Assembly (NCBI GenBank): GCA_041746255.1 | Contig: JBGTHM010000023.1 | Coordinates: 15,640-79,639 of the forward strand | Direction: 5' to 3' | DNA from: Fibrobacteria bacterium | Lineage (GTDB): Bacteria > Fibrobacterota > Fibrobacteria > UBA11236 | DNA: 64,000 bases | Shown: piece by piece, positions 1 through 64,000 of the stretch | Position numbering within the stretch: the stretch's first letter is position 1 | Layout: every line of letters begins with the position of its first letter | The notes under the pieces: generated by a model | Database searches by the model: none | What the model saw: only the letters and a program-made list of their open reading frames with translations | What the model was told of the DNA's origin: nothing | Translations under genes and position numbers: made by a program

Positions 1-244
1 CTTCATCCATCAAACCGGCTATGTCGTCGGCCATCATGGCGGAAGTGTAAGGTCCTTTGGGGGCATCGGAGCGTCCTACCCCGCGGTTATCGAGCAGATA
101 ACAGGTGAAATGTTTTTCCCAGGCTTTGGCATGGTCTTCCCAAACCGGCCCGTCGGCGGAAAGCCCCATGATGAGGATGAGCGGCTCGCCCTGGCCGCGG
201 GTTTGATAATGCAGACGAATTCCGGAAACTTCGGCAAAAGGCAT
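1..244 (-). CDS. alpha/beta-fold hydrolase (5' part; runs off the window start)
   Basis: Not in the ORF track. Manual translation from ATG at 244 with GGAGGAG RBS gives MPFAEVSGIRLHYQTRGQGEPLILIMGLSADGPVW...LLDNRGVGRSDAPKGPYT, typical Abhydrolase_1 N-terminal motifs. Confidence 0.9.
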   Translation of the reverse strand, partial: MPFAEVSGIRLHYQTRGQGEPLILIMGLSADGPVWEDHAKAWEKHFTCYLLDNRGVGRSDAPKGPYTSAMMADDIAGLMDE

Positions 245-398
245 GGTAGACTCCTCCGGTTTGATGGCCGTTACAATGCGAGACTCTGAAAAAATACCCT
301 GGGAAGCATAAGGATATTGGGACTATTTCGGCATGTTTAGGAGGGTGGTGCGCATGGGTTTCGGAATGTGGGAGACAGGGTCCATCTCCAGGTGTTTT

Positions 399-1208
399 TC
401 AAGGGGCCAGCACTGCGGCATGGTGGCGCATTCCACCCGATCCCGAGGGTCCTTGCGCTCCCTGAAAGTGACGGCGGCGAAATTCGCTGGGAGTAACGCC
501 CATACGTTTTATGAATTGTTTGGAAAAGTAGCTCTGATCGCAAAAACCCGTGGATTCCGCAATCCACGAAACCGATTTTCGCGTTTGTATCAGGGATTTA
601 CAGGCCTCGTTCACGCGAACTTTGAGAATGAATTGCATGGGCGTTTCTTGGAAAATGCTTTTGAAGCGCCGCTCGAATTGACTCATGGAAAGCGCGGCCA
701 TATGCGCCAACTGGTCCACGTCAATGCTCTTGGCATAATTTTTATGGATGTAGGTGATGACCTCGGAGAACTCCATGTATGCGGGGGCCGGCACGGGGGC
801 GCGATCCAGATGCTGGGTAATACCGGCCACGCCGACCACGGTCTTATCCCGGCCGTAAATCGGCACTTTGTTGGTGGAATACCAGCGGATGGTACCGTCT
901 TCGCAGGCTATCGGCTCTATTCGGTGCACGATACGCTCGCCGGTATTCATGACCTCAAGGTCGTCCTTGCGAAAGCGTTCGGCGATGTATTTGGGAAAAA
1001 AGTCGAAATCGGTGCGACCGACGATTTCATGGGGATGGCTGCAACCGCAAATGAGCGCCACCGATTGGTTCCCCATGACAAACCGGCCTTGTTGGTCTTT
1101 GACGAAAAAAGACATATTTGGAAGATTTTCAAAGAGCAAGTCGAGACCGCCAAGTGGGTCTAGGCCATTGAGAAAGTCCCGCTGGAAATTTTCGAAATTC
1201 TCCACCAT
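399..1208 (-). CDS. AraC-family transcriptional regulator with N-terminal PAS domain
   Basis: PAS-like FFVKDQQGRFVMGN...GRTDFDFFP; C-terminal AraC HTH (LAHMAALSMSQFERRFK...IAESTGFCDQSYFSKQF). Start at ATG 1208 is uncertain. Confidence 0.9.
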   Translation of the reverse strand: MVENFENFQRDFLNGLDPLGGLDLLFENLPNMSFFVKDQQGRFVMGNQSVALICGCSHPHEIVGRTDFDFFPKYIAERFRKDDLEVMNTGERIVHRIEPIACEDGTIRWYSTNKVPIYGRDKTVVGVAGITQHLDRAPVPAPAYMEFSEVITYIHKNYAKSIDVDQLAHMAALSMSQFERRFKSIFQETPMQFILKVRVNEACKSLIQTRKSVSWIAESTGFCDQSYFSKQFIKRMGVTPSEFRRRHFQGAQGPSGSGGMRHHAAVLAP

Positions 1209-1448
1209 GATTTGCTGAAAAGATACCAATAATACCCTAATTCGCACAAGACAGGTGAGGCACGGGGCCCTATCTTTACAGGTACCATTGAACCGCCGTC
1301 CAAAACCGGCGTAAAAGAGGGTTTTCAACTTTGGCCAGACGCATTTTCATCGGATCCTGGGCCTACACAATCGGGCCTTTAGCCTCACACCCGGTTGATT
1401 TTGATACCCTCAACACAAGAAATTCGCACCGGAAGCCAAGGTAAAGAC

Positions 1449-2225
1449 ATGACCATTGAACGGTCCCTGGAAGGGCGTAATGCATTGGTGACCGGAGCGG
1501 CCGCAGGTATCGGCTTGGCCTTGTGCCAAGCCCTTGCAGCGCGAGGCGCTTATGTGGTCGGCGCCGATCGCAATCCGGAAATCGAAACCATACTGACCTC
1601 CCAAGGCGTGACCGGGGGACGTGGCGCCATTTGCGATGTTCGGAACGAAGAACAGGTGGCCGAGGCCGTCGCTCTCGCCGCGCGGGATGACCGGTTGGAC
1701 ATCTTGATTTGCAATGCCGGTATCTTCCCATTGGGAGCCCACATCGAAAAGCTTGCCGATGCGGATTGGGACTTGAGCCTGGCCGTCAACCTTACCGGTA
1801 CCATGCGCTTCATGCGCAGGGCCATTCCCTTGTTGCGCAAAGGCAAACAACCCCAAATCGTGGTGATCGGCTCCCGCAACGTCAAGGCTCCGGGTCCCGG
1901 AGCCGCCGCTTATTCGGCCGCCAAGGCGGGTTTGACCCAATTGGCCCGCGTGGCCGCGCTGGAGTTGGCCCCCGACGGAATCAGAGTCAACGTGGTCCAC
2001 CCCGACGCGGTATTCGACACCGCCCTATGGACAGCCGCCGCTTTGGAGCGATCGGCTGAGCGCTACGGGATGAGCGTCGAAGAATACAAACGCCGCAACC
2101 TGATGAAAACCATTATCGGCGCCAGCGATGTAGCCGATGCCGTCTGCGCCCTGCTCGGTCCGGCTTTCGCGAAAACCACGGGGGCGCAAATCCCCGTCGA
2201 CGGCGGAAACGACCGGGTGATTTGA
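1449..2225 (+). CDS. SDR oxidoreductase resembling the dehydrogenase half of bifunctional rhamnulose-1-P aldolase/SDR proteins
   Basis: TGAAAGIG Rossmann motif, CNAG, YSAAK catalytic motif, VHPDAVFDT...KTTGAQIPVDGGNDRVI tail. Confidence 0.85.
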   Translation: MTIERSLEGRNALVTGAAAGIGLALCQALAARGAYVVGADRNPEIETILTSQGVTGGRGAICDVRNEEQVAEAVALAARDDRLDILICNAGIFPLGAHIEKLADADWDLSLAVNLTGTMRFMRRAIPLLRKGKQPQIVVIGSRNVKAPGPGAAAYSAAKAGLTQLARVAALELAPDGIRVNVVHPDAVFDTALWTAAALERSAERYGMSVEEYKRRNLMKTIIGASDVADAVCALLGPAFAKTTGAQIPVDGGNDRVI

Positions 2226-2256
2226 ACCCTTTGTCCCAGTATCACAAGGAGGAATC

Positions 2257-3288
2257 ATGCACGATACCCATTCCGAAACCCTGTTGAAGCGCCCCAAGAA
2301 GGTGCTGAACGATCCGAAAAAAGCCATGGCGGAAATGCTGGAAGGGCTCATCCTGGCCAGCGACGGCAAAACCAAAAAAGTGGAAGGCGCCGACGCGCTC
2401 GTACGCAGCGCAATTCCCGACGGTAAGGTCGCCTTGCTGGTGGGCGGCGGCAGCGGACACGAGCCCCTTTTCCACGGATTCGTGGGCGAGAACATGGCGG
2501 ATGGCGCGGCTTGCGGCAACATTTTCGCCGCTCCTCCTCCCGATGTCATTCTCGCGGCGACCAAAGCCGTGAATCGCGGCGCGGGCGTACTTTATCTTTA
2601 CGGCAACTATGCCGGTGACAATATGAATTTCGATATCGCGGCCGAATTGGCCGAGGCCGAAGGCATCCGGGTCGAAACCGTCCGCATTTGGGACGATGTG
2701 GCTTCGGCTCCGCCGGAGCGTTGCGAAGATAGGCGCGGAATCGCCGGCGACCTGTACGTGATCAAGGCCGTGGGAGGCGCAGCCGCCAAGCTGAAAACCC
2801 TCGACGAAGTGGTAGCCGTGGCCAAGAAAGCCCGGGACAATGTCCGCTCCATGGGCGTGGCGCTGGCAGCGGGTAGCATACCCGAAACCGGCGAACCCAC
2901 TTTCGTGCTTCCCGAAGATGAAATCGAAATCGGCATGGGCGTGCATGGCGAACCCGGTATCTTGCGGCAGAAGCTTGTGCCTGCGGATCAACTGACGACG
3001 CAAATGCTCGACCGTATCCTGGCCGATTTGCCTTTCAAAAAGGGTGACAGCGTGGCCTTGCTCGTCAACAGCCTGGGCGCAACCACCCAAATGGAATGTC
3101 TTATCGTCAATCGCCAGGTTCGCCGCTTGCTCGCCGAGCGGGGCATCTCCGTGCATTGCACCGACGTAGGCGCATACGTGACCTGCCAGGAAATGGCGGG
3201 CTTCTCGCTTTCGCTCATGCGTCTGGATGATGAACTTAAAGAATATTTGAACCTTCCCGCCGATTCGGTGGGATACCGTAAGAGGTGA
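2257..3288 (+). CDS. dhaK: dihydroxyacetone kinase family, substrate-binding subunit (Dak1)
   Basis: GGGSGHEP, NYAGD, RRGIAG and GMGVHGEPG motifs; AGGAGG RBS. Confidence 0.93.
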   Translation: MHDTHSETLLKRPKKVLNDPKKAMAEMLEGLILASDGKTKKVEGADALVRSAIPDGKVALLVGGGSGHEPLFHGFVGENMADGAACGNIFAAPPPDVILAATKAVNRGAGVLYLYGNYAGDNMNFDIAAELAEAEGIRVETVRIWDDVASAPPERCEDRRGIAGDLYVIKAVGGAAAKLKTLDEVVAVAKKARDNVRSMGVALAAGSIPETGEPTFVLPEDEIEIGMGVHGEPGILRQKLVPADQLTTQMLDRILADLPFKKGDSVALLVNSLGATTQMECLIVNRQVRRLLAERGISVHCTDVGAYVTCQEMAGFSLSLMRLDDELKEYLNLPADSVGYRKR

Positions 3289-3938
3289 GTATGGAAAATT
3301 GGGATGCACGTGGCGCAGCGGCTTTATTGGTCGCCGCCAGCGAGGCGGTTACCGCCGCACAGGATCTCTTGACCAAGGCCGATCAGGCAATTGGGGATGG
3401 CGATCATGGAATCGGCATGTCGCGCGGTTGCGAAGCGGTGCGCAATAAATTGTCCGCCGAACCTCCCGCCACCCCGGGCGCCGCTTTTTCCGCTGCGGGC
3501 ATCGCCATGATGATGAGCGTCGGCGGCAGCTCCGGAGCTATTTTCGGCACGCTTTTCTCGGCCATGGGAAAACGCCTGGGCGACGCGCCCTTGCTTACCG
3601 CATCCCTTTGGGCGGACGCTATCGCCGATGGCATGGCGGCCGTGCAAAAACGGGGCGGAGCCAAGGTCGGCGACAAAACCCTGATTGACGCCTTGGCCCC
3701 CGCCGTCGAAGCCGCGCGCGAACACGCCGGTGAAGACTTCGACCGGGCTCTCGCGCTCACCGCCGAAGCCGCCGTTGCCGGAGCGGAAAAAACCAAGGCT
3801 CTCGTGGCCACTTTGGGTCGCGCCAAAACCTTGGGTGAACGTTGTATCGGGCATGTCGATCCCGGCGCCCTATCTCTGTCCATCTGGCTGACGGGCATGG
3901 CGAAAGCCGCCGCGAGCAGCCCATCCAACGCAACCTAA
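3285..3938 (+). CDS. dhaL: dihydroxyacetone kinase family, ADP-binding subunit (Dak2)
   Basis: DQAIGDGDHG, GGSSG, GDKTLIDAL, GRA and DPGA motifs; GTGA overlap with dhaK. Confidence 0.93.
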   Translation: MSMENWDARGAAALLVAASEAVTAAQDLLTKADQAIGDGDHGIGMSRGCEAVRNKLSAEPPATPGAAFSAAGIAMMMSVGGSSGAIFGTLFSAMGKRLGDAPLLTASLWADAIADGMAAVQKRGGAKVGDKTLIDALAPAVEAAREHAGEDFDRALALTAEAAVAGAEKTKALVATLGRAKTLGERCIGHVDPGALSLSIWLTGMAKAAASSPSNAT

Positions 3939-3969
3939 AAGAGAGCGAAGACGCGCTTCGCGTCATCGT

Positions 3970-4004
3970 ATCGGGTAACGCCCCCGTTACCCGATTTTTT
4001 TTTT
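3970..4004 (+). terminator. rho-independent terminator after dhaL
   Basis: ATCGGGTAACG-cccc-CGTTACCCGAT perfect stem followed by a long T run. Confidence 0.9.
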
Positions 4005-4332
4005 ACGACACAAACTTCGACCCATTCCCTATTTCCAAAATGAACCTGCCCTACATGGCCTCCAGGGAGGCCGCTTTCTAAAACCCCATTGAGATGGCCC
4101 AAGTACCTCGGATGACTGCTCCATTCGATTAAAAAGCTCCGAATACAGTTAATATTCGCGGGTTTCCCCAATTATCTCAATACGATTAGCCAGCGATTCA
4201 CGAGCCTAGTCGCCAAAATTGAGGCAACGGGAAAATTAGTCCGCACTAGATTCAGGAAACCTTGCAAGAGACGGAAGATTCACGTCCTCCTTTCAGGGCA
4301 AGCGCGAGTGAATTGAATTCAGGGAGCGGTAT

Positions 4333-6027
4333 ATGTTACGACGAATGAGGTTGCTGACGCTTTTAATCGCCTTATTAATCGGGACTGTCTACGCGCAGGT
4401 GACCTACCCGGGCTGCAGTAACCTATCTCCGTCCAACTTCAAGCTTGTCAAGATATTGAGTCACAAGGCCTACAATCTTCTTCACCTTCCCGACGGCAAG
4501 TTTCTGTTCACCTCAGGACATTACGGCGAAGGTCCTATTTTCTTGCATGATACCAAGGCGGGAAAAACCACTCAGATTCCGAATTCCAATGCCGAGTGGC
4601 ATGGCTTCGGGTTTTCTCCGGATTTCGCCACCACGGGGTGGATGTATTTTTTCGAGTCGCCCAATAAAGAGACCATGCGGATTTTTCGGCAGACTTACAA
4701 CCAGAGTACCAATACGCTGAGCGCCAAAAAGTTGCTCATGGAGTGGGCCGGCATCAAGGGAGCCGATCATTGCGGAGGCGGCTTCGCCATTGATAAGAAC
4801 GGGAATGTCATCGTCGCCGCCGGCGACAATTCCTTGCATACCGACATGTGGGGTTCGGTCAACGAATCGAGTGAGAAACTCAATTCGTTGCGTACGGCGG
4901 CCAATACGAATAGTCTCATGGGTAAGGTCGTGCGCATCAAACCCATTCCCTTTCCCGATAACCAGTCCCCGGCTCCGGGAGTGGGCAGCACTTATGAAAT
5001 ACCTCCCGGCAATTTGGCGGACGCTTATAAAGTCTCCATGCAATGGTCGGCGGAGGATTTAAAAAAAATCCGTCCCGAGATTTATACCATGGGACACCGC
5101 AATCCCTGGACGCTTTCTTATGATCCCGTTTCGAATTGGATTCTGGAAGGTGAAGTGGGCAACCAAGCGCGCGGTGACGACGCCAAAAAAGGCTCCGTGG
5201 GAGGCGACGAATTCAATTTGATCAAATCGGCCGGGAATTTCGGTTGGCCGATGTTCGTGGGAGCGAACCGTCGGAATAACTTTTATGACTACTCCGGAAA
5301 TAAAATGGGACCCTGGTTCGAAGTCGACGCGCCTAGAAATACATCCAAGTTCAATACCGGGGTGCAATTGCTGCCCCCTCCGAAACCCGCGCTGTTTTTC
5401 CATACCAAAAAAAGCCAGCTCTATCTCATTCAAAAAGGTGATACCGTTCACTACAACGATGACTCCCTATGGGATCCGACACCCGCCAACAACCAGCAAG
5501 CCTGCGTGGCCGGTCCGAGGTATCATTATCGCACCGACGCCACCGACAAGGCCCGTCTGCCTCCGCACCTACATGGCGCCTGGCTAATTTCGGACTATTA
5601 TTTGCAGACCATCAAAGCCCTTCGATTCGATGGAACCGGAGACAATATCGAGGCGGTCCTTCCCGTAGTCGGGGGGCCGGCCAGCATCACGCAGCTGTCG
5701 CTGGATCACCAGGGCGTTCTCTATGTGGCAACAGAAAACCAGGGCTTATCCCGGGTGGAATACACGGGAACCTGCCATCCCGAAATATTGTCCATCGCGT
5801 CCCCTAATAGAACCGGAAATGCCTATGCCCCCGGTTCTCAGCTTATGACCGCGAAGCATTTTCAGCATTGGCGGGCATCCAACACTATATCCGAGGTGAA
5901 AATCCGTGACTTGCAAGGAAAGCTATTGCTTCACAAACAAGTCGCTCCCGGTGAGGCCGCTCTCCAGGATTTCTCGGCCCGTCATCAGGGGTTGTTTCTG
6001 GTGGAAACCTTTTCGAAAGCGAAATAA
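4333..6027 (+). CDS. secreted glucose/sorbosone (PQQ-type) dehydrogenase-family beta-propeller with C-terminal sorting-like domain
   Basis: Signal peptide; HCGGG, GKVVRI, YTMGHRNPW, DEFNLI, GNFGWP motifs; tail IRDLQGK...GLFLV. Confidence 0.8.
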   Translation: MLRRMRLLTLLIALLIGTVYAQVTYPGCSNLSPSNFKLVKILSHKAYNLLHLPDGKFLFTSGHYGEGPIFLHDTKAGKTTQIPNSNAEWHGFGFSPDFATTGWMYFFESPNKETMRIFRQTYNQSTNTLSAKKLLMEWAGIKGADHCGGGFAIDKNGNVIVAAGDNSLHTDMWGSVNESSEKLNSLRTAANTNSLMGKVVRIKPIPFPDNQSPAPGVGSTYEIPPGNLADAYKVSMQWSAEDLKKIRPEIYTMGHRNPWTLSYDPVSNWILEGEVGNQARGDDAKKGSVGGDEFNLIKSAGNFGWPMFVGANRRNNFYDYSGNKMGPWFEVDAPRNTSKFNTGVQLLPPPKPALFFHTKKSQLYLIQKGDTVHYNDDSLWDPTPANNQQACVAGPRYHYRTDATDKARLPPHLHGAWLISDYYLQTIKALRFDGTGDNIEAVLPVVGGPASITQLSLDHQGVLYVATENQGLSRVEYTGTCHPEILSIASPNRTGNAYAPGSQLMTAKHFQHWRASNTISEVKIRDLQGKLLLHKQVAPGEAALQDFSARHQGLFLVETFSKAK

Positions 6028-6030
6028 AGC

Positions 6031-7452
6031 ATGCAATTTAAGCGACCTCCTTATCTTAAGGGTTTTTTAATCGCCGGATCCATGGCCCTGGGGCTTGGCG
6101 GCATGAATGCAAACGCCCAGGGTAATAAAATCACTTTCGAAAGAATCAACCTTACCAAAGAAAACGTCGGTGAGGGGGTTACCGTAGCCGACTTCGATAA
6201 AGACGGGCATGTGGACGTGGCCGCGGGTCCCTATTTGTGGAAAGGGCCCGGCTTCACCCAGAAAATCAAGTATTCCAGCGCCGGGCGTCATTACATGAAC
6301 ATTCGGGCGGTTGACGTCAATAATGACGGGTGGTTGGATATTCCCTACCAGGAAGCATTGAAAGACGGCTTCTGGTTGGAAAACCCCGGTGCGGGCAAAC
6401 AGGACGGCATTTGGCAGAAAAGAACCTTCCCCACCATGGGCGGAGAGACGGCCCAGTTCTGGCCGCTTTTCACGGATAAAGCCGATGTATTGCTTTGCCT
6501 CTACATGCCCAATGGAACTTCGGGCCCGCTTTCGTGGAGCCGCTACGAAGAAAGCCAGAAAAAATGGGTTTATCGCATCATCTCTTCCAAACAATATCCC
6601 CGCAATAGTCACGGTTTGGGAATGGGAGACATCAACGGTGACGGAAGAAACGACATATTGGCTCCCGATGGCTGGTATGAGCAACCCGCAAGCCTGACGG
6701 GCGATCCCTTATGGAAGTTCCACCCATTCGGACAGAATTTCAACCCCTATTCCCGCGACCCCGAAATCCAAGGGGCTCATATGCATGTCGATGATTTGAC
6801 CGGGAACGGAAAGGCCGATTTCGTCGCGTCCCTCAACGGTCATGGCTGGGGCCTATCCTGGTTTGAACAAATAGAGACCGCGGGAAAAATCTCCTTCAAG
6901 CAGCATATGATCATGGGTAACAGGGCCGAGGCCGGCAAATACGGGATGGCCTTTTCCCAGGCTCATTCTTTGGAGTTTGCCGACATCAACGGCGACGGAT
7001 TGAAGGATATCGTTTCGGGAAAACGCTATTTGGCCCATGTCAATGGCAGCGATCCTGAAGGCGGCGCCGACTCGGAAGCGGTGCTCTATTGGTTCGAGCA
7101 AAAGCGTACCGCGTCCGGAACGGTTTTCATTCCCCATCTCATCAGCAATGACGCGGGCTCGGGTTGCAGTCTCGAATTGGTGGATTTGGATAAGGACGGC
7201 AATCTGGATATAATCGTCAGTTCGAAAAAAGGCGCGAATATCTTTTTGACACGGGGAGTTGCTCCCAGAGTCGGTATTCTGCCCGCGAAAAGGAATCGTC
7301 TCGCCTCGCAAGGGTGGAATTCCCATGTCAATAATCACTTGCTTGGCCAAGGCGACGGCACAAACTACCTCAACGTTCTGGGAGCGCGGAAGAATGGCTC
7401 AGAACGCCCCTATACCCTATTCATTATCCAACCCAGCCAAGCCAAAAATTGA
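6031..7452 (+). CDS. secreted FG-GAP/VCBS repeat protein
   Basis: Repeated DxDxDG motifs (DFDKDGHVD, DVNNDGWLD, DINGDGRND, DINGDGLKD, DLDKDGNLD); signal peptide. Confidence 0.88.
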   Translation: MQFKRPPYLKGFLIAGSMALGLGGMNANAQGNKITFERINLTKENVGEGVTVADFDKDGHVDVAAGPYLWKGPGFTQKIKYSSAGRHYMNIRAVDVNNDGWLDIPYQEALKDGFWLENPGAGKQDGIWQKRTFPTMGGETAQFWPLFTDKADVLLCLYMPNGTSGPLSWSRYEESQKKWVYRIISSKQYPRNSHGLGMGDINGDGRNDILAPDGWYEQPASLTGDPLWKFHPFGQNFNPYSRDPEIQGAHMHVDDLTGNGKADFVASLNGHGWGLSWFEQIETAGKISFKQHMIMGNRAEAGKYGMAFSQAHSLEFADINGDGLKDIVSGKRYLAHVNGSDPEGGADSEAVLYWFEQKRTASGTVFIPHLISNDAGSGCSLELVDLDKDGNLDIIVSSKKGANIFLTRGVAPRVGILPAKRNRLASQGWNSHVNNHLLGQGDGTNYLNVLGARKNGSERPYTLFIIQPSQAKN

Positions 7453-7557
7453 GGGGAAGGCCCTTGACCGCTTACCCAAGGGTCCGCCGCCTTCTCACCG
7501 CTGAGAAAACGGTCCGACTCCACCCAGATACTCAAATTGCTAGATTTTCGGCGGACT

Positions 7558-8238
7558 ATGCAGCCGAAAATCCTGATTGTTGAAGACGAGGCCGACTTAC
7601 GCGAGCTGCTCCTCTATAATCTGGAAAATGAAGGTTACCGGGTGGAGGCCGCCCGAACCGGCCTGGAGGGAATAGCCCTGGCAGAAACCTTCCGCCCCGA
7701 CTTGGTTCTGCTGGACCTGATGCTGCCGGATATCGCAGGTGAAGAGGTGTGCCGCCGCATGAGAAACAACGCCGCGTTCCACAACACCGCCATTCTCATG
7801 CTCACCGCCAAAGCCGCCGAAACGGATAGAATATTGGGCTTCCGGCGCGGCGCCGACGATTATGTCACCAAACCATTTTCCACCAAGGAATTGCTGGAAC
7901 GCATCAAAGCCATCCTCCGACGCACCAAAGGCGAAAGCAACCTTTTCCGCCTCCGCGATTTGCAGCTCGACTTTGATAGACATCAAACCCGCATCCACAA
8001 TCGCCCCATTAATCTTACCTCCCAAGAAATGGCCCTATTCGCTTACCTGGTGCAAATGCGGGGCAAAGTGGTCACACGCGACCGGTTGCTGGAAGAAGTA
8101 TGGGGTCACGGCGCGGATGTCGATTCCCGGGCCATCGATGCCAGTATCAAACGGCTGCGCGCCAAACTGGAAGACTATCGGGACATTATTGAAACCGTCA
8201 AAGGTGTGGGCTATAAACTCAATACGGAAATGGATTAA
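7558..8238 (+). CDS. OmpR/PhoB-family response regulator
   Basis: Receiver (ILIVEDE, LLDLMLP, GADDYVTKPF) plus winged helix (LLEEVWG...IETVKGVGY). Confidence 0.95.
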   Translation: MQPKILIVEDEADLRELLLYNLENEGYRVEAARTGLEGIALAETFRPDLVLLDLMLPDIAGEEVCRRMRNNAAFHNTAILMLTAKAAETDRILGFRRGADDYVTKPFSTKELLERIKAILRRTKGESNLFRLRDLQLDFDRHQTRIHNRPINLTSQEMALFAYLVQMRGKVVTRDRLLEEVWGHGADVDSRAIDASIKRLRAKLEDYRDIIETVKGVGYKLNTEMD

Positions 8239-8241
8239 ACC

Positions 8242-8964
8242 ATGCTTCCCAACACTCCGACCTATCTCCATATCCTGTTTCTGCTGCTCGTTTTGTGTAC
8301 GGCCGCTTATGTGATTATCGGTTTGCGCAGCGTCGAAACCAGAATGCCCAATGGCCTGCGCAATAGCACCTATCCCCTGACCATCGCAGCCCTCTTGATA
8401 GCTTGGCTGGCCGTAACCGGGTATTTGGCGTGGAGCGGTTTTATCGCCCGCTTCGACACCCTCCCGCCCCGCTTCGCCATCGGCCCTTTGGGCGGGTCCT
8501 TGGCACTCTTATATGTGATTTTTTCACGCAATGTCGGCAAAAGGTTGGACGTCATGCCCCCGGCTTGGCTCGTCAATCTCCAAACCATGCGAGTAGGGGT
8601 GGAGTTGACTTTTTTCGGCCTGTTCGTAGCAGGAGTGGGGCCCCGGCTCATGACTTTCGAAGGACGGAATTTCGACATCCTAATCGGGTTGACCGCGCCG
8701 GTGGCAGCCTATTTCGGATTTCGAGGAACTCGTTGGCGAATAGGCACAATGCTATTGTGGAATTTGGCTGGAATTATGATTCTCTCTTTTACCATCGGCC
8801 ATGGAATTTTCTCGGCGCCCACCGCATTCCAAAGGATTTCCACCGACCCACCCAATATTTTCATGGGTTATTTTCCTTATTTCTGGGTTCCCGCCTTCTT
8901 GGCACCACTGGCGCTTATCTTGCACGCGGCCTCGATTCGCCAACTTCTGCGCAAGTCCCGTTGA
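8242..8964 (+). CDS. multi-pass membrane protein of unknown function
   Basis: About 7 hydrophobic segments; LQTMRVGVE and GRNFDIL motifs. Confidence 0.8.
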   Translation: MLPNTPTYLHILFLLLVLCTAAYVIIGLRSVETRMPNGLRNSTYPLTIAALLIAWLAVTGYLAWSGFIARFDTLPPRFAIGPLGGSLALLYVIFSRNVGKRLDVMPPAWLVNLQTMRVGVELTFFGLFVAGVGPRLMTFEGRNFDILIGLTAPVAAYFGFRGTRWRIGTMLLWNLAGIMILSFTIGHGIFSAPTAFQRISTDPPNIFMGYFPYFWVPAFLAPLALILHAASIRQLLRKSR

Positions 8965-9022
8965 AAGGCGACCATCCCCCCATTTTATACTTTTCCTAAC
9001 AGCAAGCATAAAGGAGCGATAA

Positions 9023-9445
9023 ATGGCGGATTCTCAGGCCCTGGCGACCAGCCTTGATTCCCTAAAGTCGGCTTTGGAGAAGGCTAATGCCTTGAAGAGT
9101 CTCGGTAAAGAATCCCAATCGATCGAGCAAAGAATGCTGGTCGCAGAACTCATCGAAAAGCTGTTGGAAACCAAAGAGAAAATTCTTCAGGCAAAAGAAG
9201 AACTGCTATCGATACCGGCGGGAAGCGGAGCCGAGGCGGCGCAAGCATCCATTGAGTTCGACGGCCTTATCTACTGGAAAGTGCTTCCCACCGGAAAAAA
9301 AGAAGGTCCGTTCTGCCAAAGATGCCAGGATTTGGAGCAACGCTGGATTCGGCTCCAGGAAGAAAGCCAGACGCAAGACTTCGGCACCACGCTGAGGAAG
9401 TTCTATTCCTGTAAAGTCTGTAAAACCACTTATGATGTCAGGTAG
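9023..9445 (+). CDS. hypothetical coiled-coil protein with C-terminal zinc ribbon
   Basis: AAGGAG RBS; GPFCQRC...YSCKVC. Confidence 0.75.
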   Translation: MADSQALATSLDSLKSALEKANALKSLGKESQSIEQRMLVAELIEKLLETKEKILQAKEELLSIPAGSGAEAAQASIEFDGLIYWKVLPTGKKEGPFCQRCQDLEQRWIRLQEESQTQDFGTTLRKFYSCKVCKTTYDVR

Positions 9446-9454
9446 GTAGCAGCC

Positions 9455-10735
9455 TTACCTAAACCGACCCAACCAGCGGCCATTCCAATCACGCACATCG
9501 AGCATTAATCGCTGCGGCTCCAAAGGCGGCTTGCTTTCACGACTTAGTGAGGCTGTGGTGCCGACTGGGAATTCATCCGCGCCGATATCATAGGCGTTAC
9601 CCATGGGCCGCTTCTCTCCGTCCCAGTCCCCGCTTACCAGAGCCAAGGTCGAGCCTTTGTCTATGGCGTCATGGGCTTCGGGCAGGAGATGCAGATTTCC
9701 GGCGGCGGGATCGTGGAAATAGCCGGACAAGGCTGCGAAAAGGTTCGTCTGGGATTTTACCTCCGCTCCCGCCTCGAGGCGTCCACGCACCAGGTTGTTG
9801 ATAAGTTCGCAATTCTTAACGGGCGCTATGAAGCGGATGCCCCGTCCCGCTTGCTCCTGACGCCAGACGGTATTGTTATAAATCTTCACGCCCTCGGACC
9901 AGGCGATTTCGATTCCCGCGTCGGGACCCGCCACGATGAAATTATTCCGGCATACGGCATTGGTGACATGCACGCTGGCTCCATTGGTCGAGGAGGAAGG
10001 ATTTCCGAAAGCGATGCCACGGTCGCATCCGATAATAAGGTTGTTCTCCACTACGATATTTTTGGAATCCACCCAGATGAAAATCGCGGCCCTGCCGCCG
10101 CCGCTTCTCCCTTTGACGTTCCGGAAAACGTTGCCGCTGAAGGTCCAGTCTTCCAAGGACATCAGGTCGATGGCGGAAATATAGTTTCCACCACTATTCC
10201 AATCCGCGGGCGGGATTTTGGTGTTTTCAAAATAACAGGAATGCACCGATCCCGTGTGGGCCTTTTCCAAGGCGTCGGTAGCCGTGCCTTTGATGTGACG
10301 CGTACCGATATTCCGGAAATGGCAACTGACGATATTGACATTTTTCGGTTTGTCTCCCGCATTGATTTTAATGCCGTACCCATGGGTTTCCTCGAAAGTC
10401 AGGGAAGAAACGGTGAAGTTTTCGCTAGGTCCTATCCAAAGAAGGTCTTGGTTGCTGCCGGTTGTTGCGAAACCATTTCCCCGGAGGATAGCCTTTTGGG
10501 GATCACCGGAGGCGCCCATCAAGGTCAGGTTCTTTTTGTCCTCGACCCAAAGGAAGCGTTCCAGATGATAGGTTCCGTCGGCCACTAAAATGGTGTCACC
10601 CGATAGCGCTGAATTTACCGCCGTTTGCAAGGCCCCGGCCGTGGAAACCGGCACACGACGCGCGGAGACGCCAACCACGCAAACCGTCAGAATAACCGGA
10701 ACGAATTTTTCAAAATGGGAAGTGAAAATCGCCAT
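9455..10735 (-). CDS. secreted right-handed beta-helix protein (pectate-lyase-like fold) with choice-of-anchor-Q-like end
   Basis: GDTILVADGTY start, repeated xxNNxI rungs, AIDKG...DWDGEKRPMGNAYDIGADEF. Confidence 0.8.
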   Translation of the reverse strand: MAIFTSHFEKFVPVILTVCVVGVSARRVPVSTAGALQTAVNSALSGDTILVADGTYHLERFLWVEDKKNLTLMGASGDPQKAILRGNGFATTGSNQDLLWIGPSENFTVSSLTFEETHGYGIKINAGDKPKNVNIVSCHFRNIGTRHIKGTATDALEKAHTGSVHSCYFENTKIPPADWNSGGNYISAIDLMSLEDWTFSGNVFRNVKGRSGGGRAAIFIWVDSKNIVVENNLIIGCDRGIAFGNPSSSTNGASVHVTNAVCRNNFIVAGPDAGIEIAWSEGVKIYNNTVWRQEQAGRGIRFIAPVKNCELINNLVRGRLEAGAEVKSQTNLFAALSGYFHDPAAGNLHLLPEAHDAIDKGSTLALVSGDWDGEKRPMGNAYDIGADEFPVGTTASLSRESKPPLEPQRLMLDVRDWNGRWLGRFR

Positions 10736-10900
10736 ACAGCATATTTCCTATTTTCAAAAATTTCAGGGATCGTTAATATAGGCTCGCCGTTCCAAAAGCG
10801 CTGCGCCTTGGAAAAATTTCCCGGCAAAACCGGCAAAATCGGGATTTCCTAGGTAAATTATTCCGGAATAGCGGCATCCCGTAGGAGTCCAGGAGAAATT

Positions 10901-11752
10901 TTGATTCAAATCCAAATGCAGGAAAAAGCGGGCTTGCGTGTCCGCTTGTCGGAAATTATTGAGAACTCACGCGTACAGTCCGGCATACTCATTCTCATTC
11001 TCATTAACGCAGTCACACTGGGATTGGAAACATCGTCCACGGTGATGTCGCACGTGGGCGGCTTTCTCCACGTCTTGGATAAGGCCATTCTATCCGTTTT
11101 TGTGCTGGAAATCGTCGTTCGGCTTTATGTCCATCGATGGGCCTTTTTCCGCGATCCCTGGAGCCTATTTGATTTCATAGTGGTGGGAATCGCGCTTTTT
11201 CCCGCCACGGGGCCCTTCTCGGTGCTGCGCGCTCTGCGGGTGTTAAGAGTCTTGCGCGTGCTTACGATCGTGCCTTCGATGCGGCGCGTCGTGGGAGCAT
11301 TGATGTCGGCCATTCCCGGACTTATTTCCATTGCGCTGGTCTTGATTTTGGTATTTTACGTTTCCGCGGTCATTGCCACCAAATTGTTCGGCCAGGCCTT
11401 TCCCGCTTGGTTCGGCGATCTCGGGCTGTCCCTTTTTACCCTGTTCCAAATCATGACGCTCGAAAGCTGGTCCATGGGAATCGTACGCCCGGTTATGAAC
11501 CTCTATCCATTCGCTTGGATATTTTTCGTTCCCTTCATTCTCATCGTAACCATGACCATGCTCAACCTTTTCATCGCCGTAATCGTCAACGCCATGCACT
11601 CGTATACCGAGGGAGAACACCAAGGTACCCGGGCGGTAGTAGACCAAGCCCGCGAACATATCGAATCGGATCTCCATGCCGAAATGCGCGCGTTACGCAA
11701 TGAAATTGCGGCTTTGAAGGAAGTTTTCCGGAATAACGGCGAACGTCCGTAA
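10901..11752 (+). CDS. bacterial voltage-gated sodium channel (BacNav/NaChBac type)
   Basis: S4 helix RALRVLRVLRVL; pore TLFQIMTLESWSMG; C-terminal coiled coil. Confidence 0.93.
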   Translation: MIQIQMQEKAGLRVRLSEIIENSRVQSGILILILINAVTLGLETSSTVMSHVGGFLHVLDKAILSVFVLEIVVRLYVHRWAFFRDPWSLFDFIVVGIALFPATGPFSVLRALRVLRVLRVLTIVPSMRRVVGALMSAIPGLISIALVLILVFYVSAVIATKLFGQAFPAWFGDLGLSLFTLFQIMTLESWSMGIVRPVMNLYPFAWIFFVPFILIVTMTMLNLFIAVIVNAMHSYTEGEHQGTRAVVDQAREHIESDLHAEMRALRNEIAALKEVFRNNGERP

Positions 11753-11818
11753 GACCCGTTCAAGCCTGCGGAATTGCATACGACCCCCTTCCCAGACGGC
11801 GGGGGCCGAGAGGAATGC

Positions 11819-12730
11819 TTAATTTTTCTTGTCGTCTTTCTTCTTGTCCTTTTTACCGTCTTTTTCCCATCCGGCTACGGTATTGTCGAGGATGGCGACA
11901 AAAGCCTCATCACCATCCTTTACAGCGGCTTCGCGAGCCAGCTTGGCTGATTTTTTCGCATCCTTGAATTTCTTCTCATCAGCGAGCATTTCCGCTTTAG
12001 CCCAAAGATTGGCGCGAATCGGTTTGACCTTGATGGATTTGTCCACCCATTCCATCGCCTGCTTGCGGTCTACGTTATGAGCCCAGTAAAAGCGGGCCGC
12101 ACCCAGGGGAGCGTAAGGGTCGTCGGCTTTGGCATTGGGTAGACCGGCTTTGATTTTGGCCTTGGCGGTTTCCACCACCTCAACGACCAGGTTAAGGTCG
12201 GCCTTGCGTTTTTCCCAATGGGCATAAAAGGTTGCGCTGCTGTCGTTCAAATCCTCGAAACCGAATTCCAACCGCTCTTTATGCGGCGCTTCGCTGGGCT
12301 TCACCTTAACCCGCAGAGCGTCTTTATCCTCCTTGTAGGAATACGATCCCCAGGCTTCGGCTTCGCTGTTGAAAATGAAGGTCCATTCCGCTTCCGTGGG
12401 AAGAATATGCAGGGAGTACTTTCCTTTGGGCAGGTTTTGGCCATTCACTTTCACGTCCGTGTTGAATTCTACCGTGGTGGCTTCATTCGCACCCGCACGC
12501 CAGACTTTTCCATAGGGAACGAGTCCACCCCAGATGACACGTTCATTTACGGCGGGACGACTGTAGGTTACGGTAGCTTGAGTGTAACCGAAGGTCTGGG
12601 AAACGGCGGCCTTGGGGCTGGACCGAGGTAATTCCACGGCGGGCTGAGCGAAGGCCATGCCGGCTATGGCGAGGGAAACGATACCGGTTTTCCATAAACC
12701 GGAAAAAGGGGTGATAAATGGATTCTTCAT
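11819..12730 (-). CDS. DUF2911-family exported protein
   Basis: PRSSP...YSRP...GGLVPYGKVWRAGANEAT signature; GGAGGA RBS before ATG 12730. Confidence 0.88.
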   Translation of the reverse strand: MKNPFITPFSGLWKTGIVSLAIAGMAFAQPAVELPRSSPKAAVSQTFGYTQATVTYSRPAVNERVIWGGLVPYGKVWRAGANEATTVEFNTDVKVNGQNLPKGKYSLHILPTEAEWTFIFNSEAEAWGSYSYKEDKDALRVKVKPSEAPHKERLEFGFEDLNDSSATFYAHWEKRKADLNLVVEVVETAKAKIKAGLPNAKADDPYAPLGAARFYWAHNVDRKQAMEWVDKSIKVKPIRANLWAKAEMLADEKKFKDAKKSAKLAREAAVKDGDEAFVAILDNTVAGWEKDGKKDKKKDDKKN

Positions 12731-12810
12731 GAATTCCTCCTGAGTTGAGTGATTGTCGATTCTTAAAAACATGGGGTGTAAAATAAACCTAGTGATTTTT
12801 CCCGGTATGT

Positions 12811-14505
12811 TCACGCCACCATCGGATTTCTGCGCAACGTTTTTACGGCCATGGCAAAAAGGACCGTACCGACGGTACCTATCAAGTTGTACCAGAGAAA
12901 GGCGATTTCGGTGGTATTGTACAACACCACCACCAGCGATTCCGAAAGTAGGGCTCCAACGAAGGCGGAAGTGCCATCCATACGGCGCGCATAAAAGGCC
13001 AGCACGAAAATACCCAGAATCGTGCCGTAAAACAACGAACCGATTATATTAACCGCCTCGATAAGCGAACCCATGCGCGCGGCGATTTGCGCGGAAAAAA
13101 CCGCATATACCCCCCAGGCCAGCGTAAAAAAGCGCGACATCGCCAGGTAATGTTTGTCGGTTCCGTCCTTACGGAAGAGCCGCTTATACACATCCACGAG
13201 AGTAGTGGAAGAAAGCGCCGCCAATTCCGCCGCAATCGAAGACATGGCCGCCGCGAAAATCATGGCCAATACGATACCCAACACCCCTGCCGGCAGATAT
13301 TTCGTCACGAAAGACAGGAAAATATAATTGGTGTCGCTTTCGCTCATGCCCGGATCGTGATCGCGTATCACTCCTACGGCTTCGGTGCGCACGCCATCGA
13401 TGGAATCGCGCAATGCGCGTACCCGGCTTTGATGAAGGGATGTTTCGACTTCATTTCCATTGCGAATCGAATGCAACATGGCCTGGGTAGTCTCGCGTTT
13501 TTCCAGAAAAAGGTTTTGGTGGCGGCTTTCCAAAGCCTGAAAAGTTTCGCTTGCTTCCGAATTTTTAACGGAAGTGACCGCGGCATTATTGAAAAAAACC
13601 GGGGGAGCGGTGAATTGGTAGAAAACGAATACCATTACCCCTACGAAAAGAATGAAGAATTGCATAGGAATTTTGATAAGGCCGTTGAACAACAGGCCGA
13701 TCCGGCTTTCTCCCACCGAACGGCCTCCCAGATAGCGCTGGACCTGGCTTTGGTCGGTGCCGAAATAGGATAGGGATAAGAACAGTCCGCCCAGAATACC
13801 GGTCCATACGGTATAGCGGTTGTTCAAATCGAATTTCAAATCGATGGCATCGAGATGCCCCGCCTTTCCCGCCACATGCATGGCGTCCACAAAGGAAATA
13901 TCTCCCGGCAGCAAGCGAAGGATGACGATGAACGCGATGAACATGCCCCCCATGGCAATGAGCAATTGCTGGGATTGGGTTTGACTGACGGCTTTGGATC
14001 CTCCGAGAAAGGTATAGAGAATAACCAAAACCCCCATGATGAGAGTCGTGGAATGCACGCTCCATCCCATAATCACCGAGAGTATCAATGCGGGCGCATA
14101 TAGGGTAAAACCGGCGGCTAAACCCCTTTGCATGAGAAAAAGGCTTCCCGTCAAAATCCGGGTTTTAAGGTCGAGCCTTTTTTCCAGAAATTCATACGCG
14201 GTGAAAACCTTGAGCCGGTGGTAAAGCGGGACCAGGGTCATGCATAAAATCACCATGGCGATGGGAAGTCCGAAATAAATCTGTACGAATCCCAGCCCAT
14301 CGACATAACCTTGTCCCGGCGTGGACAAAAACGTGATGGCGCTGGCCTGGGTGGCCATCACCGAAAAGGCCACGATATACCAGCGCGACTGGTTATCGGC
14401 CAGGATGTAGCCTTTTAAATCTTTTTGCCCGCGGCCCTTCGACAACCCGTACACGACGATAAAGACGAGCGAGCCTACGAGTATGCACCAATCCAGGATG
14501 CTCAT
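12811..14505 (-). CDS. sodium:solute symporter (SSS family)
   Basis: SVMATQASAITFLSTPG, FGTDQSQVQRYL, AAAMSS motifs; many TM helices. Confidence 0.93.
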   Translation of the reverse strand: MSILDWCILVGSLVFIVVYGLSKGRGQKDLKGYILADNQSRWYIVAFSVMATQASAITFLSTPGQGYVDGLGFVQIYFGLPIAMVILCMTLVPLYHRLKVFTAYEFLEKRLDLKTRILTGSLFLMQRGLAAGFTLYAPALILSVIMGWSVHSTTLIMGVLVILYTFLGGSKAVSQTQSQQLLIAMGGMFIAFIVILRLLPGDISFVDAMHVAGKAGHLDAIDLKFDLNNRYTVWTGILGGLFLSLSYFGTDQSQVQRYLGGRSVGESRIGLLFNGLIKIPMQFFILFVGVMVFVFYQFTAPPVFFNNAAVTSVKNSEASETFQALESRHQNLFLEKRETTQAMLHSIRNGNEVETSLHQSRVRALRDSIDGVRTEAVGVIRDHDPGMSESDTNYIFLSFVTKYLPAGVLGIVLAMIFAAAMSSIAAELAALSSTTLVDVYKRLFRKDGTDKHYLAMSRFFTLAWGVYAVFSAQIAARMGSLIEAVNIIGSLFYGTILGIFVLAFYARRMDGTSAFVGALLSESLVVVLYNTTEIAFLWYNLIGTVGTVLFAMAVKTLRRNPMVA

Positions 14506-14672
14506 GCGAAATAAACCTGGATTCCGTAGAAGAGTAGAATGAGGGCGATTAAGGTAATCAGGACGACGGCATAAAAGACTTTCCAACTGGAAATGAAAGG
14601 GGGCAACCCTCCCGCCTCGATACGCGCTTCTTCGGGAGTTTGTGCATCGTCTTCCACTTTACCATCCGTCAT
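14502..14672 (-). CDS. small 56-aa single-TM membrane protein, probable SSS partner
   Basis: Manual translation MTDGKVEDDAQTPEEARIEAGGLPPFISSWKVFYAVVLITLIALILLFYGIQVYFA; ATGA overlaps with both neighbours. Below the ORF-track cutoff. Confidence 0.85.
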   Translation of the reverse strand: MTDGKVEDDAQTPEEARIEAGGLPPFISSWKVFYAVVLITLIALILLFYGIQVYFA

Positions 14673-17191
14673 TTTGGCTTTTTCTCCGTGGGATTTTTAG
14701 CCTCCGGTTCCAGTTGGGCGGAAAGTAAATTAGCGAAGAGGCGATAGGCGCCCGGAACCGCTGCCGGTAATTGCCGGAAGAAGGATAGGCCGGTATACAC
14801 ATAGGCTCCTTGGCCGTGCCGTGCGAAAAGCAGCATCCCTTCCTGCGGATCCTCCCCCGGATCATTGCCCCGTAACAAAGGTTGATAAGCCTTGTCCCAT
14901 GTTTCTGCGAAATACAAACCGCGCTCCTGCACCCAACCGTCAAAATCCTTGGGGGTAATCCGGTTGGGCTGGGTGAAAAAGGGATGGCTGGGATCAAGAA
15001 TTTCCAGCGGAGCTTCTTCCACCGTGATTCGGCCTCTTCCCAATTTGAAAGGATACGGACCCTGGTCTTCGGTCAACAGGGACATGCTCACGTTATACTG
15101 CACAATGAAACGCCCGCCTTGCGCTACGTAGTCCATCACCCGCTTGCGTCGCGCGACCAGGTCATTGCGTACGTTGAAGGCGCGTATGCCCGCCACGATG
15201 GCATCGAAGCGCGTGAGGTCGCCGTCGAGATCGGCGCTTGCGAGCAAGGTCACCCGATAGCCCAGTTGCCTTAGGTTTTCCGGTACCGCATCACCCGCCC
15301 CCATGAGGTAACCGATATGTTCCCCTCCGGTTTTGATGTCCGCCTTCACCCAGTCCGCTTCGGCGGGGAAAAACAGGGTTTGCTTGGGAATGTGGTCATA
15401 AGCCACTTCGACCCGGCTGCGACCGACGGTCTTTCCGCCGATTATCAGTTCCGCCTTGGCCGTAATACGCGTTTCCCCTTTAGGAGGCGTCACGGAGAAA
15501 ACAAACGGCTTTTGTTCGCCCTTTTCCGTCATCGTGAAATCGTGATAAGCGGGAGCAGTTTTCCAGTCCTTGGGTAAGTTAAGCCGTAGCCGCCCTTTCA
15601 CTCCTTCGGAAAGTGCGGTGACCGTCATCGCCACCTCACGCGCGCCTTCCCCCGAAAAAAGGGAAATCCCTTCGACGAAGTTGACCACCGCCGGAGGTGA
15701 AATGAGGAAAGGCTCATAAACCTCGCCATGGACCTTGTCGAGATAAACATATTCCACCGGGGTTTGTCCCCGAATCCGGATGTTTCCTTGCCGTAAAACC
15801 CACTCCACGCTCAGAGCAGGTGGGTCTTGGGGCATACCGATATTTTCGGCCTTATCAATACGATACCTTTCCGACTGGGGCTCCTGCCGCAACCATTGAG
15901 GATGGGTGGGCTCCGCGTTTTTCGGAATGCGCACAGGCGCCGTCAGTTCATAAGGCTTATTTTTTTCCAAGGAGACATTGAGCAAAGTATCCCTGGCCTG
16001 GCCCTTTCCTCCGGATTGCGGAGCAGGCAAGGTGACCTTCTCCAGCGTCCACCCCGACAGGGCTCGCGCCACGGCGGTGAACTTCAGGGAGAAACTATCT
16101 CCCGCAGCGATCGAAGGCGCATCCGCGGCCGCCTGCACCCAAAGACCCAGCATGGCAGCGATGATCTTTTCGGTTTCGTCCAGCTTGAGCCGCGACCAAT
16201 GGCTTGCGGGTAGGGCGGAAAGCCGATGATGGATTTTAAGGACCTGCGGAAGCGACTTTTCCGGATGGTTGAAATCATAAGAAGCCACCACGGAATCGAC
16301 CAGCGCGGGAATGCCTTGGGAGACCGCAACCCGGCTCCATCCCACATCCACATCCGCGAACAAATCGCCCGCAACGCTGTCACCCGCGAGGTACTGGAAC
16401 TTTTCCTCCGCCATTCCCCGCAAAGGGATGGTTCCGAAACCTTGACTCTTATGGCTGTTACGGCTCTCGGCCGCGATTTCGGTATAGGATTTCCCCAGCA
16501 GTGGGTTGAAAATACCCGCATCGACACCTCCTAACAAAGACGCCGAATCCTCCCGTTCCTCTGGACGCCAGGCGTTCCAATACACCCGGCGCGCCTGCCA
16601 AGGCTTAAGCTCCCGTATTTGTTCCGGAAACCGGGTGGAATCCCCCGCCGCTGCCCAAGCCTCCATCGCCAATTGAGCGGATGCGAGATGATGGCCATGT
16701 CCTCCTATGGTTGGCGTAAAACGCGTAACGATTACGTCCGGTTGAAATTTCCGGATGATTCGGACTATGTCCGCGAGCGTCTCCTCATGTCCCCACTTTT
16801 CCAGGCTTTCTTCGGATGACTTGGAATAACCGAAATCGATGGCCCGCGTGAAGAATTGTTCCGCCCCGTCGATTTCCCTTGCGAGCAAAAGCTCCTGGGT
16901 GCGTATGACTCCCAGCAGGGGGCCCAATTCCGGACCAATCAGATTTTGACCGCCCTCGCCGCGGTTGAGCGAGAGGTATCCCGTCCGCAGCAGCCTTTCG
17001 CTCGCCAAATAGGATAACAACCGAGTGTTTTCGTCGTCGGGATGGGCGGCCACATAAAGCACCGTTCCCAATACGTTGAGCTTGCGCAGCGCAAGATGGA
17101 TTTCACCGGAGGTAAGCGCGCGCGAGGGTTCGGCAAAGGTGTTGGGGATACTGAAAAGCAGACACAAAAGCGCGGTTCTAACAAAGGGCAT
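14669..17191 (-). CDS. large exported PIG-L/LmbE-family deacetylase
   Basis: AAHPDDE, RGEGGQN, DFGYSK, GHGHH metal motifs; C-terminal class-I GATase-like domain. Confidence 0.92.
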   Translation of the reverse strand: MPFVRTALLCLLFSIPNTFAEPSRALTSGEIHLALRKLNVLGTVLYVAAHPDDENTRLLSYLASERLLRTGYLSLNRGEGGQNLIGPELGPLLGVIRTQELLLAREIDGAEQFFTRAIDFGYSKSSEESLEKWGHEETLADIVRIIRKFQPDVIVTRFTPTIGGHGHHLASAQLAMEAWAAAGDSTRFPEQIRELKPWQARRVYWNAWRPEEREDSASLLGGVDAGIFNPLLGKSYTEIAAESRNSHKSQGFGTIPLRGMAEEKFQYLAGDSVAGDLFADVDVGWSRVAVSQGIPALVDSVVASYDFNHPEKSLPQVLKIHHRLSALPASHWSRLKLDETEKIIAAMLGLWVQAAADAPSIAAGDSFSLKFTAVARALSGWTLEKVTLPAPQSGGKGQARDTLLNVSLEKNKPYELTAPVRIPKNAEPTHPQWLRQEPQSERYRIDKAENIGMPQDPPALSVEWVLRQGNIRIRGQTPVEYVYLDKVHGEVYEPFLISPPAVVNFVEGISLFSGEGAREVAMTVTALSEGVKGRLRLNLPKDWKTAPAYHDFTMTEKGEQKPFVFSVTPPKGETRITAKAELIIGGKTVGRSRVEVAYDHIPKQTLFFPAEADWVKADIKTGGEHIGYLMGAGDAVPENLRQLGYRVTLLASADLDGDLTRFDAIVAGIRAFNVRNDLVARRKRVMDYVAQGGRFIVQYNVSMSLLTEDQGPYPFKLGRGRITVEEAPLEILDPSHPFFTQPNRITPKDFDGWVQERGLYFAETWDKAYQPLLRGNDPGEDPQEGMLLFARHGQGAYVYTGLSFFRQLPAAVPGAYRLFANLLSAQLEPEAKNPTEKKPK

Positions 17192-17366
17192 GACGGTACC
17201 TTGCCTGGAGGTTTGGGATGCCTCCGAATATAACAAGGATCCGATACGGGACAATCTTGAGCCCGGAATGGGATAGGCCGTATTCCATCAGGAAATCCGC
17301 TGATTCCGTGCTTTAAAACGAAATCAGAATAGCCGCTTCCGATCAGACAGGCGCTATCTTCGCCGG

Positions 17367-19106
17367 CTAGCGCACCAGTTCCCAATCCACCAGGGTCGGC
17401 GTCACCACCCTAGGAGTGCCCGGCGGCATATTGGCCATATTTGTATACATGGGATCGAACGCGATGTCGCGATCAGGAGGCCTGAATACCACCCCATTCG
17501 CGGCGTCCTTCTCGACATGTTTCGAGCCGAACAGGCTGGTATGCGACCCGGTTCTCCGATGCTTAATTTTTATCAAATCTTCCATGTACTGGGTGAAATT
17601 GAGGGGGCCTATTACATGACCGCTCGGACCACGCGGGGCTCCGACTGTCAGGCAGGCATTCAAATGGAAGGTAACCCCTCCGGCGACATTGAATACGCTG
17701 GACCCGTAGGCTTCGCCTAGTTCGTCATGTTCCGCTGGGGTGTAGTGGTTTGACAGGTGCGTCAAATGGTCGGCCATGATGGCGGCGGGAAAATAGCCCA
17801 TGCCTCCTTCAGGGAGGGCATAACCGGCGGTGGTATTATAGTCCCCCAGCACAAAAATGCGGTTGTTGCTGACAATGGTCAGCGGCCGGAGCAAAGCGCC
17901 GCCGTTATACAATAAAAATCCCCCTGCCTGCGCATTCCCCTGAACCGGATCCTGAAAATCATCGTACAGGTAGATGATAGAGTCGGAAGCGCTTCGGGCC
18001 TGGAGCCGAGCCATATCAACGGGAATGGGATGGATCAAGCGATTGTTGGCCAGGTCATTGATGGTCACCCGTAGTATCCCTTTCATCAACCAGCCTGCGG
18101 GTACTGTCGGCTGGGCTAAGGTATTCGCATGGGGAGCGGGAATCGCGAGATTCTCCGTTCCATTCAGCCAAATGCCGTCCTTATAAATGAGGCTTGCGCG
18201 CCAAGCGAGCTTGCGAACTTTCATGCGTTCATCGTCAACGTCAGGGTTGCGCCATTCTATCAGAGAGCGGGCGCCGTCCGGCCCATCGACCGGCACGCTC
18301 AACTTCTGCACCGGTCCGCAACCGTTGCCTTCCTCGCCGTAGGCCACGCGATGATTCTCCCGGAAGTCCTCCCAGTCGGAGACTATGGTTTTGAGCTCCC
18401 GGAAGGTGTCGTCCGGACCTGTGACGGGATTGGCGAAATCGGGACCCGATCCGTTCAGAAGGGCGAAATGATTGGAGCCATGGTTGCGCTGGCTGATCAG
18501 AACGAGTCCGACCGCGGTGACCCAGTCGTGTAAATTCATGTTTTTTGCGGGTCTCATCGTGATGTTGTCATTGGAATGCATTTTCCCCCGAATGAACATA
18601 TCCGGTCCCGGAGCAAGGCCCAAAGGGCCATCCCAAAAAAGTGCGAACTGATACAGGGGCAGTTCCCCCAAGCTCACATTCTCTTCCAATACGCTTCTCT
18701 GCGTACCGCCCTCACCGCACGAACTTTTCATCCCCACCAGGGTTTTGTAGTAGCTGAGGTCATAACAGCCTTTCTCCATCACGCTTCCCTTGGCGATGAT
18801 TTCCACCTCGCACGGCACCGGCGGGCGGTCCTCACCCAGAGAACACTCGACATTCGAGGTCTTGGAAACCACCGTTCCGCCCTTTTCCAGCGTTAGAGCG
18901 GCGCGGTTCACTTCAACAGCCAGGATGCCTTCGTTGCACATTCGCGTCTGCAGATAATCCATTTCGGCGCCGGCCACCTGCATGGCCACCTTGGAGCGCT
19001 TCATCATCGTCATGCCCAGCATAAGGATTCCGATCAATACAACTGGAACCAAAAGGAGTATGTATCCCTTTTGAGGATTCGTCGAGTGGGGGGTTGGGGT
19101 ATTCAT
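17367..19106 (-). CDS. PilX-like pilus assembly/adhesin protein (putative)
   Basis: N-terminal QKG|YILLLVPVVLIGILMLG prepilin-like leader; LYQFALF, GKMHSN, FDP...PPGTP motifs. Confidence 0.6.
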   Translation of the reverse strand: MNTPTPHSTNPQKGYILLLVPVVLIGILMLGMTMMKRSKVAMQVAGAEMDYLQTRMCNEGILAVEVNRAALTLEKGGTVVSKTSNVECSLGEDRPPVPCEVEIIAKGSVMEKGCYDLSYYKTLVGMKSSCGEGGTQRSVLEENVSLGELPLYQFALFWDGPLGLAPGPDMFIRGKMHSNDNITMRPAKNMNLHDWVTAVGLVLISQRNHGSNHFALLNGSGPDFANPVTGPDDTFRELKTIVSDWEDFRENHRVAYGEEGNGCGPVQKLSVPVDGPDGARSLIEWRNPDVDDERMKVRKLAWRASLIYKDGIWLNGTENLAIPAPHANTLAQPTVPAGWLMKGILRVTINDLANNRLIHPIPVDMARLQARSASDSIIYLYDDFQDPVQGNAQAGGFLLYNGGALLRPLTIVSNNRIFVLGDYNTTAGYALPEGGMGYFPAAIMADHLTHLSNHYTPAEHDELGEAYGSSVFNVAGGVTFHLNACLTVGAPRGPSGHVIGPLNFTQYMEDLIKIKHRRTGSHTSLFGSKHVEKDAANGVVFRPPDRDIAFDPMYTNMANMPPGTPRVVTPTLVDWELVR

Positions 19107-19328
19107 TTTATTTAATGAGGCAGTTCCTTCTCTCGCTCTCCCTTCATTGTACCTATCGGCGACGTTTCCAGAGTATATCGGGATAGGCCTTGGGGTTACC
19201 CTGAATTGGGGTAATTGGGCTTGGAGTCCCACAAGACCCATCTTGGACAAGATTACCTTCGAAGAAGCGGCCTCCCTATGGCTTAAATGCATAGTCCTGC
19301 ATGTAGGGCTTTTTGTTAATTTTAGGCG

Positions 19329-20108
19329 GTGACCAAATTCCTGTCCCTGCTTTTCCTCGCCTTCATGGCCCTGTCCAGCACTTTGCTTTTCGTAGGAGCC
19401 ATGGGCATCTGGATTTCCACCTTCTGGTGGGACAAACGCCTCGCGCTATTGCACCGCTTCTCCTGCTTCTGGGCCTCGCTTTATTCCTGGATCATGCCCG
19501 CTTGGCCGCTCACCATCGAGGGCAGGGAGAATATCCGCAAGGACGCTGTTTATGTGATGGTCTCCAACCACCAGTCGCTGCTCGACATCCTCATGTATTT
19601 CCGGCTGTTCGCGCATTTCAAATGGGTATCGAAGGCGGAAATCTTCAAAATCCCTTTGGTGGGCTGGAACATGTATTTGAATGGATATATCGGCATTCGC
19701 CGGGGCGACAAACGCAGCGGCGTGCAGATGATGGAGACCTGCCGCAAAACGCTCAGCCAGGGCAGCTCGGTTTTCATGTTCCCCGAGGGTACCCGCTCCC
19801 ATGACGGCATGGTCGCTCCCTTCAAAGCCGGAGCCTTCCGCATCGCGCAAAAGGCCAAGGTGCCCATTCTGCCCATGGTCATCAGCGGCACTACTCATGC
19901 CCTGCCCAAGAAAAGCCTGGGATTCCACGGCAGGCATCCCATCCACATCAAGGTATTGCCCGAGTTACCCTATGAGACGTTCGCGGAAAAACCCCTGGAG
20001 GAATTGACCCGGGAAATACACGCCCTCATCGCCGGGGAATTGCAGGCGCTGGAATCGCATGCCCGTTTCCGTCCTATCCCTAACCCCACTCCCGAAGGAC
20101 CGAGGTAA
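19329..20108 (+). CDS. plsC: 1-acyl-sn-glycerol-3-phosphate (lysophospholipid) acyltransferase
   Basis: SNHQSLLD (HxxxxD), FPEGTRS, FKAGAF motifs. Confidence 0.9.
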   Translation: MTKFLSLLFLAFMALSSTLLFVGAMGIWISTFWWDKRLALLHRFSCFWASLYSWIMPAWPLTIEGRENIRKDAVYVMVSNHQSLLDILMYFRLFAHFKWVSKAEIFKIPLVGWNMYLNGYIGIRRGDKRSGVQMMETCRKTLSQGSSVFMFPEGTRSHDGMVAPFKAGAFRIAQKAKVPILPMVISGTTHALPKKSLGFHGRHPIHIKVLPELPYETFAEKPLEELTREIHALIAGELQALESHARFRPIPNPTPEGPR

Positions 20109-20113
20109 ACACC

Positions 20114-20911
20114 ATGGCGGATGAATCCACAGCGAGACTGGCCGTACTCATAGACGGGGACAATGCCCAGCCCGATGCATTCGAATACTTGCTGCAGGAA
20201 ATAGCCAAATTCGGCGAAGCCACCGTGAAACGCATCTATGGCGATTTCACCTCGCCGCAAAGCACGAAATGGAAGGCCATCCTCAATCGATTCGCCATCA
20301 AACCCGTGCAACAATTCGCCTATACCAAAGGGAAGAACGCCACCGACAGCACTCTCATCATCGACGCCATGGACCTTATGTATACCCGACGTTTCGACGG
20401 CTTTTGTCTGGTGTCCAGCGACAGCGATTTTACCGGCATCGCCACCCGTATTCGCGAAGAAGGCTATATGGTCTATGGATACGGGCGCAAGACCACCCCG
20501 GATGCGTTCAAGAACGCTTGCCACCGTTTCATCATCACCGAGTTGCTGATTCCCAAGCCGGAAGGCCGTAAGCGATCCGTTCGCAAGCCTCGCTCCGAAG
20601 CTCCCAAACCGGGACGCCCCGGCATGAAAAGTTCGCCCGAAGCCGCTGAAGCGGAAAAAAGCAGCGAGCTGCCTATCGACTTCATGTTGCAGGCGCTGGA
20701 AGAATCGGCGGACGATAACGGCTGGGCCAATCTCGGCACCTTCGGGCGTTACCTCAATAAATTACGGTCCGATTTCGACTCGCGCCAATTCGGATACGCC
20801 AAGTTGAGCGATTTGGTGCGCGACCGCAACGACATGTTCGAGATCCAGGAGCGCAAGAAACAACCTACCGATTCGCCGACCCTTTATATCAAGGCGAAAA
20901 TCGAGGAGTGA
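20114..20911 (+). CDS. NYN-domain protein with C-terminal OST-HTH/LOTUS domain
   Basis: LIDGDN, GKNATD, VSSDSDFT; C-terminal GWANLGTFG...FDSRQFGYAKLSDL. Confidence 0.92.
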   Translation: MADESTARLAVLIDGDNAQPDAFEYLLQEIAKFGEATVKRIYGDFTSPQSTKWKAILNRFAIKPVQQFAYTKGKNATDSTLIIDAMDLMYTRRFDGFCLVSSDSDFTGIATRIREEGYMVYGYGRKTTPDAFKNACHRFIITELLIPKPEGRKRSVRKPRSEAPKPGRPGMKSSPEAAEAEKSSELPIDFMLQALEESADDNGWANLGTFGRYLNKLRSDFDSRQFGYAKLSDLVRDRNDMFEIQERKKQPTDSPTLYIKAKIEE

Positions 20912-22484
20912 AAAAATAAGGAGTGTGCTTGCCGCCCGCTTCCCTGCCCTGGACGTCGTAGCCCTGGCTGAGCCCGCCTGCTTCTATTCCCCGCACGCCT
21001 TTCGGTTCGGATTTAAGCGCGGTGACGGGATTCGCGCGGACATCGATAACCACCCTGCGAAAATCGAAAAGGTTCACGATTTCATTCCGGTCTCTCACCT
21101 CCAGAATGATGTGGATTTGCTTGTTCAAGGCATCATTGGGCACGGTAAAGCGCGCTTTACTCGTCCCGGCGTTTTGCAAAGTCACTGTTCCCGCATAGCT
21201 GCCGGCCTCGGGGTAGTAAAACCAGCGGTAATCCAATGCATCGCCATCGGGATCGCGGGAAGCGAAGGCATCCATTTCCATAACCTGTCCCGGCGCTTTT
21301 TGCACCATTACGAAAGCATCGGTGGTATCGCCCTTAACGGCGGCGATGGGGTTGTGGTTGGCCTCTCCGAATTCCTTTACGCACCAGTCCATGCGCGCCT
21401 TGAATTCGTTGGTATGCGATTCGCGCCAACGCCATATGGCCGCTAATTCGTCGTTCTGATAATTGGTTGTACCCTCATAGGTGGGCACATTAGAGACCCA
21501 ACTATCGGCGGCTTCGGTATACATGGCATAGGGAAAATACTGCGTTTCATCCTTACTGACTTGAGTGGTGTAGCTCGGGGCATTCTGCGTCTTTAGCGTG
21601 CGGAAGCGGCCGCCCCAACCGCCCCAGTGTAGCTTATCGGGATTGTACAAACCATGATTCACCAAGCCTATCCAAGTGGAAGTGCCGCCCCCTTCCATGG
21701 GCTCAAGTTTACCGAGCATGATGCGTTGGGGATAGAGCGCGCCGAGCGGGCCGTGATTTTTGCGGATATGCGTTTCCACCCAGGTTTGTTCGTCCGGAAG
21801 GGTGACCTTGGGTCCGAGAAACTTCCTATGCGCGCCCATAAAGGCGAATACCTGCTTGGTGCTGCGATACCAAGGAAAGTCCGGATATTGATTGGCGAAC
21901 CAGGCGCCCGCCGGGTCCTGTCCGGCATCGTCATAGACCCGGATTTTATTCAGGAAAGCCTTTACTTCTTCTTGAGTATGGTTGCGGCGGTAATCCAAAA
22001 TGGCCTGGGCCAAGGTATTAGAACCACAATTAATAGCGATATGCACGGGACGCGGATCGTCTTTTTCCACGGCAGCGATTATCAAGTCGGAACCGGTAGT
22101 GGATTTGCCGTCGCCCACCGCCTCCATGCCGTATCCATCGGGCCCGGCGCCGATCACCGAGAGCAAATACTCTTCCGTCGGCCAACCCGAAGCATGTTTG
22201 AGCAGATTCGGTCGCACCTTGCCGTAGGCCTGGACCCTTTCGCGAATGAGGTCGGCGCGCGGCCCCTTTTTCAACCAGACTCCGGTGGAGGCGATAAGCC
22301 CCTCGATATCCACTTCGTTGGCATACATCAGGAGGCGAACCAGGGTCTGGGAGTCGTCCGGTTCATTGCTCATGTCGGTGAAGACGATGAGCCGGTGCTT
22401 ATTCGGAGCGGACAGGCTCGGTCCTATGCCAAGGAGCAAAACGACCGGGAGGAAGAGGGCGATGAGGGAAGATATGCGTGTCAT
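20889..22484 (-). CDS. secreted DUF1593 (nucleoside-hydrolase-like) protein
   Basis: TDMSNEPDDSQTLVRLLMYANEVDIEGLIA, WGGWGGRF, ARMDWC...ANHNP, DPDGD. Confidence 0.88.
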   Translation of the reverse strand: MTRISSLIALFLPVVLLLGIGPSLSAPNKHRLIVFTDMSNEPDDSQTLVRLLMYANEVDIEGLIASTGVWLKKGPRADLIRERVQAYGKVRPNLLKHASGWPTEEYLLSVIGAGPDGYGMEAVGDGKSTTGSDLIIAAVEKDDPRPVHIAINCGSNTLAQAILDYRRNHTQEEVKAFLNKIRVYDDAGQDPAGAWFANQYPDFPWYRSTKQVFAFMGAHRKFLGPKVTLPDEQTWVETHIRKNHGPLGALYPQRIMLGKLEPMEGGGTSTWIGLVNHGLYNPDKLHWGGWGGRFRTLKTQNAPSYTTQVSKDETQYFPYAMYTEAADSWVSNVPTYEGTTNYQNDELAAIWRWRESHTNEFKARMDWCVKEFGEANHNPIAAVKGDTTDAFVMVQKAPGQVMEMDAFASRDPDGDALDYRWFYYPEAGSYAGTVTLQNAGTSKARFTVPNDALNKQIHIILEVRDRNEIVNLFDFRRVVIDVRANPVTALKSEPKGVRGIEAGGLSQGYDVQGREAGGKHTPYFFTPRFSP

Positions 22485-22628
22485 AGCCTTCAAATTTATC
22501 GTACTTAGAATAAATTGCCATTCCGTATCCCCGTGAACTTAGACCTTTTCGTACCCGCAAGGGTACATATTGGGTCTTGGCGGAGCCACCGATGCGGCAA
22601 GGGCTATTCATTTTGCTAATATTCGGCG

Positions 22629-24446
22629 GTGCAAGGAATCCCCCTATACCGCTCCCGTGAAGAAACTTTTTCCCAACACGAAGAGGACGAGCGTCGACGG
22701 GCGCTCATTACCGGCAATATCCGCCTAGCCGTCTTCGTCCTGACCCTGGCCGGCTTTCTCGCATTCCTGTATCACGAATGGATTATCGCGGCCGTAGGGT
22801 TCCTGCTGCTAGGCACCGGCTTTTTCATCCATCTCATTCTCCGACACGGTCGCATTCTTCTACGCCGCGATCGCGCCGCCCGCCTGCGGGCCATCAATGC
22901 CGACGCCGCCGAAAGATTGGCCGGTAAGTGGACGCACTTTTCCCCTGATGGCAGCGAGTACCGGGACGAGAAGCATACCTATGCTTCGGATATCGACATT
23001 TTCGGACCGGCCTCGCTGTTCCAATGGGTATGCGTAGCTCGCACGCGATTGGGTCGTCTGCTGCTACGCGACATGCTCGCCTCCACGCCTCCCGCCCCCC
23101 ATGTCATCCTGGAAAATCAGGAATGCATCCGCGATCTCGCTCCCCGCTTGGAATGGCGGCAACGTTTCGAATGCGCCGGACGCCTCATACCCCGCAAGGG
23201 AGATCATCCCGAAGAGTTGCTTGAATTCGCCGAGAGCGACGCCACTTTTTATCCGAAACGATTCGCGCAAGCCATGCGTTATATCCCGCTTGTCACCTTT
23301 CCTGCCGGCCTTTACCTGCTCTTTGTATTCGGTACTTACGGTCCCCTGGTATTGATATTGTTGCTGCATGTTTTGATAGGCTCGCTCATCTTTCGCCGCA
23401 ACGAAAAGCTGATGGACGCCATCAGCCGACAGAGGGACAACTTCGCCAGCTACATCGAACTCATCAGCTTGGTGGAGGAGGAGGAATTCACCGCTGCGCA
23501 TCTCAGCGGGCTGCGCGGGCGATACCTTAACCCGCAGGGGGAATCCGCTTCATCCGCTATTCGCAATTTGCGCAGTATCGCCGACTTTCTCGACGCGCGC
23601 CATGGCCCGGTGGTGCATCTCCTGGCTAACGGGCTCTGCCTATGGGACTTGCAAGGCCTGCTCCGGTTCCAAGCCTGGAGAGGGCGAAACGGCAAACAGG
23701 TGCGCGCCTGGCTGGAAGGTCTGGCGCGTCTGGAAGCGCTGTCGGGATTCGCCGGAGCGTATTACGACCATTCTAATTGGTGTTTTCCCGTGCTTTCGGA
23801 AGGCGAGCCGCTTATCGACTCCAAGGGCATGGGCCATCCCCTCATCCTTGAGGAGGCGCGGGTGGATAACGACTTGTCGCTGGAAAAAAAGGGCGAAGTT
23901 CTCATCATCACCGGATCCAATATGTCGGGCAAGAGTACTTTGTTGCGCACCATTGGCATCAATCTGGTTCTCGCCTACGCGGGCGCTCCCGTTTGCGCGT
24001 CCTCTTTCCGCGCAGGGCTCTTCGAATTGCACTCGGCCATGCGCATCAAAGACGATTTGGAAAACCACGTGTCCACCTTCTACGCGGAATTGTTGCGCAT
24101 CAAAGGCGTGCTGGAATCGGCGCAGGCGGGTCGGCCGGTTTTCTTTTTGCTCGATGAAATCTTCCGCGGCACCAACTCCCACGACCGGCATGTCGGCGCC
24201 CGCACGGTATTGCGGCAGCTGAGCCGCTTGGGCGCTTCCGGTTTGGTCTCCACTCATGACCTGGAGTTGGGGGATTTGGAAAAGGAGTCGCCGGAAGTGT
24301 TCCGGAATTTCCATTTCCGCGAGCATTATGAGGGTGACCAAATCCGTTTCGACTTCCGCTTGCGGCCCGGGATTTCCCAAACCACCAATGCCTCGCATTT
24401 GATGCGCATGGTGGGCATTGAAATTCCCGATTCCCAGATTCCCTAA
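22629..24446 (+). CDS. membrane-anchored MutS-like ATPase (domain V only)
   Basis: N-terminal TM pairs; ITGSNMSGKST Walker A, STFYAE, LLDEIFRGTN, STHDLE. Confidence 0.9.
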   Translation: MQGIPLYRSREETFSQHEEDERRRALITGNIRLAVFVLTLAGFLAFLYHEWIIAAVGFLLLGTGFFIHLILRHGRILLRRDRAARLRAINADAAERLAGKWTHFSPDGSEYRDEKHTYASDIDIFGPASLFQWVCVARTRLGRLLLRDMLASTPPAPHVILENQECIRDLAPRLEWRQRFECAGRLIPRKGDHPEELLEFAESDATFYPKRFAQAMRYIPLVTFPAGLYLLFVFGTYGPLVLILLLHVLIGSLIFRRNEKLMDAISRQRDNFASYIELISLVEEEEFTAAHLSGLRGRYLNPQGESASSAIRNLRSIADFLDARHGPVVHLLANGLCLWDLQGLLRFQAWRGRNGKQVRAWLEGLARLEALSGFAGAYYDHSNWCFPVLSEGEPLIDSKGMGHPLILEEARVDNDLSLEKKGEVLIITGSNMSGKSTLLRTIGINLVLAYAGAPVCASSFRAGLFELHSAMRIKDDLENHVSTFYAELLRIKGVLESAQAGRPVFFLLDEIFRGTNSHDRHVGARTVLRQLSRLGASGLVSTHDLELGDLEKESPEVFRNFHFREHYEGDQIRFDFRLRPGISQTTNASHLMRMVGIEIPDSQIP

Positions 24447-24559
24447 CGCGATACTACCCCTTTTTTCGGGTTGGGTCGTAGCTTAGATTGCCCTATTTGC
24501 CAAACACTTGCCATCCGAACAGGTGTTTTTCCATAGGGTTTTTCAGAGTAGATGCTGAT

Positions 24560-25639
24560 TCAGCGAATTTTCCGTCCGTCCGAGCCGAAATAGTTGATGC
24601 CACAATACGAAGTTAGGGCAAGTTTGTTGCCGTAGTTCCATATCATACCCGTCTTCGGTTTACGGAGTTTGCCTTCCTGCCTCGGTGGTCGCAAAGAAGC
24701 AGGTGACAAGGTTAATTCCAGCAAAAGACCCTTTTTTCCAATGAGCCAGATTAAACCCGGTTCAACCCGATGTAACTTACCAAGAGGACGGATTTCTACT
24801 TCCATCTCCAAAGGGCCAGTCCAGAGCGTGTCGACTTCCCCCTCACCAGACACTGCCAGGATTAAATGCTGCTGGATGGCCAGGAGCCGGTCCGGGCCAT
24901 CCATAACGACATCCAGAATCGGCCTCCCAATCAGCAAGGGCTGAGGCTGGAGACTTTCGTGTATTCTCCAAATGCCGCCATAATACAAAGATGCGAAAAC
25001 GCCTTGCTCCGGAGCTATGAAATCCTGGGAAGTGATGAAATTGCCGTCGGGTGCATCCGCCCGGACGCTCCAGGTGCGCCCACCGTCTGTTGTTTTCAGT
25101 AGATTCACATTAGCAGCCACATAGGCTGTATTCTCGGAAGCAAACCGAATCTGCCCGTAATAAGCGTTTTGATCAGCGAGGAAATTAGGACTACCAATCG
25201 ACCAAGTCAGTCCACCATCCGCAGTATAAAAGAGCAGGGAATCCGAAGAAATAATCCCCGTGAATTTTCCATGGAAGGCCACATGTTTAAAACGGATACC
25301 TGGATAGGAATACGCTGTGGCCCAGGTACCCCCTCCATCGTTGGTACGGAACAACCCGCGCTCTGATAAGATAAAGCCATTGCTTTCATCAAGGAACCAG
25401 ACGTCGGAGAAAGAGGAGTCCGGGTCGACCTTAAGGTTTTCCCAGGTTTTCCCCTCATCTTGAGTCCTCAGAATGAAATTCCCTGAACCTACGGCGAAAC
25501 CAACGCGTTTTGTAGGGAAATGGATAGCGGCTAGGTCAAAGTGCGTCCTGGAATCAACCACCCGGATAGAGTAATCAGCATGCACCGGCAAAAGTGGAAG
25601 CCATGCAGCAAATAAAACGGTTTGAAATAATTTCATCAT
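24560..25639 (-). CDS. secreted BNR/Asp-box (YCF48-like) beta-propeller protein
   Basis: Repeated TxDGGxTW Asp-boxes; signal peptide. Confidence 0.82.
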   Translation of the reverse strand: MMKLFQTVLFAAWLPLLPVHADYSIRVVDSRTHFDLAAIHFPTKRVGFAVGSGNFILRTQDEGKTWENLKVDPDSSFSDVWFLDESNGFILSERGLFRTNDGGGTWATAYSYPGIRFKHVAFHGKFTGIISSDSLLFYTADGGLTWSIGSPNFLADQNAYYGQIRFASENTAYVAANVNLLKTTDGGRTWSVRADAPDGNFITSQDFIAPEQGVFASLYYGGIWRIHESLQPQPLLIGRPILDVVMDGPDRLLAIQQHLILAVSGEGEVDTLWTGPLEMEVEIRPLGKLHRVEPGLIWLIGKKGLLLELTLSPASLRPPRQEGKLRKPKTGMIWNYGNKLALTSYCGINYFGSDGRKIR

Positions 25640-25690
25640 ATTACGCCCTTTTACCACTAGTGCCGCCGATTCTTGCTTCACATACGCCGA

Positions 25691-27067
25691 CTAGAGCAAT
25701 GCCAGTTTGCTAATCTGCCGCTTGTCCCCAATAGTGAGTATGAAATAATGGATGCCGGGCGGGATGCCTCGACGATCGAACTCAATTAAATTCATGCCGG
25801 TATTTCTTAATGCGAAATTCTTATTGGATTTTAGCACCTTTCCATGCATGTCCACGATTTTATAATGGACGAAATCCTTCATGTCGCGAACTTGGAATTC
25901 CATCCTTACCATGGGATCCGTCGGTATCGAAAGAACCTTGGCAAGAGGTGATCCAGAACCATCGAAAAATTCAGTCATATCATCCATAGAAGGAGCGTCA
26001 ACTATTCCATCATGCGCCGCAATCTTTGCCAAGAGTGTACCACCGCACCTAGGGTTACCGGTGGGGTCCGAAACAGCCCTCATCTCCCCATTGCTTACAA
26101 AACCGGGATTGAAGACGATTTCTCGACGAGAGTTGAAAGTTGCATTGCCTCCAGCAGGCACAGTCATGTTCGCTACTTCAATCCGCCCCGGATAGATGAA
26201 GCAATCGGGAGCGGAGGTAGGCGTGAATTTGCGCCCCGTGCCAACGACGTACCCCCCCCCAAGCTTCGCTACTCCATTCCGGGCATAGAAGACACCCAAA
26301 TCCCTTTCAGACCTTAAAATCGAGTTCGGGAGAATGGTGACCGCACCCCGGCTGGCCGAGTTATATGGAGAAAAACCATATATGCTTTGTTGATAGGTTG
26401 TACCGGACGGAAATCCGTTTTGGATCATCCAATCATCGAAAACCTTGTCTACGAAGATGTGGTGCATCCAAAATGCTGGATCCCTTGGGGATTGTCTAGT
26501 TACCATGTCACCGCCTATCCAAACATGGGCTCCGTTGTGGAGATCCGTCATCTCGACGCGGGAGTGAGACATGGTCTGGTAATTCACCTCATTCAAAGCC
26601 GCGTCCACGAGTGCATTCGTCACAGGGAGAGTACCGGACATGACCCTCTCACGACCAGGAGTTAACCATTGGGTCAGGCTCGGGTTACCTAGAAAATCTG
26701 CATTGAACATGGTTGATGACTTTGTCTGATTGGCGGGGTTGGTCTCATCCCAATACGGTATACCTGAAATGCCGCATGTTTGCACATGCTCTTCAATAAG
26801 CTTGGATGCGATTCGGTGCCAGGGCATGAATTGGTCCCTTGCCCACTGAGATTGATGATGGATTTGGCCGAACCCTGCATCATGCATCAGATAAAGTTGG
26901 GTATGGGGCGTGCTGCTCGTGGCATTACAACTTGCGTAAGCCGACGCGAAGAACTGTCTGTCTGCCGTGGACATTTCACTCACTGGATATCGAATACTCT
27001 GGGCATGAAGCGAGACTGCCCCAACGCATAATCCGGAGAGCATGGCAATCGTAAAATTATTTTTCAT
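25691..27067 (-). CDS. secreted tyrosinase-family (type-3 copper) protein with T9SS-like C-terminal domain
   Basis: CuA H...H...FMPWHR, IPYWD, CuB HNGAHVWIGGDM...SPRDPAFWMHH; tail IVDMHGK...PPGIHY. Confidence 0.9.
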   Translation of the reverse strand: MKNNFTIAMLSGLCVGAVSLHAQSIRYPVSEMSTADRQFFASAYASCNATSSTPHTQLYLMHDAGFGQIHHQSQWARDQFMPWHRIASKLIEEHVQTCGISGIPYWDETNPANQTKSSTMFNADFLGNPSLTQWLTPGRERVMSGTLPVTNALVDAALNEVNYQTMSHSRVEMTDLHNGAHVWIGGDMVTRQSPRDPAFWMHHIFVDKVFDDWMIQNGFPSGTTYQQSIYGFSPYNSASRGAVTILPNSILRSERDLGVFYARNGVAKLGGGYVVGTGRKFTPTSAPDCFIYPGRIEVANMTVPAGGNATFNSRREIVFNPGFVSNGEMRAVSDPTGNPRCGGTLLAKIAAHDGIVDAPSMDDMTEFFDGSGSPLAKVLSIPTDPMVRMEFQVRDMKDFVHYKIVDMHGKVLKSNKNFALRNTGMNLIEFDRRGIPPGIHYFILTIGDKRQISKLALL

Positions 27068-27106
27068 GGACTACTCCTTTGGTGGTGCTCAATGCAGGAC
27101 AACTCA

Positions 27107-28078
27107 TCATTTTACCTTGGTTATTAGGGTTTTCAGCTCCGCATTCTGAGCTGCCAAGGCAACAATCTTGGATTCCTGGTCGATGAGGTACAGAGTGAGT
27201 TCTTCGATTTTTTCCAGAAGCTTGACTTGCATTTCCCCGACGTCGACGCCGGTTTTAGCCACCTCATCAGCCTTCGGAATGCCAGGAAGGTGCCCTTCTT
27301 TCTCAATGAAAGCCTTAACATTATCAAGGGGCCTGAGCTCATAATCTTTCTGGAAAACATAATCTGCCCAACCCGAGGTTGTGACAATTAGGGACTTTGC
27401 TGTGACGGTACCGTTAACTGCTAATCTGCTTTGAGGATTTATGGTTCCGATACCTACAAATCCGTTACTCTGGATAGTGAGGTACCCCCCGTTCCAGCTG
27501 GTATTATCGTTGGAAGAGCGGAGATCACCCTGACCAATGATGAACTTCGAACCATTGTGGGTATTTCCAATATTCCACCAAGACCCGTTCCCACTGGGGA
27601 GGATAGTGGCTACACCAGGAAGACCCGCAGCAGGACCAAACATTACCTGACCGCCCCGAACATCCAACTTAGTAAGAGGGGAAGCGTTTCCAATACCCAC
27701 CATCCCATTCGATTGAATAGTTAAAAGTGCAGAATTCCAACTGGTATTGTCGTTGGCCGCGCGCTGGTCACCATGTGTGATCATGAATTTCGTGCCGTTG
27801 TGTGTGTTTCCTAAATTCCACCAAGCCCCGTTTCCACTGGGACGAATAGTGGCTACACCGGGAAGACCCGCAGCAGGACCAAACATTGCCTGGCCGCCCC
27901 GAACATCCAGCTTAACCAATGGAGCAGCAATGCCGATGCCGACTCTGTCTCCGCTATTCGTCGTATAAGTGGCTCCTGAAGTCCCGTTCCGGGTCCACTG
28001 GGCGGAGACAGAAGATGCGAGGATGGCGATACCCATGGTAGCCGACGAGACTATTTTGAACACCTTGTTGCTTGACAT
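27107..28078 (-). CDS. exported tail-fibre-like protein with VGIG repeats and C-terminal chaperone/coiled-coil domain
   Basis: Signal peptide; VGIGxxxP repeats; LAVNG...WADYVF...GHLPGIP...KLLEKIEELTLYLI. Confidence 0.78.
   Translation of the reverse strand: MSSNKVFKIVSSATMGIAILASSVSAQWTRNGTSGATYTTNSGDRVGIGIAAPLVKLDVRGGQAMFGPAAGLPGVATIRPSGNGAWWNLGNTHNGTKFMITHGDQRAANDNTSWNSALLTIQSNGMVGIGNASPLTKLDVRGGQVMFGPAAGLPGVATILPSGNGSWWNIGNTHNGSKFIIGQGDLRSSNDNTSWNGGYLTIQSNGFVGIGTINPQSRLAVNGTVTAKSLIVTTSGWADYVFQKDYELRPLDNVKAFIEKEGHLPGIPKADEVAKTGVDVGEMQVKLLEKIEELTLYLIDQESKIVALAAQNAELKTLITKVK
27458..27943 (-). repeat. two tandem 243-nt (81-aa) intragenic repeats
   Basis: ATAGTGGCTACACC(A/G)GGAAGACCCGCAGCAGGACCAAACATT at 27603 and 27846; protein repeat VGIG...KLDVRGGQ.MFGPAAGLPGVATI...LTIQSNG. 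Confidence 0.9.
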
Positions 28079-28869
28079 ACGTTTCCTTTGTTTTTGGTCG
28101 GTTTGCATTAGCAACTGGGGGGTATTCCATATGCTAACCCGTCCGAAAATTACGCCAGGCTAAATCAGTTGTCAAGCATCAATTTTTGTGGTACATGGAG
28201 GAAAAATGAGTCTAAAGGGAAATATTTTCCGGGAACTTAACCTCGTCAAAAGTTGGGTGGCCTTAGCTTTAGAAAAACCGTGACTATGATTAATAAGTTC
28301 TAGCATATAAACCGGCATGTTTATTACCGCGAAGTTTCCGGAAAAAAATGTTCCCCAATCGCGTTTTCATCCTGCCTTGAGTTATTCGGTTAATCCGGCC
28401 ACCAAATTGTGAAGCCTTTCGGCAGTCAGTACAGTTAAACAACATCCCGACCTTCTATTGGAGGTCACCAGCGGTTTTCGAATTTTAGATGTCGAAATCG
28501 ATTCGATTCTCGTTTCCGAGATCGGATGAACGGATGCATGTCCACCCCAGCGAATCTCAAATTGAACGACCAAACTTTACCGTGGTAGCCACAATTTATA
28601 GGTAGACCGCCCCCGAATTGAAGCAACCGCCTTCGCAAAGTGAGGACTTAGCTGAAAGTTAAAAGGTCCCCAACTCAATTCTCTTGCCTCTACTTTGCTG
28701 GGCTTTTTTGATGCCTCTTTACAGATTGTTTCGAAGCAGAGAAACTAGTTGAGTTGGGATGTGCCAAATAGGCATACCTTTTTAGGGTCAAAATGACTTG
28801 ATCAAGGCGGTAATTCGCTGAAAAACGGGGTTTTTTAGGCATAGGGTACAATTTCCCGGATTTCTTAAC

Positions 28870-28918
28870 TTGACATCCCGCACTACCATTGGATAAATTA
28901 AGACTGAATCTCAATTTA
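28870..28918 (+). promoter_or_regulatory. sigma70-like promoter overlapped by palindromic Fur-like operator (motif A, copy 1)
   Basis: TTGACA(28870)-N18-TAAATT; TAAATTAAGACTGAATCTCAATTTA (28894-28918) is near-palindromic. Confidence 0.75.
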
Positions 28919-28974
28919 GCCTTATCCTCCTTCGCGACCTACAGTTCGCGAAGGAGGATAATCGCGAGGAACCC

Positions 28975-29631
28975 ATGCGTGACGGCCTTGTAACATCCAC
29001 CCTACCCCTGCTGCAAGCGGTAGAAACCGGCTTGTTGGCCCTACTGGTCTTGCTGGGCGTTATGGTAGTGGGGATTTTTATTTGGCGTTCGTTGGCCATC
29101 AGCCTGGCCGCGGGCCGCCCCGAAGCCTGGTTGGAAAAAGTGGCCGGCGATTTAACCGGGGAAATGACCGCGCTCTCCAAATCGGGTGTTGAGGGTGAAC
29201 AGTCGGTACGCTCGGTCCCCGGTCGTATGGTCAATACAGGAATTAAAAATGCGCATCTTTGCCCCGAGGCCTTGGAAAAACTTTTAGAAGCCCAGGAACT
29301 GCGCGAGCGCAAAACTTTGGAAACCGGCGTCTCCTTTCTGGGGACGGTGGGATCCAACGCCCCCTTTATCGGACTGACCGGCACGGTCATCGGAATCCTC
29401 GTCGCCTTTCAGCAAATGGCGGGCTCCGGCGGGCGCGGCGGACCCGAAGTGATGTCGGCCATCTCCGGAGCTCTGATTGCCACCGCCGCAGGGCTTATCG
29501 TGGCCATCCCGGCGGTGGTTTTTTACAACATCCTGAAAGCCCGCATCAAAGCGACGCTCGAAAGCGCGCGGGAAATCCGCATCCTACTGGTAGCCCGTAG
29601 CTTGCAAGCCACGGTGAGAGAAGAATTCTGA
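28975..29631 (+). CDS. exbB: MotA/TolQ/ExbB proton channel
   Basis: LGTVGSNAPFIGLTGTVIGI; ISGALIATAAGLIVAIPA. Confidence 0.9.
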   Translation: MRDGLVTSTLPLLQAVETGLLALLVLLGVMVVGIFIWRSLAISLAAGRPEAWLEKVAGDLTGEMTALSKSGVEGEQSVRSVPGRMVNTGIKNAHLCPEALEKLLEAQELRERKTLETGVSFLGTVGSNAPFIGLTGTVIGILVAFQQMAGSGGRGGPEVMSAISGALIATAAGLIVAIPAVVFYNILKARIKATLESAREIRILLVARSLQATVREEF

Positions 29632-29632
29632 C

Positions 29633-30043
29633 ATGGCCGCCACCGACAATTTAGAATCCGAAGACGGCATAACCGGGATCAACATCACCCCGCTGGTGGA
29701 TATTTTTCTCGTGCTGCTTATTCTGGTCATGATCACCAGCACCATGCTCGATCACCGACAAATCGACGTCAATATTCCCACTGCCGCGCAAGCCGGCACC
29801 GAAGCGCCCAAAGCCTCGGGCCTGGTTATGGATTTGGAACGGCGGCTTTATCTGGATGGCGAAGCTCTCGACTCGCTTTCCATTCTGTATCGTCTCGGAG
29901 AATCGGTAAGACGGGATTCCAGTCATCAGGTTATGATTTCCGCCGACGCGGCGCTGGTATACCAGGATGTGATTAACCTCCTCGATTTGGTAAAGTCCGC
30001 GGGAATCGCCCAATACGCTCTGAAGGTTGTGCGGCAGCCATGA
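29633..30043 (+). CDS. exbD: ExbD/TolR biopolymer transporter
   Basis: INITPLVDIFLVLLI; ISAD...Y..V..LLD. Confidence 0.92.
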   Translation: MAATDNLESEDGITGINITPLVDIFLVLLILVMITSTMLDHRQIDVNIPTAAQAGTEAPKASGLVMDLERRLYLDGEALDSLSILYRLGESVRRDSSHQVMISADAALVYQDVINLLDLVKSAGIAQYALKVVRQP

Positions 30044-30837
30044 TTAAGGATATGGCAAAGGGAATCCGGAAGCGCACTCGGCCCTTGCCCCGAGGCCTTC
30101 GCTGCGTCAGCCCCGACATCTTTCGGACGCTGCAATTCTCCCCTGCTTCCTTTTCGGTTTCGGGCCCATCCCGGAAATACCGCGCGGCGGTCTTTCTCCT
30201 TGCCGCCACCGGTTCAGCCATTCTGGGGTGGGCCTTCTCCCTTGACAAGCAGCTGGAAACGACGACTGCGGAGAAAGCCGATATCGTAGTCTTCACCGAA
30301 GAAATCGCGCTTCCCGAGCCCCCTCCTCCGCCGCCACCTCCTCCCATGCCGCCTCCACCACCCCGGACGCCGCCTCCCGATCCCATCCAACCTCCCGAGC
30401 CTGAAATTGTTGCGGCGGAAGAGCCGACTCCCGTTTTCGGGATTCAGGAAGAAGCATTGAGCGAAGCGGGAAACATGGCGGTTGCCACCGGTAATACCTT
30501 GATGATGCAAGCCGACAGCTTGGTGCAAGCGGCTCCCCCCCCCTTACCCGCCGCTCCGCTTTTCTCCGAGCGTCCCCCGCGTATGCTGAAGGGCGTCTCT
30601 CCCGAATATCCCCGCCGCGCATTGAATTTTGGTCTGGAAGCGACGGTGATCGCTCTCATCACCATCGATAATACCGGCAGGGTAACCCAGGTGGAAATCG
30701 AGAAAAGCGGCGGCCGCGATTTCGACCGCAACGTGGAAAAGGCCGCGCGCCGAGCCTTGTTCGAGCCCCCCGTGAAAGAAGGCAAGCCCATGGCGGCGAC
30801 CTTCCGGCAGCCTTATGAATTCAAGCTCGAGGGCTGA
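30040..30837 (+). CDS. tonB: TonB energy transducer
   Basis: TM anchor, poly-Pro linker, PEYP...C-terminal TonB domain. Start uncertain. Confidence 0.88.
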   Translation: MIKDMAKGIRKRTRPLPRGLRCVSPDIFRTLQFSPASFSVSGPSRKYRAAVFLLAATGSAILGWAFSLDKQLETTTAEKADIVVFTEEIALPEPPPPPPPPPMPPPPPRTPPPDPIQPPEPEIVAAEEPTPVFGIQEEALSEAGNMAVATGNTLMMQADSLVQAAPPPLPAAPLFSERPPRMLKGVSPEYPRRALNFGLEATVIALITIDNTGRVTQVEIEKSGGRDFDRNVEKAARRALFEPPVKEGKPMAATFRQPYEFKLEG

Positions 30838-31160
30838 AATTTGTCCGGTTGTGGCTGAACTCCGCGTTTTTCGGGATAAACCCGCCTGAATTCCCCCTTA
30901 TACAATCCAACTTTTCCGCGCGCCCCGTTAAGCTTGGCGAACCGGAAATTCAATCGCAAATTCCTTCCACATGGGACGAGGCTCGGAGGTACATTAGTGA
31001 TCTGTGGTACAGATTTGCAGATGTTTTGAGCCAAACCTTAAAACAACGATGAACAGCGGATTTTTTTGGTCCTTGTATAACATGAGGCTCAATTACGCTG
31101 GCGCTGCGACGTCCACTTTTAGATTGTCGTTGTTTTAATTCCAGAAAAAAGGAGAAAGCC

Positions 31161-31586
31161 ATGAAAAAACTCGCTGCAATACTCACTACCGCTCTGGCTT
31201 TGGTTGCCTGTGAATCCGGAACTTCGACCGATTTAGGACAACCGGAGAAAATAGTCATCGAATTCCAAGAAGCGTCTCCATCTTTGGTTGTAAGCCTAGA
31301 TACAACTGGGCAATATTCAACCGTGCGCCATACAAAAGGGGACGGAATGAGAGTTATCGTTTGCCAGGACTTTGCAAATATTGATTCGGATTATTTTCAG
31401 CAGCTTCGAACCTTAATTCAGAATGAAGACGAAAAATCGAATGCCATTGCCGTACTTTTTGACAGAACCGGAAAGAAAGTCAACTCCGCCAAGATCAAAA
31501 TAGAGGCCGGCGATGACTCCAAATCCTTGAATAAAATTTTCGCATGTCCGCTTCCTAATTCGGTTCCGAGAATATATCGAAAATAA
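31161..31586 (+). CDS. hypothetical lipoprotein
   Basis: AAGGAG RBS; MKK...LALVA|C lipobox; AT-rich. Confidence 0.75.
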   Translation: MKKLAAILTTALALVACESGTSTDLGQPEKIVIEFQEASPSLVVSLDTTGQYSTVRHTKGDGMRVIVCQDFANIDSDYFQQLRTLIQNEDEKSNAIAVLFDRTGKKVNSAKIKIEAGDDSKSLNKIFACPLPNSVPRIYRK

Positions 31587-31775
31587 AAAGGAATAGAACA
31601 GAAGAGCATCATCTCCTAAACAAGTCAATCCACTTCGCACTACCACGATCGTTGTAAGTGATATTACCTTGAAGTGTCGTCCATCGAAACACTCGATTCC
31701 TCCGGAAAATCAAGCTGGATTTCGAGCGATGAGAGAGGCAATGGAATTACCTGACCATTACGCGCACAGGTTAAA

Positions 31776-32255
31776 ATGGTAAAAATCGTACTCATTATTG
31801 CAATTTCAGTCGTTTCTGCAGCGGCCGAGATCAGAGTATATGGCTTTGCCTCTGTTGGAGAGGCTCCATTCCAACCCAGCTATGATATGGGAGGTTCGGG
31901 TCCCTTGCCGCAATTTGGGGTAGACATGGAATTTGGCGCCACATACCTTTCTCCATATTCAAAATTCAGCATTGGAAAATACAATCATGGATTAATGATT
32001 GAAAAATATCTTGGAATACAAATTGGCTTACCCGTATTCCAAATAAAGCCATCCATTACCTTTGGAGTGGGGGTACAATCATTTAATCGAAAACGGTTCA
32101 CGCAAGGAAACGAGTACACGCTTATTCGTGAAACCCATACTCCATTTGGATTTGGGGCGAGAATGGATGTGATGGGGAAATTATATGGAGAGTGGGACTG
32201 GAGAATTAATGGGTATCCATGGTGGAAAATCGAGATAGGTTATCGATTATTTTAA
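31776..32255 (+). CDS. hypothetical small outer-membrane beta-barrel protein
   Basis: Signal peptide, alternating hydrophobic strands, terminal IGYRLF; AT-rich. Confidence 0.65.
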   Translation: MVKIVLIIAISVVSAAAEIRVYGFASVGEAPFQPSYDMGGSGPLPQFGVDMEFGATYLSPYSKFSIGKYNHGLMIEKYLGIQIGLPVFQIKPSITFGVGVQSFNRKRFTQGNEYTLIRETHTPFGFGARMDVMGKLYGEWDWRINGYPWWKIEIGYRLF

Positions 32256-32640
32256 ACTATGGATTTAATACCATGTATTGAAATAGGAGGAAATTTTATA
32301 GGTGTAAAAATATTTTTTATGCCGATAGTATAATAGCCGCCACCACAAAAATGTTCAAGACCTTACTAGATAAGCTGCCTATATAAGAACCGTTCGAGAG
32401 CAGCTTCATATGCGGAAAGCCTTGTAATAATTGAGGGATCGCTTTGCGGAGTTGCCCTTTTCGTGGGCGGAACCATTTGGCATTTCAGACGTTTATCCAA
32501 TGCAGCGGATGCCCACAACGCCAAGTACCGGAAAGCTCGTATTCAATCACCCCATCCCACATCACAGCCTCACCTACACTGGATGCGAAAAACAGGGCCA
32601 TGGGAGTGCGATTTGCGTTGCAATATTGAATATGCATCAA

Positions 32641-34398
32641 TCACCTATGGAAAAAGACCTGCTTGGCCGCCACCCCGCCATCCTTATAATAGAGTGCTAA
32701 AACTTGGATACCCGGCAGGATGTCCCCCTTCGCGACATTCACGATGCGGGAAGTACCGAGTTGGTATTTCCGGGCAATTTTTCCATTAGCATTGAAAACC
32801 ACCAGTTCGGAGAACTTCCCTTCCGGCAATTCCAAGGCATAACGGTTCGGCAGGCTCGTAATCCCTATCCGGGAGTTGAAGCCTTTCTGCATAGCCCCTT
32901 GTAGAGCCGTTGGAAAAGCACGAGTCTCCTCGGAAATTTGGTTCAATGTGTACCAGGCCTGTCCCGTCCAGATCGGCTGGTTTTTCTGGGATAGAATATC
33001 CCGGTGGAATTGAAAATCCACCACGCGGCCCTCGAGCAAACCATCAACGGCCAAGTGGACAAAGGTCCGGGAAGCATCGACGGTTATCGCCTTTACGGAC
33101 AGCGGGACATTATCAATTTTGGGTCCGCCATATTCTTTGGTGGGTACGTACCGCCAATGCCGCAGACGGTAATGGTCCGGGTCCTCGGCGGAGGGACCTA
33201 CGGGCTGGGTGAATTTCAGGGTGAATCCGTCGGCCCGCGAAAGTATTTCCTTCACCTCGAAAGCGGTTTCTCCGGTGAATCTGGCAACCTGCATGCCGTA
33301 GAACTTGCCATTCGCATTCCAGGAATTGATTCGACTCCCCAGACCGCCGAAGAGAATATCGCCGTTGTCATCTTGCAGAAGGCGATGTACGCCGCATGTC
33401 AGACCGCCGGTAAAGTGGAACAATGCGCCCTGGTATTCCCCTTTCACCTTATCCAAGGAAACCCGGTTGACGAAACTCTGGACATTGTCGCCAATCAGGA
33501 ACTGTCCCGCATAGGGGCCTTTAGACAGCAACATGGGTTGGGTGGGGGATTTGGATGCTTCCGTATGAGGCATCCACACCGCCGGCGGGGACTCTACCAG
33601 GGCAGGATCGCCCGTTTCCACCGGTTGCAATCCAAAAAACCGTTTATTCGTGACATGGATCAACTTACTGGAGGGTAGCCAGGCTCCCTGGTTATCCGTG
33701 ACGAAAAGCGAGCCGTCCGGACCCCACCCAAGACCATCGGGAGTGCGAAGGCCGGAAATCAGATATTCGATGGACTTATTCGAGACATTGATTTTGACCA
33801 CGGTACCGCGCTCCTTCATTATCGGGTAGCTGGGAAACCCATGAGCCACGGTTCCGGAAGGGAGAGCCACGTAGAAGAAGCCATCCCGGTACTTCAGATC
33901 AGTGGAATAATGGTTATAGGTATAGGAATCTTCCCGATGGGGAAACTCGACCACCGTTTCAATCGCTTCGGCGACTCCGTCCTTGTTCGCATCCACCATT
34001 TTGACCAAAGCGTATTTCATGGCGACATAGACTTCGCCATCGACAACTTTCACTCCCAATGGTTCCCTCAAAGTCCCTTGGTAATATTTCTTCAGGGTAG
34101 TTTTGGATTTGTCCCGGGACTTTACTCCCTCCATCATCCAAATTTCTCCGGAGGGTTTCGCGGGAGGATTCCAAATCCAGTGAGTGATTACGATCTTATC
34201 GTCGGTGACCCAATCCCACGCTCCCACTGTAACCGCCAGGTTGGCCGGCGCAATGTCGATCAACTCGATTCCGGGATTTTGGGCTTTTACTCTAGCCACA
34301 TGACCAAAGGCTTCGGGTGCGGCCCAGGCCTTTTGCCCCAGAGCGCTATTGACGGAAACGATGCCGACGGATAGGATGAAAAGCAACTGTTTCTTCAT
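32641..34398 (-). CDS. secreted beta-propeller protein (PVC-type dehydrogenase-like) with T9SS-like C-terminal domain
   Basis: LREPLG, DANKDGVA, GLRTPDG, TDNQGAWLPSSK, SPTQP; tail VFNANGK...LPGIQ. Confidence 0.75.
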   Translation of the reverse strand: MKKQLLFILSVGIVSVNSALGQKAWAAPEAFGHVARVKAQNPGIELIDIAPANLAVTVGAWDWVTDDKIVITHWIWNPPAKPSGEIWMMEGVKSRDKSKTTLKKYYQGTLREPLGVKVVDGEVYVAMKYALVKMVDANKDGVAEAIETVVEFPHREDSYTYNHYSTDLKYRDGFFYVALPSGTVAHGFPSYPIMKERGTVVKINVSNKSIEYLISGLRTPDGLGWGPDGSLFVTDNQGAWLPSSKLIHVTNKRFFGLQPVETGDPALVESPPAVWMPHTEASKSPTQPMLLSKGPYAGQFLIGDNVQSFVNRVSLDKVKGEYQGALFHFTGGLTCGVHRLLQDDNGDILFGGLGSRINSWNANGKFYGMQVARFTGETAFEVKEILSRADGFTLKFTQPVGPSAEDPDHYRLRHWRYVPTKEYGGPKIDNVPLSVKAITVDASRTFVHLAVDGLLEGRVVDFQFHRDILSQKNQPIWTGQAWYTLNQISEETRAFPTALQGAMQKGFNSRIGITSLPNRYALELPEGKFSELVVFNANGKIARKYQLGTSRIVNVAKGDILPGIQVLALYYKDGGVAAKQVFFHR

Positions 34399-34613
34399 TT
34401 CCGCTCCCCGGGATTGGCAGTACGCAAAAGCCTTTTATTATGTTTCAAACCACCGAATTCGGCACTACTGGTAGCTTAAAGATAATCCTTTTTGCTCGGA
34501 AATCAGTCCATTTCATGCCCCAACTGAAGCGAGAACCGGCTAAACCTCCTGCCCTTTTATTGCTACCAAAGGAACTGTAGCACAGTCGTAATTCAACCTA
34601 CGGGAGCCCATCC

Positions 34614-35906
34614 ATGAGGAAATCCATGTCACGAACCGCCGCAGAGGCCACCTTGGCCCTTGGCCTTACCCTTTCCGCGGTTGGCGCCCAACAAACCCCC
34701 TTCGGTATCAACGGACCCCTCAAGGTTTGCGGCACCCAACTCTGCAACCAATATGGCCACCCCATTCAGCTCCGGGGCATCAGCACCCATGGTCTGCAAT
34801 GGTATCCCTGGGGCGACTGCCTCAAGGAGGAGTCGATGCAATCGTTGGCCACGGATTGGGGCGCCGACGTCGTGAGGGTGGCCATGTATATGCAGGAAGA
34901 CGGGTGGACCACCGACAAACCCAAATATACCGCCATGGTCGATCAAGTGATCGAGTCCGCCACGGCCAAAGGGATGTACGTCATCATTGATTTCCACCAG
35001 CTTTCGCCCGGCGACCCCAACGGCAATTACGACAATGCGGTGGAGTACTTCAATATCATGGCCGCCAAACACGGTTCCAAAGGAAATATCCTGTACGAGA
35101 TTTGCAATGAACCCAACGGGGTGAATTGGTCGTCCATCAAACAATACGCGGATAAAATCATCCCGGTCATACGTAAGCTCGACGCCAAGAGTCCCATTAT
35201 CGTCGGTACCATGGGCTGGTCATCGCTGGGTATTTCAGGCCAGGGACCCTGGACGGACATAGTGGCTAACCCCGTTTCAGATCCGAACGCCATGTACACT
35301 TTCCATTTTTACGCCAAAAGTCATGGTGATAATTACCGCAATACGGTGCGAGCAGCTTCGGAAAAATTGCCTATTTTCGTCACCGAGTTCGGCACCCAGG
35401 AATACACCGGCGACGGTCCCAACGATTTCGGCAGCTCGCAGGCGTGGCTCGACCTGTTAGCCGAAAAGAAAATCTCCTGGGTGGTCTGGAATTTCTCCGA
35501 TGATTTCCGATCCAGCGGCTTACTCAACGAAAATGTCTGCCCGAACGGTCCCTGGACGGGCGGCGCGCTGAAGGAGTCGGGCTCCTGGATACAGGCGCGC
35601 ATGAAAACGCCGGACAATTTTCCCGCTTCGTTAAAACGCGGACAATTTCGGCAGGGATCCGCTCCCCCCTTCGCCATGGCCAACAGCCTGAACGTGACTA
35701 TGCTTCCGGGAGCGATCCAAATTGACGTCAATCTCTCCGGCGCTTATTCGGTAGAGATACGCGCCTTATCCGGACGGAGAGTCGCCCATACCAAAGGCAA
35801 GGGCCCCCGCAGCTTCACTTTGGAACAGGGTGGAATCGTTCCGGGTACCCATGTCGTCGAAGTTCGCCAAGGGAAAAAAGAACCTCCACTTGCGATGGTA
35901 TTCTAA
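34614..35906 (+). CDS. glycoside hydrolase family 5 endoglucanase (cellulase)
   Basis: LRGISTHGLQW, YEICNEP (acid/base), TFHFYA, IFVTEFG (nucleophile); C-terminal sorting-like domain. Confidence 0.93.
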   Translation: MRKSMSRTAAEATLALGLTLSAVGAQQTPFGINGPLKVCGTQLCNQYGHPIQLRGISTHGLQWYPWGDCLKEESMQSLATDWGADVVRVAMYMQEDGWTTDKPKYTAMVDQVIESATAKGMYVIIDFHQLSPGDPNGNYDNAVEYFNIMAAKHGSKGNILYEICNEPNGVNWSSIKQYADKIIPVIRKLDAKSPIIVGTMGWSSLGISGQGPWTDIVANPVSDPNAMYTFHFYAKSHGDNYRNTVRAASEKLPIFVTEFGTQEYTGDGPNDFGSSQAWLDLLAEKKISWVVWNFSDDFRSSGLLNENVCPNGPWTGGALKESGSWIQARMKTPDNFPASLKRGQFRQGSAPPFAMANSLNVTMLPGAIQIDVNLSGAYSVEIRALSGRRVAHTKGKGPRSFTLEQGGIVPGTHVVEVRQGKKEPPLAMVF

Positions 35907-35983
35907 AGTTGTAACGTGTAAAATATTCTGCGGAGTACCGCATTGCACGTTTTACCGCCGAATCCATTGGCAAGGATCACTAC

Positions 35984-36334
35984 ATGAACCCGATAGTCCC
36001 TACCGTCTCGCTATTGGTATTAAGTAATATTTTCATGACCTTCGCATGGTACGCCCACCTGAAAGAATTGAACCACAAGGCGTGGATAATCGCCGCCTTG
36101 GTCAGTTGGGGGATTGCCCTGTTCGAATATCTCCTGCAAGTACCCGCGAACCGCATCGGCTATACCGTGCTTTCGGTGGGACAGCTGAAAATCCTTCAGG
36201 AAGTCATCACCTTGAGCGTCTTCGTTCCGTTTTCCATCTGGTATCTTAAGGAGCCTCTGAAACTGGACTACCTCTGGGCGGGGATTTGCCTGGTGGGGGC
36301 GGTTTTTTTCATGTTCCGGGGAAGATTCGCTTAA
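35984..36334 (+). CDS. DMT-family small membrane protein (DUF486)
   Basis: SNIFMTFAWYAHLK...SWGIALFEYLLQVPANRIG...QLKILQEVITL. Confidence 0.92.
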   Translation: MNPIVPTVSLLVLSNIFMTFAWYAHLKELNHKAWIIAALVSWGIALFEYLLQVPANRIGYTVLSVGQLKILQEVITLSVFVPFSIWYLKEPLKLDYLWAGICLVGAVFFMFRGRFA

Positions 36335-36366
36335 ATTCACCGAAAAATTTCTTCCAAATTCACCCC

Positions 36367-36415
36367 TTGCCAAATATTTCCTCGCTTATCTAAATTGAGA
36401 CTCATTCTCATATTA
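36367..36415 (+). promoter_or_regulatory. promoter plus palindromic operator (motif A, copy 2)
   Basis: TTGCCA(36367)-N18-TAAATT; TAAATTGAGACTCATTCTCATATTA (36391-36415). Confidence 0.75.
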
Positions 36416-36452
36416 GGGCTTCCCAGAAGAAACCCAGGAAGAAGGAGTATCG

Positions 36453-36815
36453 ATGCAATCCGAAAAATTCCCAGAGGGAAAGGACGGCTTCCTCTACGAA
36501 ATGGGACCAGGTAAGATTTTCTATTGCGCCTGCTCCGAAAGGGTAGTCCTGGAATATAAGGAACACTTTCTGGTTTTTCGAAAACCCATGTTCCGATATT
36601 TTCTGCAGGACTTCGGTAAAGTGTTGCGGTGCCCGGCGCTGCGGCAATGCCTTTCCCAATCCGGAAGCCTGGAAGTGCAAGGGTATAACGGCCGCATCTC
36701 CCTATCGGTAAATCTTTCGGAAGCGACCGAACTTTTCAAACTCTTGGATACGACTGCGCTTTATCTGGAGGCCCACTCGCCTGCGGGCCAACCATTTCAC
36801 TCGGGAACCAATTGA
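36453..36815 (+). CDS. small Cys-containing hypothetical protein upstream of TonB receptor
   Basis: AAGGAG RBS; FYCACS and CPALRQC. Confidence 0.75.
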   Translation: MQSEKFPEGKDGFLYEMGPGKIFYCACSERVVLEYKEHFLVFRKPMFRYFLQDFGKVLRCPALRQCLSQSGSLEVQGYNGRISLSVNLSEATELFKLLDTTALYLEAHSPAGQPFHSGTN

Positions 36816-36832
36816 GACTGAGTCTTATTTTT
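36808..36832 (+). promoter_or_regulatory. palindromic operator (motif A, copy 3)
   Basis: AATTGAGACTGAGTCTTATT overlapping the stop codon of the small ORF, about 55 nt before the TonB receptor start. Confidence 0.7.
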
Positions 36833-36885
36833 ATTTAAATACAAATACCCTATCTTTACTCTTTCCATTAACTCAGGAGACATCC

Positions 36886-39015
36886 ATGTCATCGCCTTTA
36901 TTAAAAAACCTTTTCCTTTCAGGCCTGATATCCTGTTCAATAAGTGCGGCCGCCTCGGAAATTACCGCTGCCACCGAGCCGATGCCCACCGATTCCCTCC
37001 ATCTCAACGATAGTTCGTCTCCAGCGACGGTAGAGCTGCGAAAAGTCGAAGTGGTAGGCCGCGAAAGGCGTTCCTATAAAAGCGACTATTCCTATGGCGC
37101 CACCAAAATGCCCATGGCTTCTAAGGACATCCCCCAGTCCATTTCAACGGTGACCAAGGAACTAATCCAGGAACAGGGCGCATTGCGCATACACGACATC
37201 GCCAACAATGTCGCCGGCGTCAACGTATTCTCCACCTACGACGACATCGTCCTACGCGGATTCCGGAGTTGGGGAATGGGCCTCATCAATGGACAGAAAG
37301 TTCCAGGTGGCTGGTATCCGCCCACCTTGCGTGGCATTGAGCGCGTAGAGGTGGTTAAAGGTCCGGCCTCGGCCCTTTTCTCCAATGTGGTTCCCGGTGG
37401 CGTAGTCAATTATGTCACCAAAAAACCCCTGGCCGCGCCCTATCGTGAAGTGAATGTGGCTACCGGAAGCTGGAACGCCTACCGGGCCGCCACCGATTTT
37501 TCCGGTCCGCTGAATGAAGAGAAGTCGGTGCTTTACCGGCTCAACCTGGGCTATGAAAATGCCGAGTCTTTTCGCAGCCAGCGTTTTGATCGCACGCTAT
37601 TCGTTTCACCCAGTTTCACGGTACTTCCCGACGAAGCGACCCTGCTCAATGCCGAAATCACCTGGACTCGACATCTCTCCGTTTTGGATAGAGGCATGCC
37701 GTCCACCGAAAACGCGAAATTCCCGGATATGCCCATCGGACTTTCCGTAAGCCAACCCGGCGATTTTATCAATAGCGACAGACTTTGGTTCAATATTTCC
37801 GGTTCGCGCAGCTTGGGCGATGTTTCGCTTAACGCCAGCTATCTGGGCTCACGCCTCGATGGTCACCAACAGGAACATGGCTTGAACGAATACATCACCA
37901 ACGATTCCGTCTCCCTTTATTTCAACGATCGTCTACAAGGAGGAACCAGCCACGGTCTCAGCCTGTATGCCGACTATTCCGTCACAACAGGTCCCATCCG
38001 TCACAATCTCCTGCTTGGCTTCGACATGAACATGCAACAGGATTATTCCACCGAGATCTATAACTGGGACAGTGTCGGCACTTTCAGCCTGCGCAACCCG
38101 ACGTATTCGCGGCGTCCGATCTGGAATTATGAATTATCCGAAAACCCCCTGGGCCAATGGGATGCCGTCACCCGCTCCTACGCCGGATATGTGCAGGACC
38201 TGTTGGAATGGGATCCCTTCAAATTGCTCATCAGTTTGCGGCAGGAATGGTATTCCCAGAAGCCGGTCAACGAAAGCTATCCAGAGGCCGTCACTCCGGC
38301 TTTCATTCCCCGGGTGGGCCTCACCTATGCGGCCATAGACGATATCAACCTGTACGCGACTTATGCTACCGGATTTCAACCCGCGGAAGGCTGGTTGCAG
38401 AATCCTCAATATGGCGGTCCCTTCGAAACGCCCGAAACCAGCGAAATGGCGGAAGCCGGAATCAAAAGTGAATGGCTTAATAAACGCTTGCTGACCACTC
38501 TGGCTGTTTACCAGATTGAAAAAAACGATGTGGTGACTTGGGCTAATGATTCGGATAATCCCGACCTTTACCGGCAAGTAGGCCAAATTCGTTCGCGGGG
38601 ATTCGAAGCGGAAATGACAGGCAAGATTCTTCCCCAATGGGACATCTCCTGGAATTACGCTTTCAACGATGCGGAAATCACGGAGGATACCGACCCTGAA
38701 AATGTCGGCAAACCCTTCGAAAACGCACCCCGCCACGCTACCGGCCTGTGGACGAATTACCGTCTCCCGTTCGGCGTAGGAATGGGCGTCGGGTATGAAT
38801 ACGTCGGCGAACGTTATACTTTCCGGGACGGCTTCATGCTGCCCGAATATGGAGTCTGGAACGCTTCCCTAAGCTACCGGTCCGGCCCCTACACTATCGG
38901 CGGCAAGCTCAACAATGTGCTTGACGAAAACCATTGGACGGGCGGATATTATCCCGGCCGTACCTTCCCGGGCGCGCCGCGCAATTGGCTGGCGCAAATG
39001 AGTTACAACTTCTAA
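36886..39015 (+). CDS. TonB-dependent siderophore-type receptor
   Basis: Plug (DIPQSISTVT, LRGF, IERVEVVKGPASAL...PGGVVNYVTKKP); terminal PGAPRNWLAQMSYNF. Confidence 0.95.
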   Translation: MSSPLLKNLFLSGLISCSISAAASEITAATEPMPTDSLHLNDSSSPATVELRKVEVVGRERRSYKSDYSYGATKMPMASKDIPQSISTVTKELIQEQGALRIHDIANNVAGVNVFSTYDDIVLRGFRSWGMGLINGQKVPGGWYPPTLRGIERVEVVKGPASALFSNVVPGGVVNYVTKKPLAAPYREVNVATGSWNAYRAATDFSGPLNEEKSVLYRLNLGYENAESFRSQRFDRTLFVSPSFTVLPDEATLLNAEITWTRHLSVLDRGMPSTENAKFPDMPIGLSVSQPGDFINSDRLWFNISGSRSLGDVSLNASYLGSRLDGHQQEHGLNEYITNDSVSLYFNDRLQGGTSHGLSLYADYSVTTGPIRHNLLLGFDMNMQQDYSTEIYNWDSVGTFSLRNPTYSRRPIWNYELSENPLGQWDAVTRSYAGYVQDLLEWDPFKLLISLRQEWYSQKPVNESYPEAVTPAFIPRVGLTYAAIDDINLYATYATGFQPAEGWLQNPQYGGPFETPETSEMAEAGIKSEWLNKRLLTTLAVYQIEKNDVVTWANDSDNPDLYRQVGQIRSRGFEAEMTGKILPQWDISWNYAFNDAEITEDTDPENVGKPFENAPRHATGLWTNYRLPFGVGMGVGYEYVGERYTFRDGFMLPEYGVWNASLSYRSGPYTIGGKLNNVLDENHWTGGYYPGRTFPGAPRNWLAQMSYNF

Positions 39016-39017
39016 TC

Positions 39018-40232
39018 ATGCTTAAGCTCAAACGTTTTATCGGCCCTCTGCATTTATGGGTAGGCCTCGCTTCCGGGGCTTTCGTCTTCATCATTTCGCT
39101 GGCGGCCGCTCTCTTCGTATTCGAAAAGGAACTTACGGACCTTTTCCATCGCGGTACGGTTTTCATTGAGCCGTCGGAAGCGCCTCCCCTACCCCTGGCG
39201 GAACTTTTCGCCATCGCCCAGGCCGCCGTTCCCGACGAACCCGTGCACTCGGTGGATTGGGAAGGGGGCAGCCGGGCCTACATGTTCACCACCTGGAAAC
39301 TTAGCGACAAGTGGGGATGGACGTTCTGGTCGGAATACGATCATTGGAAGCATATCTACGTGAACCCGCATACGGGAAAAGTCCAGGGTATAGTGAATCA
39401 ATTATATAACCCTATTTATCTGTTCCGGATGCTCCACCAGCAATTATTGCTTCGCTATGAAATCGGCCACCATATCGTGGCCGTATCCACATTCCTGTTT
39501 TTCGGAATGATTCTATCGGGGCTGGTGCTTTGGTGGCCCCGTAATAAAGCGGCATTGAAACAGGGCCTTCTCATCAAAACCAAATCCGGAAACCGGCGGC
39601 TCAATTATGATCTACATCGGGTGGGCGGCCTTTACGCCTACCTTTTCGTCCTCTTGCTGGGGGCTACGGGTCTGGTCTGGTCTTATAAGTGGTGGACCAA
39701 CGGAATTTACCGGTTGTTGGGACAGGACCCGGCCACCGTGTTCGAAAACTCCAAGCCCCCACCCCTGCCGTCGGCGGAAGGAGAAATTCACAACCCGCTC
39801 GACCTTGCCTGGTTGGATATGCAAACCCGCCGACCCGACTGGAACCATCTTTCCTTGAGCCTGCCGGGCGCCTGGGGAGGCGATGACAAAGACTTATACG
39901 CGTACCTGCGCTTTGACGGTAGCAATTCGGGTTGGGATACCTGGGATGAATACCGTTATCACCCCCAGACGGGTGAGGCTTATCACCAATTCGTGCATGA
40001 GGAAAAATCGATCGGAGAAAAGTGGCGCAATTCCAATTACGCCATTCATGTGGGTAGCATCTACGGTTGGCCTTCCAAAATCCTGGCCTTTTGCGTTTCG
40101 CTGTTCGCGGCCAGTTTGCCGGTGACTGGGTTTCTCATCTGGAGGGGCCGGAGCAAGAGGCGCGGGAATGCCCGGGCACAAAGCCCCAGGACAGCCTTTC
40201 AGGCGCTAACTACTGCCCGAAAATCTGTGTAA
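39018..40232 (+). CDS. PepSY-associated TM-helix protein
   Basis: LHLWVGL, YVNPHTG, LH, SGLVLWWP, YDLHRVGG, IHVG, TGFLIW. Confidence 0.92.
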   Translation: MLKLKRFIGPLHLWVGLASGAFVFIISLAAALFVFEKELTDLFHRGTVFIEPSEAPPLPLAELFAIAQAAVPDEPVHSVDWEGGSRAYMFTTWKLSDKWGWTFWSEYDHWKHIYVNPHTGKVQGIVNQLYNPIYLFRMLHQQLLLRYEIGHHIVAVSTFLFFGMILSGLVLWWPRNKAALKQGLLIKTKSGNRRLNYDLHRVGGLYAYLFVLLLGATGLVWSYKWWTNGIYRLLGQDPATVFENSKPPPLPSAEGEIHNPLDLAWLDMQTRRPDWNHLSLSLPGAWGGDDKDLYAYLRFDGSNSGWDTWDEYRYHPQTGEAYHQFVHEEKSIGEKWRNSNYAIHVGSIYGWPSKILAFCVSLFAASLPVTGFLIWRGRSKRRGNARAQSPRTAFQALTTARKSV

Positions 40233-40241
40233 TTTTATATC

Positions 40242-40277
40242 TTGACTGGATATTTACACAATTATATGCTTAATAAA
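40242..40277 (+). promoter_or_regulatory. sigma70 promoter, probably leaderless
   Basis: TTGACT-N17-TATGCT ending 6 nt before the ATG; no SD. Confidence 0.6.
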
Positions 40278-41440
40278 TGCTAAAAAGGGCCATATCGGAA
40301 AAATGCCTGGCTCTTGCCGCCCAATTTCCCGTTCTGACGCTGACAGGGCCGCGTCAGTCGGGTAAGACCACACTGGCTAAGGCACTGTTTCCCTCCAAGC
40401 CGTACGCCAACCTAGAGGACCCTGATACTCGAGACTTTGCTCTGGAAGACCCAAAGGGCTTTCTGGCGCAATTTCCCGATGGGGCCATCATCGATGAAAT
40501 CCAGCGGGCTCCAGATATTCCCTCTTATTTGCAAGGCTTGGTGGACAAAGATTCCCGGGCCGGGCGATTCTTGATTACCGGCAGCCAGCAATTCGAGGTA
40601 ATCAATACCATAAACCAATCGCTGGCGGGAAGAACCGGAGTTCTCAAGCTTCTCCCGCTCTCTTTGGCCGAACTTCGGAAAGCCGGAGAATTGCCGGAAA
40701 TCAATCAGTTGCTGCTGCAAGGGTTTTACCCGCGCCTGCACCGGGATGGAATCGATCCACCGGATTTCTACGCAAGTTATTTCGAAACCTATGTGCAGCG
40801 AGATTTGCGACAGCTCACGCAAATTGCGAATCTTCACGCCTTTGAAAAGTTCACCCGTCTGCTCGCCGGACGAATTGGTCAGTTACTCAATCTATCTTCC
40901 TTGGCGAGCGATGTCGGCATAGCCCATGGGACAGCGACACATTGGCTTTCCATTCTCGAAGCCAGTTATATCGTTTTCCTGCTGCCGCCACTCCACGCCA
41001 ACCTGGGTAAGCGACTGATCAAAAGTCCCAAAGCCTATTTCTATGATACGGGACTGGCCGCCTACCTCATGGGAATGGAATCGGAAGCGCAGATGAACAC
41101 CCATCCCCTGAAAGGTTCATTGTTCGAAAATATGATTGTCCTGGATTTTCTGAAGGAGAGATTTAATCGCGGTCGGCGCTCCAATCTGTTCTTCTATCGC
41201 GACAGTCATGGAAATGAAGTCGATCTAATTCTCCAAGGCCCTCCGGAACCGATGCCAGTGGAAATCAAGCTTGGCGAAACGCCTCATGGAGAATTTCTGA
41301 AGGGCATTCGACAGTTCCGGGATGCGCTGGACAAACCCGACCTCCCTGGCAAAGTGGTTTACGGCGGCAATTCGCGCATCGCAAGGGAGCAAGTGGATTA
41401 TATCCCTTGGAAGGACTTGCCGGTTTTGCTTTCGGAATAA
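40277..41440 (+). CDS. AAA_14 ATPase with DUF4143 / PD-(D/E)xK-like C-terminus
   Basis: GPRQSGKT, IIDEIQ, TGS, SLAGR, KSPKAYFYDTG, EVDLI...VEIK. Confidence 0.92.
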   Translation: MLKRAISEKCLALAAQFPVLTLTGPRQSGKTTLAKALFPSKPYANLEDPDTRDFALEDPKGFLAQFPDGAIIDEIQRAPDIPSYLQGLVDKDSRAGRFLITGSQQFEVINTINQSLAGRTGVLKLLPLSLAELRKAGELPEINQLLLQGFYPRLHRDGIDPPDFYASYFETYVQRDLRQLTQIANLHAFEKFTRLLAGRIGQLLNLSSLASDVGIAHGTATHWLSILEASYIVFLLPPLHANLGKRLIKSPKAYFYDTGLAAYLMGMESEAQMNTHPLKGSLFENMIVLDFLKERFNRGRRSNLFFYRDSHGNEVDLILQGPPEPMPVEIKLGETPHGEFLKGIRQFRDALDKPDLPGKVVYGGNSRIAREQVDYIPWKDLPVLLSE

Positions 41441-41482
41441 GGAGAATCCAGTCGAATTACCCCTTAATTCCCCCGGTTTATT

Positions 41483-43438
41483 CTAATTGGGAATGATATC
41501 GATTATCACCGAGCGGTTATAAAAGCGTTCCTCGGGAAAATTATTGTCGAAGGGGGCGTACGCGGTATTTTCGCCGAACCCGAAGGTTTCGAAAGTGATC
41601 CCTTGTTTTCCGGTTTTTGCCAGCCCATTTTCAATGATACCCCGAGTATCCCGCACCCTTTCTTCGGACAGGTTACGATTGAATTCCTCTTCGCCGATGA
41701 TATCGGTATAACCGTGGATAACCACGATGCTATTATCGGAAATAAGAGGAATGACCGATTCGGTCAGGAAGGTTGCATAGCTGTCTTTGGACTGTGATTT
41801 TCCGAAATCAAACAAAACACTGAAACGAATCGCCTCCTTAACGGCATCGACTCTCCGCACCAGACGTACTGAACGTTCCTTTTTCACGACCTTTCCATTC
41901 TGGTCTCGGGCTACCATGACCACCTTATAGTCGCCCTCATTGCGGTTGCCAAGGATGGTATTCCCCGAAATGCTCTCACGGCTGCGGGTATACGGACCGA
42001 AGTGTTGGATAGCACCCGCTTCGTCGGTGATTTCCAAAGACCAGGATGTCAAAATATCGTTATCATCCGTCACCTTGAACAAGACATGGCTATCGAGGGG
42101 ATCCTCAACATCCGCGATGATTTGCACGGGCTTCAGTCCATAATGGCTTTCTCCTCCGACCTGAACCATCATTTCCGAAGAGTTGCTTTCGATTTCGACC
42201 CGGTTGTTGCCGGCTTGCAGAAGCTCGAGATCCTTGGTGCCGCCGGGCATTCCCGAGGGAATCAGGGGCTTATCGCGTCCTTGGGTATTGATTCTCGATG
42301 CTTCGATTCCGAATACATCTACCAGGTATTTCTTAACTGTTTCCGCCCTTGCCTTGCCGTGTTCAGCGCCATTCTCCGAAGTTCCGCTCAAGGATATGGA
42401 GGTCGCGGGGTTTCTCTTCATGCGATCGCCAACGGTATTGAGGATATTGTAATACACGGTCATTTGCCGAAGCGAACGGCCGGTATTGTTTTTAGGCGTT
42501 ACTTCCTGCAATTGTTCTTCCTCGAAGCTATCAGCCTCCGCTTTGGAAAGCATCACGTATCGATTGGAAATATCATTCGAGCCTTCGTCGAAGAACACAT
42601 AATTTCGGAGTGGGAAGGTTTCCCTTACCCGGCGTTTGACGACAACGGCCTTGGGAGCCCTGACCGAGAACTGGACTCCGGATTCCGTAACTTCGGTTTC
42701 TTCACGAGGAATGACTTTTCCGGTTCCGAACTTGAGCGTCGCGCCCATACGCAAAGTCGAAACCGCCCAGGATTCGATCGAACGAGGTTGCTGACCCCAG
42801 TAGGGCTGGTAGGAGATGAAGGGCGAAAGATCCACTTGAATCTTGTTATTCGGAGCCGCGAGAGGGATATCGTATCCCATTCCAAGCTGTCCCGAGAATA
42901 CCACTCCTCGCATATCGGTGAACTCACCATTGACATCGGATTGATATTCCTGGGTATATTCGAAACTTTTCTCACGGTCCCTCGAGGTCTTGGGAATATT
43001 AGGCGACCACTTGAAGCCGATTCGGGGACCGGCGAACATATAGAAGCGGCCCGCGAAAGGAGCCACCCGCAAGCTGGGCTCCAGAGTGAAATAACTGAGA
43101 GTGGTCGACAAGGTCGCCACCTCGCCGCAAGGGCAGATAACATCGTCGAACCTTCCGCCGCGACCGTCATAACCCGATTCGACCATTACGCCCCAAATCG
43201 AATCGTGACGGTACTCCAGATGCGGAGCCAAATAAAGACCGGCTCCGAATCCCTTGTGAAAGGGAACCGGTGTCGTCAAACTCGGGTTCAGCTGCTGAAG
43301 CGTACCGCTATAATAATTGAGATTGGCTGCTGCCGACGCGCCGAACCACCAGGTCGGCTGTGCCCTTTCGACCTCTTCGGCGCTGGGTGCGGCTTGGAAA
43401 CCGAACAAGATTAATGCTGTGGCAATGACTCGATACAT
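41483..43438 (-). CDS. OmpA-family outer-membrane protein (beta-barrel plus two OmpA-like domains)
   Basis: N-terminal barrel strands; LFDFGKS, IHGYTDIIG...NLSEER...NRSV. Confidence 0.88.
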   Translation of the reverse strand: MYRVIATALILFGFQAAPSAEEVERAQPTWWFGASAAANLNYYSGTLQQLNPSLTTPVPFHKGFGAGLYLAPHLEYRHDSIWGVMVESGYDGRGGRFDDVICPCGEVATLSTTLSYFTLEPSLRVAPFAGRFYMFAGPRIGFKWSPNIPKTSRDREKSFEYTQEYQSDVNGEFTDMRGVVFSGQLGMGYDIPLAAPNNKIQVDLSPFISYQPYWGQQPRSIESWAVSTLRMGATLKFGTGKVIPREETEVTESGVQFSVRAPKAVVVKRRVRETFPLRNYVFFDEGSNDISNRYVMLSKAEADSFEEEQLQEVTPKNNTGRSLRQMTVYYNILNTVGDRMKRNPATSISLSGTSENGAEHGKARAETVKKYLVDVFGIEASRINTQGRDKPLIPSGMPGGTKDLELLQAGNNRVEIESNSSEMMVQVGGESHYGLKPVQIIADVEDPLDSHVLFKVTDDNDILTSWSLEITDEAGAIQHFGPYTRSRESISGNTILGNRNEGDYKVVMVARDQNGKVVKKERSVRLVRRVDAVKEAIRFSVLFDFGKSQSKDSYATFLTESVIPLISDNSIVVIHGYTDIIGEEEFNRNLSEERVRDTRGIIENGLAKTGKQGITFETFGFGENTAYAPFDNNFPEERFYNRSVIIDIIPN

Positions 43439-43512
43439 GCGTATCCCCTTATTGGACTTATGCGAGGTAAAAGTGTTTTTCATAAAATTGCTTCCGATAT
43501 TCATAGGGCGCC

Positions 43513-46224
43513 TCAAGGTGTAGGCACGTTGATAATGGTGTTAACCAAGGTCACCGAAGCGGTCAGACTCATAGCCCGACCATCAAGTGTGGTTATCGCG
43601 TTGTTGCCGACCGTGGAAAAGGACACACCCGAATGAGCGATAATGGTTCCCACCATGTTGCCGCCACCGGCTCCGTTGATGGTTGCCGATCCGCTGCCGC
43701 CGGTACCGACCACCCAGAAGACGTTTTTCGCCTGGGCGCCATTGATGAGGTTTACGCTCCGGGCTCCCAATGGACCCTCCGCGCCGACGGTGAGAGAGCT
43801 CGGTATTTGAAAGACGAAACGAGCATTGGGGTTGCCTTTGGCGTCGAGAGTGAGATCGACCAAGGTGATTTTAAAGGTGCCTCCGGCAGCGGTGTAGGTG
43901 CCGGGTTCAAGGGTGAGTCCGCCCAATTCGCCCGCCAGCGGGTCCGGTCCGGGAGGGAGGCCTTTAAGAAAGTTGAAGGCCGTAGTGGCATCGGCGAGAG
44001 CGTCGGTCGCAACCTTGCCCGGAACCGATCCGGCGGGAGCAGTACCCGTATAGATGGTGTCGCGCACTTCACCGATATTCAAGGGCGTTTCGGTGAAAAC
44101 ATTGTTAGGTGGTAGCGTTGCATCGTGGAATCCGGTTATCAAAGTGGACGATCCCGTAGTTCCAATGCTTCCATTTACTTTGGTCAATATACCCTGGTTG
44201 GTGATACCGGCGCCGCTGCCGATGGTTCCGAAGCGCTCTGCCGTTCTTAGGTTCACCGTACTGAAAACCGAGGCGTCGACCGTAAAGCTCCAGGTGGAGG
44301 AAAAGGCGCTCGTGCCTGCGCTATTCTTCGCCCGGACGCGCCAGAAATAGGTCTCCCCTTCGGTCAAGCCGGTCAGCTGGGTTGATTCCCCCGTTATGGT
44401 CGAATCGTTGTGGATCAAGGTGGAAAACGCATCGCTAACAGCAACCTGCAGGTGATAAGTATCCGCTCCAGTCGCTTCGTTCCAGCTTAAATCAGGGTTC
44501 TTCGCGACATCGTCCGCCGAATCGGCTGGGGCATCAAGAATGGGGGCCTGAGGGGCGACCACAGCCGCCACGGTGAATTGCCGAACGACCGAATAGGCGC
44601 TTGTGCCGCCGATATATTTCGCGTTTACGCGCCAGAAGTAGGTCTTTCCGACGACTAGGCCGGTCAGGGATTGATTGGTTGCGGTGAGGGTGGAATCTTC
44701 GAATACCCGGTCGGCAAACGCGGCTGTCGTATCGACTTGAAGGCGATAAGTGGCTGCTCCGACGACGGCGTTCCAATCAAGGGTGGGAGTAACCGAGATA
44801 TTACCTGCGGAATCGGCAGGGGAAACCAGAACGGGCGCCTTTAGGACGGCAAGCGACAAGACCGTAAAGCGCCTGGTCGGCGAGTAGCTGCTCGTGCCGC
44901 CGATGTTCTTCGCATTGACGCGCCAGTAATAGGTGGTTCCGACATTCAATCCGGGAACCTCTCTGGAAGTGGTCGTCAGGGTTGAGTCGTCGAAAACGGT
45001 ACTCGCGAAAACCGAGCTGGTATCGACCTGTAAGCGATAGGTAGCCGCTCTATCCGAGGCGTTCCAATCGAGTTCGGAAATGCTTGTGACATTTATTGCG
45101 GCATCGGCGGGGGTCTCCAAAGTCGGAGACGGCGGGCTGGCGATGACGGTCGTGAAGGTTCGCGTGGAATAAGAGCTGGAACCGGCGGCATTCGAAGCAT
45201 TCACTCGCCAATAGTAGGTGGTACCGGAGGAGAGTCCGATTATCGTCCGCGACGTGCCGACGGCGGCGGAATCATAAAATAGGATGCCGGAAAAATTGGA
45301 GTTCGTGCTGATTTGGAGTCGGTAAGTTTCCGCACTTGCCGAAGCGAGCCAGCTCATGTTCAAGGTTGTCGGCTGATTGGCGGAACCGGCCAGTGGCGCA
45401 ACGAGACTAGGGGATGCGGGTGTGTTGATTACGGTAAAACGCCATACGTCCGAGTAGGCGCCGGAAGTCCCCGAGTTTTTCGAATTTACGCGCCAGTAAT
45501 AGGAGGTTCCGGCCGTCAAGCCGCTGAGCTGGTGCGAAGTGTTGGTAAGCGTCGAATCGTCAAATACCGTGCTGACAAAGCCGGGGCTTTGGGAAACCTG
45601 CAGGCGGTATGTGTCGGCGCCCGGAACGGAATTCCAGACCAAAGTAGGATTGAAGGCCAGGCCGGTGGCCCCTTGGGCAGGAGATACGAGGGTGGGCGTT
45701 TCGGGCGCGATGGTCGTGAAGGTCCATACATAGTCGGCCTCGAGGGGAGTACCTACGTGGTCCCGGACGCCGGTGGTAATTTTTCCGGTATAGGTGCGAT
45801 CGGAGGCCAGGCCTCCTTCCACCATGAAAAATGCGGTAGTATCGGAATACGATACGATGCCAGGTATAGTGTCGTTGCCCTGTAGCAGGATGAAGGTGCG
45901 GGAATTAATTGACGACGGCCTCATGGGAGTGCTGAAGGTTGCCGAGATAACCTTTACCGATGTCATGCCGGCCGCCATGGCCGCGGCGGTTTTGCTTAAA
46001 GGCTCATTCGCTCCGCCATCGGAAGGGGATGTGCTGATTACGGTAGGCGGAATGCAGACAGTGACGATGCCGACGTCCTCTCGCGCACAACCGATAAGCA
46101 GGGGCAGGGAAAAGAGGGTTGCCGTGATTACCGCTTTCAGGGATCGAGGGATCGGGAGCGGATTCAGGTGGATTTTGGGAAATCGCGTCGTTACTAGCGC
46201 CGATTCATTTTGAAAATTCTGCAT
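43513..46224 (-). CDS. ice-binding-family (DUF3494) lipoprotein with Big_5 domain and five FN3-like repeats
   Basis: LLIG|C lipobox; ATFSTPM (Big_5); five Y(Y/F)WRV repeats; C-terminal TLEPGTY...LTLDAKGNPNARFVFQI...GAQAKNVFWVVG...LDGRA. Confidence 0.9.
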   Translation of the reverse strand: MQNFQNESALVTTRFPKIHLNPLPIPRSLKAVITATLFSLPLLIGCAREDVGIVTVCIPPTVISTSPSDGGANEPLSKTAAAMAAGMTSVKVISATFSTPMRPSSINSRTFILLQGNDTIPGIVSYSDTTAFFMVEGGLASDRTYTGKITTGVRDHVGTPLEADYVWTFTTIAPETPTLVSPAQGATGLAFNPTLVWNSVPGADTYRLQVSQSPGFVSTVFDDSTLTNTSHQLSGLTAGTSYYWRVNSKNSGTSGAYSDVWRFTVINTPASPSLVAPLAGSANQPTTLNMSWLASASAETYRLQISTNSNFSGILFYDSAAVGTSRTIIGLSSGTTYYWRVNASNAAGSSSYSTRTFTTVIASPPSPTLETPADAAINVTSISELDWNASDRAATYRLQVDTSSVFASTVFDDSTLTTTSREVPGLNVGTTYYWRVNAKNIGGTSSYSPTRRFTVLSLAVLKAPVLVSPADSAGNISVTPTLDWNAVVGAATYRLQVDTTAAFADRVFEDSTLTATNQSLTGLVVGKTYFWRVNAKYIGGTSAYSVVRQFTVAAVVAPQAPILDAPADSADDVAKNPDLSWNEATGADTYHLQVAVSDAFSTLIHNDSTITGESTQLTGLTEGETYFWRVRAKNSAGTSAFSSTWSFTVDASVFSTVNLRTAERFGTIGSGAGITNQGILTKVNGSIGTTGSSTLITGFHDATLPPNNVFTETPLNIGEVRDTIYTGTAPAGSVPGKVATDALADATTAFNFLKGLPPGPDPLAGELGGLTLEPGTYTAAGGTFKITLVDLTLDAKGNPNARFVFQIPSSLTVGAEGPLGARSVNLINGAQAKNVFWVVGTGGSGSATINGAGGGNMVGTIIAHSGVSFSTVGNNAITTLDGRAMSLTASVTLVNTIINVPTP

Positions 46225-46363
46225 AGGGCCTTCCGGTTGAGTGCGAGAAGAGTACCTTCAACCGCGGCCTGGACGTATCGTGCTTTGGATTGATTTAAGG
46301 ATTAATCCCTTAGCCGGAAGGTGACATGCCTCCAGTAAACCGCTAGGGTTCGAAGGTCAGGTA

Positions 46364-47218
46364 TCAATCGACCGACCCCAGTTTACGCTTCGCTTGATGG
46401 TACTGCCGGTCGATAATCCATCTGAGCAGCCAGGGGAAAAACCGGCTGATTCTCCAAAGCATTCCCGCCTCTCCCGGCATGATGGCTAGCCGCTTTTTCA
46501 AAATACCCTCTACGAAGATTTCGGCGACCTTATTGGCTTTTAATGGCTTCATGCTTTCCGCCATCAGCGTGCATTCTTTTGGCTTAGTCCTATTCTCAGT
46601 CTCATAGCCCGGTGTTTCGGTGTCCGGGGGGTAAAGGACCGAAAAAGTGACATTGCACGGTTTCAACTCGTGGCGGAGAGCTTCGGTTAACCCTACTATT
46701 GCATATTTGGCCGGCGCATACGCTGCATACCCCATGATTCCGAAGAAGCCCATGATGGAGGAAACATTGGCGATATGCCCTTTTCGCGCAGCTTTGAAAT
46801 GCGGTAATAGGATCAGGGTGGGAACCAATTGTCCGAAGTAATTTGTTTCCATGCTATTCCGGAAATCATTCAGTGTCAGGTTTTGGATGTATTGTGGGTA
46901 GGCGTAACCTACCAGATTTATCAAGAAATCGGGAGTGCCTTTTCTGGCTATGAATTCGTTCAAAGCCGGCTTCATCCGATCCATATCGGTAGCGTCACAT
47001 TTTATTAACTCCACAAATTGGGTGTCCCAACGCAGTAGCCCTCGTATTTCGAAGACGGCCGATTCCAAGGATTCCAAACCTCTTCCGATAACGCAAACGC
47101 TGCCGCCCAGCAAAACGATTTCCTTAGCGGTTTCTCTACCAATACCTTTGGACCCTCCGCAAACGACGGCTACCTTGTTTCTGAAGGGTTGCCTTTTCAC
47201 CAGATTTTGATTTGCCAT
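46364..47218 (-). CDS. SDR oxidoreductase, 3-ketodihydrosphingosine reductase (KDSR)-like
   Basis: GGSKGIG, YAPAK, and YPPDTETPGYETENRTKP resembling the KDSR subgroup signature. Confidence 0.8.
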   Translation of the reverse strand: MANQNLVKRQPFRNKVAVVCGGSKGIGRETAKEIVLLGGSVCVIGRGLESLESAVFEIRGLLRWDTQFVELIKCDATDMDRMKPALNEFIARKGTPDFLINLVGYAYPQYIQNLTLNDFRNSMETNYFGQLVPTLILLPHFKAARKGHIANVSSIMGFFGIMGYAAYAPAKYAIVGLTEALRHELKPCNVTFSVLYPPDTETPGYETENRTKPKECTLMAESMKPLKANKVAEIFVEGILKKRLAIMPGEAGMLWRISRFFPWLLRWIIDRQYHQAKRKLGSVD

Positions 47219-47514
47219 GACTGCCCTTCGAATGAGTTGATAAATGAGTAATAAAGGAAGGGTTGATCCGGTAGGATCAAATCCCGGCTAAACGGAAGGG
47301 ATAGGCCTTGTTGGATGCGGTGCTTTTCAACTGACGCATCGGCAACAACGACGCCCATGGAAAGGATTTTTCACTGATATTCGAAACGGACGGTCAAGCC
47401 GAATACGAAGCACGAAGGGCGGTCGAATCGATTCGGGTCAGAGGGGGCGATTCGATCCGGATGGATACCGCGAATAGGTGAAAATCCCTTCGAATCAAGC
47501 TATATTCAGCATCC

Positions 47515-47985
47515 ATGCCGTCTTCCAAAACGCTATCCAAGCCTGCTCCCAAAATTACCCCCAATCCCCAAAGCTTGCAACTGGGACAAAGGAAAACCCA
47601 GCAGCGCGACGCCATTCACCACATCATCATTTCCGCCGCGGGACCGTTGACGGTCAATCAGATTCACGAAATGTCTCAGCGCGAAATGAAACCCAGAAGC
47701 GTCGGCATCGCCACGGTGTACCGCACACTCAACTTGTTGCTGGAAAAAAAGCTTATCCGGGCGGTGGTGCTACCCAGCGGTGAAACGCGCTATGAGGGCA
47801 GCCACCTGGACGTCCATCACCACCATTTTCAGTGTCGGAAGTGCGGTAATGTTTACGATTTGGACCATTGCCCCGTCCACATACCCGCAAACACCGTCAT
47901 CGCCGGTGGTTTTAAGGTCGAAGGGCATGAATTGACGCTTTATGGCCTGTGCGGCCCCTGCCAGCGCCTAAAGCGCAGTAAATAA
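47515..47985 (+). CDS. Fur-family metalloregulator (Fur/Zur/PerR subtype undetermined)
   Basis: GIATVYRTL, RYE, HHHHFQCRKCG, LYGLCGPC. Confidence 0.93.
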   Translation: MPSSKTLSKPAPKITPNPQSLQLGQRKTQQRDAIHHIIISAAGPLTVNQIHEMSQREMKPRSVGIATVYRTLNLLLEKKLIRAVVLPSGETRYEGSHLDVHHHHFQCRKCGNVYDLDHCPVHIPANTVIAGGFKVEGHELTLYGLCGPCQRLKRSK

Positions 47986-48084
47986 ACTCCGCAAAACCAG
48001 CTTACCGAAATCGCGGTAATTCGAATTTAAATACGTATTCGGTTCGATCGAACGGATTTTTTAGCCGCATTGACGCCGATTTTA

Positions 48085-48147
48085 ATGGACGCCTTTTTGG
48101 ATTGGTTGAACGGCGAGACCAAAACAGACGCAGTATTAAAAGTGGTT
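48085..48147 (+). pseudogene. 63-nt fragment of a Fic/DUF4172 gene
   Basis: 51/63 nt identical to 57898-57960; MDAFLDWLNGETKTDAVLKVV versus MDVFLDWLNGETRTDAVLKAA. Confidence 0.8.
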
Positions 48148-48346
48148 CCTGATGTATCTCCCAGAAAACATTTTCTTTGACAAAGAGGTCTACACCCCGT
48201 AAATACCCCGTACCCAAGCATGTTATTCTTCCGTCCCGGAATTAATTTCTTAAAGAATGTGCTTATAGTCCTACAACCGTGATTTTAACGGGCCTGGTGA
48301 AGGTTATTCTTCACCAAAAATCGGGCCTTATCAAAAAAGAGGCATT

Positions 48347-50020
48347 ATGAATCCAATTTTAGTCGCACTGCTTTTACTCATACCGTATCAAGCCGGAGCA
48401 GCGGCAAAGGTCACCATTGATCCTCAAGATGAGAAGTGGGTTATAAGTAAGTACCTGATCGGAATGCATGCGGTATATACCACCGAACCGGATGCCGTCT
48501 ATGAGGACGACAGTCTCGCCCACTGGGCTAAAAAAGTCGGAGTCGGGGTCTTTCGCTATCCCGGTGGAACAGTTCTGCATCATTGGAACTGGGAAAAACC
48601 AAGTGGTACCTGGTCCTGGACGGGAAGTGCGCCCGAAAAAGACTGGATGAGCCTGGATGAATACCTGCATTTTTGTAAAGTCAGCGGCGCCACTCCGCTA
48701 GTGGGAGTCAATTACAACCATTATTATCAAACCAACGAAGTCGACAGAAGCGCCACGAGCGCCGCGGGGCTGGTCAAATATGTGAAGGATGCTGGATTTC
48801 CCGGGGCGTTCTACTATATCGGAAACGAGCTGGATAGGGTCTTAGGCCCAGCACACAAGGGTTTAGGCGGTATTAAAAATGCCGGACCGGTTTTCGTGAA
48901 ACATTCCAAAGCCATGAAAGCGGTGGACCCCGATATCAAGGTTCTGTATAACTGGAATTTTGAAACGCCCGCATCGCTTAAGGAATGGATGGCTCTGGTT
49001 GGCGACGCTGCCGACGGCGTGGATTTTCATGAAAAATGGCCCGATGAAAGAACCGAAGGCAGCTATGAAATGTGGAAGAAAGAAGTCCCCTTGGTATGGA
49101 ACTACCCACCGGATAAACTGAAAAACATCGGCTTGAATAAGGCGCCTACCTGGCGCGAGAGAATCGAAATGTTAAGGAAAGCGGCGGCGGAAATTGGCCG
49201 GCCCGACATGCTGATGACCAATATCGAGTATGGAATCGGCCCGGACAATACCGGGTTCAATCGATTCACCATGAGCCTCATGTTAATCGACTACCTCCAA
49301 GAACTTTTCATTGCGGGCTATGATATGGGGTCCCATTGGTCCAATACCCGGGCGAAGTTCGATGACGGCATGCTTTTGAACGCGGGAAACAAATGGCGTA
49401 TGAATCCTGTCGGATATGGCTGGGAATTCCTCGGAAGAGCGCAGGGGAAAACCATGATCGGCTTCGAGGCCGACAATAAATTCGTATACGGGTTTGCGGC
49501 CAAGGATTCTTCCGGGGAATACCAGGTATATTTGATGAATAAAACCGAGTCCGTGCAGCCGCTCTCGCTTTCTTTCAAGGGGTCTCCGGCCGACATGGCC
49601 TCCTGGACATCCAGCGCCAAGACCCTGATGGATGGCGATGGCCACTGGGGACTGGTTAACAACCTTGACATAACCTTTAATGCGTCGACTCAATTATTTC
49701 AAGCTACGCTTCCGGCTATGTCCTATAACCAAATACTTTTCAAAAAAGAAAATTCTAGCGCCATAAATGCGTCATCCGGCCTATCACAGAGCCAAGGCGG
49801 CATATTCCTGGTGAGTAAAGCCGGGAAAATCATCATTGAGGCGCCCTCTTCCTCAAAGGTGACCCTTACGACGCTTGCGGGAAAGGTGGTCTTCGAAAAA
49901 TATCTGAAGGAGGCCGGCTCACTGGAAATCGGAAAAGAGAGCGTCGCACGGGGTTTCTACAACGTAAATGTGGTCTCGGGTAGCCAAAGCGTTTCTGAGA
50001 AATCAGTATGGATAAAATAA
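48347..50020 (+). CDS. secreted clan GH-A glycoside hydrolase (GH51/GH79-like), copy 1
   Basis: FRYPGG, YYIGNE, NIEY motifs; T9SS-like tail. Confidence 0.72.
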   Translation: MNPILVALLLLIPYQAGAAAKVTIDPQDEKWVISKYLIGMHAVYTTEPDAVYEDDSLAHWAKKVGVGVFRYPGGTVLHHWNWEKPSGTWSWTGSAPEKDWMSLDEYLHFCKVSGATPLVGVNYNHYYQTNEVDRSATSAAGLVKYVKDAGFPGAFYYIGNELDRVLGPAHKGLGGIKNAGPVFVKHSKAMKAVDPDIKVLYNWNFETPASLKEWMALVGDAADGVDFHEKWPDERTEGSYEMWKKEVPLVWNYPPDKLKNIGLNKAPTWRERIEMLRKAAAEIGRPDMLMTNIEYGIGPDNTGFNRFTMSLMLIDYLQELFIAGYDMGSHWSNTRAKFDDGMLLNAGNKWRMNPVGYGWEFLGRAQGKTMIGFEADNKFVYGFAAKDSSGEYQVYLMNKTESVQPLSLSFKGSPADMASWTSSAKTLMDGDGHWGLVNNLDITFNASTQLFQATLPAMSYNQILFKKENSSAINASSGLSQSQGGIFLVSKAGKIIIEAPSSSKVTLTTLAGKVVFEKYLKEAGSLEIGKESVARGFYNVNVVSGSQSVSEKSVWIK

Positions 50021-51009
50021 TGACTCATCCACGCAGAATAATTCCAGCCGCTACTTATAAGGACGCCGCGATTCCAGGACAAATTTTTTTGCCGATTTTA
50101 ATCGGCGCTTTCGCCTTGGTTTCGCTTTGGAATACAGGAAACGCCCAGGTACCGGTTCTGGTTCTGGATTTTAATGAACAAACCGGCGACACGGCCCGCG
50201 ACTTGAGTGGGAACGGATTCCACGGCGAACTCGCCAGCGGGGCGGAATGGAATTCCATGGGTCACTTTGACGGTGGAGTCAAATTCAACGGTAAGAACGG
50301 CTGGGTGCGGATTGTCTATGACAGTTTATTGAATCCCTCGCAGTACACGATAATGGCTTGGGTTTATTCGACTGGAAATGGAAATGATAAGGAGAGGCGC
50401 GAAATACTTGAAAATCCCGGTTCGTACTGGATGAACATCCGTCAGAAAGTAAATACCCTAAGGGTGGGCGGGTTTTTCGGAAAAAATAGCGAGTGGGTTT
50501 ATGTGGATTCCAAAGAAGCCATCCCCAATAACAAGTGGACCCATACGGCCTCCACCTGCGATGGAACAAGATTGCGCAGCTATATAAACGGGGTGCTGGC
50601 GGCGGATACGGCCATACCCGGAGAACTTGGCGTCAAATTCGCCCGCGATTTATTCGTTGGTCTAAAGAAAGACGAAATTGCCAAATATAACGGCGCCTGG
50701 TTCGAAGGAACCATCGATGACGTGCGGGTTTATTCCGGAGCCATGACGCAAGCTCAAATCCAGGCGGCCATGAAAACTCCCTTTCAGTTGACCAGCGCCC
50801 TCAAGTATCCGGCAAATAGGCTCAAAGAAGGGAACCGGATGGGCATATTCCCGCCCAATTCGAATGGACTATTTGATGCTATGGGTAGGACTAGCGGGCC
50901 AGGGATCGGCCGCCAGGCCTACCAGCAGGAATATGGGGTATTTTATAGGTTACCGGAACAACCCGTCCAACCCAAGAACAGCTCTGCAAATGTTTTGGAT
51001 GGATTTTGA
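50020..51009 (+). CDS. secreted LamG/concanavalin-like domain protein
   Basis: DLSGNG.HG, YTIMAWV, WTHTA, YING, FEGTIDDVRVY. Confidence 0.85.
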   Translation: MTHPRRIIPAATYKDAAIPGQIFLPILIGAFALVSLWNTGNAQVPVLVLDFNEQTGDTARDLSGNGFHGELASGAEWNSMGHFDGGVKFNGKNGWVRIVYDSLLNPSQYTIMAWVYSTGNGNDKERREILENPGSYWMNIRQKVNTLRVGGFFGKNSEWVYVDSKEAIPNNKWTHTASTCDGTRLRSYINGVLAADTAIPGELGVKFARDLFVGLKKDEIAKYNGAWFEGTIDDVRVYSGAMTQAQIQAAMKTPFQLTSALKYPANRLKEGNRMGIFPPNSNGLFDAMGRTSGPGIGRQAYQQEYGVFYRLPEQPVQPKNSSANVLDGF

Positions 51010-51058
51010 AATGGATTTTTCCAATCCCTAGGCTTAACCCGTTCCAAAGAGAAAAATC

Positions 51059-52702
51059 ATGAAACTGACATTGCTTGCCCTATCATTGATTTTCTCGTCT
51101 CAAGCTTATGCGGCGGTGAATGTCAAGATCGATCCGAAAAACGAGAAATGGACCATCAGTAAATACCTGATTGGAATGCATGCCGTGTATTCCACCGAGC
51201 CGGATGTAGTCTATAAAGGCGACAGCTTGGCACGTTGGGCGAAAAAAGTGGGCGTCGGAGTTTTTCGCTATCCCGGCGGTACGATCTTGCACCATTGGAA
51301 TTGGGAAAAGCCAAGCGGTCTATGGCAATGGGACGGAAATGCGCCGGAAGAGAACTGGATGAGCCTGGATGAGTACCTGCATTTTTGCAAGGTCAGCGGC
51401 GCGACTCCCCTGGTAGGCGTCAATTACAACCATTATTACCCGGACAGCGTCGACTATAGCGCGGCTAGCGCCGCACGGCTGGTCAAGTATGTAAAAGACA
51501 AAGGTTTTCCCGGCGCCTTTTATTACATCGGAAACGAAATGGACCGGCATGTTTACCTGAAAGGGATAGGTAATTCCGCACGAGTATTCAGACAGCATTC
51601 GCTGGCTATGAAAAAGGTGGATCCGGCCATCAAGGTCCTTTACAACTGGAATTTCGAAACCGCCAGCACTCTGAAAAGATTTATGGAAATCGCCGGTGAC
51701 GCCGCCGATGGCGTGGATTTTCATGAAAAATGGCCCGATGAAAGGACTCCGGGAAGTTATGAAATGTGGAAGAAAGAAGTTCCGTTGATATGGCACTTTG
51801 CCAATGGAGGTCATAATAACCCGACCTGGAGGGAGAGAATTCAGATTTTACGGCAAGCGGCTAAGGAAATTGGCCGTCCCGACATGCTCATGGCCAATAT
51901 CGAATACGGTATCGCTCCGGAAAGTTCCGAAGGATTCAATCGGTTCACCATGAGCTTGATGTTGATCGATTATCTTCAGGAGTTATTCATCGCCAACTAC
52001 GATTTGGGCGCCCATTGGTCCAACACCCGAGCCAAATACGACGACGGCATGCTCATGAACGCGGGAAATAAATGGCGTATGAATCCGGTCGGTTTCGGCT
52101 GGGAATTTCTCGGCAGGGCCCAGGGAAAAACCATGATCGGTTTCGAGTCCGACAATAAATTCGTTTACGGGTTTGCGGCCAAGGACGCAACCGACGAATT
52201 CCAGCTCTACTTGATCAATAAAACAGAATCGCCTCAGCCGCTCACCATTTCTTTCCAGAATGCTCCGGCAGACATCGCTACATGGACCTCCGGCGCCAAA
52301 ACCCTGGTAGACGGCGATAATCACTGGGGCGTGGTCAACAGCCTGAACATATCCTATGATGCCGCGAAAGGAGTTTTCCAAGCCACTATTCCACCGATTT
52401 CTTATAACCAAATTCTATTTAACAAGAGCGGCGCCACCGCAATCGAAACCTCGGCACCCCCGCTAAAAAGTTATGGTGGCTTATCGGTGGTAAAAAACGC
52501 CGGTAAAATATTAATCCATGGCGCTCCCGCTTCCCAGGTTACCGTAACTTCACTTTCCGGCCAAGTCGTTTTTCAGAAACGACTGGAAAAATCCGGGACT
52601 TTGGAATTAGGAAAAGAGAGCCTTGGGCATGGGGTATTTACCGTAAGCGTTGTCTCCGGCGAGCATAGCGTCTCCGAGAAAATCGTATTGCAGGAAAATT
52701 GA
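51059..52702 (+). CDS. secreted clan GH-A glycoside hydrolase, copy 2
   Basis: Long peptide blocks identical to 48347..50020. Confidence 0.72.
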   Translation: MKLTLLALSLIFSSQAYAAVNVKIDPKNEKWTISKYLIGMHAVYSTEPDVVYKGDSLARWAKKVGVGVFRYPGGTILHHWNWEKPSGLWQWDGNAPEENWMSLDEYLHFCKVSGATPLVGVNYNHYYPDSVDYSAASAARLVKYVKDKGFPGAFYYIGNEMDRHVYLKGIGNSARVFRQHSLAMKKVDPAIKVLYNWNFETASTLKRFMEIAGDAADGVDFHEKWPDERTPGSYEMWKKEVPLIWHFANGGHNNPTWRERIQILRQAAKEIGRPDMLMANIEYGIAPESSEGFNRFTMSLMLIDYLQELFIANYDLGAHWSNTRAKYDDGMLMNAGNKWRMNPVGFGWEFLGRAQGKTMIGFESDNKFVYGFAAKDATDEFQLYLINKTESPQPLTISFQNAPADIATWTSGAKTLVDGDNHWGVVNSLNISYDAAKGVFQATIPPISYNQILFNKSGATAIETSAPPLKSYGGLSVVKNAGKILIHGAPASQVTVTSLSGQVVFQKRLEKSGTLELGKESLGHGVFTVSVVSGEHSVSEKIVLQEN

Positions 52703-52712
52703 GGAGGCCGCA

Positions 52713-53714
52713 TTGAAAACCTTGTATTCACTGGTAATTCTCATGATGGCCGCTCCGTCATGGTCAGCCCAGGTCTTATACCTGGATTTCGAAGACGGAT
52801 CAGGTACGGTGGTTACCGACCGGGAAGGAAAAACCAACGGAACCCTCAAGGGAAAGGGCGCCGCATCATCCTGGGTAGAAGGGAAGAACGGGAAGGCGGT
52901 GAGGTTCTCCGGCGACAATTACGTAGAGGTTCCTTATAAATTCCCGGACAACGGATCCGTGGCGCTGTGGTTCAAACCCGACAGCCTCTATAATTACAAC
53001 ACCGTCTTCGATAATTCCGTCCATGAAAATCGCTGGGAGATGTGGATTCAGGGAGAAGTTCCTCCGGGAAATCCCAGCTGGTATGAGTGCCCGCATTGCG
53101 TGAAGTTCCGCACGGGGCAGGACAGTAAGGGAAAGACCGGATACGATCTCTACAACCTGGGAACGAAACAACAAGTGACGGAGATGTGGATACACTTCGC
53201 CGCAACCTGGACAAGCTCCGGAGAGAGCAAGTTGTACGTAAACGGAACTCTCCGCGATACCCAAAATTCACCGGACTTCCAGTCGGCAGGAAACATGATT
53301 TTTTTGGGCGCCAATAAGAATCCAGTTCCGATTTCTTCAGCCCCTAGCGGCAACCCCCGGGCCAGAGGCAGCATGGACGAATTCCGTATTTTCGATTCGG
53401 TGCTGTCCGCATCCGAAATTCAAGCTCTTTATGCCAATTCCACCACGGCGGCACTCGAATCGGCCGACAAATTAACCGGCGTCTCCGAAAGGTTTGCCAT
53501 CTCGCGTCGGGGAGAAACGCTGTCCATCGAGTCCTTCGACCACCCCATCACCTCAATTACCCTTACCGATCTACAAGGACGCCAAGTTGGATCGTATAAG
53601 GGCCTATCTTCCCAATCCTTCCTGATAACGCTCCCATCAATGCATAAACCACTGGCGGTTAAAGTAGAGACCGGCTACGCTTCAAAAGGAGTCAAGATAG
53701 CCCCAGTCCGATGA
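52713..53714 (+). CDS. secreted LamG domain protein with T9SS-like tail
   Basis: TTG start after GAGGAGG; LDFEDGSG, SVALWFK, WIHFAATW, LYVNG, MDEFRIF; LTDLQGR. Confidence 0.85.
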   Translation: MKTLYSLVILMMAAPSWSAQVLYLDFEDGSGTVVTDREGKTNGTLKGKGAASSWVEGKNGKAVRFSGDNYVEVPYKFPDNGSVALWFKPDSLYNYNTVFDNSVHENRWEMWIQGEVPPGNPSWYECPHCVKFRTGQDSKGKTGYDLYNLGTKQQVTEMWIHFAATWTSSGESKLYVNGTLRDTQNSPDFQSAGNMIFLGANKNPVPISSAPSGNPRARGSMDEFRIFDSVLSASEIQALYANSTTAALESADKLTGVSERFAISRRGETLSIESFDHPITSITLTDLQGRQVGSYKGLSSQSFLITLPSMHKPLAVKVETGYASKGVKIAPVR

Positions 53715-53762
53715 CGGCTGGAACGGCGGCATGCCGGCTACGTCGAGAAAAGTTTTGCATTT

Positions 53763-53784
53763 TAATGATACTGTATTATCTTTA
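53763..53784 (+). promoter_or_regulatory. palindromic operator (motif B, copy 1; candidate Zur box)
   Basis: TAATGATA-CTGTAT-TATCTTTA, preceded by TTGCAT. Confidence 0.65.
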
Positions 53785-53827
53785 TCCTTTAATTCCTGGT
53801 TAAACCTTTTCTATACAGGGGGAAACA

Positions 53828-55915
53828 ATGCAAAACGAAAGTCCTAATTTCCGAAACAGCCGTAAAGGCCCGACGCAACTCCATGCGAAAGGCGGGTGGG
53901 CCGACAAGGCCAGACCGAGCGCATACTTCGTCGCGTTAGCGATAATACTTTTTGCTGCCCCGCCGGCGACGGCCAAGGAATCCGAATGGCAGTGGTTGAA
54001 CCGGGATCCCCGCTCCACGTCCTTTCAACAGGTGCATATTTACGACAAGGACACCTGGTATTTCACCATGCGCAAAGGCCAGATACTGGAAACCAAAGAC
54101 GCCGGGAAAAACTGGTTTATTCAGACCCTCCCCACGCGATCCGATATTTGGGGCATCGATTTCGTCTCCGAAAATATCGGCTTCGCTTCGGGTGCCGATG
54201 GCCTTATTTTCACTACCGCAGACGGGGGTAAGGCCTGGAAACAAGTCTTTAAAGCCGATGATGTCTTCAGCTTTTACGGATTCGCAGCCCTGAATGCCAA
54301 TACCATTTTGGCGGGTGGCGGCGATGACGACAGCACGGTTATTGTCCGCAGTGCCGATGGCGGCACGACTTGGTCACGAGTTTCCCATCCCAGACTTCGC
54401 TGGGGACTCAACCATATCGTCCACGCCGGCGGAGATACCGTCTTCGCAAGCGGTTCGACTGGCATATTGCGTTCACTCGATGCCGGCGCGACCTGGACGC
54501 TTTCGGTTGCCGCCGACTCCGTCTTGAACTTAAGAAACATCCATGAAATGACTTTCGTCGATAGCCGCATAGGTTATGCCACGGGAGACGGTACCCATAT
54601 CATCAAGACCGTAAATGCCGGTGAAACTTGGCAGAAATTCGCGGTGAATTGCGAAGGATGCTCTGCCAGCCGGAATATATTGGCGCTGGACTTCCTGAAT
54701 GCCAACGAAGGGTGGGTTCTCGGGTCCTTTCCCCTCATGGGCGCGCGCACCAAAGACGGCGGGTCCACCTGGGAAAAACTTCCCATGACGGATGTAAGAG
54801 CAACGTGGGCGCAAACCATAGCCATGACCGATTCCAAGAAAGGCATGCTCCTGGCCAATTCGGTTTATTACCTCACGGAAGATGGCGGTGAAACCTGGAC
54901 AAACGGAATCAAAGGATTCGATAACCATATCGAAGATATGCATTTCGTCGATTCGACTTCCGGTTGGCTGGTCGGTTCGGGCGGAGGAATTCAAAATACC
55001 AAGGACGGCGGTAAAACGTGGAAAGCGCAAAAATCCGATGTTACCGCGGGTCTTCGTTCCGTTTACTTTCGGGATGCGGCAAATGGCGCGGCGGTAGGGC
55101 TGGGCGGGACCTTGCTCCTTTCCGAAAACGGCGGCGAGACTTGGAGCAAAATCGAAACCGGCGTGGACAATGATTTGATGAGCGTCCAAGCATGCGGAGA
55201 AGGTCAATGGTTGGCTGTCGGAGCATCCGGTCAAGTCCTCAAACGCAAGGCGAGTGACCTGGATAAATCCAATCCCTACTCTTTCGGATTGAATTCCGTG
55301 ACCTGTCATGGCGCCCAGGCTTGGGTCGCGGGTGATAGCGGCAATATCATCCATTCGAGTAACGGCGGAACGGATTGGAAAAAGCTGGAATCGGGCGTGC
55401 TATTCGATATTTTCCGCATTCAATTCGTCGACAGCCTACACGGATTCGCGGCCGGAGAAAGCGACATGCTGCTGGCCACAACCGATGGCGGAGACAAATG
55501 GGAACAAATTCCCCTGCAATTCCTCGAATATCAGGTTTCCGGAATGCATTTCGTAGACCGTGATAACGGATGGATCTCACCGGATTACAGCGGCTCGATT
55601 TACCGGACCCGGGATGGCGGAAAGAATTGGAATCGAATCGAGCCCGATGACATGACCAGCCAGGTCCCTGCCATCTTTTTCTTGGATACGGCATTGGGTT
55701 TTGTCGGCGGCGTGGGCGGCATTCTTAAAAAATATGACGCTCGCTCCGGAATCATCGCCTCCATCGGGCCCCGAGCCCAAGGTCGATGGCATGGACCTTC
55801 GGAAAATAACAATGCGCTTAAAGTTGACGCATTGGGAAGGCGCTTGCCCATCGGCTCAGGCGCCAACGATCGACGGTTACCGCTCAGAATATTCCGTTTC
55901 ATCGAAAACAAATAA
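53828..55915 (+). CDS. secreted YCF48/BNR-repeat double beta-propeller protein
   Basis: About 11 (S/T)xDGGxxW Asp-boxes; VDALGR tail. Confidence 0.88.
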   Translation: MQNESPNFRNSRKGPTQLHAKGGWADKARPSAYFVALAIILFAAPPATAKESEWQWLNRDPRSTSFQQVHIYDKDTWYFTMRKGQILETKDAGKNWFIQTLPTRSDIWGIDFVSENIGFASGADGLIFTTADGGKAWKQVFKADDVFSFYGFAALNANTILAGGGDDDSTVIVRSADGGTTWSRVSHPRLRWGLNHIVHAGGDTVFASGSTGILRSLDAGATWTLSVAADSVLNLRNIHEMTFVDSRIGYATGDGTHIIKTVNAGETWQKFAVNCEGCSASRNILALDFLNANEGWVLGSFPLMGARTKDGGSTWEKLPMTDVRATWAQTIAMTDSKKGMLLANSVYYLTEDGGETWTNGIKGFDNHIEDMHFVDSTSGWLVGSGGGIQNTKDGGKTWKAQKSDVTAGLRSVYFRDAANGAAVGLGGTLLLSENGGETWSKIETGVDNDLMSVQACGEGQWLAVGASGQVLKRKASDLDKSNPYSFGLNSVTCHGAQAWVAGDSGNIIHSSNGGTDWKKLESGVLFDIFRIQFVDSLHGFAAGESDMLLATTDGGDKWEQIPLQFLEYQVSGMHFVDRDNGWISPDYSGSIYRTRDGGKNWNRIEPDDMTSQVPAIFFLDTALGFVGGVGGILKKYDARSGIIASIGPRAQGRWHGPSENNNALKVDALGRRLPIGSGANDRRLPLRIFRFIENK

Positions 55916-55942
55916 AGGTTTGCCTAAAACAGGAGAGAGCTT

Positions 55943-56800
55943 ATGAAAAAGGTGTTCGGGATTTATATCGGTTTACTCTGCATATTCAGTTCGTCGGTAT
56001 TTTCTTTGGACACCTTACGGCTCTTTCCGGGCGGTTCCGATTTGGAGCTACGCAAATATGCGGAATCGGACCGATGGGGATATGTCGCCGGTCATAATTA
56101 TGCCTACCGGCAACAGTTTGCGCAGAAATATTTCCACAGCGGCGTGGCCTTTATCGATGAAATCGAATTTTCCCTGGGCGGCGTTTTCGCCAATCCCAAG
56201 AATCGCATCGAAGTGGCCGTATTTCAGGTTAGGCCCGATGGACTTCCGGGAAACAAACTCGGCGGCCGGGAAATATTTTATGAAGACCTGGAATTAAACG
56301 GCGGCCTGACCCGAGTGGCGCTGCCTACGAAAGTCCAAATCTCGGATTCGTTTTTCGTCAGCGTTAATTTTAAAGACTATGCCCATGGAGGCTACGAAGG
56401 CGATACCTTGGGGGTAAAGTCCTGCCTGGAAGGTTGCCGCGACAGCCTTGACCTCTCCGTTTTCGGACGCATCGCCGTGCAAAGGCATAAACATGGCGAT
56501 ATAGACTGGCGGGATTTCTTCACGCAAAATTCGACCCCATTCCGGATTTACCTGGCCATCTATCCCCTATTGGAAAAAGATCCCACCTCCGTCTCCCTTG
56601 CGGGCCATCAGGGCATAAGCAGTAAAGGTGCGTTTCCGGCGCCGCAAAACCTTGCCGTTTATCTCTCCCAACCCGCATTCCGCCTGAAGCATTTGCCGAA
56701 CCTTTTGATAGGGCGCGAAACACCCGAGTTCAATGATTTTCGTAACCGGCAAGCGCTAAGGGCGGGACAACGGCTGCAAGGCGGAAATTCCCATCCGTGA
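55943..56800 (+). CDS. secreted hypothetical protein
   Basis: AGGAG RBS, signal peptide, His-containing motifs (GHN, YAHGG, RHKHG). Confidence 0.75.
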   Translation: MKKVFGIYIGLLCIFSSSVFSLDTLRLFPGGSDLELRKYAESDRWGYVAGHNYAYRQQFAQKYFHSGVAFIDEIEFSLGGVFANPKNRIEVAVFQVRPDGLPGNKLGGREIFYEDLELNGGLTRVALPTKVQISDSFFVSVNFKDYAHGGYEGDTLGVKSCLEGCRDSLDLSVFGRIAVQRHKHGDIDWRDFFTQNSTPFRIYLAIYPLLEKDPTSVSLAGHQGISSKGAFPAPQNLAVYLSQPAFRLKHLPNLLIGRETPEFNDFRNRQALRAGQRLQGGNSHP

Positions 56801-57276
56801 TGCCCTCATTCACCTCCGTATGCAAAGGGGTTTCACTGGTATTGGCTTCTGCCGTGTTGTGGCATTGCGATTTCAGTAAAAATATTCACGAACCCATCCC
56901 CGGCGAAAAGCATGCTTGCTTGCATGCGGCTAAACCCAAACCCGCTATGGCGTCGATTAATTTCGCCTCCGCTCCCTTGGTGGGTTTCCTACATGTCTAT
57001 TACCGAATCGGACTGCCTTCCGGCAAGGAATCGTGGGTACGGATCGAGATTGAGGAAACGGGTAAATATTCCCTCTATTTACATGCCACATTTCCCTGGA
57101 CGCTGCTCGATTCCGGTGGTGCTCCCCAGACTCCCCTCACTCACACACGAAATCTCAAGGCATGTGTGCGAATCAAGGAAGTACACCAATTCTCCTTGGA
57201 CGAGGGAACCTACTATTTGCGTATTGACCCGACCTCAATGCCTGAAATTGGCATGCTTCTGGAAGAAAGCGATTGA
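56797..57276 (+). CDS. hypothetical lipoprotein with HACxH motif
   Basis: GTGA overlap; VLWH|C; EKHACLHA. Confidence 0.7.
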   Translation: MMPSFTSVCKGVSLVLASAVLWHCDFSKNIHEPIPGEKHACLHAAKPKPAMASINFASAPLVGFLHVYYRIGLPSGKESWVRIEIEETGKYSLYLHATFPWTLLDSGGAPQTPLTHTRNLKACVRIKEVHQFSLDEGTYYLRIDPTSMPEIGMLLEESD

Positions 57277-57298
57277 TGGGTGGACCGAGAAACCACTT

Positions 57299-57360
57299 TG
57301 CGGCGAAAAATTCAATTATTCCCATTAAATATGCGGCGAATATGTGGTATATTAACCGCA
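57299..57360 (+). promoter_or_regulatory. repeated TGCGG boxes upstream of fic (candidate autoregulatory operator)
   Basis: TGCGGCGAA at 57299 and 57332; inverted ATATTAACCGCA ending at 57360. Confidence 0.55.
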
Positions 57361-57378
57361 GAGGGGAAATAACTTCGG

Positions 57379-58476
57379 ATGACCAAATACATTTATCAGT
57401 ATGACCAATGGCCCAATCTCAAATGGGATGATCAAGAAATTCAAGTGATTCTAGGCAAAGTCCGTCATTTCCAAGGAAAAATTTCCGGCCAGATGGAGGC
57501 TATGGGATTTTCCCAAAAAGAGGAAACTATGCTTTCCACCTTAACTCTTGATGTCCTTAAATCGTCCGAAATTGAAGGTGAGATATTAAACCAAGAGCAG
57601 GTTCGCTCTTCCATTGCGAGACGATTAGGATTGGATTTCGCCGGGATGGTCAGCGCTGATAGAAGCGTGGAAGGCGTTGTTGAAATGATGCTGGATGCGA
57701 CGCAAAGGTACAACCAACCTCTCGAACATGAGCGGATATTCGGATGGCACGCGGCATTATTTCCCACCGGCTGGAGTGGTATGCACAGGATTGGGACTGG
57801 TCGTTATCGCAATGGCGATATGCAAATAGTTTCCGGGCCAATGGGGAGCGAGAAAGTCCATTACCAGGCTCCACCTCCTGAAATTGTCAAACAGGAAATG
57901 GATGTTTTTTTGGATTGGTTAAACGGGGAAACCAGGACGGATGCAGTATTAAAAGCGGCTATCGCCCACTTTTGGTTCATTATTATCCATCCTTTTGAGG
58001 ACGGCAATGGACGCATTGCAAGAGCGATATCCGATATGTTACTTGCGCGCTCAGAGGAGAGTTCCCAAAGATTTTACAGCCTATCAAATCAAATATTGAC
58101 GGAGAAAAAGATATACTACGAAATTCTACAAAGAGTCCAACATAGCAAGGGTGACATAACCGAATGGTTGGTTTGGTTCCTGAACTGTTTATATCGGGCC
58201 CTGGCTTCAACTGAGGAGACCTTAAATAAAGTCCTGTATAAGGCGGAATTTTGGGATAAACACAGAGAAACCATTTTAAACGGTAGACAACGATTGATGC
58301 TGAACAAAATGTTGGATGGATTTGATGGAAATCTGCAATCTTCAAAATGGGCGAAAATAACGAAGTGTTCCGTAGATACCGCGCTAAGGGATATTAAGGA
58401 TTTGATCGAAAAGGGAGTTTTGCAACAAAAAGAATCCGGGGGAAGAAGTACAAATTATGAATTGACTGGAAAATGA
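57379..58476 (+). CDS. Fic-family protein with N-terminal DUF4172 and C-terminal HTH
   Basis: SSEIEGE inhibitory motif; HPFEDGNGRIAR; DTALRDI...GGRSTNY. Confidence 0.95.
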   Translation: MTKYIYQYDQWPNLKWDDQEIQVILGKVRHFQGKISGQMEAMGFSQKEETMLSTLTLDVLKSSEIEGEILNQEQVRSSIARRLGLDFAGMVSADRSVEGVVEMMLDATQRYNQPLEHERIFGWHAALFPTGWSGMHRIGTGRYRNGDMQIVSGPMGSEKVHYQAPPPEIVKQEMDVFLDWLNGETRTDAVLKAAIAHFWFIIIHPFEDGNGRIARAISDMLLARSEESSQRFYSLSNQILTEKKIYYEILQRVQHSKGDITEWLVWFLNCLYRALASTEETLNKVLYKAEFWDKHRETILNGRQRLMLNKMLDGFDGNLQSSKWAKITKCSVDTALRDIKDLIEKGVLQQKESGGRSTNYELTGK

Positions 58477-58613
58477 ACGTTTGGACTATAAAAGCAACAC
58501 CCACACTCCAAAGGCTGCCGACGGAACCGTTCATAGTTTAAGACGAATCTTTGCAGGAAAAGTCACTGCATAGCGCCCATACACATAAAACAGACAGTTC
58601 CCACCCCTGCATC

Positions 58614-58635
58614 TATTGATATTTTATTATCATTA
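58614..58635 (+). promoter_or_regulatory. palindromic operator (motif B, copy 2; candidate Zur box)
   Basis: TATTGATA-TTTTAT-TATCATTA, preceded by CTGCAT; 18/22 identical to copy 1. Confidence 0.65.
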
Positions 58636-58668
58636 CTATTCGCTTCCACCCATTTTCAGGAATTTCCC

Positions 58669-59928
58669 ATGAAAAAGCTTCCCGTAACCGTACTCTCCGG
58701 CTTTTTGGGCGCCGGCAAAACCACCCTGCTCAACCACGTGCTCAGCAATCGCGAGGGCTTGCGCGTCGCGGTCATCGTGAACGACATGAGCGAAGTGAAT
58801 ATCGACGCCGAACTGGTCAAAAGCGGCGACGGCGCGTTGAGCCGCTCCGAGGAAAAGCTGGTGGAAATGAGCAATGGCTGCATTTGCTGCACCTTGCGCG
58901 AAGACTTGCTCATCGAAGTCTCGAAACTCGCCAAGGAAGGTCGCTTCGATTATCTGCTTATCGAATCGACGGGAATATCCGAGCCGATGCCGGTAGCGGA
59001 AACCTTCACCTTCGCGGACGAAGCGGGGAAAAGCCTTTCCGACGTGGCGAAGCTGGATGCCATGGTGACGGTGGTTGACGCCGTGGCCTTTCTACTCGAA
59101 TACGAAAACAGCGACAGCCTACAGGAAAGGTCCATGGCTCTCGGCGAAGACGACGACCGGACCATCGCCGATCTCTTAATCGACCAAATTGAATTCGCGG
59201 ATATTCTGGTGCTCAACAAATTGGATATGGTTTCGGAAGCGGCGAAAAACAAACTCACGGCCATCTTTAAATCCTTAAACCCCCAGGCCAAGGTATTGGA
59301 GTCCACCTACGGGCGGGTTCCGCTCCAGGAAATTCTCGACACCGGCCTTTTCAGCATGGAGAAAGCGGCGCGCGCCCCTGGCTGGTTGGCGGAGTTGCGT
59401 GGCGAACATATTCCCGAAAGCGAGGAATACGGCATCCGCAGTTTCGTCTACCGCGCCAAAAGGCCTTTCCATCCCGAACGTTATTGGGATTTAATGCATG
59501 AGGGATGGGACCAGGTGTTACGCTCCAAAGGTTTTTTCTGGCTGGCGACGCGCATGGACATCACCGGCTTGTGGTCGCAGGCGGGAGGCTCGGCTCAATA
59601 CCGGGCCAACGGTTATTGGTGGGCGGTATTGGACGAAGCCAATTGGCCCGAAGACGAAGCCACGCGAGCCAACATCCGTAAGCTCATCGGCGGTGAGTTC
59701 GGAGACCGCCGCCAGGAGATGGTTTTCATCGGCGTAAACATGGACGAGACGGGCATTCGCGCCGACTTGGACAAGTGTCTGCTGACGGATGAGGAAATGG
59801 CGCTGGGTGAAGAGGGGTGGAGCGGGTTTTCGGATCCGTTTCCAGCCTGGGAGGAGGAAATTGAGGAGGAGTTGGATGAAGAAATGGAGGAGGAAATAAT
59901 TGAAAGCTCTCCAATGAGCGCGGGGTAA
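58669..59928 (+). CDS. COG0523 (CobW/YciC/ZigA-type) zinc metallochaperone GTPase
   Basis: [15 protein letters not shown] (CxCC), [22 protein letters not shown]; acidic tail. Confidence 0.95.
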
Positions 59929-60713
59929 CAGCAGTTAGCCATACCCTTACTCAAAATAGAACCTTCATTACTGCCTAAAAAAACAAACCAATCTTTTGCT
60001 GCGCAAAAAAACAGGTCGGTCGGGCGAAACCGTTTTTACGGAAAAGGCGATATATTGGGACATGATCCAGAACAGCCATTGTTCCCCATTTTCTCTACAT
60101 CCGACTGTTAAGAGTAGGGATGTAACCAGTATATATCCTAGGCCTGCTGCATCCGCAAGTTCCTGGAAAAAGTATGCATAGAAAGACGGATAAATGTATG
60201 CATTTCAGGGATTGCATTCCACCCATCCACATACGTAAATCCAAGCTAGGCGGACGTTAAGGAGAGTTTAATTCAATCCCAACAAAACAACTTCGAGGTT
60301 TATATGGAGTGCACGGCTCCGCCATCCATTTCCGGGCACCAACAGACATAGCCCCCTCAAATCGTGATTTCAAGTAAATGGTACCGTATCCTGGATGAAA
60401 CTGGGCTCAAAAAAGGGGGAAAAACCAAAAATTGAAGGTTAGGCGGTTCTCTGGTTTCAGGCGGGGGTTAATTACCTTTTGTGATCTATGGCGAAATTTT
60501 GTGCGTCTTTGATGCCAAAGGACGAACAAATCTACGCCATAGATCTAGTTGAACAAAGCCGCTACGCGGCAGTTTATCGTGCCAACTGTCCCACTTTGGC
60601 TCTTTTAATCAATGCCTTTTGGCTGAAATAGCCATCCTCTATTCGAAGCTATTTTCCGAATAACCCGAATCAGTTAAAATTTTCTGTTCACCTTCACCAC
60701 AAGGAGAACAGAC

Positions 60714-61586
60714 ATGACACTCTTAAGACAGCAATTCACTCAAGCGCTGGAGCTCCGTGGCTTCTCGCCCCATACCATTAATAATTATATCCTCGCTGTT
60801 GCCCGCCTCAGCCGGCGCTATGGAAAATCACCTGATACGATCAGTGACCAAGAAGTTCGCGAGCACATCCTCCACCTGAAATCCGAAGGTATCTCCGCAG
60901 CCACTTGCAACTTGCATATGGCGGCCATCAAGTCATTTTTCAAATCATGCCTTCCGGAGCGGCCCAATCCAGTTGGCCTCACCAGCATGAAAGCTCCCAA
61001 GCACCTGCCGGTTGTGCTGAGCTTGGATGAAACCATCCGCCTACTCACCTGCGCGGTCAATCCTAAACACCGGGCGCTTTTGAGCATCATCTACTCGGCC
61101 GGGCTCAGGCTGAGCGAAGCCATACATCTACGACCCGCCGATATTGATAGTCACCGGATGCGCATCCATGTCCGGGAGGGTAAGGGTGGAAAGGATAGGT
61201 ACACGCTGCTTGCCGGACCCGTGCTGGAGACGCTTCGGGAGTATTACCGCTGCTACCGGCCCGAAACCTGGTTGTTCGAAGGACGACACCGGGGCATGCC
61301 GATGAGTCCGCGCAACGTGGATGCGACGCTCAAACGCTGCGCCAGGCGCGCCCGCTTGGGCAAGCGGGTAACGGTGCACACGCTTCGGCACAGCTTCGCT
61401 ACCCATCTTCTGGAAGCCGGGCAGCCTCTGCAGGTTATACAAAGTCTGCTGGGCCACCGGAACATTAAGACGACCACTATCTACACGCACGTGACCGACA
61501 GGATGATGGCGGACCTGCGGAGCCCCCTGGAAGCTTTCACCCTTACCCCGAATCGTGCTAAGGAACAGGGGGCCGAGCATGACTGA
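60714..61586 (+). CDS. tyrosine recombinase/integrase with SAM-like N-terminal domain
   Basis: Complete catalytic set: GLRLSE, GKGGKDR, HTLRH, LGH, TTIYTH; AAGGAG RBS. Confidence 0.95.
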   Translation: MTLLRQQFTQALELRGFSPHTINNYILAVARLSRRYGKSPDTISDQEVREHILHLKSEGISAATCNLHMAAIKSFFKSCLPERPNPVGLTSMKAPKHLPVVLSLDETIRLLTCAVNPKHRALLSIIYSAGLRLSEAIHLRPADIDSHRMRIHVREGKGGKDRYTLLAGPVLETLREYYRCYRPETWLFEGRHRGMPMSPRNVDATLKRCARRARLGKRVTVHTLRHSFATHLLEAGQPLQVIQSLLGHRNIKTTTIYTHVTDRMMADLRSPLEAFTLTPNRAKEQGAEHD

Positions 61587-62805
61587 GAAGATTGCGGAAA
61601 GGAAACGTGGATTGGAAGTGGCGGAAGTCTTCTCGAGGGGCATGGCAGCCTATGCCAAAAACCACGGACCGCTTCCTCCCGCACATTGGAAGGTGGTGAA
61701 CGCCCTGGAACGCTGCCGCACGGCCGCAATGGGCGGGCACTCCTACAAGTGCGGGAACTGCGATTACGAAAAACAAGTCTACAACTCCTGCCGCAACCGG
61801 CACTGCCCCAAGTGCCAGGGATTGGCCCGGCTCAAGTGGGTGCAGGCAAGGATGGAGGAACTCCTGCCCGTAGAATATTTCCACGTAGTGTTAACCATGC
61901 CGGCCGAGCTCAACGCATTCGCCCTTCGAAACAAGGCGGCGTTCTACGACCTGCTTCAAAAAAGCGTGGCGGATACGCTTCTTTCATTATCGCGCGATCC
62001 GAAGCGCTTGGGTGCGGAGATAGGTTTCATCTCCGTACTGCACACCTGGGGTCAGAACATGATGGACCATCCGCACGTCCACTGCATCGTTCCCGCAGGC
62101 GGCTTGGAGGACGGCGTTCGATGGAAATCCCTCAAGGGCAAGTTTCTATTTCCGTTCAAAGTGATGTCATCGCTGTTCAAGGGCAAAATGTTAAGCGGGT
62201 TCAAACGGGCTGTGGAAAAAGGCGATATCCGCTTCCACGGCCACCTCGAGCAATACACCGACCCGGCACGGTGGAAGGCATATCTCGACGGCTTGTATGC
62301 GAAGAACTGGGTCGCCTACTGCAAGCCACCTTTCGCCGGGGCCGGTCAGGTCCTCAAATACCTAGGCGGTTACACGCACCGCATGGCCATCTCTAACCAC
62401 CGCATTGTCTCCATCGACGAAAACACCGTCCGTTTCAGATGGCGCAGCTATGCCGACGGTGGAAAGACCAAGGTGATGACGCTCGCGCATAAGGAATTCA
62501 TCCGGCGCTTCTTGTTGCATGTACTGCCTAAGGGATTTCAGCGCATCCGGTACTATGGATTCCTTGCCAACTGCAAGCGGAAAAAGGCATTGGGACGCTG
62601 CCGTGAAATCTTGTCTGCCAAGGTAAAGGATCCCGCTCCTGAAAAGGACATGTCCTCCGAAAAAGCCGGACAATGCGATCTTGTTAGCCTGTTCAAGAGT
62701 GTGTTCCACATCGACCTCACTTTTTGTCCAAAGTGCCGTAACAGGACGGTAAGCCCGACCTTCCCTCCGGCTCATGTACGTTACTCAAGAGGTGTTTTCA
62801 GGTGA
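61579..62805 (+). CDS. IS91-family rolling-circle transposase (HUH, Y2)
   Basis: Zn domain CRT...C..C...YNSCRNRHCPKC; LHTWG; HPHVH (HUH); YLGGY (YxxxY); RIRYYGFL; overlaps the integrase stop by 8 nt. Confidence 0.95.
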   Translation: MTEKIAERKRGLEVAEVFSRGMAAYAKNHGPLPPAHWKVVNALERCRTAAMGGHSYKCGNCDYEKQVYNSCRNRHCPKCQGLARLKWVQARMEELLPVEYFHVVLTMPAELNAFALRNKAAFYDLLQKSVADTLLSLSRDPKRLGAEIGFISVLHTWGQNMMDHPHVHCIVPAGGLEDGVRWKSLKGKFLFPFKVMSSLFKGKMLSGFKRAVEKGDIRFHGHLEQYTDPARWKAYLDGLYAKNWVAYCKPPFAGAGQVLKYLGGYTHRMAISNHRIVSIDENTVRFRWRSYADGGKTKVMTLAHKEFIRRFLLHVLPKGFQRIRYYGFLANCKRKKALGRCREILSAKVKDPAPEKDMSSEKAGQCDLVSLFKSVFHIDLTFCPKCRNRTVSPTFPPAHVRYSRGVFR

Positions 62806-63192
62806 GATGATTACTGTCCATGTATGCCAGAACGGGTCCCAAGCTAAAGGGAGGTTTCCATCCTATGCTTGATGGGCTGGAAATGCCATTTTTAAGTGAT
62901 TTTTTAATATTTTTCACAAGATATGAAACGGTCATTTAACCTAATATTCGTGTTTATCCGTCTACAGCCAGGCATCCGCAACGGCCAAAGCCCTCGATCA
63001 AACCCCATAGGGCGGCACCTCACCCCCGCGGCTTCGTTCAACTAAATTATTTCTACAATGCGGCACCAGAAGCGCCTATTTTTGAGCCTGTGGCAGGCAT
63101 TGCAGAAATAATCCTTAACGTTATGCAATGCTTGAGCCAATTTATCAGAATGCGCGCCTAAAACAGAAATCAAAAACTAAATTCAAAATACC

Positions 63193-63696
63193 ATGAATAT
63201 CCAATCTGAAAACTTAACTGATGGAACTATTCAATTAATCCCTCTTAGGGAACAGGATTTTGATGCTCTTTTTTCAGTCGCCTCCGATCCTCTAATTTGG
63301 GAACAGCATCCGAACAGCAACCGGTATCTGAAGGAAGAATTCTTGAAATTCTTCCAAGGGGCGATTGAATCCAAGGGTGCATTCAAAATAATTGACTGCA
63401 AAACTCAGGAGCCCTTGGGCTCAAGTCGGTATTACGATGTAGATATGCAGGAAAAGTCAGTCTTCATTGGATACACTTTCCTTCGGAGGGACAAATGGGG
63501 AGGAAACTACAATGCTCGTTTAAAGGCATTGATGATAAACCATGCCTTTCAATTTGTGAACAAGACCTATTTCCAAATTGCGACTACCAATATGAGATCT
63601 CTTCGGGGCACTGAGAAAATAGGGGCAACAATAGTCGGTACCCAAATTCTTGAAGGAATCGAGCATTTTGTTTTGGAAATGCAAAAGGAAAATTAA
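63193..63696 (+). CDS. GNAT (RimJ/RimL-like) N-acetyltransferase, cassette-like
   Basis: LIPL...DPLIW...IGYTFL...N.RS...EKIGA; visibly more AT-rich than flanking core genes. Confidence 0.88.
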   Translation: MNIQSENLTDGTIQLIPLREQDFDALFSVASDPLIWEQHPNSNRYLKEEFLKFFQGAIESKGAFKIIDCKTQEPLGSSRYYDVDMQEKSVFIGYTFLRRDKWGGNYNARLKALMINHAFQFVNKTYFQIATTNMRSLRGTEKIGATIVGTQILEGIEHFVLEMQKEN

Positions 63697-63736
63697 TACG
63701 GCGCGCTTAAAAATAATTGTGGAGGGCTCAAGCACA

Positions 63737-63988
63737 GCTTACAACAACGCACAGGGTGCTCCGCACGGGACAAGCCCGTGCTCCGGGGCTTCGCCCAAAT
63801 TGGTTTTGGGGTAAGCCCGGCAATTCAAAGGGCATCCTCACGGCGCCCGCTAAGGCGGGCTTGTTCCGGTGCTCCTTTTCATTGCGTGTTGCGGGCGAGC
63901 ATTCTGGGGGTCAAAGACCCCACTCCATGCTCGTCCTCACACATCGGGCTAACCCCAAAACCAACTTCACCCTCCGCTGACGTTATAC
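63737..63988 (+). repeat. about 250-nt branched palindromic attC-like site
   Basis: TACAAC...GTTATAC outer boxes, AGGGTG/CACCCT inner boxes, 20-bp stem 63800-63819/63945-63964, several internal hairpins. Confidence 0.7.
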
Positions 63989-64000
63989 AACATGCTGCCT

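Follow-up and report, generated by a model that had tools for sequence, protein, structure and literature searches.

Whether a recombinase gene and a transposase gene standing directly 5' of cassette-like DNA constitute a new kind of integron, or a mobile element lying beside a cassette, is the question raised by the right-hand end of the window, by which we mean the whole 64,000-nt stretch of a Fibrobacteria bacterium genome, from a hot-spring metagenome, that was analysed. The preliminary description had favoured a non-canonical integron, and had offered as its alternative an element that targets cassette sites. We conclude, with a probability of roughly 0.85, that positions 60548–63122 are a single IS91-family insertion sequence, intact and present in one copy, which carries an integrase gene and lies exactly at the 5' edge of a GNAT cassette from an ordinary integron. 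On that reading the result is mostly corrective: a known kind of insertion sequence sits at a cassette edge in a genome with a normal integron, and the locus is not a new kind of integron.

The insertion sequence and its two genes

The ATG of tnpA and the stop codon of the integrase gene overlap by 8 nt, and the preliminary description was right that the catalytic residues of both are intact. In the recombinase, translation and alignment place the catalytic residues in GLRLSE (R), GKGGKDR (K), HTLRHSFATH (H and R) and LLGHRN...TTIYTHV (H and Y), while the translated transposase contains HPHVH (the HUH motif) and YLGGYTHR (two tyrosines). With a Y2_Tnp domain (PF04986, 214 bits), the HUH motif, two catalytic tyrosines and an N-terminal zinc-binding domain (PF14319, 107.8 bits), the predicted protein is an IS91-family transposase.

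The recombinase is Xer/IntI-like and differs from IntI on two counts. As the preliminary description had recognised, it lacks the insertion between the KDR and HxxR motifs, ~40 aa in length, that the genome's own IntI shows in the same alignment. The intI model TIGR02249 gave the weak result that had been expected, matching in two pieces (99.6 and 92 bits, positions 178–236 missing) that fall below its cut-off. A quick tree places the protein outside the IntI/Xer branch, with 97% SH-aLRT support for the branch, and makes the window element a distant member of its subgroup, on a long branch. That subgroup of the IS91 family is marked by a tyrosine recombinase gene directly 5' of the Y2 HUH transposase gene; here the ~290-aa recombinase is encoded on the same strand as tnpA, directly 5' of it and inside the element ends. 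We conclude that the integrase belongs to the insertion sequence and does not serve to capture cassettes. The literature searched yielded no description of the integrase's role in this widespread subgroup, just a passing remark, on ISShvi3.

From left to right the element consists of GTT, left repeat, int, tnpA, right repeat, a 70-nt hairpin of its own with a tail, and GTT (Table 1). The left repeat pairs as an inverted repeat with 63028–63042, and its motif is also found 5' of the integrase in relatives. To judge from this layout, the right repeat with the 70-nt hairpin 3' of tnpA, and the left repeat with its small palindrome, would be ends of the IS91 type. The direct repeat that flanks the window copy, GTT, is only 3 nt long. 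By blastn the element matches only itself in the genome, in which there is a single transposase match (n = 1). Contigs of run X1, possibly the source data of the assembly, cover the element and its flanks at a depth of ~10x, and these assembled contigs contain no circle and no empty-site junction.

The 70 nt of the left flank fold at −20.6 kcal/mol (z −7.5), and the imperfect hairpin there lies outside the insertion sequence and is probably a structure of the target side. Nothing related to it occurs elsewhere in the genome, nor does it belong to the attC family; to the left of the element there is no attC of the family type, and no AAC box precedes the hairpin.

Table 1. Features of the insertion sequence, its left flank and the adjoining cassette (window positions)
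Feature	Position	Strand	Details
Imperfect hairpin, left flank	60483..60545	.	11-bp perfect outer stem; stops 2 nt short of left GTT
Left GTT triplet	60548..60550	+	copy at both element ends; probable counterpart of terIS-side cleavage/target nucleotides of IS91-type elements
Left inverted repeat (terIS-like end)	60551..60572	+	starts GAACAAAGCCGC, then small palindrome
Tyrosine recombinase gene	60714..61586	+	290 aa; PF00589, 126.5 bits; SAM-like N-domains
IS91-family Y2 HUH transposase gene, tnpA	61579..62805	+	ATG 61579 (or GTG 61555); PF04986 Y2_Tnp, PF14319 Zn_Tnp_IS91
Right inverted repeat	63028..63042	+	ends GTTCAAC
Element-owned hairpin and tail (oriIS-like end)	63043..63119	+	stem arms 63047–63061 and 63097–63111; tail TCCTTAAC
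Right GTT	63120..63122	+	putative target triplet beside oriIS-like end; also 5' boundary of GNAT cassette
GNAT acetyltransferase cassette gene	63193..63696	+	167 aa; PF13302, 51.7 bits
attC, long (~250 nt) type of host family	63739..63988	+	43 nt past GNAT stop codon
attC boxes		+	R'' ends AAC 63743–63745; L CAGGGTG 63752–63758, CACCCT 63968–63973; R' GTTATAC 63982–63988

The GNAT cassette and the integron of its genome

The GTT at 63120, the AT-rich GNAT gene (GC 0.405, against 0.526 for the whole window), the large AAC...GTT site and the GTT at 63982 are all where the preliminary description had put them. The large site is, on sequence grounds, an attC: it is conserved as a structure and forms the 3' end of a cassette, and it is branched and unusually long. 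It folds with a z of −7.7 on the plus strand and −8.8 on the minus strand, none of 200 shuffles folding as well. Among 12 aligned copies the AAC is invariant (12/12) and CGTT stands in the 3' register in 10, with compensatory changes in 52 of the 76 predicted pairs. The start of the cassette (63116–63144) pairs with 63720–63748, the region at the attC R'' box, at −15.5 kcal/mol, a value reached by 0/440 control windows and 0/500 shuffles. Simple 9-mer complementarity between R'' and R' is only 5/9 for the GNAT unit, and the single line of support for the 5' boundary of this cassette is the extended pairing, with a bulge. Two cassettes on contig C31 have starts complementary to their own attC R'' at 9/9 and 8/9 positions.

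What lies 5' of the cassette on its contig (C23) is non-array chromosome, with a CobW-type gene, so that the cassette gives the impression of opening an attC cluster that has no integrase close by, and it may have been integrated at a secondary GTT site next to a hairpin. Excerpts of an earlier study describe both attC clusters split from intI by rearrangement and cassettes inserted at secondary sites (PMC4889954). The end of the window, position 64000, is the end of the contig; with this end only 12 nt past the attC, we infer the array beyond it from other contigs.

The attC family has 12 members in this genome, on several contigs, and on C31 five copies lie on one strand, between ORFs. The genome also encodes a canonical IntI (G000:C56:27174–28109), which scores 371 bits against TIGR02249 (cut-off 265) and has the IntI-specific insertion in alignment. 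Genome-wide there are thus both an IntI with its insertion and co-oriented cassettes between attC sites, and the ordinary chromosomal integron system of which the GNAT cassette and its 250-nt attC are part has its integrase on C56. The 250-nt repeat occurs in 16 of 32 genomes of the host family; 12 of the 16 have IntI, three (G000, G031, G004) have any IS91 transposase at E ≤ 1e-20, and IntI and attC stand together on one contig at G030:C7 and G029:C262. Standard integron finders limit attC length to near 200 nt; where they do, arrays with such 250-nt sites may be missed.

Relatives of the gene pair and their neighbourhoods

Integrase and transposase genes occur as a pair in 63 of the 66 related loci with enough upstream DNA (here, as in the other counts across relatives, related lineages are taken in, so that the loci are not independent). 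A ~290-aa integrase is encoded directly 5' in 5/5 plasmid loci retrieved, from rhizobia, Roseobacteraceae and Caballeronia. The window transposase is 45–53% identical to those of 80 metagenome loci and 46–50% identical to the plasmid copies, as against just 33% for a classical-type IS91 transposase in the related genome G004. Gene order, sizes and ends are common to the window element and its plasmid relatives, and the inverted repeats are likewise shared with relatives. The NCBI pipeline labels the pair 'site-specific integrase' and 'IS91 family transposase', and ISfinder names for IS91-family members with an upstream integrase are ISAzo26, ISShvi3, ISSod25 and ISWz1.

At 26/28 loci the 105 nt that follow the right repeat are structured (z < −2.5), and identity between the Mesorhizobium plasmid copies extends through the right hairpin. 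The 4 nt that precede GAAC recur after the right hairpin in 17/28 loci (permuted mean 7.4, maximum 15), and a 5-nt terminal direct repeat is present in 10/28 (permuted 2.4). The same architecture occurs with terminal repeats other than GTT, namely GACTT, CGTTT, GACAA and ATT, and the five retrieved plasmid regions carrying the pair contain no annotated integron integrase or attC.

Of the two readings in the preliminary description the evidence favours the second, an element that targets cassette sites, with incomplete support. Besides the window copy, which stands where a cassette begins and is separated from a strong hairpin by 2 nt and a GTT, three relatives speak for it. The left end of L019 adjoins a host-family attC, in reverse complement, and meets it precisely at the R'' box; the element is opposite in orientation to this attC, and is at R'', not R'. 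Beyond the right end of L099 come GTTAGAC, a 134-aa ORF and then a sequence opening with the exact complement GTCTAAC, and the right flank of L062, an ORF and then a short hairpin ending GTTAGGG, was read by eye as a cassette. Exclusive targeting, however, is not what the flanks suggest: a z below −2.5 is reached by just 8 of the 44 left flanks, and by 2 of 44 controls, even if five flanks and no control have z < −4. A complementary R'' 7-mer was found in one of the five GTT-type relatives with at least 500 nt of right flank.

Routes to the cassette boundary and known systems

According to excerpts of work on the IS91 family (PMC13181058), the two ends of its members, oriIS and terIS, are distinct and carry subterminal palindromes; the elements produce no target duplication and have a target tetranucleotide (GTTC, CTTG or GTCC) beside oriIS; GTTC occurs at the terIS cleavage site in three of them, and a single-stranded circle is the functional intermediate. 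By analogy, the likeliest course is that TnpA of the window element would nick at the GTT beside the oriIS-like right end, displace one strand as far as the left end and circularise it. The circle would then insert at another GTT-type site in single-stranded DNA, and attC sites and other hairpins may expose such sites.

A bolder proposal, to which we would give well under even odds, is that integrase-carrying IS91 elements are self-mobilising mimics of cassettes. A circle made by the HUH enzyme in rolling-circle excision would fold at its joined ends like an attC, the two terminal repeats acting as R boxes and the element hairpin as L boxes, and would be recombined with the GTT/AAC boxes of attC sites or similar hairpins by the element's own Xer/IntI-like recombinase, not by TnpA alone, or by the host IntI; the element would then be a specialist of hairpin recombination sites. 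The joined ends of the window copy do fold as one long imperfect hairpin (z −5.4 on the plus strand, −6.9 on the minus strand), in which the two repeats form an R-box-like stem, and the termini GTTGAAC and GTTCAAC fit the attC consensus of R' GTTRRRY and R'' RYYYAAC. The positions of L019, L099, L062 and the window copy, and the five most structured left flanks, are what such homing would produce. The low share of structured left flanks and the solitary complementary 7-mer argue against it, as do the non-GTT repeats, the plasmid regions without annotated integron integrase or attC, and the window's left hairpin, which is not recognisable as an attC. Moreover, according to excerpts of PMC13181058, IS91 itself needs nothing but TnpA to insert the single-stranded circle at its tetranucleotide, so that GTT targeting can be explained without a recombinase. 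If true, mimicry would mean that folded single strands are recombined outside integrons too, as a second and independent use, and would explain the elements at cassette boundaries, the window copy being one such event. The idea is testable, in that joined ends bring the terminal repeats and the element hairpin into one fold, and some copies lie at an attC box or a cassette start.

It is considerably less likely that the element travels as a passive cassette, the host IntI treating the element hairpin as an attC and moving a 2.57-kb unit (TTGAAC...hairpin...G) between G/TT sites. Such a unit would have G/TT at both boundaries and an AAC...stem...GTT hairpin at its end, as is seen, and the genome encodes IntI. 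In 9 of 11 GTT-type relatives a loose scan marks the hairpin as attC-like, but it is unspecific, with many matches inside genes too; the hairpin does not resemble the 250-nt attC of the host, relatives lie on plasmids with no annotated integron integrase in the retrieved regions, and the orientation and R'' position of L019 do not fit.

We think it very improbable that the junction of CobW region, insertion sequence and cassette is an artefact, produced by chimeric assembly of this metagenome-derived genome. The assembly consists of 130 contigs, C23 stops inside repeated DNA, and the DNA 3' of the CobW gene differs in a genome of the same genus (G001), but independent Logan contigs of run X1 overlap across 59800–61808, 61791–62251 and 62225–63769 at an even depth of 9.6–10.8, in what is possibly the assembly's own source run. 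Least tenable of all is the non-canonical integron first proposed, in which the recombinase and an HUH nuclease making single strands would capture or shuffle downstream cassettes: the pair does stand directly 5' of the cassette in the same orientation, and a second recombinase without the IntI insertion (C18:48722–49942, 40.6% identical) is also 5' of a cassette and attC, but in the quick tree the latter groups with IntI and Xer, apart from the IS91-linked recombinases; C56 encodes the canonical IntI that the preliminary description had itself named as counting against its reading; the repeat supposedly tied to the pair occurs without it in 13 of the 16 attC-positive genomes; and the pair, described as the head of a cassette array, has transposon ends of its own and is mostly found without cassettes.

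The insertion sequence that we favour resembles the IS91 family (IS91, IS801, IS1294, IS1294b and ISCR relatives) in its Y2 HUH transposase with a zinc-binding N-domain, its two differing ends, the structured right end 3' of tnpA and, probably, the same short sequence at the left terminus and beside the right end, with no long target duplication seen. The stop codon of its upstream gene overlaps the tnpA start, as does that of orf121 in IS91 (PMC13181058, in excerpt). It differs in that this gene encodes a 290-aa tyrosine recombinase and is not orf121, in that its termini form a clear 15-nt inverted repeat, and in a terminal repeat of GTT, not GTTC or CTTG. From other integrase-carrying IS91 members it is set apart by its distance, by its origin in a hot-spring metagenome and by its place at an integron cassette boundary. 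Excerpts of PMC9229058 name the IS1111-attC group and the group IIC-attC introns as attC invaders; the window element is like these in lying at a defined box of a hairpin recombination site in a cassette array, but it has an HUH enzyme and a tyrosine recombinase, an attC-like end of its own, and targeting that is not exclusive. Insertion sequences are present in a quarter of complete integrons (PMC4889954, in excerpt). Like integrons and attC clusters with no integrase close by (CALIN), the locus has a cassette, composed of the GNAT gene and its attC, in a genome with IntI. The attC, at ~250 nt, is branched and covarying and exceeds the usual 57–141 nt. Unlike the integrase of those systems, the recombinase beside it belongs to a transposon and has no IntI insertion.

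Recombinase and transposase genes as one insertion sequence

As an observation, the preliminary description of the right end of the window was right in every particular when checked by ORF calling, Pfam and folding. The genes (see table), the catalytic motifs legible in the translations of both recombinase and transposase, the GTT triplets at 63120 and 63982, the strong structure of the AAC...GTT stretch (z -7.7 and -8.8) and the GC content of the GNAT gene (0.405, against 0.526 for the whole window) were all re-found as stated. The recombinase and transposase genes overlap by 8 nt. The contig, C23, terminates at window position 64000; one 580-nt Logan contig of sequencing run X1, possibly the source data of the assembly, extends ∼518 nt further.

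Features of the window's right end and related features elsewhere (window positions unless a contig is named; G000, the source genome; G004, a genome of the same family)
Feature	Position	Match or remark
Seven co-oriented genes	48347-57276	
Fic/DUF4172 gene	57379-58476	
Left flank hairpin	60483-60545	63 nt, z -7.5
Insertion sequence, GTT to GTT	60548-60550 to 63120-63122	2572 bp with one GTT counted
Tyrosine recombinase, 290 aa	60714-61586	PF00589, 126.5 bits
IS91-type transposase	start 61579 or 61555, end 62805	PF04986, 214 bits; PF14319, 107.8 bits
GNAT acetyltransferase, 167 aa	63193-63696	PF13302
attC of GNAT unit	63739-63988	AAC...GTT
IntI	G000:C56:27174-28109	TIGR02249, 371 bits
C18 tyrosine recombinase, 406 aa	G000:C18:48722-49942	
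AAA-ATPase gene and CobW-like fragment	G000:C31:5964-7350	
MENIIQINQ element	G000: C56:29088-29227, C57 end, C18:51360-51498, C37:1-63, C47:1-140, C106:1-116	
L020, IS91-type transposase gene	G004:C17:1654-2979	33% identical to window's
IntI near L020	G004:C17:4583-5512	

The recombinase and transposase genes are one insertion sequence. Matches to the transposase occur on 3785 plasmid records, and all five plasmid loci that were fetched carry a ∼290-aa integrase directly upstream (47–50% identity). A metagenome scan with the transposase gave 80 loci at 45–53% identity; of the 66 related loci whose sequence extends 900 nt or more upstream of this gene, 63 have an integrase there on the same strand. 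Comparison of relatives defines a left inverted repeat beginning GAAC.AA.CCGC and a right repeat ending in GTTC plus a few bases, followed on its 3' side by a hairpin of 70–95 nt and then a short tail; in 26 of 28 loci the 105-nt stretch past that repeat is structured (z < -2.5). Between the several copies on a Mesorhizobium plasmid, identity begins exactly at the left repeat and continues through the right hairpin and ∼20 nt further, so the hairpin is part of the element and the DNA left of the left repeat is not. In 17 of 28 loci the tail ends with the same 4 nt that precede the left GAAC (permuted counts averaged 7.4, with a maximum of 15 in 500), and a 5-nt version holds in 10 of 28 (permuted mean 2.4, maximum 8).

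The window's element is single-copy, and a scan of genome contigs with the transposase returned one locus. Because its ends map to the two GTT triplets, the GTT at 63120, previously described as a junction, is the right end of the insertion sequence. In three metagenome loci (L049, L098 and L111), a common ∼70-nt sequence left of the integrase takes the place of the normal left repeat terminus, which may reflect a common truncation or a nested insertion.

The attC of the host family and its integrase

The ∼250-nt repeat is the attC of the host bacterial family. Iterated nhmmer searches found 12 members in the genome, five of which lie on one strand of contig C31 (13 kb), in the gaps between ORFs whose GC content varies. 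Two cassettes on this contig begin with 9 nt that match the complement of the R'' region in the attC of the same cassette, at 9/9 and 8/9 positions. Among 12 full-length copies from five genomes, the 5' AAC is invariant, the 3' CGTT is present in 10, and compensatory changes affect 52 of 76 predicted base pairs. The window's attC and its 11 relatives in the genome share a three-way branched interior with several conserved unpaired motifs, and one G-T pair is retained in 10 of the 12. Typical attC sites are far smaller than those of this family. A search of 60300-64000 against Rfam, the repeat included, returned no match at E ≤ 1.

The preliminary description had tentatively tied the repeat to the recombinase–transposase pair, a tie that its distribution contradicts. 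Within the bacterial family, 16 of 32 genomes hold the repeat and 17 an IntI over the cut-off (12 both, four the repeat only, five IntI only and 11 neither); these tallies take in G021, an unpublished genome, and are not independent where genomes are related. Repeat and IntI share a contig in two same-family genomes (G030:C7 and G029:C262), and an IS91 transposase (E ≤ 1e-20) is found in only three of the 16 repeat-holding genomes. The repeat thus goes with IntI and not with the gene pair.

Likewise, the proposal of a non-canonical integron fails, as the genome has a canonical IntI: a whole-genome search with TIGR02249 gave one match over the curated cut-off of 265 bits, on contig C56, and this protein holds the ∼40-aa insertion typical of IntI. 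Alignment with it confirmed that the window's recombinase is without the insertion, as previously noted, and the weak profile result then expected was obtained, with two sub-cut-off pieces and model positions 178–236 missing. A quick maximum-likelihood tree was built from 72 recombinases; the ORFs of two rows, IntI_L154 and L101, are mis-called and have very long branches. A branch supported at 97% (SH-aLRT) separates the C18 recombinase, six IntI rows and both Xer-like proteins of the genome from the window's protein, which falls among IS91-linked recombinases on a long unresolved branch adjoining that of L019, a related locus.

The C18 recombinase, likewise without the IntI insertion, is 40.6% identical to the window's. 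It is preceded by a gene that we read as JetD-like and followed by hairpins, a 174-aa ORF and a long attC, all on the same strand; no IS91 end motif was found upstream of it. A multi-copy element is also present in the genome; its left end starts with GATAACGTA, and MENIIQINQ opens its first ORF. The assembly is broken by this element at six contig ends. Two long attC copies, one on C18 and the other on C37, are interrupted by it at the same relative position, and on C56 it lies ∼650 nt downstream of the intI start. One of these contigs, C47 (4.6 kb), holds by eye a group II intron-type reverse transcriptase ORF, a Dcm-type methyltransferase, a Vsr-like gene and an HNH gene.

The insertion site of the window's copy

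The GNAT unit behaves as a cassette. Its attC begins 43 nt past the stop codon, and the 25 nt that open the unit (63116-63144) pair with the R'' region of that attC (63720-63748) at -15.5 kcal/mol, a value that neither the 440 control windows nor the 500 shuffles reached; in an ungapped 9-mer complement test the match is only 5/9. Since the start of the cassette pairs with its own R'' region, the element abuts the 5' boundary of the GNAT cassette. We read the unit, from sequence, as the putative opening cassette of an attC cluster that has no integrase close by.

On the left, an nhmmer search found no attC of the host family type. A hairpin ends 2 nt before the GTT; to its left are 550 nt without ORFs, preceded by a CobW-type gene. 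This gene is 82% identical in a same-genus genome, G001, where the DNA that follows differs, and a search there for the empty site found only the CobW gene and an attC match, with no counterpart of the flank 59930-60547. A circle or empty-site joint was absent from the assembled contigs of three runs, which are uninformative either way. A secondary GTT site beside the hairpin may have received the GNAT cassette, and the insertion sequence may have arrived later at the same GTT; integration of cassettes at secondary sites is a route named in PMC4889954. A left flank that is not attC would also be explained by one-ended transposition carrying foreign terIS-side DNA, or by rearrangement.

In G001, the DNA directly 3' of CobW matches both flanks of the AAA-ATPase gene on C31, the cassette-array contig, which suggests that the CobW locus and the array have recombined in the past. 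On C31, a fragment similar to the N-terminus of the CobW-type gene comes after the ATPase gene. Farther left in the window, the block of seven co-oriented genes (two Laminin_G_3 proteins, one BNR/YCF48-like and four without a Pfam match) is absent from G001, where the conserved flanking pieces lie farther apart; a Fic/DUF4172 gene follows the block.

Target choice and comparison with IS91

The alternative that the element targets cassette sites is supported in part. In L019, from same-family genome G031 (transposase identity 47%), the left repeat directly adjoins a reverse-complemented attC of the host family, exactly at the R'' box of that site. In L099, a metagenome locus, GTTAGAC follows the right end; next come a 134-aa ORF and the exact complement GTCTAAC, which starts a palindromic region; the right flank of L062 holds, by eye only, a 135-aa ORF and then a short hairpin ending GTTAGGG. 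When joined, the ends of the window's element form one long imperfect hairpin in which the terminal repeats are paired (z -5.4 and -6.9). Against a general rule, structure at z < -2.5 is seen in only 8 of 44 left flanks versus 2 of 44 controls (at z < -4, five versus none), so that a hairpin beside every copy was rejected, and only one of five GTT-type relatives whose right flank is long enough has the complementary R'' 7-mer. Element lineages with other terminal repeats occur on plasmids, and five fetched plasmid regions hold no annotated integron integrase or attC. A home-made AAC...stem...GTT scanner for calling arrays was too loose, matching inside genes, and was abandoned. By eye only, some rhizobial target sites may resemble dif-like sites.

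The L019 and L099 junctions and the fold of the joined ends would be accommodated by a mechanism in which the recombinase drives insertion and the element mimics attC. We consider this less likely, given the flank, R'' and plasmid data, and given that IS91 TnpA alone is able to place the circle at its tetranucleotide, according to PMC13181058. Because the targeting evidence is mixed and TnpA alone suffices in IS91, we hold to TnpA-driven insertion, which would take place at GTT-type sites exposed in hairpins.

L020, an IS91-type transposase gene with no integrase upstream, lies near an IntI. On its 5' side is an attC-like GCATAAC...GTTATAC and on its 3' side a 180-aa ORF and then another GTATAAC start, so that it appears to occupy a cassette position close to IntI; no recognizable IS ends were found around it.

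In conclusion, the window holds no new kind of integron. The element belongs to a known kind of insertion sequence, of which it is a new and distant member, and it is positioned at the boundary of a cassette in a canonical integron system; the question that it raises is what its recombinase does. Neither a role for the integrase in IS91 elements nor a target rule was found described in the literature searched, in which a remark on ISShvi3, in PMC9229058, was the sole relevant text on integrase-carrying IS91 elements. According to PMC13181058, IS91-family elements have distinct oriIS and terIS ends with subterminal palindromes, a single-stranded circle as functional intermediate, and a target tetranucleotide that adjoins oriIS without target duplication; in IS801, IS1294 and IS1294b the same tetranucleotide is found at the terIS cleavage site. 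The distinct ends of the pair fit this pattern, and its short terminal repeats appear to.

Follow-up and report, generated by a model that had tools for sequence, protein, structure and literature searches.

An IS91-family element with its own tyrosine recombinase and joined ends predicted to fold like an integron attC site

The window, the whole stretch of 64,000 nucleotides that was analysed, carries a single, apparently intact 2,572-bp copy of an IS91-family element, of the subgroup that has its own tyrosine recombinase. Modelling of its joined ends shows a predicted fold that is laid out like an integron attC site (R''-L''-loop-L'-R'), the junction lying within GTT (a slash within a sequence marks a boundary or break). 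The pairing of the two genes is already known; the ends, boundaries and targets are worked out here. The features of the element and its flanks are as follows.

60483..60545, no strand assigned: left-flank hairpin, target DNA outside the element
60548..60562, plus strand: left inverted repeat GTTGAACAAAGCCGC, terminal, with the boundary at G60548/T60549
60558..60570, plus strand: small subterminal palindrome GCCGC-TAC-GCGGC, which lies 10 nt from the end and corresponds to the palindrome at terIS of IS91
60714..61586, plus strand: IntI/XerA-like tyrosine recombinase, 290 aa (Pfam Phage_integrase, 1.2e-36)
61579..62805, plus strand: IS91-family HUH/Y2 transposase, 408 aa, overlapping the recombinase stop codon by 8 nt
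63003..63012, plus strand: conserved CCCATAG-type box, ~25-45 nt upstream of the right repeat
63028..63042, plus strand: right inverted repeat GCGGCTTCGTTCAAC, subterminal, 78 nt inside the true right end
63046..63112, plus strand: right hairpin, an internal, conserved structural module spanned by the homology of multi-copy families
63113..63122, plus strand: spacer CCTTAAC, then G63120/TT, the right boundary
63193..63696, plus strand: GNAT acetyltransferase gene (Pfam Acetyltransf_3, 2e-13) in a cassette-like unit starting TTATGC at 63121
63739..63990, plus strand: structured attC-like repeat of ~245 nt in the right flank, ending GACG/TTATAC (fold -73.4 kcal/mol)

Genes, boundaries and copies of the element

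The transposase matches the IS91 equivalog model NF033538 over model positions 1-355 of 356 with 438.5 bits (cut-off 125), is recognized by Pfam Y2_Tnp (2.2e-63) and Zn_Tnp_IS91 (2.6e-31), and has HPHVH and YLGGY motifs in its translation. The recombinase has all of the catalytic motifs (R-K-H-R-H-Y), and its top PDB matches are XerA (4a8e) and IntI4 (2a3v). Its best-scoring family models are those of XerA and the integron integrases. Its score against NCBIfam XerA, 206 bits, is below the cut-off of 220, and its score against the integron integrase model TIGR02249, 194.6 bits, is below the cut-off of 265 and is split over two segments, with model positions 178-236 left out; the recombinase is without the IntI-specific insertion (~59 positions) and is not classed as an IntI. 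In integron integrases, this insertion contacts extrahelical bases of attC. The recombinase gene lies directly upstream of the transposase gene and is co-oriented with it in one mobile unit, the same two-gene unit as in the recombinase-bearing IS91 elements, of which the window element is a member and which we take to include those with the ISfinder names ISAzo26, ISWz1 and ISSod25. Recombinases of IS91 elements were assigned to an 'Integron-like' subgroup by Smyshlyaev et al. (10.1101/542381), and 'IS91 - XerD' couples are noted in 15 phyla in a portion of PMC9208149. The literature covered, which lay outside TnPedia, ISfinder and subscription papers, described neither the ends nor the boundaries nor the targets of IS91 elements that carry a recombinase.

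Boundaries were defined by comparing three multi-copy families, the pair L105/L114 (copies of a single element within the same genome) and the tandem copies L080/L081, and lie at G60548/TTGAAC on the left and CCTTAACG63120/TT on the right. Homology among copies begins 0-2 nt from the left-boundary G, which was itself set by the search pattern, and the right flanks of copies of the same element part ways 0-3 nt past the right-boundary GTT; multi-copy units measure 2.5-2.6 kb. The tandem copies are spaced 2,508 bp apart, and their natural junction (TTAATGGTTGAAC) carries a single GTT. This trinucleotide, found at each boundary, is common to the left and right ends, and there is no target duplication beyond it; the boundaries lie within it, and the sequence is equally compatible with G/TT, GT/T or GTT/ as the exact break. 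Because the comparison of multi-copy and tandem elements moves the boundaries, the right hairpin falls inside the element and the right repeat becomes subterminal. A right end at the CCCATAG box (~63012), suggested by its resemblance to the end of the G291 element, was dropped, as the right repeat and hairpin are inside the multi-copy homology.

These boundaries revise a sequence-only reading of the window, which had drawn the element from 60483 to 63126 with 'true terminal' repeats and structure-defined ends. The bounds become G60548 to G63120. The left repeat is terminal as proposed and the right one is not, and of the two hairpins the right one holds as a conserved module, while the left one is assigned to target DNA because copies of one element in the same genome share the right hairpin and have unrelated left flanks. 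The search for an empty site that had been put forward as a check found none in 31 further genomes from the family: not one of them had a match to the left flank (59900-60560), and the right flank (63100-63720) matched just a 144-nt piece in one. In the sequencing reads and contigs of three runs, neither a joint at either element end nor a circle junction was found, and read depth over the element (~10) equals that of its flanks, which is neutral on mobility. The stretch is present in a single run, possibly the one from which the assembly was made; the joints listed in the read contigs fall at conserved zinc-finger codons, in IS91 genes of other organisms.

The right end and the folded junction

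The 17-bp inverted repeat of the earlier reading is real, with 16/17 positions complementary between 60546-60562 and 63028-63044, and a repeat search widens it to 20-nt arms at 90% (60543-60562 and 63028-63047). A hairpin does stand beside each repeat, as had also been noticed, and the two have no sequence in common. The left one is strong: its 28-nt arms are 82% complementary and, folded as single-stranded DNA, it reaches -20.6 kcal/mol (z -7.45), which 0 of 200 shuffles equal. The right one has 16-nt arms that are 94% complementary and is weak when taken alone, at -13.4 kcal/mol on the plus strand (z -1.89; 7/200 shuffles as good) and -15.6 kcal/mol on the minus strand (z -2.62; 1/200). It is conservation in relatives, and not the single copy, that places the repeat and hairpin features beyond chance.

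Comparison with relatives shows a conserved 3' end module composed of the right repeat, the right hairpin and the 8-nt spacer. The arrangement GTTCAAC, 0-4 nt, hairpin, 4-8 nt, G/TT was found in 19 of the 20 intact distinct relatives with both genes, 16 of them through an automated rule that demanded a GTT after the hairpin and three (L011, L013 and L028) by eye; in the window, the hairpin ends 7 nt before G63120-TT, as the earlier reading had it. The stems of relatives differ in sequence yet still pair: in a set of 22 non-redundant hairpins, each of stem positions 1-7 forms a Watson-Crick pair in 20-22, with 3-5 base combinations per position, the relatives not being independent and the shuffles for stem pairing being mononucleotide. 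Boxes resembling the CCCATAG-type box (CCATAG or CCTATA) occur at the corresponding place in relatives, and this box may be an oriIS-type transposase site. The left palindrome is kept as GCCGC-N3-GCGGC. No Rfam family was found within 59900-64000 at E<=1.

When the ends are joined, they are predicted to form a repeat stem of 13-15 bp (GTTCAAC with GTTGAAC), followed by an asymmetric internal loop and then the hairpin. GTTCAAC of the right repeat matches RYYYAAC, and GTTGAAC of the left repeat matches the integron core GTTRRRY; the two boxes pair around an imperfect inner hairpin as those of attC do, and with the junction within GTT the proposed resemblance to attC is borne out. In the modelled circle junction of the window copy, the right repeat forms 13 pairs with the left (-26.7 kcal/mol), and one of 300 random 30-mer joins was as stable; the natural tandem junction (L080) folds likewise, at -38.3 kcal/mol. 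In integrons, crossover occurs between base 1 and base 2 of GTTRRRY and it is the bottom strand that folds, according to a portion of PMC8876359. The left-flank hairpin was also considered as a full attC and rejected, since cross-junction pairing in the modelled empty site was matched by 210 of 300 random 40-mer joins; read on its minus strand, this hairpin resembles an attC-type body behind an element-derived GTTCAA/C.

A scan of the genome's contigs with the transposase protein returned one locus, and a phylum search and a DNA pattern search were used instead. The 25-mer pattern of the left end was found in at least 123 contig stretches from many phyla. In most relatives in the phylum, the transposase ORF is abutted or overlapped on its upstream side by an ORF of recombinase size (285-385 aa). 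A Bradyrhizobium plasmid carries a 49%-identical element whose layout is the same and whose boxes have co-varied (TTGGAC and GTCCAAC, with A/TT), and a site-specific integrase is annotated there at the position of the recombinase.

Insertion sites and the mode of movement

A hairpin next to the left end is enriched eight-fold among insertions but is not the rule. Specifically, a stem of at least 10 bp ending no more than 8 nt from the left boundary occurs in 20 of 107 non-redundant flanks, versus 9 of 388 control GTT sites; the other 87 left flanks, which have no such stem, speak against a hairpin-targeting mechanism. Half of the hairpin-abutted flanks (13/26) also carry AAC at a distance of 2-10 nt on the upstream side of the hairpin; 4 of these 13 are the right end of another copy. 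In G256, of the same family, a relative adjoins the AA/C box of the attC-like repeat seen at the window end (alignment score 80, shuffle maximum 28). On the right, a purine follows TT in 16 of 20 flanks, so that the complement reads TAAC or CAAC. An A stands at -8 in 63 of 107 left flanks, of which partly homologous Thermoanaerobaculia flanks may be the cause.

The ~245-nt attC-like repeat has at least eight further copies or fragments in the genome and no Rfam match, and the genome encodes a true IntI (C56:27174-28109, 371-374 bits against a cut-off of 265). A 10-mer, GGCTCAAGCA, seen by eye in inverted orientation on either side of the GNAT gene, was set aside when local alignment did not rise above shuffle scores.

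Based on these observations we consider a two-enzyme route, in which an HUH enzyme makes a single-stranded circle and an IntI-like recombinase integrates the folded junction at GTT, to have an even chance of being correct. The HUH/Y2 transposase would nick one strand and peel off or copy a single-stranded circle, as in IS91; the circle junction would then fold into an attC-like site, and the recombinase would swap one strand between this site and a target GTT, with a preference for a GTT that follows a hairpin, for example that of an attC site or of another copy's end. Replication would finish the insertion without target duplication. A broader reading of the same events would make the elements self-mobilising integron cassettes, with the IS91 transposase supplying the circle and the insertion-less recombinase targeting GTT with a preference for hairpins; we put this forward tentatively, as it is somewhat more apt to be wrong than right. 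The sequence fits both a break at G/TT, as the recombinase rule would have it, and an opposite-strand break that follows AAC, as under the HUH rule.

The second of these rules is that of plain IS91 rolling-circle transposition by the HUH transposase alone, with a YAAC target and the recombinase as an accessory, the leading alternative but one that we regard as rather unlikely. Read on the strand opposite the genes, oriIS would be the right end, its hairpin the subterminal palindrome, preceded by YAAC, and terIS would be the left end, with GCCGC-N3-GCGGC and then ...CAAC, so that the canonical IS91 features all map onto the element once YAAC replaces GTTC; the recombinase would resolve tandems or cointegrates or act as a regulator, and the inverted repeats would be its binding sites. 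The TAAC or CAAC complements of the right flanks and the scarcity of neighbouring hairpins accord with this explanation, as does transposition of classical IS91 without a recombinase (described in part of PMC13181058). It gives no reason for inverted repeats of 15-17 bp, which are absent from classical IS91, and leaves unexplained the fit to RYYYAAC and GTTRRRY with its covariation in the Bradyrhizobium relative, as well as a catalytically intact recombinase kept in nearly all relatives; the eight-fold enrichment of hairpins would need an extra assumption. The G040 copies L009 and L021, whose recombinase genes have the same in-frame stop and which yet occupy different sites, favour movement by the transposase alone, but they could have been complemented in trans by the G040 copies L026, L028 and L030, whose upstream ORF of recombinase length (300 aa) is uninterrupted.

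The element might instead be a passenger cassette moved by the IntI of the host, its attC-like end serving that enzyme and not its own recombinase. The true IntI of the genome, the boxes that match the integron consensus, and the position of the element directly upstream of a cassette-like GNAT unit ending in an attC-like repeat are what such a cassette would lead one to expect. We nonetheless judge it very improbable: the recombinase of the element itself has stayed intact, its left end recurs across many phyla, and 10 of the 16 phylum genomes with a transposase relative have no IntI match at E<=1e-60, a count in which genomes may be incomplete (6/16 with a match, versus 52/280 of the other genomes of the phylum). 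We give hardly any credence to the view that each hairpin marks an end of the element and that the right one is an attI-like site that captured cassettes such as the GNAT unit. The two sides of the window copy do resemble mirror images, each with GTTCAAC, 2-3 nt, hairpin, 7 nt and GT(T/A), and the cassette-like unit begins exactly at the right G/TT. However, with a left repeat so close to a palindrome, any landing behind a hairpin creates such a mirror automatically; the left and right flanks are unrelated among copies of the same element, and the left hairpin is present at a minority of insertions. The unrelated right flanks of L105 and L114 are as transposition of the element predicts and not cassette capture, and the suggestion that the right end acts as a primary insertion site is thus not upheld.

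Relation to known systems and significance

In the portions of PMC13181058 that describe it, classical IS91 has differing ends: oriIS carries one or two subterminal palindromes, and another lies next to the terIS cleavage site. It makes ori-ter circle junctions, uses a terIS-like target tetranucleotide, and has neither target duplications nor terminal inverted repeats. Like the classical elements (IS91, IS801, IS1294, IS1294b and the ISCR relatives), the window element has an HUH/Y2 transposase with a zinc-binding N-terminus and causes no target duplication. As far as those portions describe the classical elements, it also shares a palindrome near each end (the right hairpin 8 nt and the left palindrome 10 nt from the ends), the orientation of the ends relative to tnpA and a short word common to target and far end. 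Its ends also differ: the large hairpin is confined to the right end and the small palindrome to the left. Unlike the classical elements, and as the earlier reading had recognized, it has inverted repeats, of 15-17 bp and conserved in relatives; its word is GTT (or YAAC) and not GTTC or CTTG, its upstream tyrosine recombinase gene overlaps tnpA, and its joined ends are attC-like.

With integron cassettes the element shares an order of gene(s) followed by a folded site, RYYYAAC...GTTRRRY boxes, a junction within GTT, tandem arrays and a recombinase of the IntI-like clade. In contrast to cassettes, it encodes its own recombinase, without the IntI insertion, together with a transposase; its R stem is 13-15 bp long rather than 7, with spacers of 0-4 and 4-8 nt, and most of its insertions are outside integrons. 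The IS1111-attC group (DEDD transposase) and group IIC-attC introns (reverse transcriptase) target attC, and we know of no case in which their own ends mimic it. An association of group IIC introns with integrons is reported in part of PMC7923331. The window element and its relatives resemble these attC-targeting elements in a landing preference for hairpins, which shows at a minority of their insertions and in G256. IS200/IS605 elements are described in a portion of PMC5027513 as Y1 HUH systems with single-strand 'peel and paste' movement and subterminal hairpins; an HUH enzyme, hairpin-defined ends, a proposed single-stranded circle and a short target word are common to both, whereas the window element has a Y2 rather than a Y1 enzyme and IS200/IS605 elements are without a recombinase or inverted repeats.

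For annotation of such elements, the right end belongs ~80 nt past the right inverted repeat. Accessory genes, resistance genes among them, owe much of their movement to IS91-type elements and to integrons. Both work through single-stranded DNA, yet they are usually deemed unrelated. The subgroup described here, which spans hot-spring bacteria to rhizobial plasmids, brings together an IS91 transposase, the closest relatives of integron integrases and ends that imitate attC. If the recombinase acts on the folded junction, this would be a second, integron-independent use of folded-DNA recombination, would explain the presence of the elements in cassette arrays, and would offer a two-protein system to test attC-type recognition without the IntI-specific domain. 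Were the elements indeed self-mobilising cassettes, they would form a living link from rolling-circle transposons to integrons, a candidate model for the origin of IntI and attC, and a hidden route for invading and rearranging cassette arrays in many phyla.

Boundaries and genes of the element

The sequence-only reading had proposed an IS91-type element with terminal inverted repeats, each adjoined by a hairpin, and both repeat searching and DNA folding found this arrangement in the window. The inverted repeat (60546-60562 / 63028-63044) is complementary at 16 of 17 positions, and the repeat search extends its arms to 20 nt at 90%. Directly outside the left arm lies a hairpin (60483-60545) with a DNA fold of -20.6 kcal/mol (z -7.45; 0 of 200 shuffles as good). 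The hairpin directly outside the right arm (63046-63112) has 16-nt arms of 94% complementarity and by itself is a weak fold (z -1.89 on the + strand, -2.62 on the - strand). Two overlapping genes lie between the repeats.

Genes between the repeats
60714-61586, + strand: tyrosine recombinase gene (Pfam Phage_integrase, 1.2e-36)
61579-62805, + strand: IS91-family transposase gene (Pfam Y2_Tnp, 2.2e-63; Zn_Tnp_IS91)

The transposase scores 438.5 bits against the NCBIfam IS91 equivalog (cut-off 125), and its translation carries HPHVH and YLGGY. The element is present once in its own genome, 880 nt from the contig end. Of 296 genomes of the phylum searched at the protein level, 16 carry relatives of the transposase, and most of these relatives have an ORF of ~300 aa immediately upstream. 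The ends were defined by four sets of copies within single genomes.

Copy sets used to define the ends (L, loci of relatives; G, other genomes of the phylum)
G291: L007, L020, L025
G040, type A: L026, L028, L030
G040, type B: L009, L021
One chromosome: L105/L114

In every set, homology stops on the left 0-2 nt from the G of GTTGAAC and on the right ~80 nt beyond GTTCAAC, hairpin included, 0-3 nt after a GTT. Two further loci, L080 and L081, are adjacent copies with a spacing of 2,508 bp and the junction ...hairpin-GCTTAATGGTTGAACAAA...; at this tandem junction one GTT thus serves as both the right and the left GTT. Transferred to the window, these limits place the element at 60549-63120 (2,572 bp, G|TTGAAC ... 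CCTTAACG|TT), and not at the boundaries proposed earlier. This puts the right hairpin inside the element, makes the right repeat subterminal and leaves the left hairpin outside as flanking DNA. Thus, the homology limits uphold the earlier claims for the left arm as terminal and the right hairpin as part of the element, but not for the right arm as terminal or the left hairpin as an end.

The recombinase carries the motifs R, K, HxxR, H and Y. It scores 206 bits against the XerA model (below the cut-off of 220) and 195 bits against the integron-integrase model (below the cut-off of 265), the latter as a match in two parts that leaves out model positions 178-236, where the IntI-specific insertion is located. 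Its best solved-structure relatives are XerA (4a8e) and IntI4 (2a3v); identity is 41% to a second recombinase of the same genome (contig C18), 31% to that genome's true IntI (C56) and 32% to a Xer-like protein. The profile scores and the missing insertion agree with the placement by Smyshlyaev et al., who group recombinases of IS91 elements with IntI as 'Integron-like' and describe those of IS91 as lacking the IntI insertion (10.1101/542381).

Elsewhere in the window, two paralogous genes of ~550 aa (48331-50020 and 51043-52702) lie 2.7 kb apart with 71-82% DNA identity across most of their length. A Fic/DOC-family gene (57379-58476; DUF4172 plus Fic) stands upstream of a cobW-like GTPase gene, and a 62-nt piece of it (57897-57958) recurs ~9.8 kb upstream at 48084-48145 with 82% identity.

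Spread and conservation of the end module

A DNA pattern search with the left-end 25-mer (three free positions) matched at least 123 contig stretches, the hosts listed being Acidobacteriota, Bacteroidota, several proteobacterial classes, Fibrobacterota, Elusimicrobia, Verrucomicrobia, Latescibacterota and others. In many of the listed matches the contig ends 40-200 nt away, as would be expected for a repeat. Among the listed loci with sufficient sequence, there were 27 distinct full-length candidates. To these we applied an automated rule: a right repeat followed by a hairpin with 10 or more pairs that starts 0-6 nt after GTTCAAC and ends 4-10 nt before GTT, which is thus required by the rule. 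Sixteen of the 27 passed, and three more (L011, L013 and L028) were judged by eye to have the same right-end layout. Seven lack a transposase and are either decayed or solo left ends (L059, L060, L078, L117, L083, L108 and L095), and in L071, where both genes are present, no recognisable right end was found. The right-end module is therefore present in 19 of 20 intact relatives, with L071 as the exception. In L059, L060, L078 and L117, all on public MAG contigs, the exact 25-nt left motif is followed by DNA without a recombinase or transposase homologue; these are either solo ends, decayed copies or non-autonomous units sharing the same end.

Across 22 non-redundant hairpins, stem positions 1-7 are Watson-Crick paired in 20-22 (the outermost pair by construction) and show 3-5 base combinations per position, mismatches counted; z-scores are mostly -3 to -8 against mononucleotide shuffles. 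A transposase relative of 49% identity on a Bradyrhizobium plasmid, annotated 'site-specific integrase' and 'IS91 family transposase', keeps the layout with altered yet complementary boxes (TTGGACGAACCCGC / GCGGCTTCGTCCAA), a hairpin and ATT at either end. Several Thermoanaerobaculia loci (L052, L063, L073, L135 and L164 among them) have a common left-flank ending, ...GGAGAAGATCA(A/T)CTGTAG, before GTTGAAC and diverge further upstream; the motif is a favoured target or else marks an extended left end within this sub-lineage.

Joined ends, target sites and the integron setting

The inverse core of integrons is RYYYAAC, which the element's GTTCAAC matches, while its GTTGAAC matches the core GTTRRRY. 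Crossover at this core falls between G and TT, as described in PMC8876359. A purine directly follows TT in 16 of 20 right flanks. In a modelled circle junction, 13 pairs join 63028-63041 with 60549-62, followed by an internal loop and the right hairpin (-26.7 kcal/mol for the top strand, -32.3 for the bottom); when random 30-mers were joined instead, only 1 of 300 was as stable. The natural tandem junction at L080 adopts the same fold at -38.3 kcal/mol. The joined ends share the R''-L''-loop-L'-R' plan of an attC site and stand behind the genes, where a cassette has its attC.

The window's genome encodes a true integron integrase (C56:27174-28109, minus strand; 371 bits against TIGR02249, cut-off 265) ~1.1 kb from a contig end; on its other side lies a 114-aa ORF, after which the contig stops. 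A structured repeat with at least eight further copies or fragments in this genome ends the window.

Structured repeat and further copies
Window 63739-63990: structured repeat, ~245 nt, fold -73.4 kcal/mol
C18:51186-51356, C37:67-237, C36:14270-14518, C67:1-135: copies
C31: 2687-2949, 5113-5191, 8678-8769: copies

Full copies have conserved ends, ...ACAA|C-AACGC... and ...CACCCTCCGC-NNAC-G|TT, a search of Rfam gave no match to the repeat, and its read depth is 3-5 times that of its flanks. It is probably an unusually long attC of this lineage, and contig breaks at such repeats have probably dispersed the cassette array among several contigs. One copy follows the GNAT gene at 63193-63696. Since the element's right boundary ACG|TTATGCAA is similar in sequence to the repeat end ACG|TTATACAA, the element may be located at a cassette boundary. 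Inverted copies of the 10-mer GGCTCAAGCA flank the GNAT gene (63131-63140 and 63724-63733), each 9-11 nt ahead of an ...AAC box; local alignment did not score above shuffles. The C18 recombinase (48713-49939, +) is likewise IntI-like without the IntI insertion; neither an IS91 transposase nor a GTTGAAC end motif accompanies it, and it is followed by two small ORFs and a structured-repeat copy at the contig end. The locus may represent an integron-like platform served by a recombinase other than IntI. In G251, which belongs to the same family, a distant relative of the IS91 transposase (C17:1963-2970, -; 33% identity) lies 1.6 kb from an IntI gene (4583-5512, +). Across the phylum, 6 of the 16 transposase-bearing genomes have an IntI match, versus 52 of the remaining 280, some genomes being incomplete; the element family is not tied to integrons.

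Among 107 non-redundant left flanks, the 80 nt nearest the element fold more stably than distal controls (mean -11.0 kcal/mol versus -8.5 and -7.6; Wilcoxon p 0.002 and 2.6e-5). In 20 of the 107, a stem of 10 bp or more with no more than one mismatch ends no further than 8 nt from the left boundary; the same was seen at 9 of 388 control GTT sites in these flanks. A neighbouring hairpin is thus ~8-fold enriched, yet missing in four-fifths of insertions. Where a stem of at least 9 bp abuts, AAC stands 2-10 nt upstream of the hairpin in 13 of 26 flanks (calculated chance ~0.13 per flank), four of the 13 being the right end of another copy. In G256, also of the same family, the relative L015 lies in inverse orientation against a structured-repeat copy, at a point corresponding to window AA|C 63744|63745 (alignment score 80, shuffle maximum 28). 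The window's left hairpin could be an attC-like target of this kind. However, pairing in its modelled empty site was not above chance (210 of 300 random joins equally stable), and we therefore describe it only as a hairpin that neighbours a GTT. The mirror-like layout noted earlier is real in the window but is not a second end module: because the left repeat is near-palindromic, any hairpin behind the insertion point resembles one.

Possible routes of transposition

The IS91 family and its pairing with a recombinase gene are already known; PMC9208149 counts 245 'IS91 - XerD' couples across 15 phyla. In the openly accessible literature we found no account of where the element ends, of its conserved end module, of the attC-like form that its joined ends take or of its preference for hairpins.

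Plain IS91 transposition is the main alternative, less likely than the two-enzyme pathway described below. Read on the other strand, there is an oriIS with a subterminal palindrome and a target YAAC ahead of it, and a terIS palindrome GCCGC-N3-GCGGC followed by CAAC, so that every classical IS91 rule, as laid out in PMC13181058, is satisfied with the tetranucleotide changed. The absence of a hairpin at most targets also fits, as do the type B copies of G040: L009 and L021 are 98% identical and have the same in-frame stop codon in their recombinase genes (L009 is also frameshifted), yet occupy two different sites. What plain transposition does not account for is the conserved, covarying inverted repeats and the intact recombinase.

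From the anatomy established by these comparisons we infer the enzymatic steps of a two-enzyme pathway, to which we give an even chance, with the HUH transposase and the IntI-like recombinase acting on a folded circle junction. The transposase would make a single-stranded circle, a form documented for IS91 in PMC13181058. Its junction would fold into an attC-like site, the recombinase would exchange a strand with a target GTT, preferably one following a hairpin, and replication would complete the insertion.

Follow-up and report, generated by a model that had tools for sequence, protein, structure and literature searches.

Complementary cassette ends and a giant attC site in a probable sedentary chromosomal integron of the Fibrobacterota

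Introduction

Integron gene cassettes are thought to move as circles, and the free form is hard to observe. The start of a class 1 cassette pairs with the cassette's own inverse core, as does that of the cassette described here; this pairing reportedly supplied Hall, Brookes and Stokes in 1991 with the classical argument for a circular intermediate.

In the available portions of three papers (PMC5027507, PMC2727003, PMC3053210), the attC recombination sites of cassettes are given as 57–141 (or 142) bp long, with conserved 7-bp boxes as their boundaries. The available portion of the IntegronFinder paper (10.1101/030866) describes attC terminal structures of 20–100 nt, which are termed “variable”. 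The closest described systems are the attC sites of sedentary chromosomal integrons (the 59-base elements and VCR). As far as the accessible text of PMC5027507 and PMC2727003 describes them, these sites share with the present locus the AAC and GTT boxes, an unpaired spacer, an L box, a branched terminus, a preference for the bottom strand and a crossover at G|TT, such that the first bases of a cassette are part of that cassette's own site. Also shared, within the same limits of the sources, are promoterless and unrelated cargo genes and co-oriented arrays that adjoin intI and attI, an arrangement seen here in the genome G012.

The locus differs from these systems in three respects. Its family of long sites measures 237–319 nt, compared to 57–141/142 bp in the published portions cited above. 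The terminal structure is ca. 200 nt long and conserved in both sequence and structure, compared to the 20–100 nt and “variable” of the IntegronFinder text that was available. Finally, the stem continues outward of the R box with two further helices that are specific to each cassette. A search of the open-access literature revealed neither an attC stem that continues past the R box nor an attC of ca. 250 nt.

Another point of comparison is the DUF1874 motif (Weinberg et al. 2017), which, in the part of PMC5737381 that was available, is found in consecutive intergenic regions and is considered a possible unusual attC that would fold as complex single-stranded DNA, with no integrase beside the runs. 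The present site is likewise a conserved multi-stem structure that recurs in consecutive intergenic regions. However, it belongs to another sequence family (no Rfam match at E ≤ 1 was obtained here), and a true integron integrase is present.

The DNA studied is a stretch of 64,000 nucleotides (hereafter, the window) that comprises positions 15640–79639 of contig C23 of a Fibrobacterota assembly (G000); the contig ends at window position 64000. All coordinates below are those of the window unless another contig is named. An initial annotation, made from the letters of the window, had proposed that the two ends of a unit encoding a GNAT acetyltransferase are complementary to one another and that the unit is a once-circular cassette.

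Materials and methods

R' ends were located using a profile built from attC copies, and a cassette was defined as the 250–4000 nt between consecutive R' ends on the same strand. Longer intervals, which are probable multi-cassette stretches, were left out, and near-identical duplicates were removed; 28 cassettes, including that of the window, were analyzed. Pattern scans of genomes and metagenomes yielded many chance matches in unrelated phyla, and the loci kept were those with a match to the R'-end profile.

Results

An integron integrase is encoded elsewhere in the same genome (C56:27174–28109). Its score against TIGR02249 was 371 bits (cut-off, 265), and this cut-off was passed by none of 14 control genomes. 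The protein is 45% identical to IntI1 and features SAM-like and catalytic domains, as well as a ca. 107-aa N-terminal extension without a Pfam match. An attI-like GTTATGC adjoins the gene. The integrase gene is located on a different contig from the window's array fragment, which adjoins an IS91-type element and contains one full attC and one candidate. The sister genome G001 has an array of at least four attC sites. In the complete relative G012, intI and attI are directly followed by 12 sites of ca. 250 nt within 8 kb, and its cassette types retain their arms irrespective of their neighbors. The G012 sites were located with a generic AAC...GTT hairpin search and represent another attC family; the R'-end profile of the present family had no match near the intI genes of G002, G004, G009, G012, G013 and G001 (contig C166). 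On balance, the GNAT unit probably belongs, as a gene cassette, to a sedentary chromosomal integron of the Fibrobacterota, and has a giant attC site and an outer stem that is split between the cassette ends and rejoined in the circle.

The giant attC occupies 250 nt of the + strand (63739–63988), from the R''-like TTACAAC (63739–63745) to the R' sequence GTTATAC (63982–63988). An R box and an L box (AGGGTG/CACCCT) are separated by an unpaired spacer, and the terminal ca. 200 nt form a conserved structure with several stems. When folded as single-stranded DNA, the bottom strand of the site had an energy of −73.2 kcal/mol (z = −8.2). In an alignment of 15 long attC copies, compensatory changes were present in 39 of the 56 predicted pairs, and the AAC and GTT triplets were invariant in all 15. 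The consensus fold of these copies has an R box (columns 5–10 paired with 361–366), two stretches without pairing (8 and 7 nt), an L box with compensatory changes (columns 19–24 paired with 348–353) and a branched terminal structure. The unpaired stretches of the L-box region are unequal in length, and in 10 of 21 cassettes there is one extra base on the R'' (3') arm of the outer stem, in its loop. The window's R' fits the consensus GTTRRRY at six of seven positions and its R'' fits RYYYAAC at five of seven; relatives often match the core consensus fully (e.g. GTTGGGT with ACCCAAC).

Site lengths in the family were 32, 56, 56, 138, 202 and 237–319 nt. Diverged copies of the attC were located on six other contigs of the same assembly, mostly at contig ends, and 17 of 31 further genomes from the same family also have such copies. 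No Rfam family was matched by the whole window at the gathering threshold, nor by positions 63000–64000 at E ≤ 1. A lead on contig C45 for a multi-copy element interrupting attC copies was a pectate-lyase-like ORF and was set aside.

The cargo of the cassette is a 167-aa ORF on the + strand (63193–63696) that encodes a GNAT acetyltransferase (PF13302; Pfam E = 2e-13). The G+C fraction of this ORF is 0.405, compared to 0.526 for the window. Homologues of the protein are 48–55% identical and mostly from Bacteroidota, and the eight genes that were compared have a G+C content like that of their own flanks. The initial annotation had put such homologues forward as a test of the cassette reading, and the outcome favored it: around these eight there was neither an attC match nor a flanking inverted repeat with z above 2.4, as expected of a gene that was captured into a cassette, and the GNAT gene thus looks captured.

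The ends of the unit, read from the letters of the window, are GTTATGCAATGCTTGAGCC (63120–63138) and GGCTCAAGCACAGCTTACAAC (63725–63745). According to the letters and the family layout, the cassette starts with the R' box GTTATGC and two further nucleotides (63120–63128, + strand), which constitute the 5' side of helix 1; the crossover would fall between G63120 and T63121. Helix 1, which is situated beside the GTT/AAC triplets, is irregular in this cassette (GTTATGCAA vs. GTTGTAAGCTG, the latter given as complement). Helix 2 is a perfect 10-bp complement between TGCTTGAGCC (63129–63138, + strand) and GGCTCAAGCA (63725–63734, + strand), and the initial annotation was accurate in both its coordinates and its letters. 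A repeat search of the window placed this pair in an inverted repeat (I4) of 17 nt at 82%. The remainder of the 3' end is the loop followed by the R'' box (CAGC TTACAAC, 63735–63745, + strand).

Looser pairing that continues inward had also been proposed. It was present when the junction of the in-silico circle was folded: AATTTAT (63139–63145) was paired with ATAATT (63713–63718) and GCGCGCC (63152–63158) with GGCGCGC (63700–63706), the latter as a short helix 3. The two zones (63139–63158 and 63700–63718, both + strand) fit the position of helix 3 in the family, and all three outer helices were paired in this fold of the circularized cassette. At helix 2, the 3' arm matches its own cassette's start in 10 of 10 positions, whereas the downstream start (GTTATACAACATGCTGCCT, the first 19 nt of the next cassette, 63982–64000, + strand) shares TGCT and little else. 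The motif GTTATRCAA alone was not enriched in the window (21 occurrences vs. 17.3 expected).

The preference for the cassette's own start, which had been claimed for the GNAT unit, extends to the family. The 26 nt starting at GTT had a mean score of 26.6 against the cassette's own 3' tail, compared to 14.6 (sd 2.8) for the arms of other cassettes, and the own arm was top-ranked in 23 of 28 cassettes. It outscored the arm across the same attC in 22 of 26 cassettes, with the reverse in four (Wilcoxon p = 4e-5, a value that overstates the case due to kinship between the genomes). When cassette L016 of genome G021 was omitted, these counts were 22 of 27 and 21 of 25, respectively. The own arm was not ranked first in five of the 28 cassettes, and six of the 28 could not be delimited; some of the poorly ranked or undelimited cassettes are probably intervals with an undetected attC. 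In 22 of the 28, the partner sequence had AAC as its last three bases, where the attC begins. With an own-arm score of 20, the GNAT cassette was the lowest of the clear cases, and its helix 1 is imperfect. The longest ORFs of the 22 delimited cassettes had no mutual BLASTP match at E ≤ 1e-5.

The outer stem has a common layout in these cassettes. Helix 1 consists of GTT and the following 6 nt, and all nine positions were matched in 15 of 21 relatives. It is followed by a small loop in which an A of the 5' arm is opposite a C of the 3' arm in 19 of 21. Helix 2 has 5–11 pairs (median, 9), and the median paired extent is 21 nt. Helix 3 joins a T-run and G-run of the leader to CCCCCAAA in the trailer, in cassette-specific variants. 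Its score was 23.5 with the own partner and 14.6 with those of others, and the own partner was first in 16 of 22; some of its mismatches are of the top-strand G.T type. Many leaders have a side hairpin between helices 2 and 3. Because of the median paired extent of 21 nt and the third helix, the attC of the GNAT cassette is to be regarded as a variant, not a typical member, of the attC class.

It is conceivable that these arms are historical relics without a present function, i.e. that a long palindromic attC was split by the cut at G|TT and that the complementarity is a decaying footprint. The crossover alone yields the observed geometry, helix 1 of the GNAT cassette has decayed, and a leader/trailer “shell” of ca. 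70 nt that is common to six cassettes with unrelated cargo could reflect recent copying of ends as opposed to long upkeep. Nonetheless, the sequences of helices 2 and 3 differ widely between cassettes and still match their own partners almost perfectly. Such matches, the nine-of-nine helix 1 in most relatives, the median of nine pairs in helix 2 and the fixed asymmetric loop are hard to square with neutral decay over the 0.3–3 kb that separate the arms, and we consider this explanation unlikely, although it is the strongest of the alternatives. The diversity of helices matched to their own partners over these distances, together with the fixed loop, instead speaks for selection that acts on the bottom strand of the free cassette in its folded form.

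On the top strand, the A and C of the loop are mismatched; on the bottom strand, the corresponding bases form a G.T pair. Within the helices themselves, transitions showed no strand bias (three bottom-type vs. two top-type), and the bottom-strand bias rests on this one conserved loop position. Using DNA parameters, the bottom strand of the circle junction was more stable than that of the array junction in 19 of 20 cassettes, with a mean gain of 12.6 kcal/mol, and the bottom strand folded better than the top strand in 19 of 22. Covariation links positions 4–9 after GTT to the R'' side of the same cassette, not to the R'' across the attC, and this would place the crossover somewhere from the conserved ...C|G to position 4 after GTT. 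Since positions 4–9 travel with the downstream cassette, this location is in agreement with the canonical G|TT. A crossover there is inside the long stem, and therefore the outer part of the stem would be rejoined only in the circle. The proposal of the initial annotation that recombination occurs at G|TT and that the full site exists only in the excised circle is thus favored by both the own-arm covariation and the circle-junction energies, as judged from sequence and predicted folds.

These data also bear on the possibility that the pairing takes place in RNA, between leader and trailer of the array transcript, where it could serve in processing, in stabilization or in masking the G-rich sequence that precedes the start codon, the complementarity in DNA being a by-product. 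Helix 3 would suit such a role, for its T-run and G-run are located just upstream of many start codons, some of its mismatches are G.U on the top strand, and a stem of this kind could form without excision. However, the GTT/AAC triplets of the recombination site are precisely where the complementarity begins, the loop position that is conserved has A opposite C on the top (RNA) strand and pairs on the bottom strand only, the bottom strand is generally the more stable, and the longest ORF is on the opposite strand in 3 of the 22 delimited cassettes. Pairing in RNA is accordingly judged to be very unlikely as the origin of the pattern.

Classical cassettes served as a control. The end complementarity of class 1 resistance cassettes from plasmids was shorter than that of the Fibrobacterota cassettes: it was 8 nt in dfrA14, 12 nt in aadA12, and 11 and 12 nt in two others, after which it stopped, a second helix being absent. 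In positions 10–24, the longest exact run was 2–3 nt in all seven unique class 1 intervals (taken from a relaxed generic hairpin search, with at least two having merged or mis-set borders), compared to a median of 9 in the Fibrobacterota. A Spirochaetia locus (L137) had a 7-nt second run in one of its three cassettes and none in the other two. The whole classical control was small (the seven class 1 intervals, two hand-checked cassettes and the three Spirochaetia cassettes), and on this basis the outward stem looks lineage-specific. This result, and the 7-bp boxes at which sites end in the available portions of the published descriptions, agree with the earlier remark that the extra stem is not a feature of classical attC.

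Directly upstream of the cassette are a tyrosine recombinase gene (60714–61586) and an IS91-type transposase gene (61555–62805). Between these and the GNAT cassette is a candidate attC of the preceding cassette, which is AT-rich and 91 nt long (63036–63126, + strand). It has an R''-like GTTCAAC, a 16-bp stem (63046–63061 with 63097–63112; inverted repeat I3, 16 nt at 94%) and the R' GTTATGC, of which TTATGC is GNAT cassette sequence. The bottom-strand DNA fold of this candidate was weak (−16.3 kcal/mol; z = −2.0).

A one-gene unit with inverted repeats at both ends, downstream of these recombinase genes, could be read as a transposon-like unit or MITE whose terminal inverted repeats were mobilized by, for example, the neighboring IS91-type element. 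This is highly improbable: the arms are cassette-specific with no conserved terminal repeat, they start at the integron GTT/AAC boxes, and no target-site duplication flanks 63120 or 63745. Moreover, the IS91-type element is single-copy (no second copy was found at the nucleotide level), and the pattern occurs in many genomes without the IS. IS91-type elements are not known to have long terminal repeats.

Chance complementarity is the weakest explanation and can practically be dismissed: although z was only 3.0 in the looser, unconstrained test of 120 nt vs. 120 nt, 14 of 20,000 shufflings of the 3' end gave 10 or more consecutive complementary bases between the 30-nt ends, no + strand position of the 64-kb window other than 63725 has a 10-mer that could pair perfectly with the 30-nt 5' arm, and the same layout with the same offsets is present in 21 other cassettes. 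Judged from the window alone, the end complementarity is suggestive; what gives it weight is that it is placed precisely at the borders of the cassette and that the pattern recurs across the family.

Discussion

The following mechanism would account for the split stem. The integron integrase is expected to exchange strands at the G|TT of R'. In the array, the bases after that G would be those of the next cassette; after excision as a circle, they would be those of the cassette's own attC. The stem would pass beyond the R box: a helix of 9 bp would be followed by a small conserved loop, by helix 2 (9–11 bp) and finally by helix 3. A cut inside this stem would divide its outer half between the two ends of the integrated cassette, and the halves would be reunited in the circle. 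For the GNAT cassette, the circle junction expected under this model is ...CTGACG joined to TTATGCAATGC....

As to function, the extended stem may be kept by selection because, in the free cassette, it stabilizes the attC folded from the bottom strand. The stabilized site of the circle would favor re-insertion at attI, and a site resident in the array, its outer stem mismatched, would fold less readily. We infer this role in attI insertion, and the poorer folding of array sites, from the helices and their predicted energies.

A stronger version of the model is offered tentatively, and we lean against it at present. In it, the three-helix outer stem, including its fixed loop and the pair specific to the bottom strand, would have an active role in the recombination site of the excised cassette alone, and would serve the integrase as a mark by which circles are distinguished from array sites, possibly via the ca. 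107-aa N-terminal extension. If this were true, the mark on the circle would bias the reaction toward capture and away from loss. The leader/trailer shells would then be a chassis into which new genes could be built, which bears on the unsolved origin of cassettes.

With or without this stronger version, the split-stem model has consequences for how cassettes are studied. Sequence comparison alone reveals 20–40 bp of cassette-specific pairing that is possible only across the junction of a circle. It provides independent evidence for a circular intermediate with a folded bottom strand in an uncultured phylum, and suggests that selection acts on the circular folded form. A type of attC is also defined that is ca. 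250 nt long, branched in its conserved core and extended by an outward stem. Because ca. 250 nt is well outside 57–141 bp, searches designed for the latter range may fail to detect such sites, and the integrons of Fibrobacterota may be under-counted. Arms with and without compensatory changes would furnish a simple test system for the steering of capture vs. excision by hairpin stability.

Following the initial annotation, the model also makes a prediction for the cassette that begins at 63982. Its 3' end would consist of the complement of TGCTGCCT..., a 2–3-nt loop, the complement of GTTATACAA, and then AAC and a further attC. A pattern search of the rest of the assembly found no convincing instance of this arm; the matches on contigs C26, C30, C64, C102 and C123 were coding-like and were rejected as chance. 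The last 19–60 nt of the window were present on no other contig of the assembly. In the sister genome G001, the cassette after an attC that is 86% identical ends with the helix 2 complement, CGA and the R-box complement, in full agreement with the predicted form. Among the Logan contigs of a public run (X1) that contains the stretch and is probably its source sample, one runs 518 nt past window position 64000, and there was no circle junction, although a rare form would not show in contigs; these contigs fork at 63734–63742 and at 63984, which are the cassette borders.

Terminal structure of the giant attC

Within the 250-nt recombination site of this system (the giant attC; window 63739-63988), unpaired sequence motifs of the terminal structure were near-invariant across genera in alignment A2. 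Examples of these motifs, read on the bottom strand, are GCGAGGAC, GCAATGAA, and TGAATTGCC. Such conservation was unexpected, as the terminal structure of attC sites is described as variable; it hints at an added role for this part of the site, e.g. in binding a protein or in the form of an RNA.

Short and candidate short attC sites, and shared cassette ends

A candidate short attC is located immediately upstream of the GNAT cassette (window 63036-63126). This AT-rich hairpin of 91 nt is bounded by AAC and GTT; its fold had a z of only -2.0, and the mismatch in its stem is likewise of the bottom-strand G.T kind. The hairpin is a candidate for a distinct, short attC type alongside the 250-nt type. 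Very short sites (R'' to R' lengths of 32 and 56 nt) were located within the arrays of the giant attC family, at positions 10620-10662 and 11950-12001 of locus L040. These are at or under the published attC minimum, and the outward helices, i.e. the pairing between a cassette's own two ends beyond the R box, are still present on their cassettes.

Six cassettes with unrelated cargo (listed for loci L040, L041, and L043) have in common a leader of ca. 70 nt, comprising the R box, helix 2, a GC hairpin, and TATTTTTTGGGGGCG, and a matching trailer of ca. 35 nt. It is as if unrelated genes had been seated in one common cassette shell.

Integron integrase and associated elements

The integron integrase of the window's genome (G000; locus L001 on contig C56, 1381-2763, minus strand) features an N-terminal extension of ca. 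107 amino acids. No match to this extension was found in Pfam; it also aligns in the relatives G001, G002, G006, G009, G012, and G037. In the complete genome G012 (L228, C1:1-8039, read on the reverse strand), two integrase genes are arranged in tandem, one of which contains an in-frame TGA. They are followed by an array of near-identical sites of ca. 250 nt, spaced ca. 520 nt apart, and the intervening cassettes (255-284 nt) fall into two or three types whose order is shuffled.

An unassembled, multi-copy element in G000 splits two giant attC copies at the identical internal position, and it also occurs ca. 150 nt past the attI-like site adjoining intI (C18:51357, C37:66, and C56:29087; ends of C47, C57, and C106). 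This element may be an attC-targeting insertion sequence.

Genes upstream of the GNAT cassette

At window 60714-62805, the genes for a tyrosine recombinase and for an IS91-type transposase (Y2_Tnp and zinc-binding domains) overlap one another; the IS91-type element is present in one copy in G000. Its non-coding downstream end reaches GTTC (window 63035-63038), and the R''-like box of the candidate short attC, GTTCAAC, starts with this same GTTC. Given this coincidence, the border of an attC may have been the element's insertion site, or the element may carry the cassette along. Farther upstream, a Fic/DOC protein with DUF4172 (57379-58476) and a CobW-family GTPase that carries an acidic tail (58669-59928) look like the products of ordinary chromosomal genes.

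Follow-up and report, generated by a model that had tools for sequence, protein, structure and literature searches.

The locus

The DNA analysed here, called the window below, is a stretch of 64,000 nt from one contig of a Fibrobacteria genome (G000). Near its right-hand end two consecutive units are encoded on the plus strand (Table 1). The first contains an Xer/IntI-like integrase gene and an IS91-family transposase gene and closes with a hairpin site, and the second contains a GNAT acetyltransferase gene followed by the large structured element that is the subject of this report. Only two sites are visible in the window because the contig, like the window, ends 12 nt after this element. Elsewhere in the window, a 2.7-kb stretch is present in two diverged tandem copies, 71-82% identical, at 48331-52231, and a 62-nt match connects 48084-48145 with a Fic-domain gene at 57897-57958.

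Table 1. Features at the right-hand end of the window (window coordinates)
Feature	Position	Strand	Remarks
Cassette-like unit, 2.57 kb	60549-63120	+	Insert-less Xer/IntI-like integrase and IS91-family Y2 transposase
Insert-less Xer/IntI-like integrase	60714-61586	+	Pfam/NCBIfam matches
IS91-family HUH (Y2) transposase	61555-62805	+	NCBIfam 438 bits; overlaps integrase gene by 32 nt
attC-like hairpin site ending the preceding unit	63036-63126	+	91 nt; 16-nt arms 63046-61/63097-112, 94% complementary
Gene cassette (GNAT gene and large attC-type site)	63121-63982	+	862 nt; starts with TT after G63120, ends with G63982
Cargo GNAT acetyltransferase	63193-63696	+	167 aa; Pfam PF13302, E 2e-13
Probable attC-type element	63739-63988		250 nt; R'' 63739-63745 to R' 63982-63988
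R'' box TTACAAC	63739-63745	+	Helix map; AAC 63743-45 pairs with GTT 63982-84
Unpaired spacer, 5' arm	63746-48		A-rich
L stem, 5' arm	63749-63758		Pairs with 63968-63977; 10/10 pairs compensatory in 54 sequences
Hairpin 1 of terminal structure	63763-63781		6/7 pairs changed on both sides
Hairpin 2, GGGC-TTC-GCCC	63786-63796		98% of cells paired; 1 pair with compensatory change
20-bp long-range stem	63800-19 with 63945-64		13/20 pairs compensatory in 16 sequences
Branch A of three-way junction	63820-85		63820-33/63872-85 and 63839-50/63855-65
Branch B of three-way junction	63886-942		63886-902/63927-42 and 63907-10/63918-21; stem with compensatory changes in 9/13 pairs (16 sequences)
L stem, 3' arm	63968-63977		
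Unpaired spacer, 3' arm	63978-81		
R' box GTTATAC	63982-63988	+	Predicted crossover between G63982 and T63983

An earlier note on this DNA had described the element as an oversized, multi-branched attC-like structure, and the parts that it listed are in the sequence: the outer AAC and GTT, the AGGGTG (63753-58)/CACCCT (63968-73) pairing, both small hairpins, and the 20-nt arms with one mismatch, given in the inverted-repeat listing as 23-nt arms (63797-819/63945-967, 91% complementary). Within these arms, GCCCGC-TAAG-GCGGGC was found at 63845-60 and GGGGTC-AAA-GACCCC at 63907-21, and GGGCGAGCAT (63893-902) pairs with ATGCTCGTCC (63927-36) with one G.T. The long-range stem encloses a three-way junction formed by branches A and B. 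The top of the site thereby amounts to about 209 nt in five helices, namely two small hairpins and the 20-bp stem capped by the three-way junction. In the two 7-mer boxes, only the AAC and GTT triplets fit the RYYYAAC/GTTRRRY consensus. The G.T wobble in the branch B stem (63895/63934) is conserved (14 of 16 and 38 of 44 family members); it becomes a C.A mismatch if the other strand is read.

Folding of both strands, a check that the earlier note had proposed, gave structure far beyond chance on each. With RNA parameters the plus strand reaches -148.9 kcal/mol (z -8.32) and the minus strand -149.3 kcal/mol (z -7.00), and 0 of 100 shuffles were as good in either case. DNA parameters give -70.4 (+) and -73.2 (-) kcal/mol, with z of -8.2 and -6.5 against mononucleotide shuffles. 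An open reading frame over the element (63717-63980) was rejected as coding: it matches no Pfam family, and the lengths of the indels between copies are not multiples of three.

A family of large sites with covarying helices

The element is not alone in its genome. Further copies, 69-83% identical, are present on contigs C18, C37, C36, C31 and C67 of G000, and the genome has at least 7 copies in total. Several of them are cut by contig ends, so the repeat evidently breaks the assembly. A covariance model built from 16 copies found large sites in 19 of 31 other genomes of the same taxonomic family, counts that come from mostly fragmented assemblies and from relatives that are non-independent samples. 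By genus, they were found in 15/15 genomes of g4, in the single genome of each of g1, g2, g3 and g6 (1/1 each), and in 0/12 of g5. In a sample of the whole phylum, 9 of 151 genomes (G000 included) carry them, almost all belonging to this taxonomic family; beyond it there was one good match, in a sister family, and one weak match in the phylum sample.

The large size noted earlier also holds for the family: from R'' to R' its members measure 202-288 nt (median 262), and the window copy 250 nt, versus the 55-141 nt that are usual for a whole attC site. AAC and GTT stand exactly at the end columns of the model in 29 of the 37 members having both ends, and the base preceding GTT is a nearly invariant C.

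The consensus structure tested comprises 78 base pairs. In the 16-sequence alignment, 89.7% of the cells are paired, compared with 76.3% in shuffles and 36-48% in slid controls, and 46 of the 78 pairs have changed on both sides; none of 500 shuffles reached any of these measures. RNAalifold, run unaided, recovered the inner helices; 39 of its 66 pairs are compensatory. Among 54 model matches, 88.7% of cells are paired and 64 of the 78 pairs are compensatory, in an alignment that was fitted to the model and hence leans towards its structure. The R-box helix in these 54 sequences has one compensatory pair and 88% of cells paired. One unpublished genome (G021) contributed 1 of the 16 rows of the smaller alignment, 4 of the 54 of the larger one and 2 of the 16 adjacent pairs considered below, and no claim depends on it alone. 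A single-copy sequence, a lack of covarying homologues or identity with a known Rfam RNA were the outcomes that the earlier note had named as speaking against its reading, and none of them was observed: the searches for homologues and for covariation, both proposed there, returned a multi-copy family with extensive compensatory change.

Cassette boundaries and arrays

The limits of the mobile unit can be read from its flanks. Positions 63129-63138, which closely follow the G/TT of the preceding site (63120/21; the slash marks the junction), are the exact reverse complement (10/10) of 63725-63734, which lie just before R''; therefore the GNAT gene and the element form one cassette. In arrays of large sites, the 22 nt starting from the GTT of one site complement the 22 nt leading up to the AAC of the next site, and not those of the same site. 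The median complementarity score is 10.5 for adjacent sites (n=16; 9 of them at 9 or above), as against -2 for a site with itself (n=41) and -2 for all other pairs (n=1967; 95th percentile 5). In three of the 16 adjacent pairs a canonical site intervenes, and the matches of these three are due to common flank families, not to adjacency. The argument is carried by unique flanks, for example those joining 7810 to 9255 in locus L052 and 9443 to 9865 in L050. The large sites lie just downstream of an open reading frame on the same strand and follow one another in same-strand arrays, one gene apart.

A solo cassette in G000 (C36:14264-15122, minus strand) lies outside any array. It starts G/TTG after unrelated DNA and ends in a full site that is broken right after the G (ACG/GAG). 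These ends place the crossover in R' and assign each site, in the manner of integrons, to its upstream gene. The sister genome G001 is without a 2.65-kb stretch that holds this cassette, but the missing stretch also includes another gene, so the empty-site comparison could not fix the exact crossover. Contigs from other sequencing runs with nearly the same core as the window element (4 differences each, over 176 and 227 nt) part from it at 63741-42 and after 63984. The joint of a circular cassette was not seen in contigs of four sequencing runs, and contigs cannot show rare forms.

A copy in G001, 86% identical, has homology starting from R'' with a different upstream cassette. Its interpretation as a crossover at R'' was dropped, because copies within G000 are up to 83% alike and the resemblance is therefore at the level of the family. 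The cassettes beside this copy (L016, G001:C168) contain toxin-antitoxin-like gene pairs with their own promoter-like sequences, as judged by eye.

Alternative explanations

A structured RNA in the 3' untranslated region of the cassette transcript, acting as a stabiliser, a terminator or a small RNA, was among the options of the earlier note and is the least unlikely of the alternatives. It would agree with the position of the element, which is always just downstream of a same-strand open reading frame, with the strong covariation, and with the conservation of the top-strand G.T wobble in 14 of 16 sequences. However, RNA under selection usually shows an excess of G-U over A-C pairs, and here 47 G-U stand against 41 A-C, or 33 against 41 if the one conserved wobble is left out. 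G-U is thus not the commoner type, which speaks for structure at the level of DNA rather than RNA. Moreover, both strands fold equally well. Rfam 15 gave 0 matches at gathering level in the whole window, and an E-value search of 63600-64000 returned chance-level matches only (best 17.3 bits versus a gathering score of 45, E 0.54). No tRNA or tmRNA was found. In a promoter and terminator scan of 62800-64000 the counts were at shuffle level, with nothing on the plus strand inside the element. Finally, this explanation leaves the AAC/GTT ends and the flanks complementary to the neighbouring site unaccounted for. We therefore consider an RNA unlikely as the main explanation, although the element may have a dual role as DNA site and RNA.

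A non-autonomous MITE-like or BIME-like repeat that spreads by transposition and mimics attC ends would also be multi-copy, would break assemblies at contig ends and would contain long inverted repeats. This is very unlikely: the copies differ by compensatory changes without shared conserved termini, they stand in same-strand arrays one gene apart with flanks obeying the cassette rule, and no target-site duplications were seen in the ends read by eye.

An integrase without the IntI insert

In relatives, arrays of large sites are found beside the gene of an IntI-like integrase. In an alignment, the insert of about 40 aa that is specific to IntI is absent from 15 of 15 of these array-type integrases and present in 12 of 12 IntI proteins. 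The scores of the insert-less integrases against TIGR02249 (158-216 bits) fall below the cut-off of 265 in 10 of 10 scanned. In a recombinase tree, obtained by a quick search only and rooted at midpoint, they form a group with IntI to the exclusion of two housekeeping Xer proteins (support 99).

Among 20 insert-less integrase genes in the taxonomic family, 10 have a large site on the same contig no more than 3.1 kb away; 8 of these are co-directional and upstream of the array, and 2 are divergent. Since the contig ends within about 1.5 kb on the array side of 6 of the 20, and 3 are without a site on their contig, linkage could be judged for 11 genes. One more gene, on G001:C60, is accompanied by a variant site, recognised by eye. 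The array on G013:C85 has at least 10 sites over 22 kb. At the level of genomes, 16 have both a large site and an insert-less integrase, and 3 have the site without the integrase; none has the integrase without the site, and 12 have neither. One genome estimated as 99% complete (G003) carries five large sites and two insert-less integrases, and no IntI over the cut-off.

Beside the insert-less genes, at 9 loci examined by eye, a small hairpin is followed by TA/GTT or GGA/GTT and then by the flank of the first cassette. Judged by its sequence, this junction looks like an attI-type site. All three parts of an integron-like platform, namely the insert-less integrase, the array and the first-cassette junction, are accordingly present. 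In a relative from a sister family (G034:C28), the sites that follow have the same box design and are only 80-112 nt long, which points to the large top as an elaboration of this taxonomic family. Among metagenome relatives of the integrase, 3 of 80 loci gave a weak model match with default filters. In loci L155, L178 and L144 the integrases are about 40% identical, and two to four weak matches of 89-163 nt lie upstream on the opposite strand, which suggests that similar platforms exist elsewhere.

The canonical integron in the same genomes

The genome of the window also encodes a canonical integron integrase (G000:C56:27054-28436, minus strand), which scores 374 bits against TIGR02249 (cut-off 265) and has the insert. 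In named genomes its relatives, spread over several phyla, share 33-54% identity. The attI-side junction reads CTT/GTTATGCGGAC, and the contig breaks within the first cassette. In three relatives, the 7 sites in the first kilobases beside IntI are all of the ordinary type, about 130 nt long, and no large sites were found next to IntI in these three.

Sites of the 130-nt family are interleaved with large sites, on the same strand, in 6 loci (L051, L052, L032 and L031, with partial matches in L050 and L049). In these smaller sites the 5' arm (R''-L'') carries the extra, bulged bases in 7 of 7 whose stem could be followed for at least 17 bp; 4 others were uninformative.

An insertion sequence whose left end starts with GATAACGTA has six copies in G000, all at contig ends (C18 end, C37 start, C47, C56 end, C57 and C106). 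Two different large sites are interrupted by it at an identical position, and in the canonical integron one copy sits within the first cassette, 650 bp from intI.

The preceding unit and its IS91-family transposase

The unit that precedes the GNAT cassette begins at a perfect GTTRRRY box (GTTGAAC, 60548), right after a 63-nt hairpin (60483-60545). Between its start GTTGAACAAAGCCGC (60548-62) and its end GCGGCTTCGTTCAAC (63028-42), 14 of 15 positions are complementary. The site that closes it has the boxes R'' GTTCAAC (63036-42, a perfect RYYYAAC) and R' GTTATGC (63120-26); it is single-copy and hence gave no covariation test. With these complementary flanks and perfect boxes, the unit looks like a cassette or an element mimicking one.

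The integrase encoded in this unit is a diverged member of the insert-less group (292 bits, versus 343-491 for the others) and is translationally coupled to the IS91-family transposase, so that it may belong to the IS91 element. The unit was found in 0 of 32 relatives by DNA search, the transposase is single-copy in its own genome, and IS91-type transposases were found in 2 of 20 family relatives at E <= 1e-10, one of them over the cut-off.

These numbers bear on another option of the earlier note, that the large element is a nicking or termination site of the neighbouring HUH (Y2) transposase, or a REP-like HUH substrate. It is hardly credible in spite of the transposase gene 0.9 kb upstream and of a second IS91-family transposase in a cassette array of G004: the element occurs in 19 of 31 relatives and in at least 7 copies in its own genome, so that it does not co-occur with a cognate transposase as an IS91 end (oriIS/terIS) or a REP-type repeat should.

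The G004 case is an observation in its own right. There, an IS91-family transposase gene (321 bits; C17:1978-2970, L044) lies between two canonical attC sites of an array beside IntI, and it is the second occurrence of such a transposase as cassette cargo.

Comparison with known integron sites

Several properties of the large sites are those of attC sites. First, the R''/R' cores carry the conserved AAC and GTT, which the window copy matches by its triplets. Second, the palindrome folds into an R box, an unpaired spacer, A-rich between R'' and L'', and an L box. Third, as in integron cassettes, the bases after G/TT complement the R'' side of the next site.

Other properties differ. In canonical attC sites the extrahelical bases are a G and a T on the bottom strand. 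Such bulged bases lie on the R''-L'' arm (Bouvier et al. 2009, PMC2727003, in the part drawn on here), but the large sites are without extrahelical bases there. In 40 of 41 of them the R'-L' arm equals or exceeds the R''-L'' arm in length. The arm difference, 3' minus 5', is -1 in 1 site, 0 in 11, +1 in 17, +2 in 9, +3 in 2 and +6 in 1, as taken from the model alignment; minimum-energy folds were noisy, and 5 of 18 walked into hairpin 1. A 1x1 mismatch recurs instead of the bulge, and complementarity extends 10-20 nt beyond the R box. The size of the top is likewise outside the described range, which in the available parts of two papers is 20-100 nt (Cury et al. 2016, PMC4889954) or from 3 nt to the branched 65 nt of the VCR (Bouvier et al. 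2009, PMC2727003). Finally, an IntI with the additional domain was not found encoded beside the arrays, since 0 of 12 canonical IntI genes in 20 family genomes share a contig with a large site.

The attC sites of sedentary chromosomal integrons, such as the VCR of Vibrio cholerae, resemble the large sites in their AAC/GTT base, A-rich unpaired R''-L'' spacer, L stem and variable top. In both, there is one site per cassette, the arrays are oriented along a single strand, the next cassette owns the bases after G/TT, and the sites of different cassettes are highly similar within one host lineage. The 65-nt top of the VCR is also branched, according to the same part of PMC2727003. Unlike those sites, the large ones have a five-helix top of conserved sequence and a far greater total length, lack the extra R''-L'' bases, continue pairing past the R box and are linked to an integrase without the IntI insert.

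The DUF1874 motif (Weinberg et al. 2017, PMC5737381) is another multistem conserved structure found in consecutive intergenic regions. In the portion of that paper available, it was proposed as a possible unusual attC, with no integrase at the end of the array. Unlike for the DUF1874 motif, cassette boundaries and an adjacent recombinase can be shown for the large sites. No Rfam family matches the element beyond chance (E up to 10), and thus it represents a family other than the DUF1874 motif.

CALIN elements (Cury et al. 2016, PMC4889954) are also cassette arrays without a recognisable IntI alongside. The accessible part of that study mentions 50 recombinases without the IntI insert near attC sites, judged "not IntI", and four intermediate recombinases with fewer than 3 attC sites each. 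In contrast to what is reported there, 10 of the 20 genes of one insert-less clade are here linked to arrays, and one of these arrays has at least 10 sites. The IntI insert was described as "not fully conserved" in an integron-like subgroup in the consulted portion of Smyshlyaev et al. (2021). In the literature searched, as far as the partial texts extend and apart from supplements, no paper was found on sites of this size or on arrays tied to insert-less integrases.

Interpretation and implications

From the computed structure, covariation, cassette boundaries, arrays and gene linkage, we conclude that the element is very probably the attC-type recombination site of a mobile GNAT cassette in an integron-like array. 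The title of the earlier note and the first of its options, a folded single-stranded DNA recombination site, are thus supported, above all by the complementarity at cassette boundaries, the AAC/GTT ends, the arrays and the covariation without G-U bias. The giant branched site appears to be new, and the case for it as a recombination site is computational.

Which recombinase acts, on which strand, and what the large top does, we infer. A single DNA strand would fold with the AAC/GTT R box at the base, then the asymmetric unpaired spacer, the 10-bp L stem and the top of about 209 nt. Strand exchange between G and TT of the R' box would then excise or insert the cassette. The enzyme is most likely the IntI-like integrase without the IntI-specific insert that lies beside such arrays in relatives. 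The large sites may be substrates of the canonical IntI as well, whose gene lies in another part of the genome, because both types of site are mixed in the same arrays.

More tentatively, two integron systems quite possibly exist side by side and exchange cassettes: one with IntI and bulged sites of about 130 nt, the other with the insert-less integrase and unbulged sites with a five-helix top of about 210 nt. As part of the same tentative reading, the integrase of the second lineage never had, or lost, the IntI insert. The large top may stand in for the contact that the IntI insert makes with the extrahelical bases, and so stabilise the synapse or select the strand.

Both integron theory and the usual search programs presuppose hairpin sites of restricted size and an insert-bearing integrase that grips bulged bases. 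The default upper site limit of IntegronFinder is 200 nt. In one cited paper, as far as its text was available, the limit was raised to 300. Branched-top sites of 250-290 nt would be missed by the standard search, and therefore such arrays would be invisible or appear cut up. If the insert-less integrase does recombine the large sites, the insert and the bulged bases would not be indispensable for cassette recombination. In that case, the step from an Xer-like to an integron integrase would become testable with natural partners from one genome, and the large site would be a rare example of a single-stranded DNA fold that is functional and contains several covarying helices.
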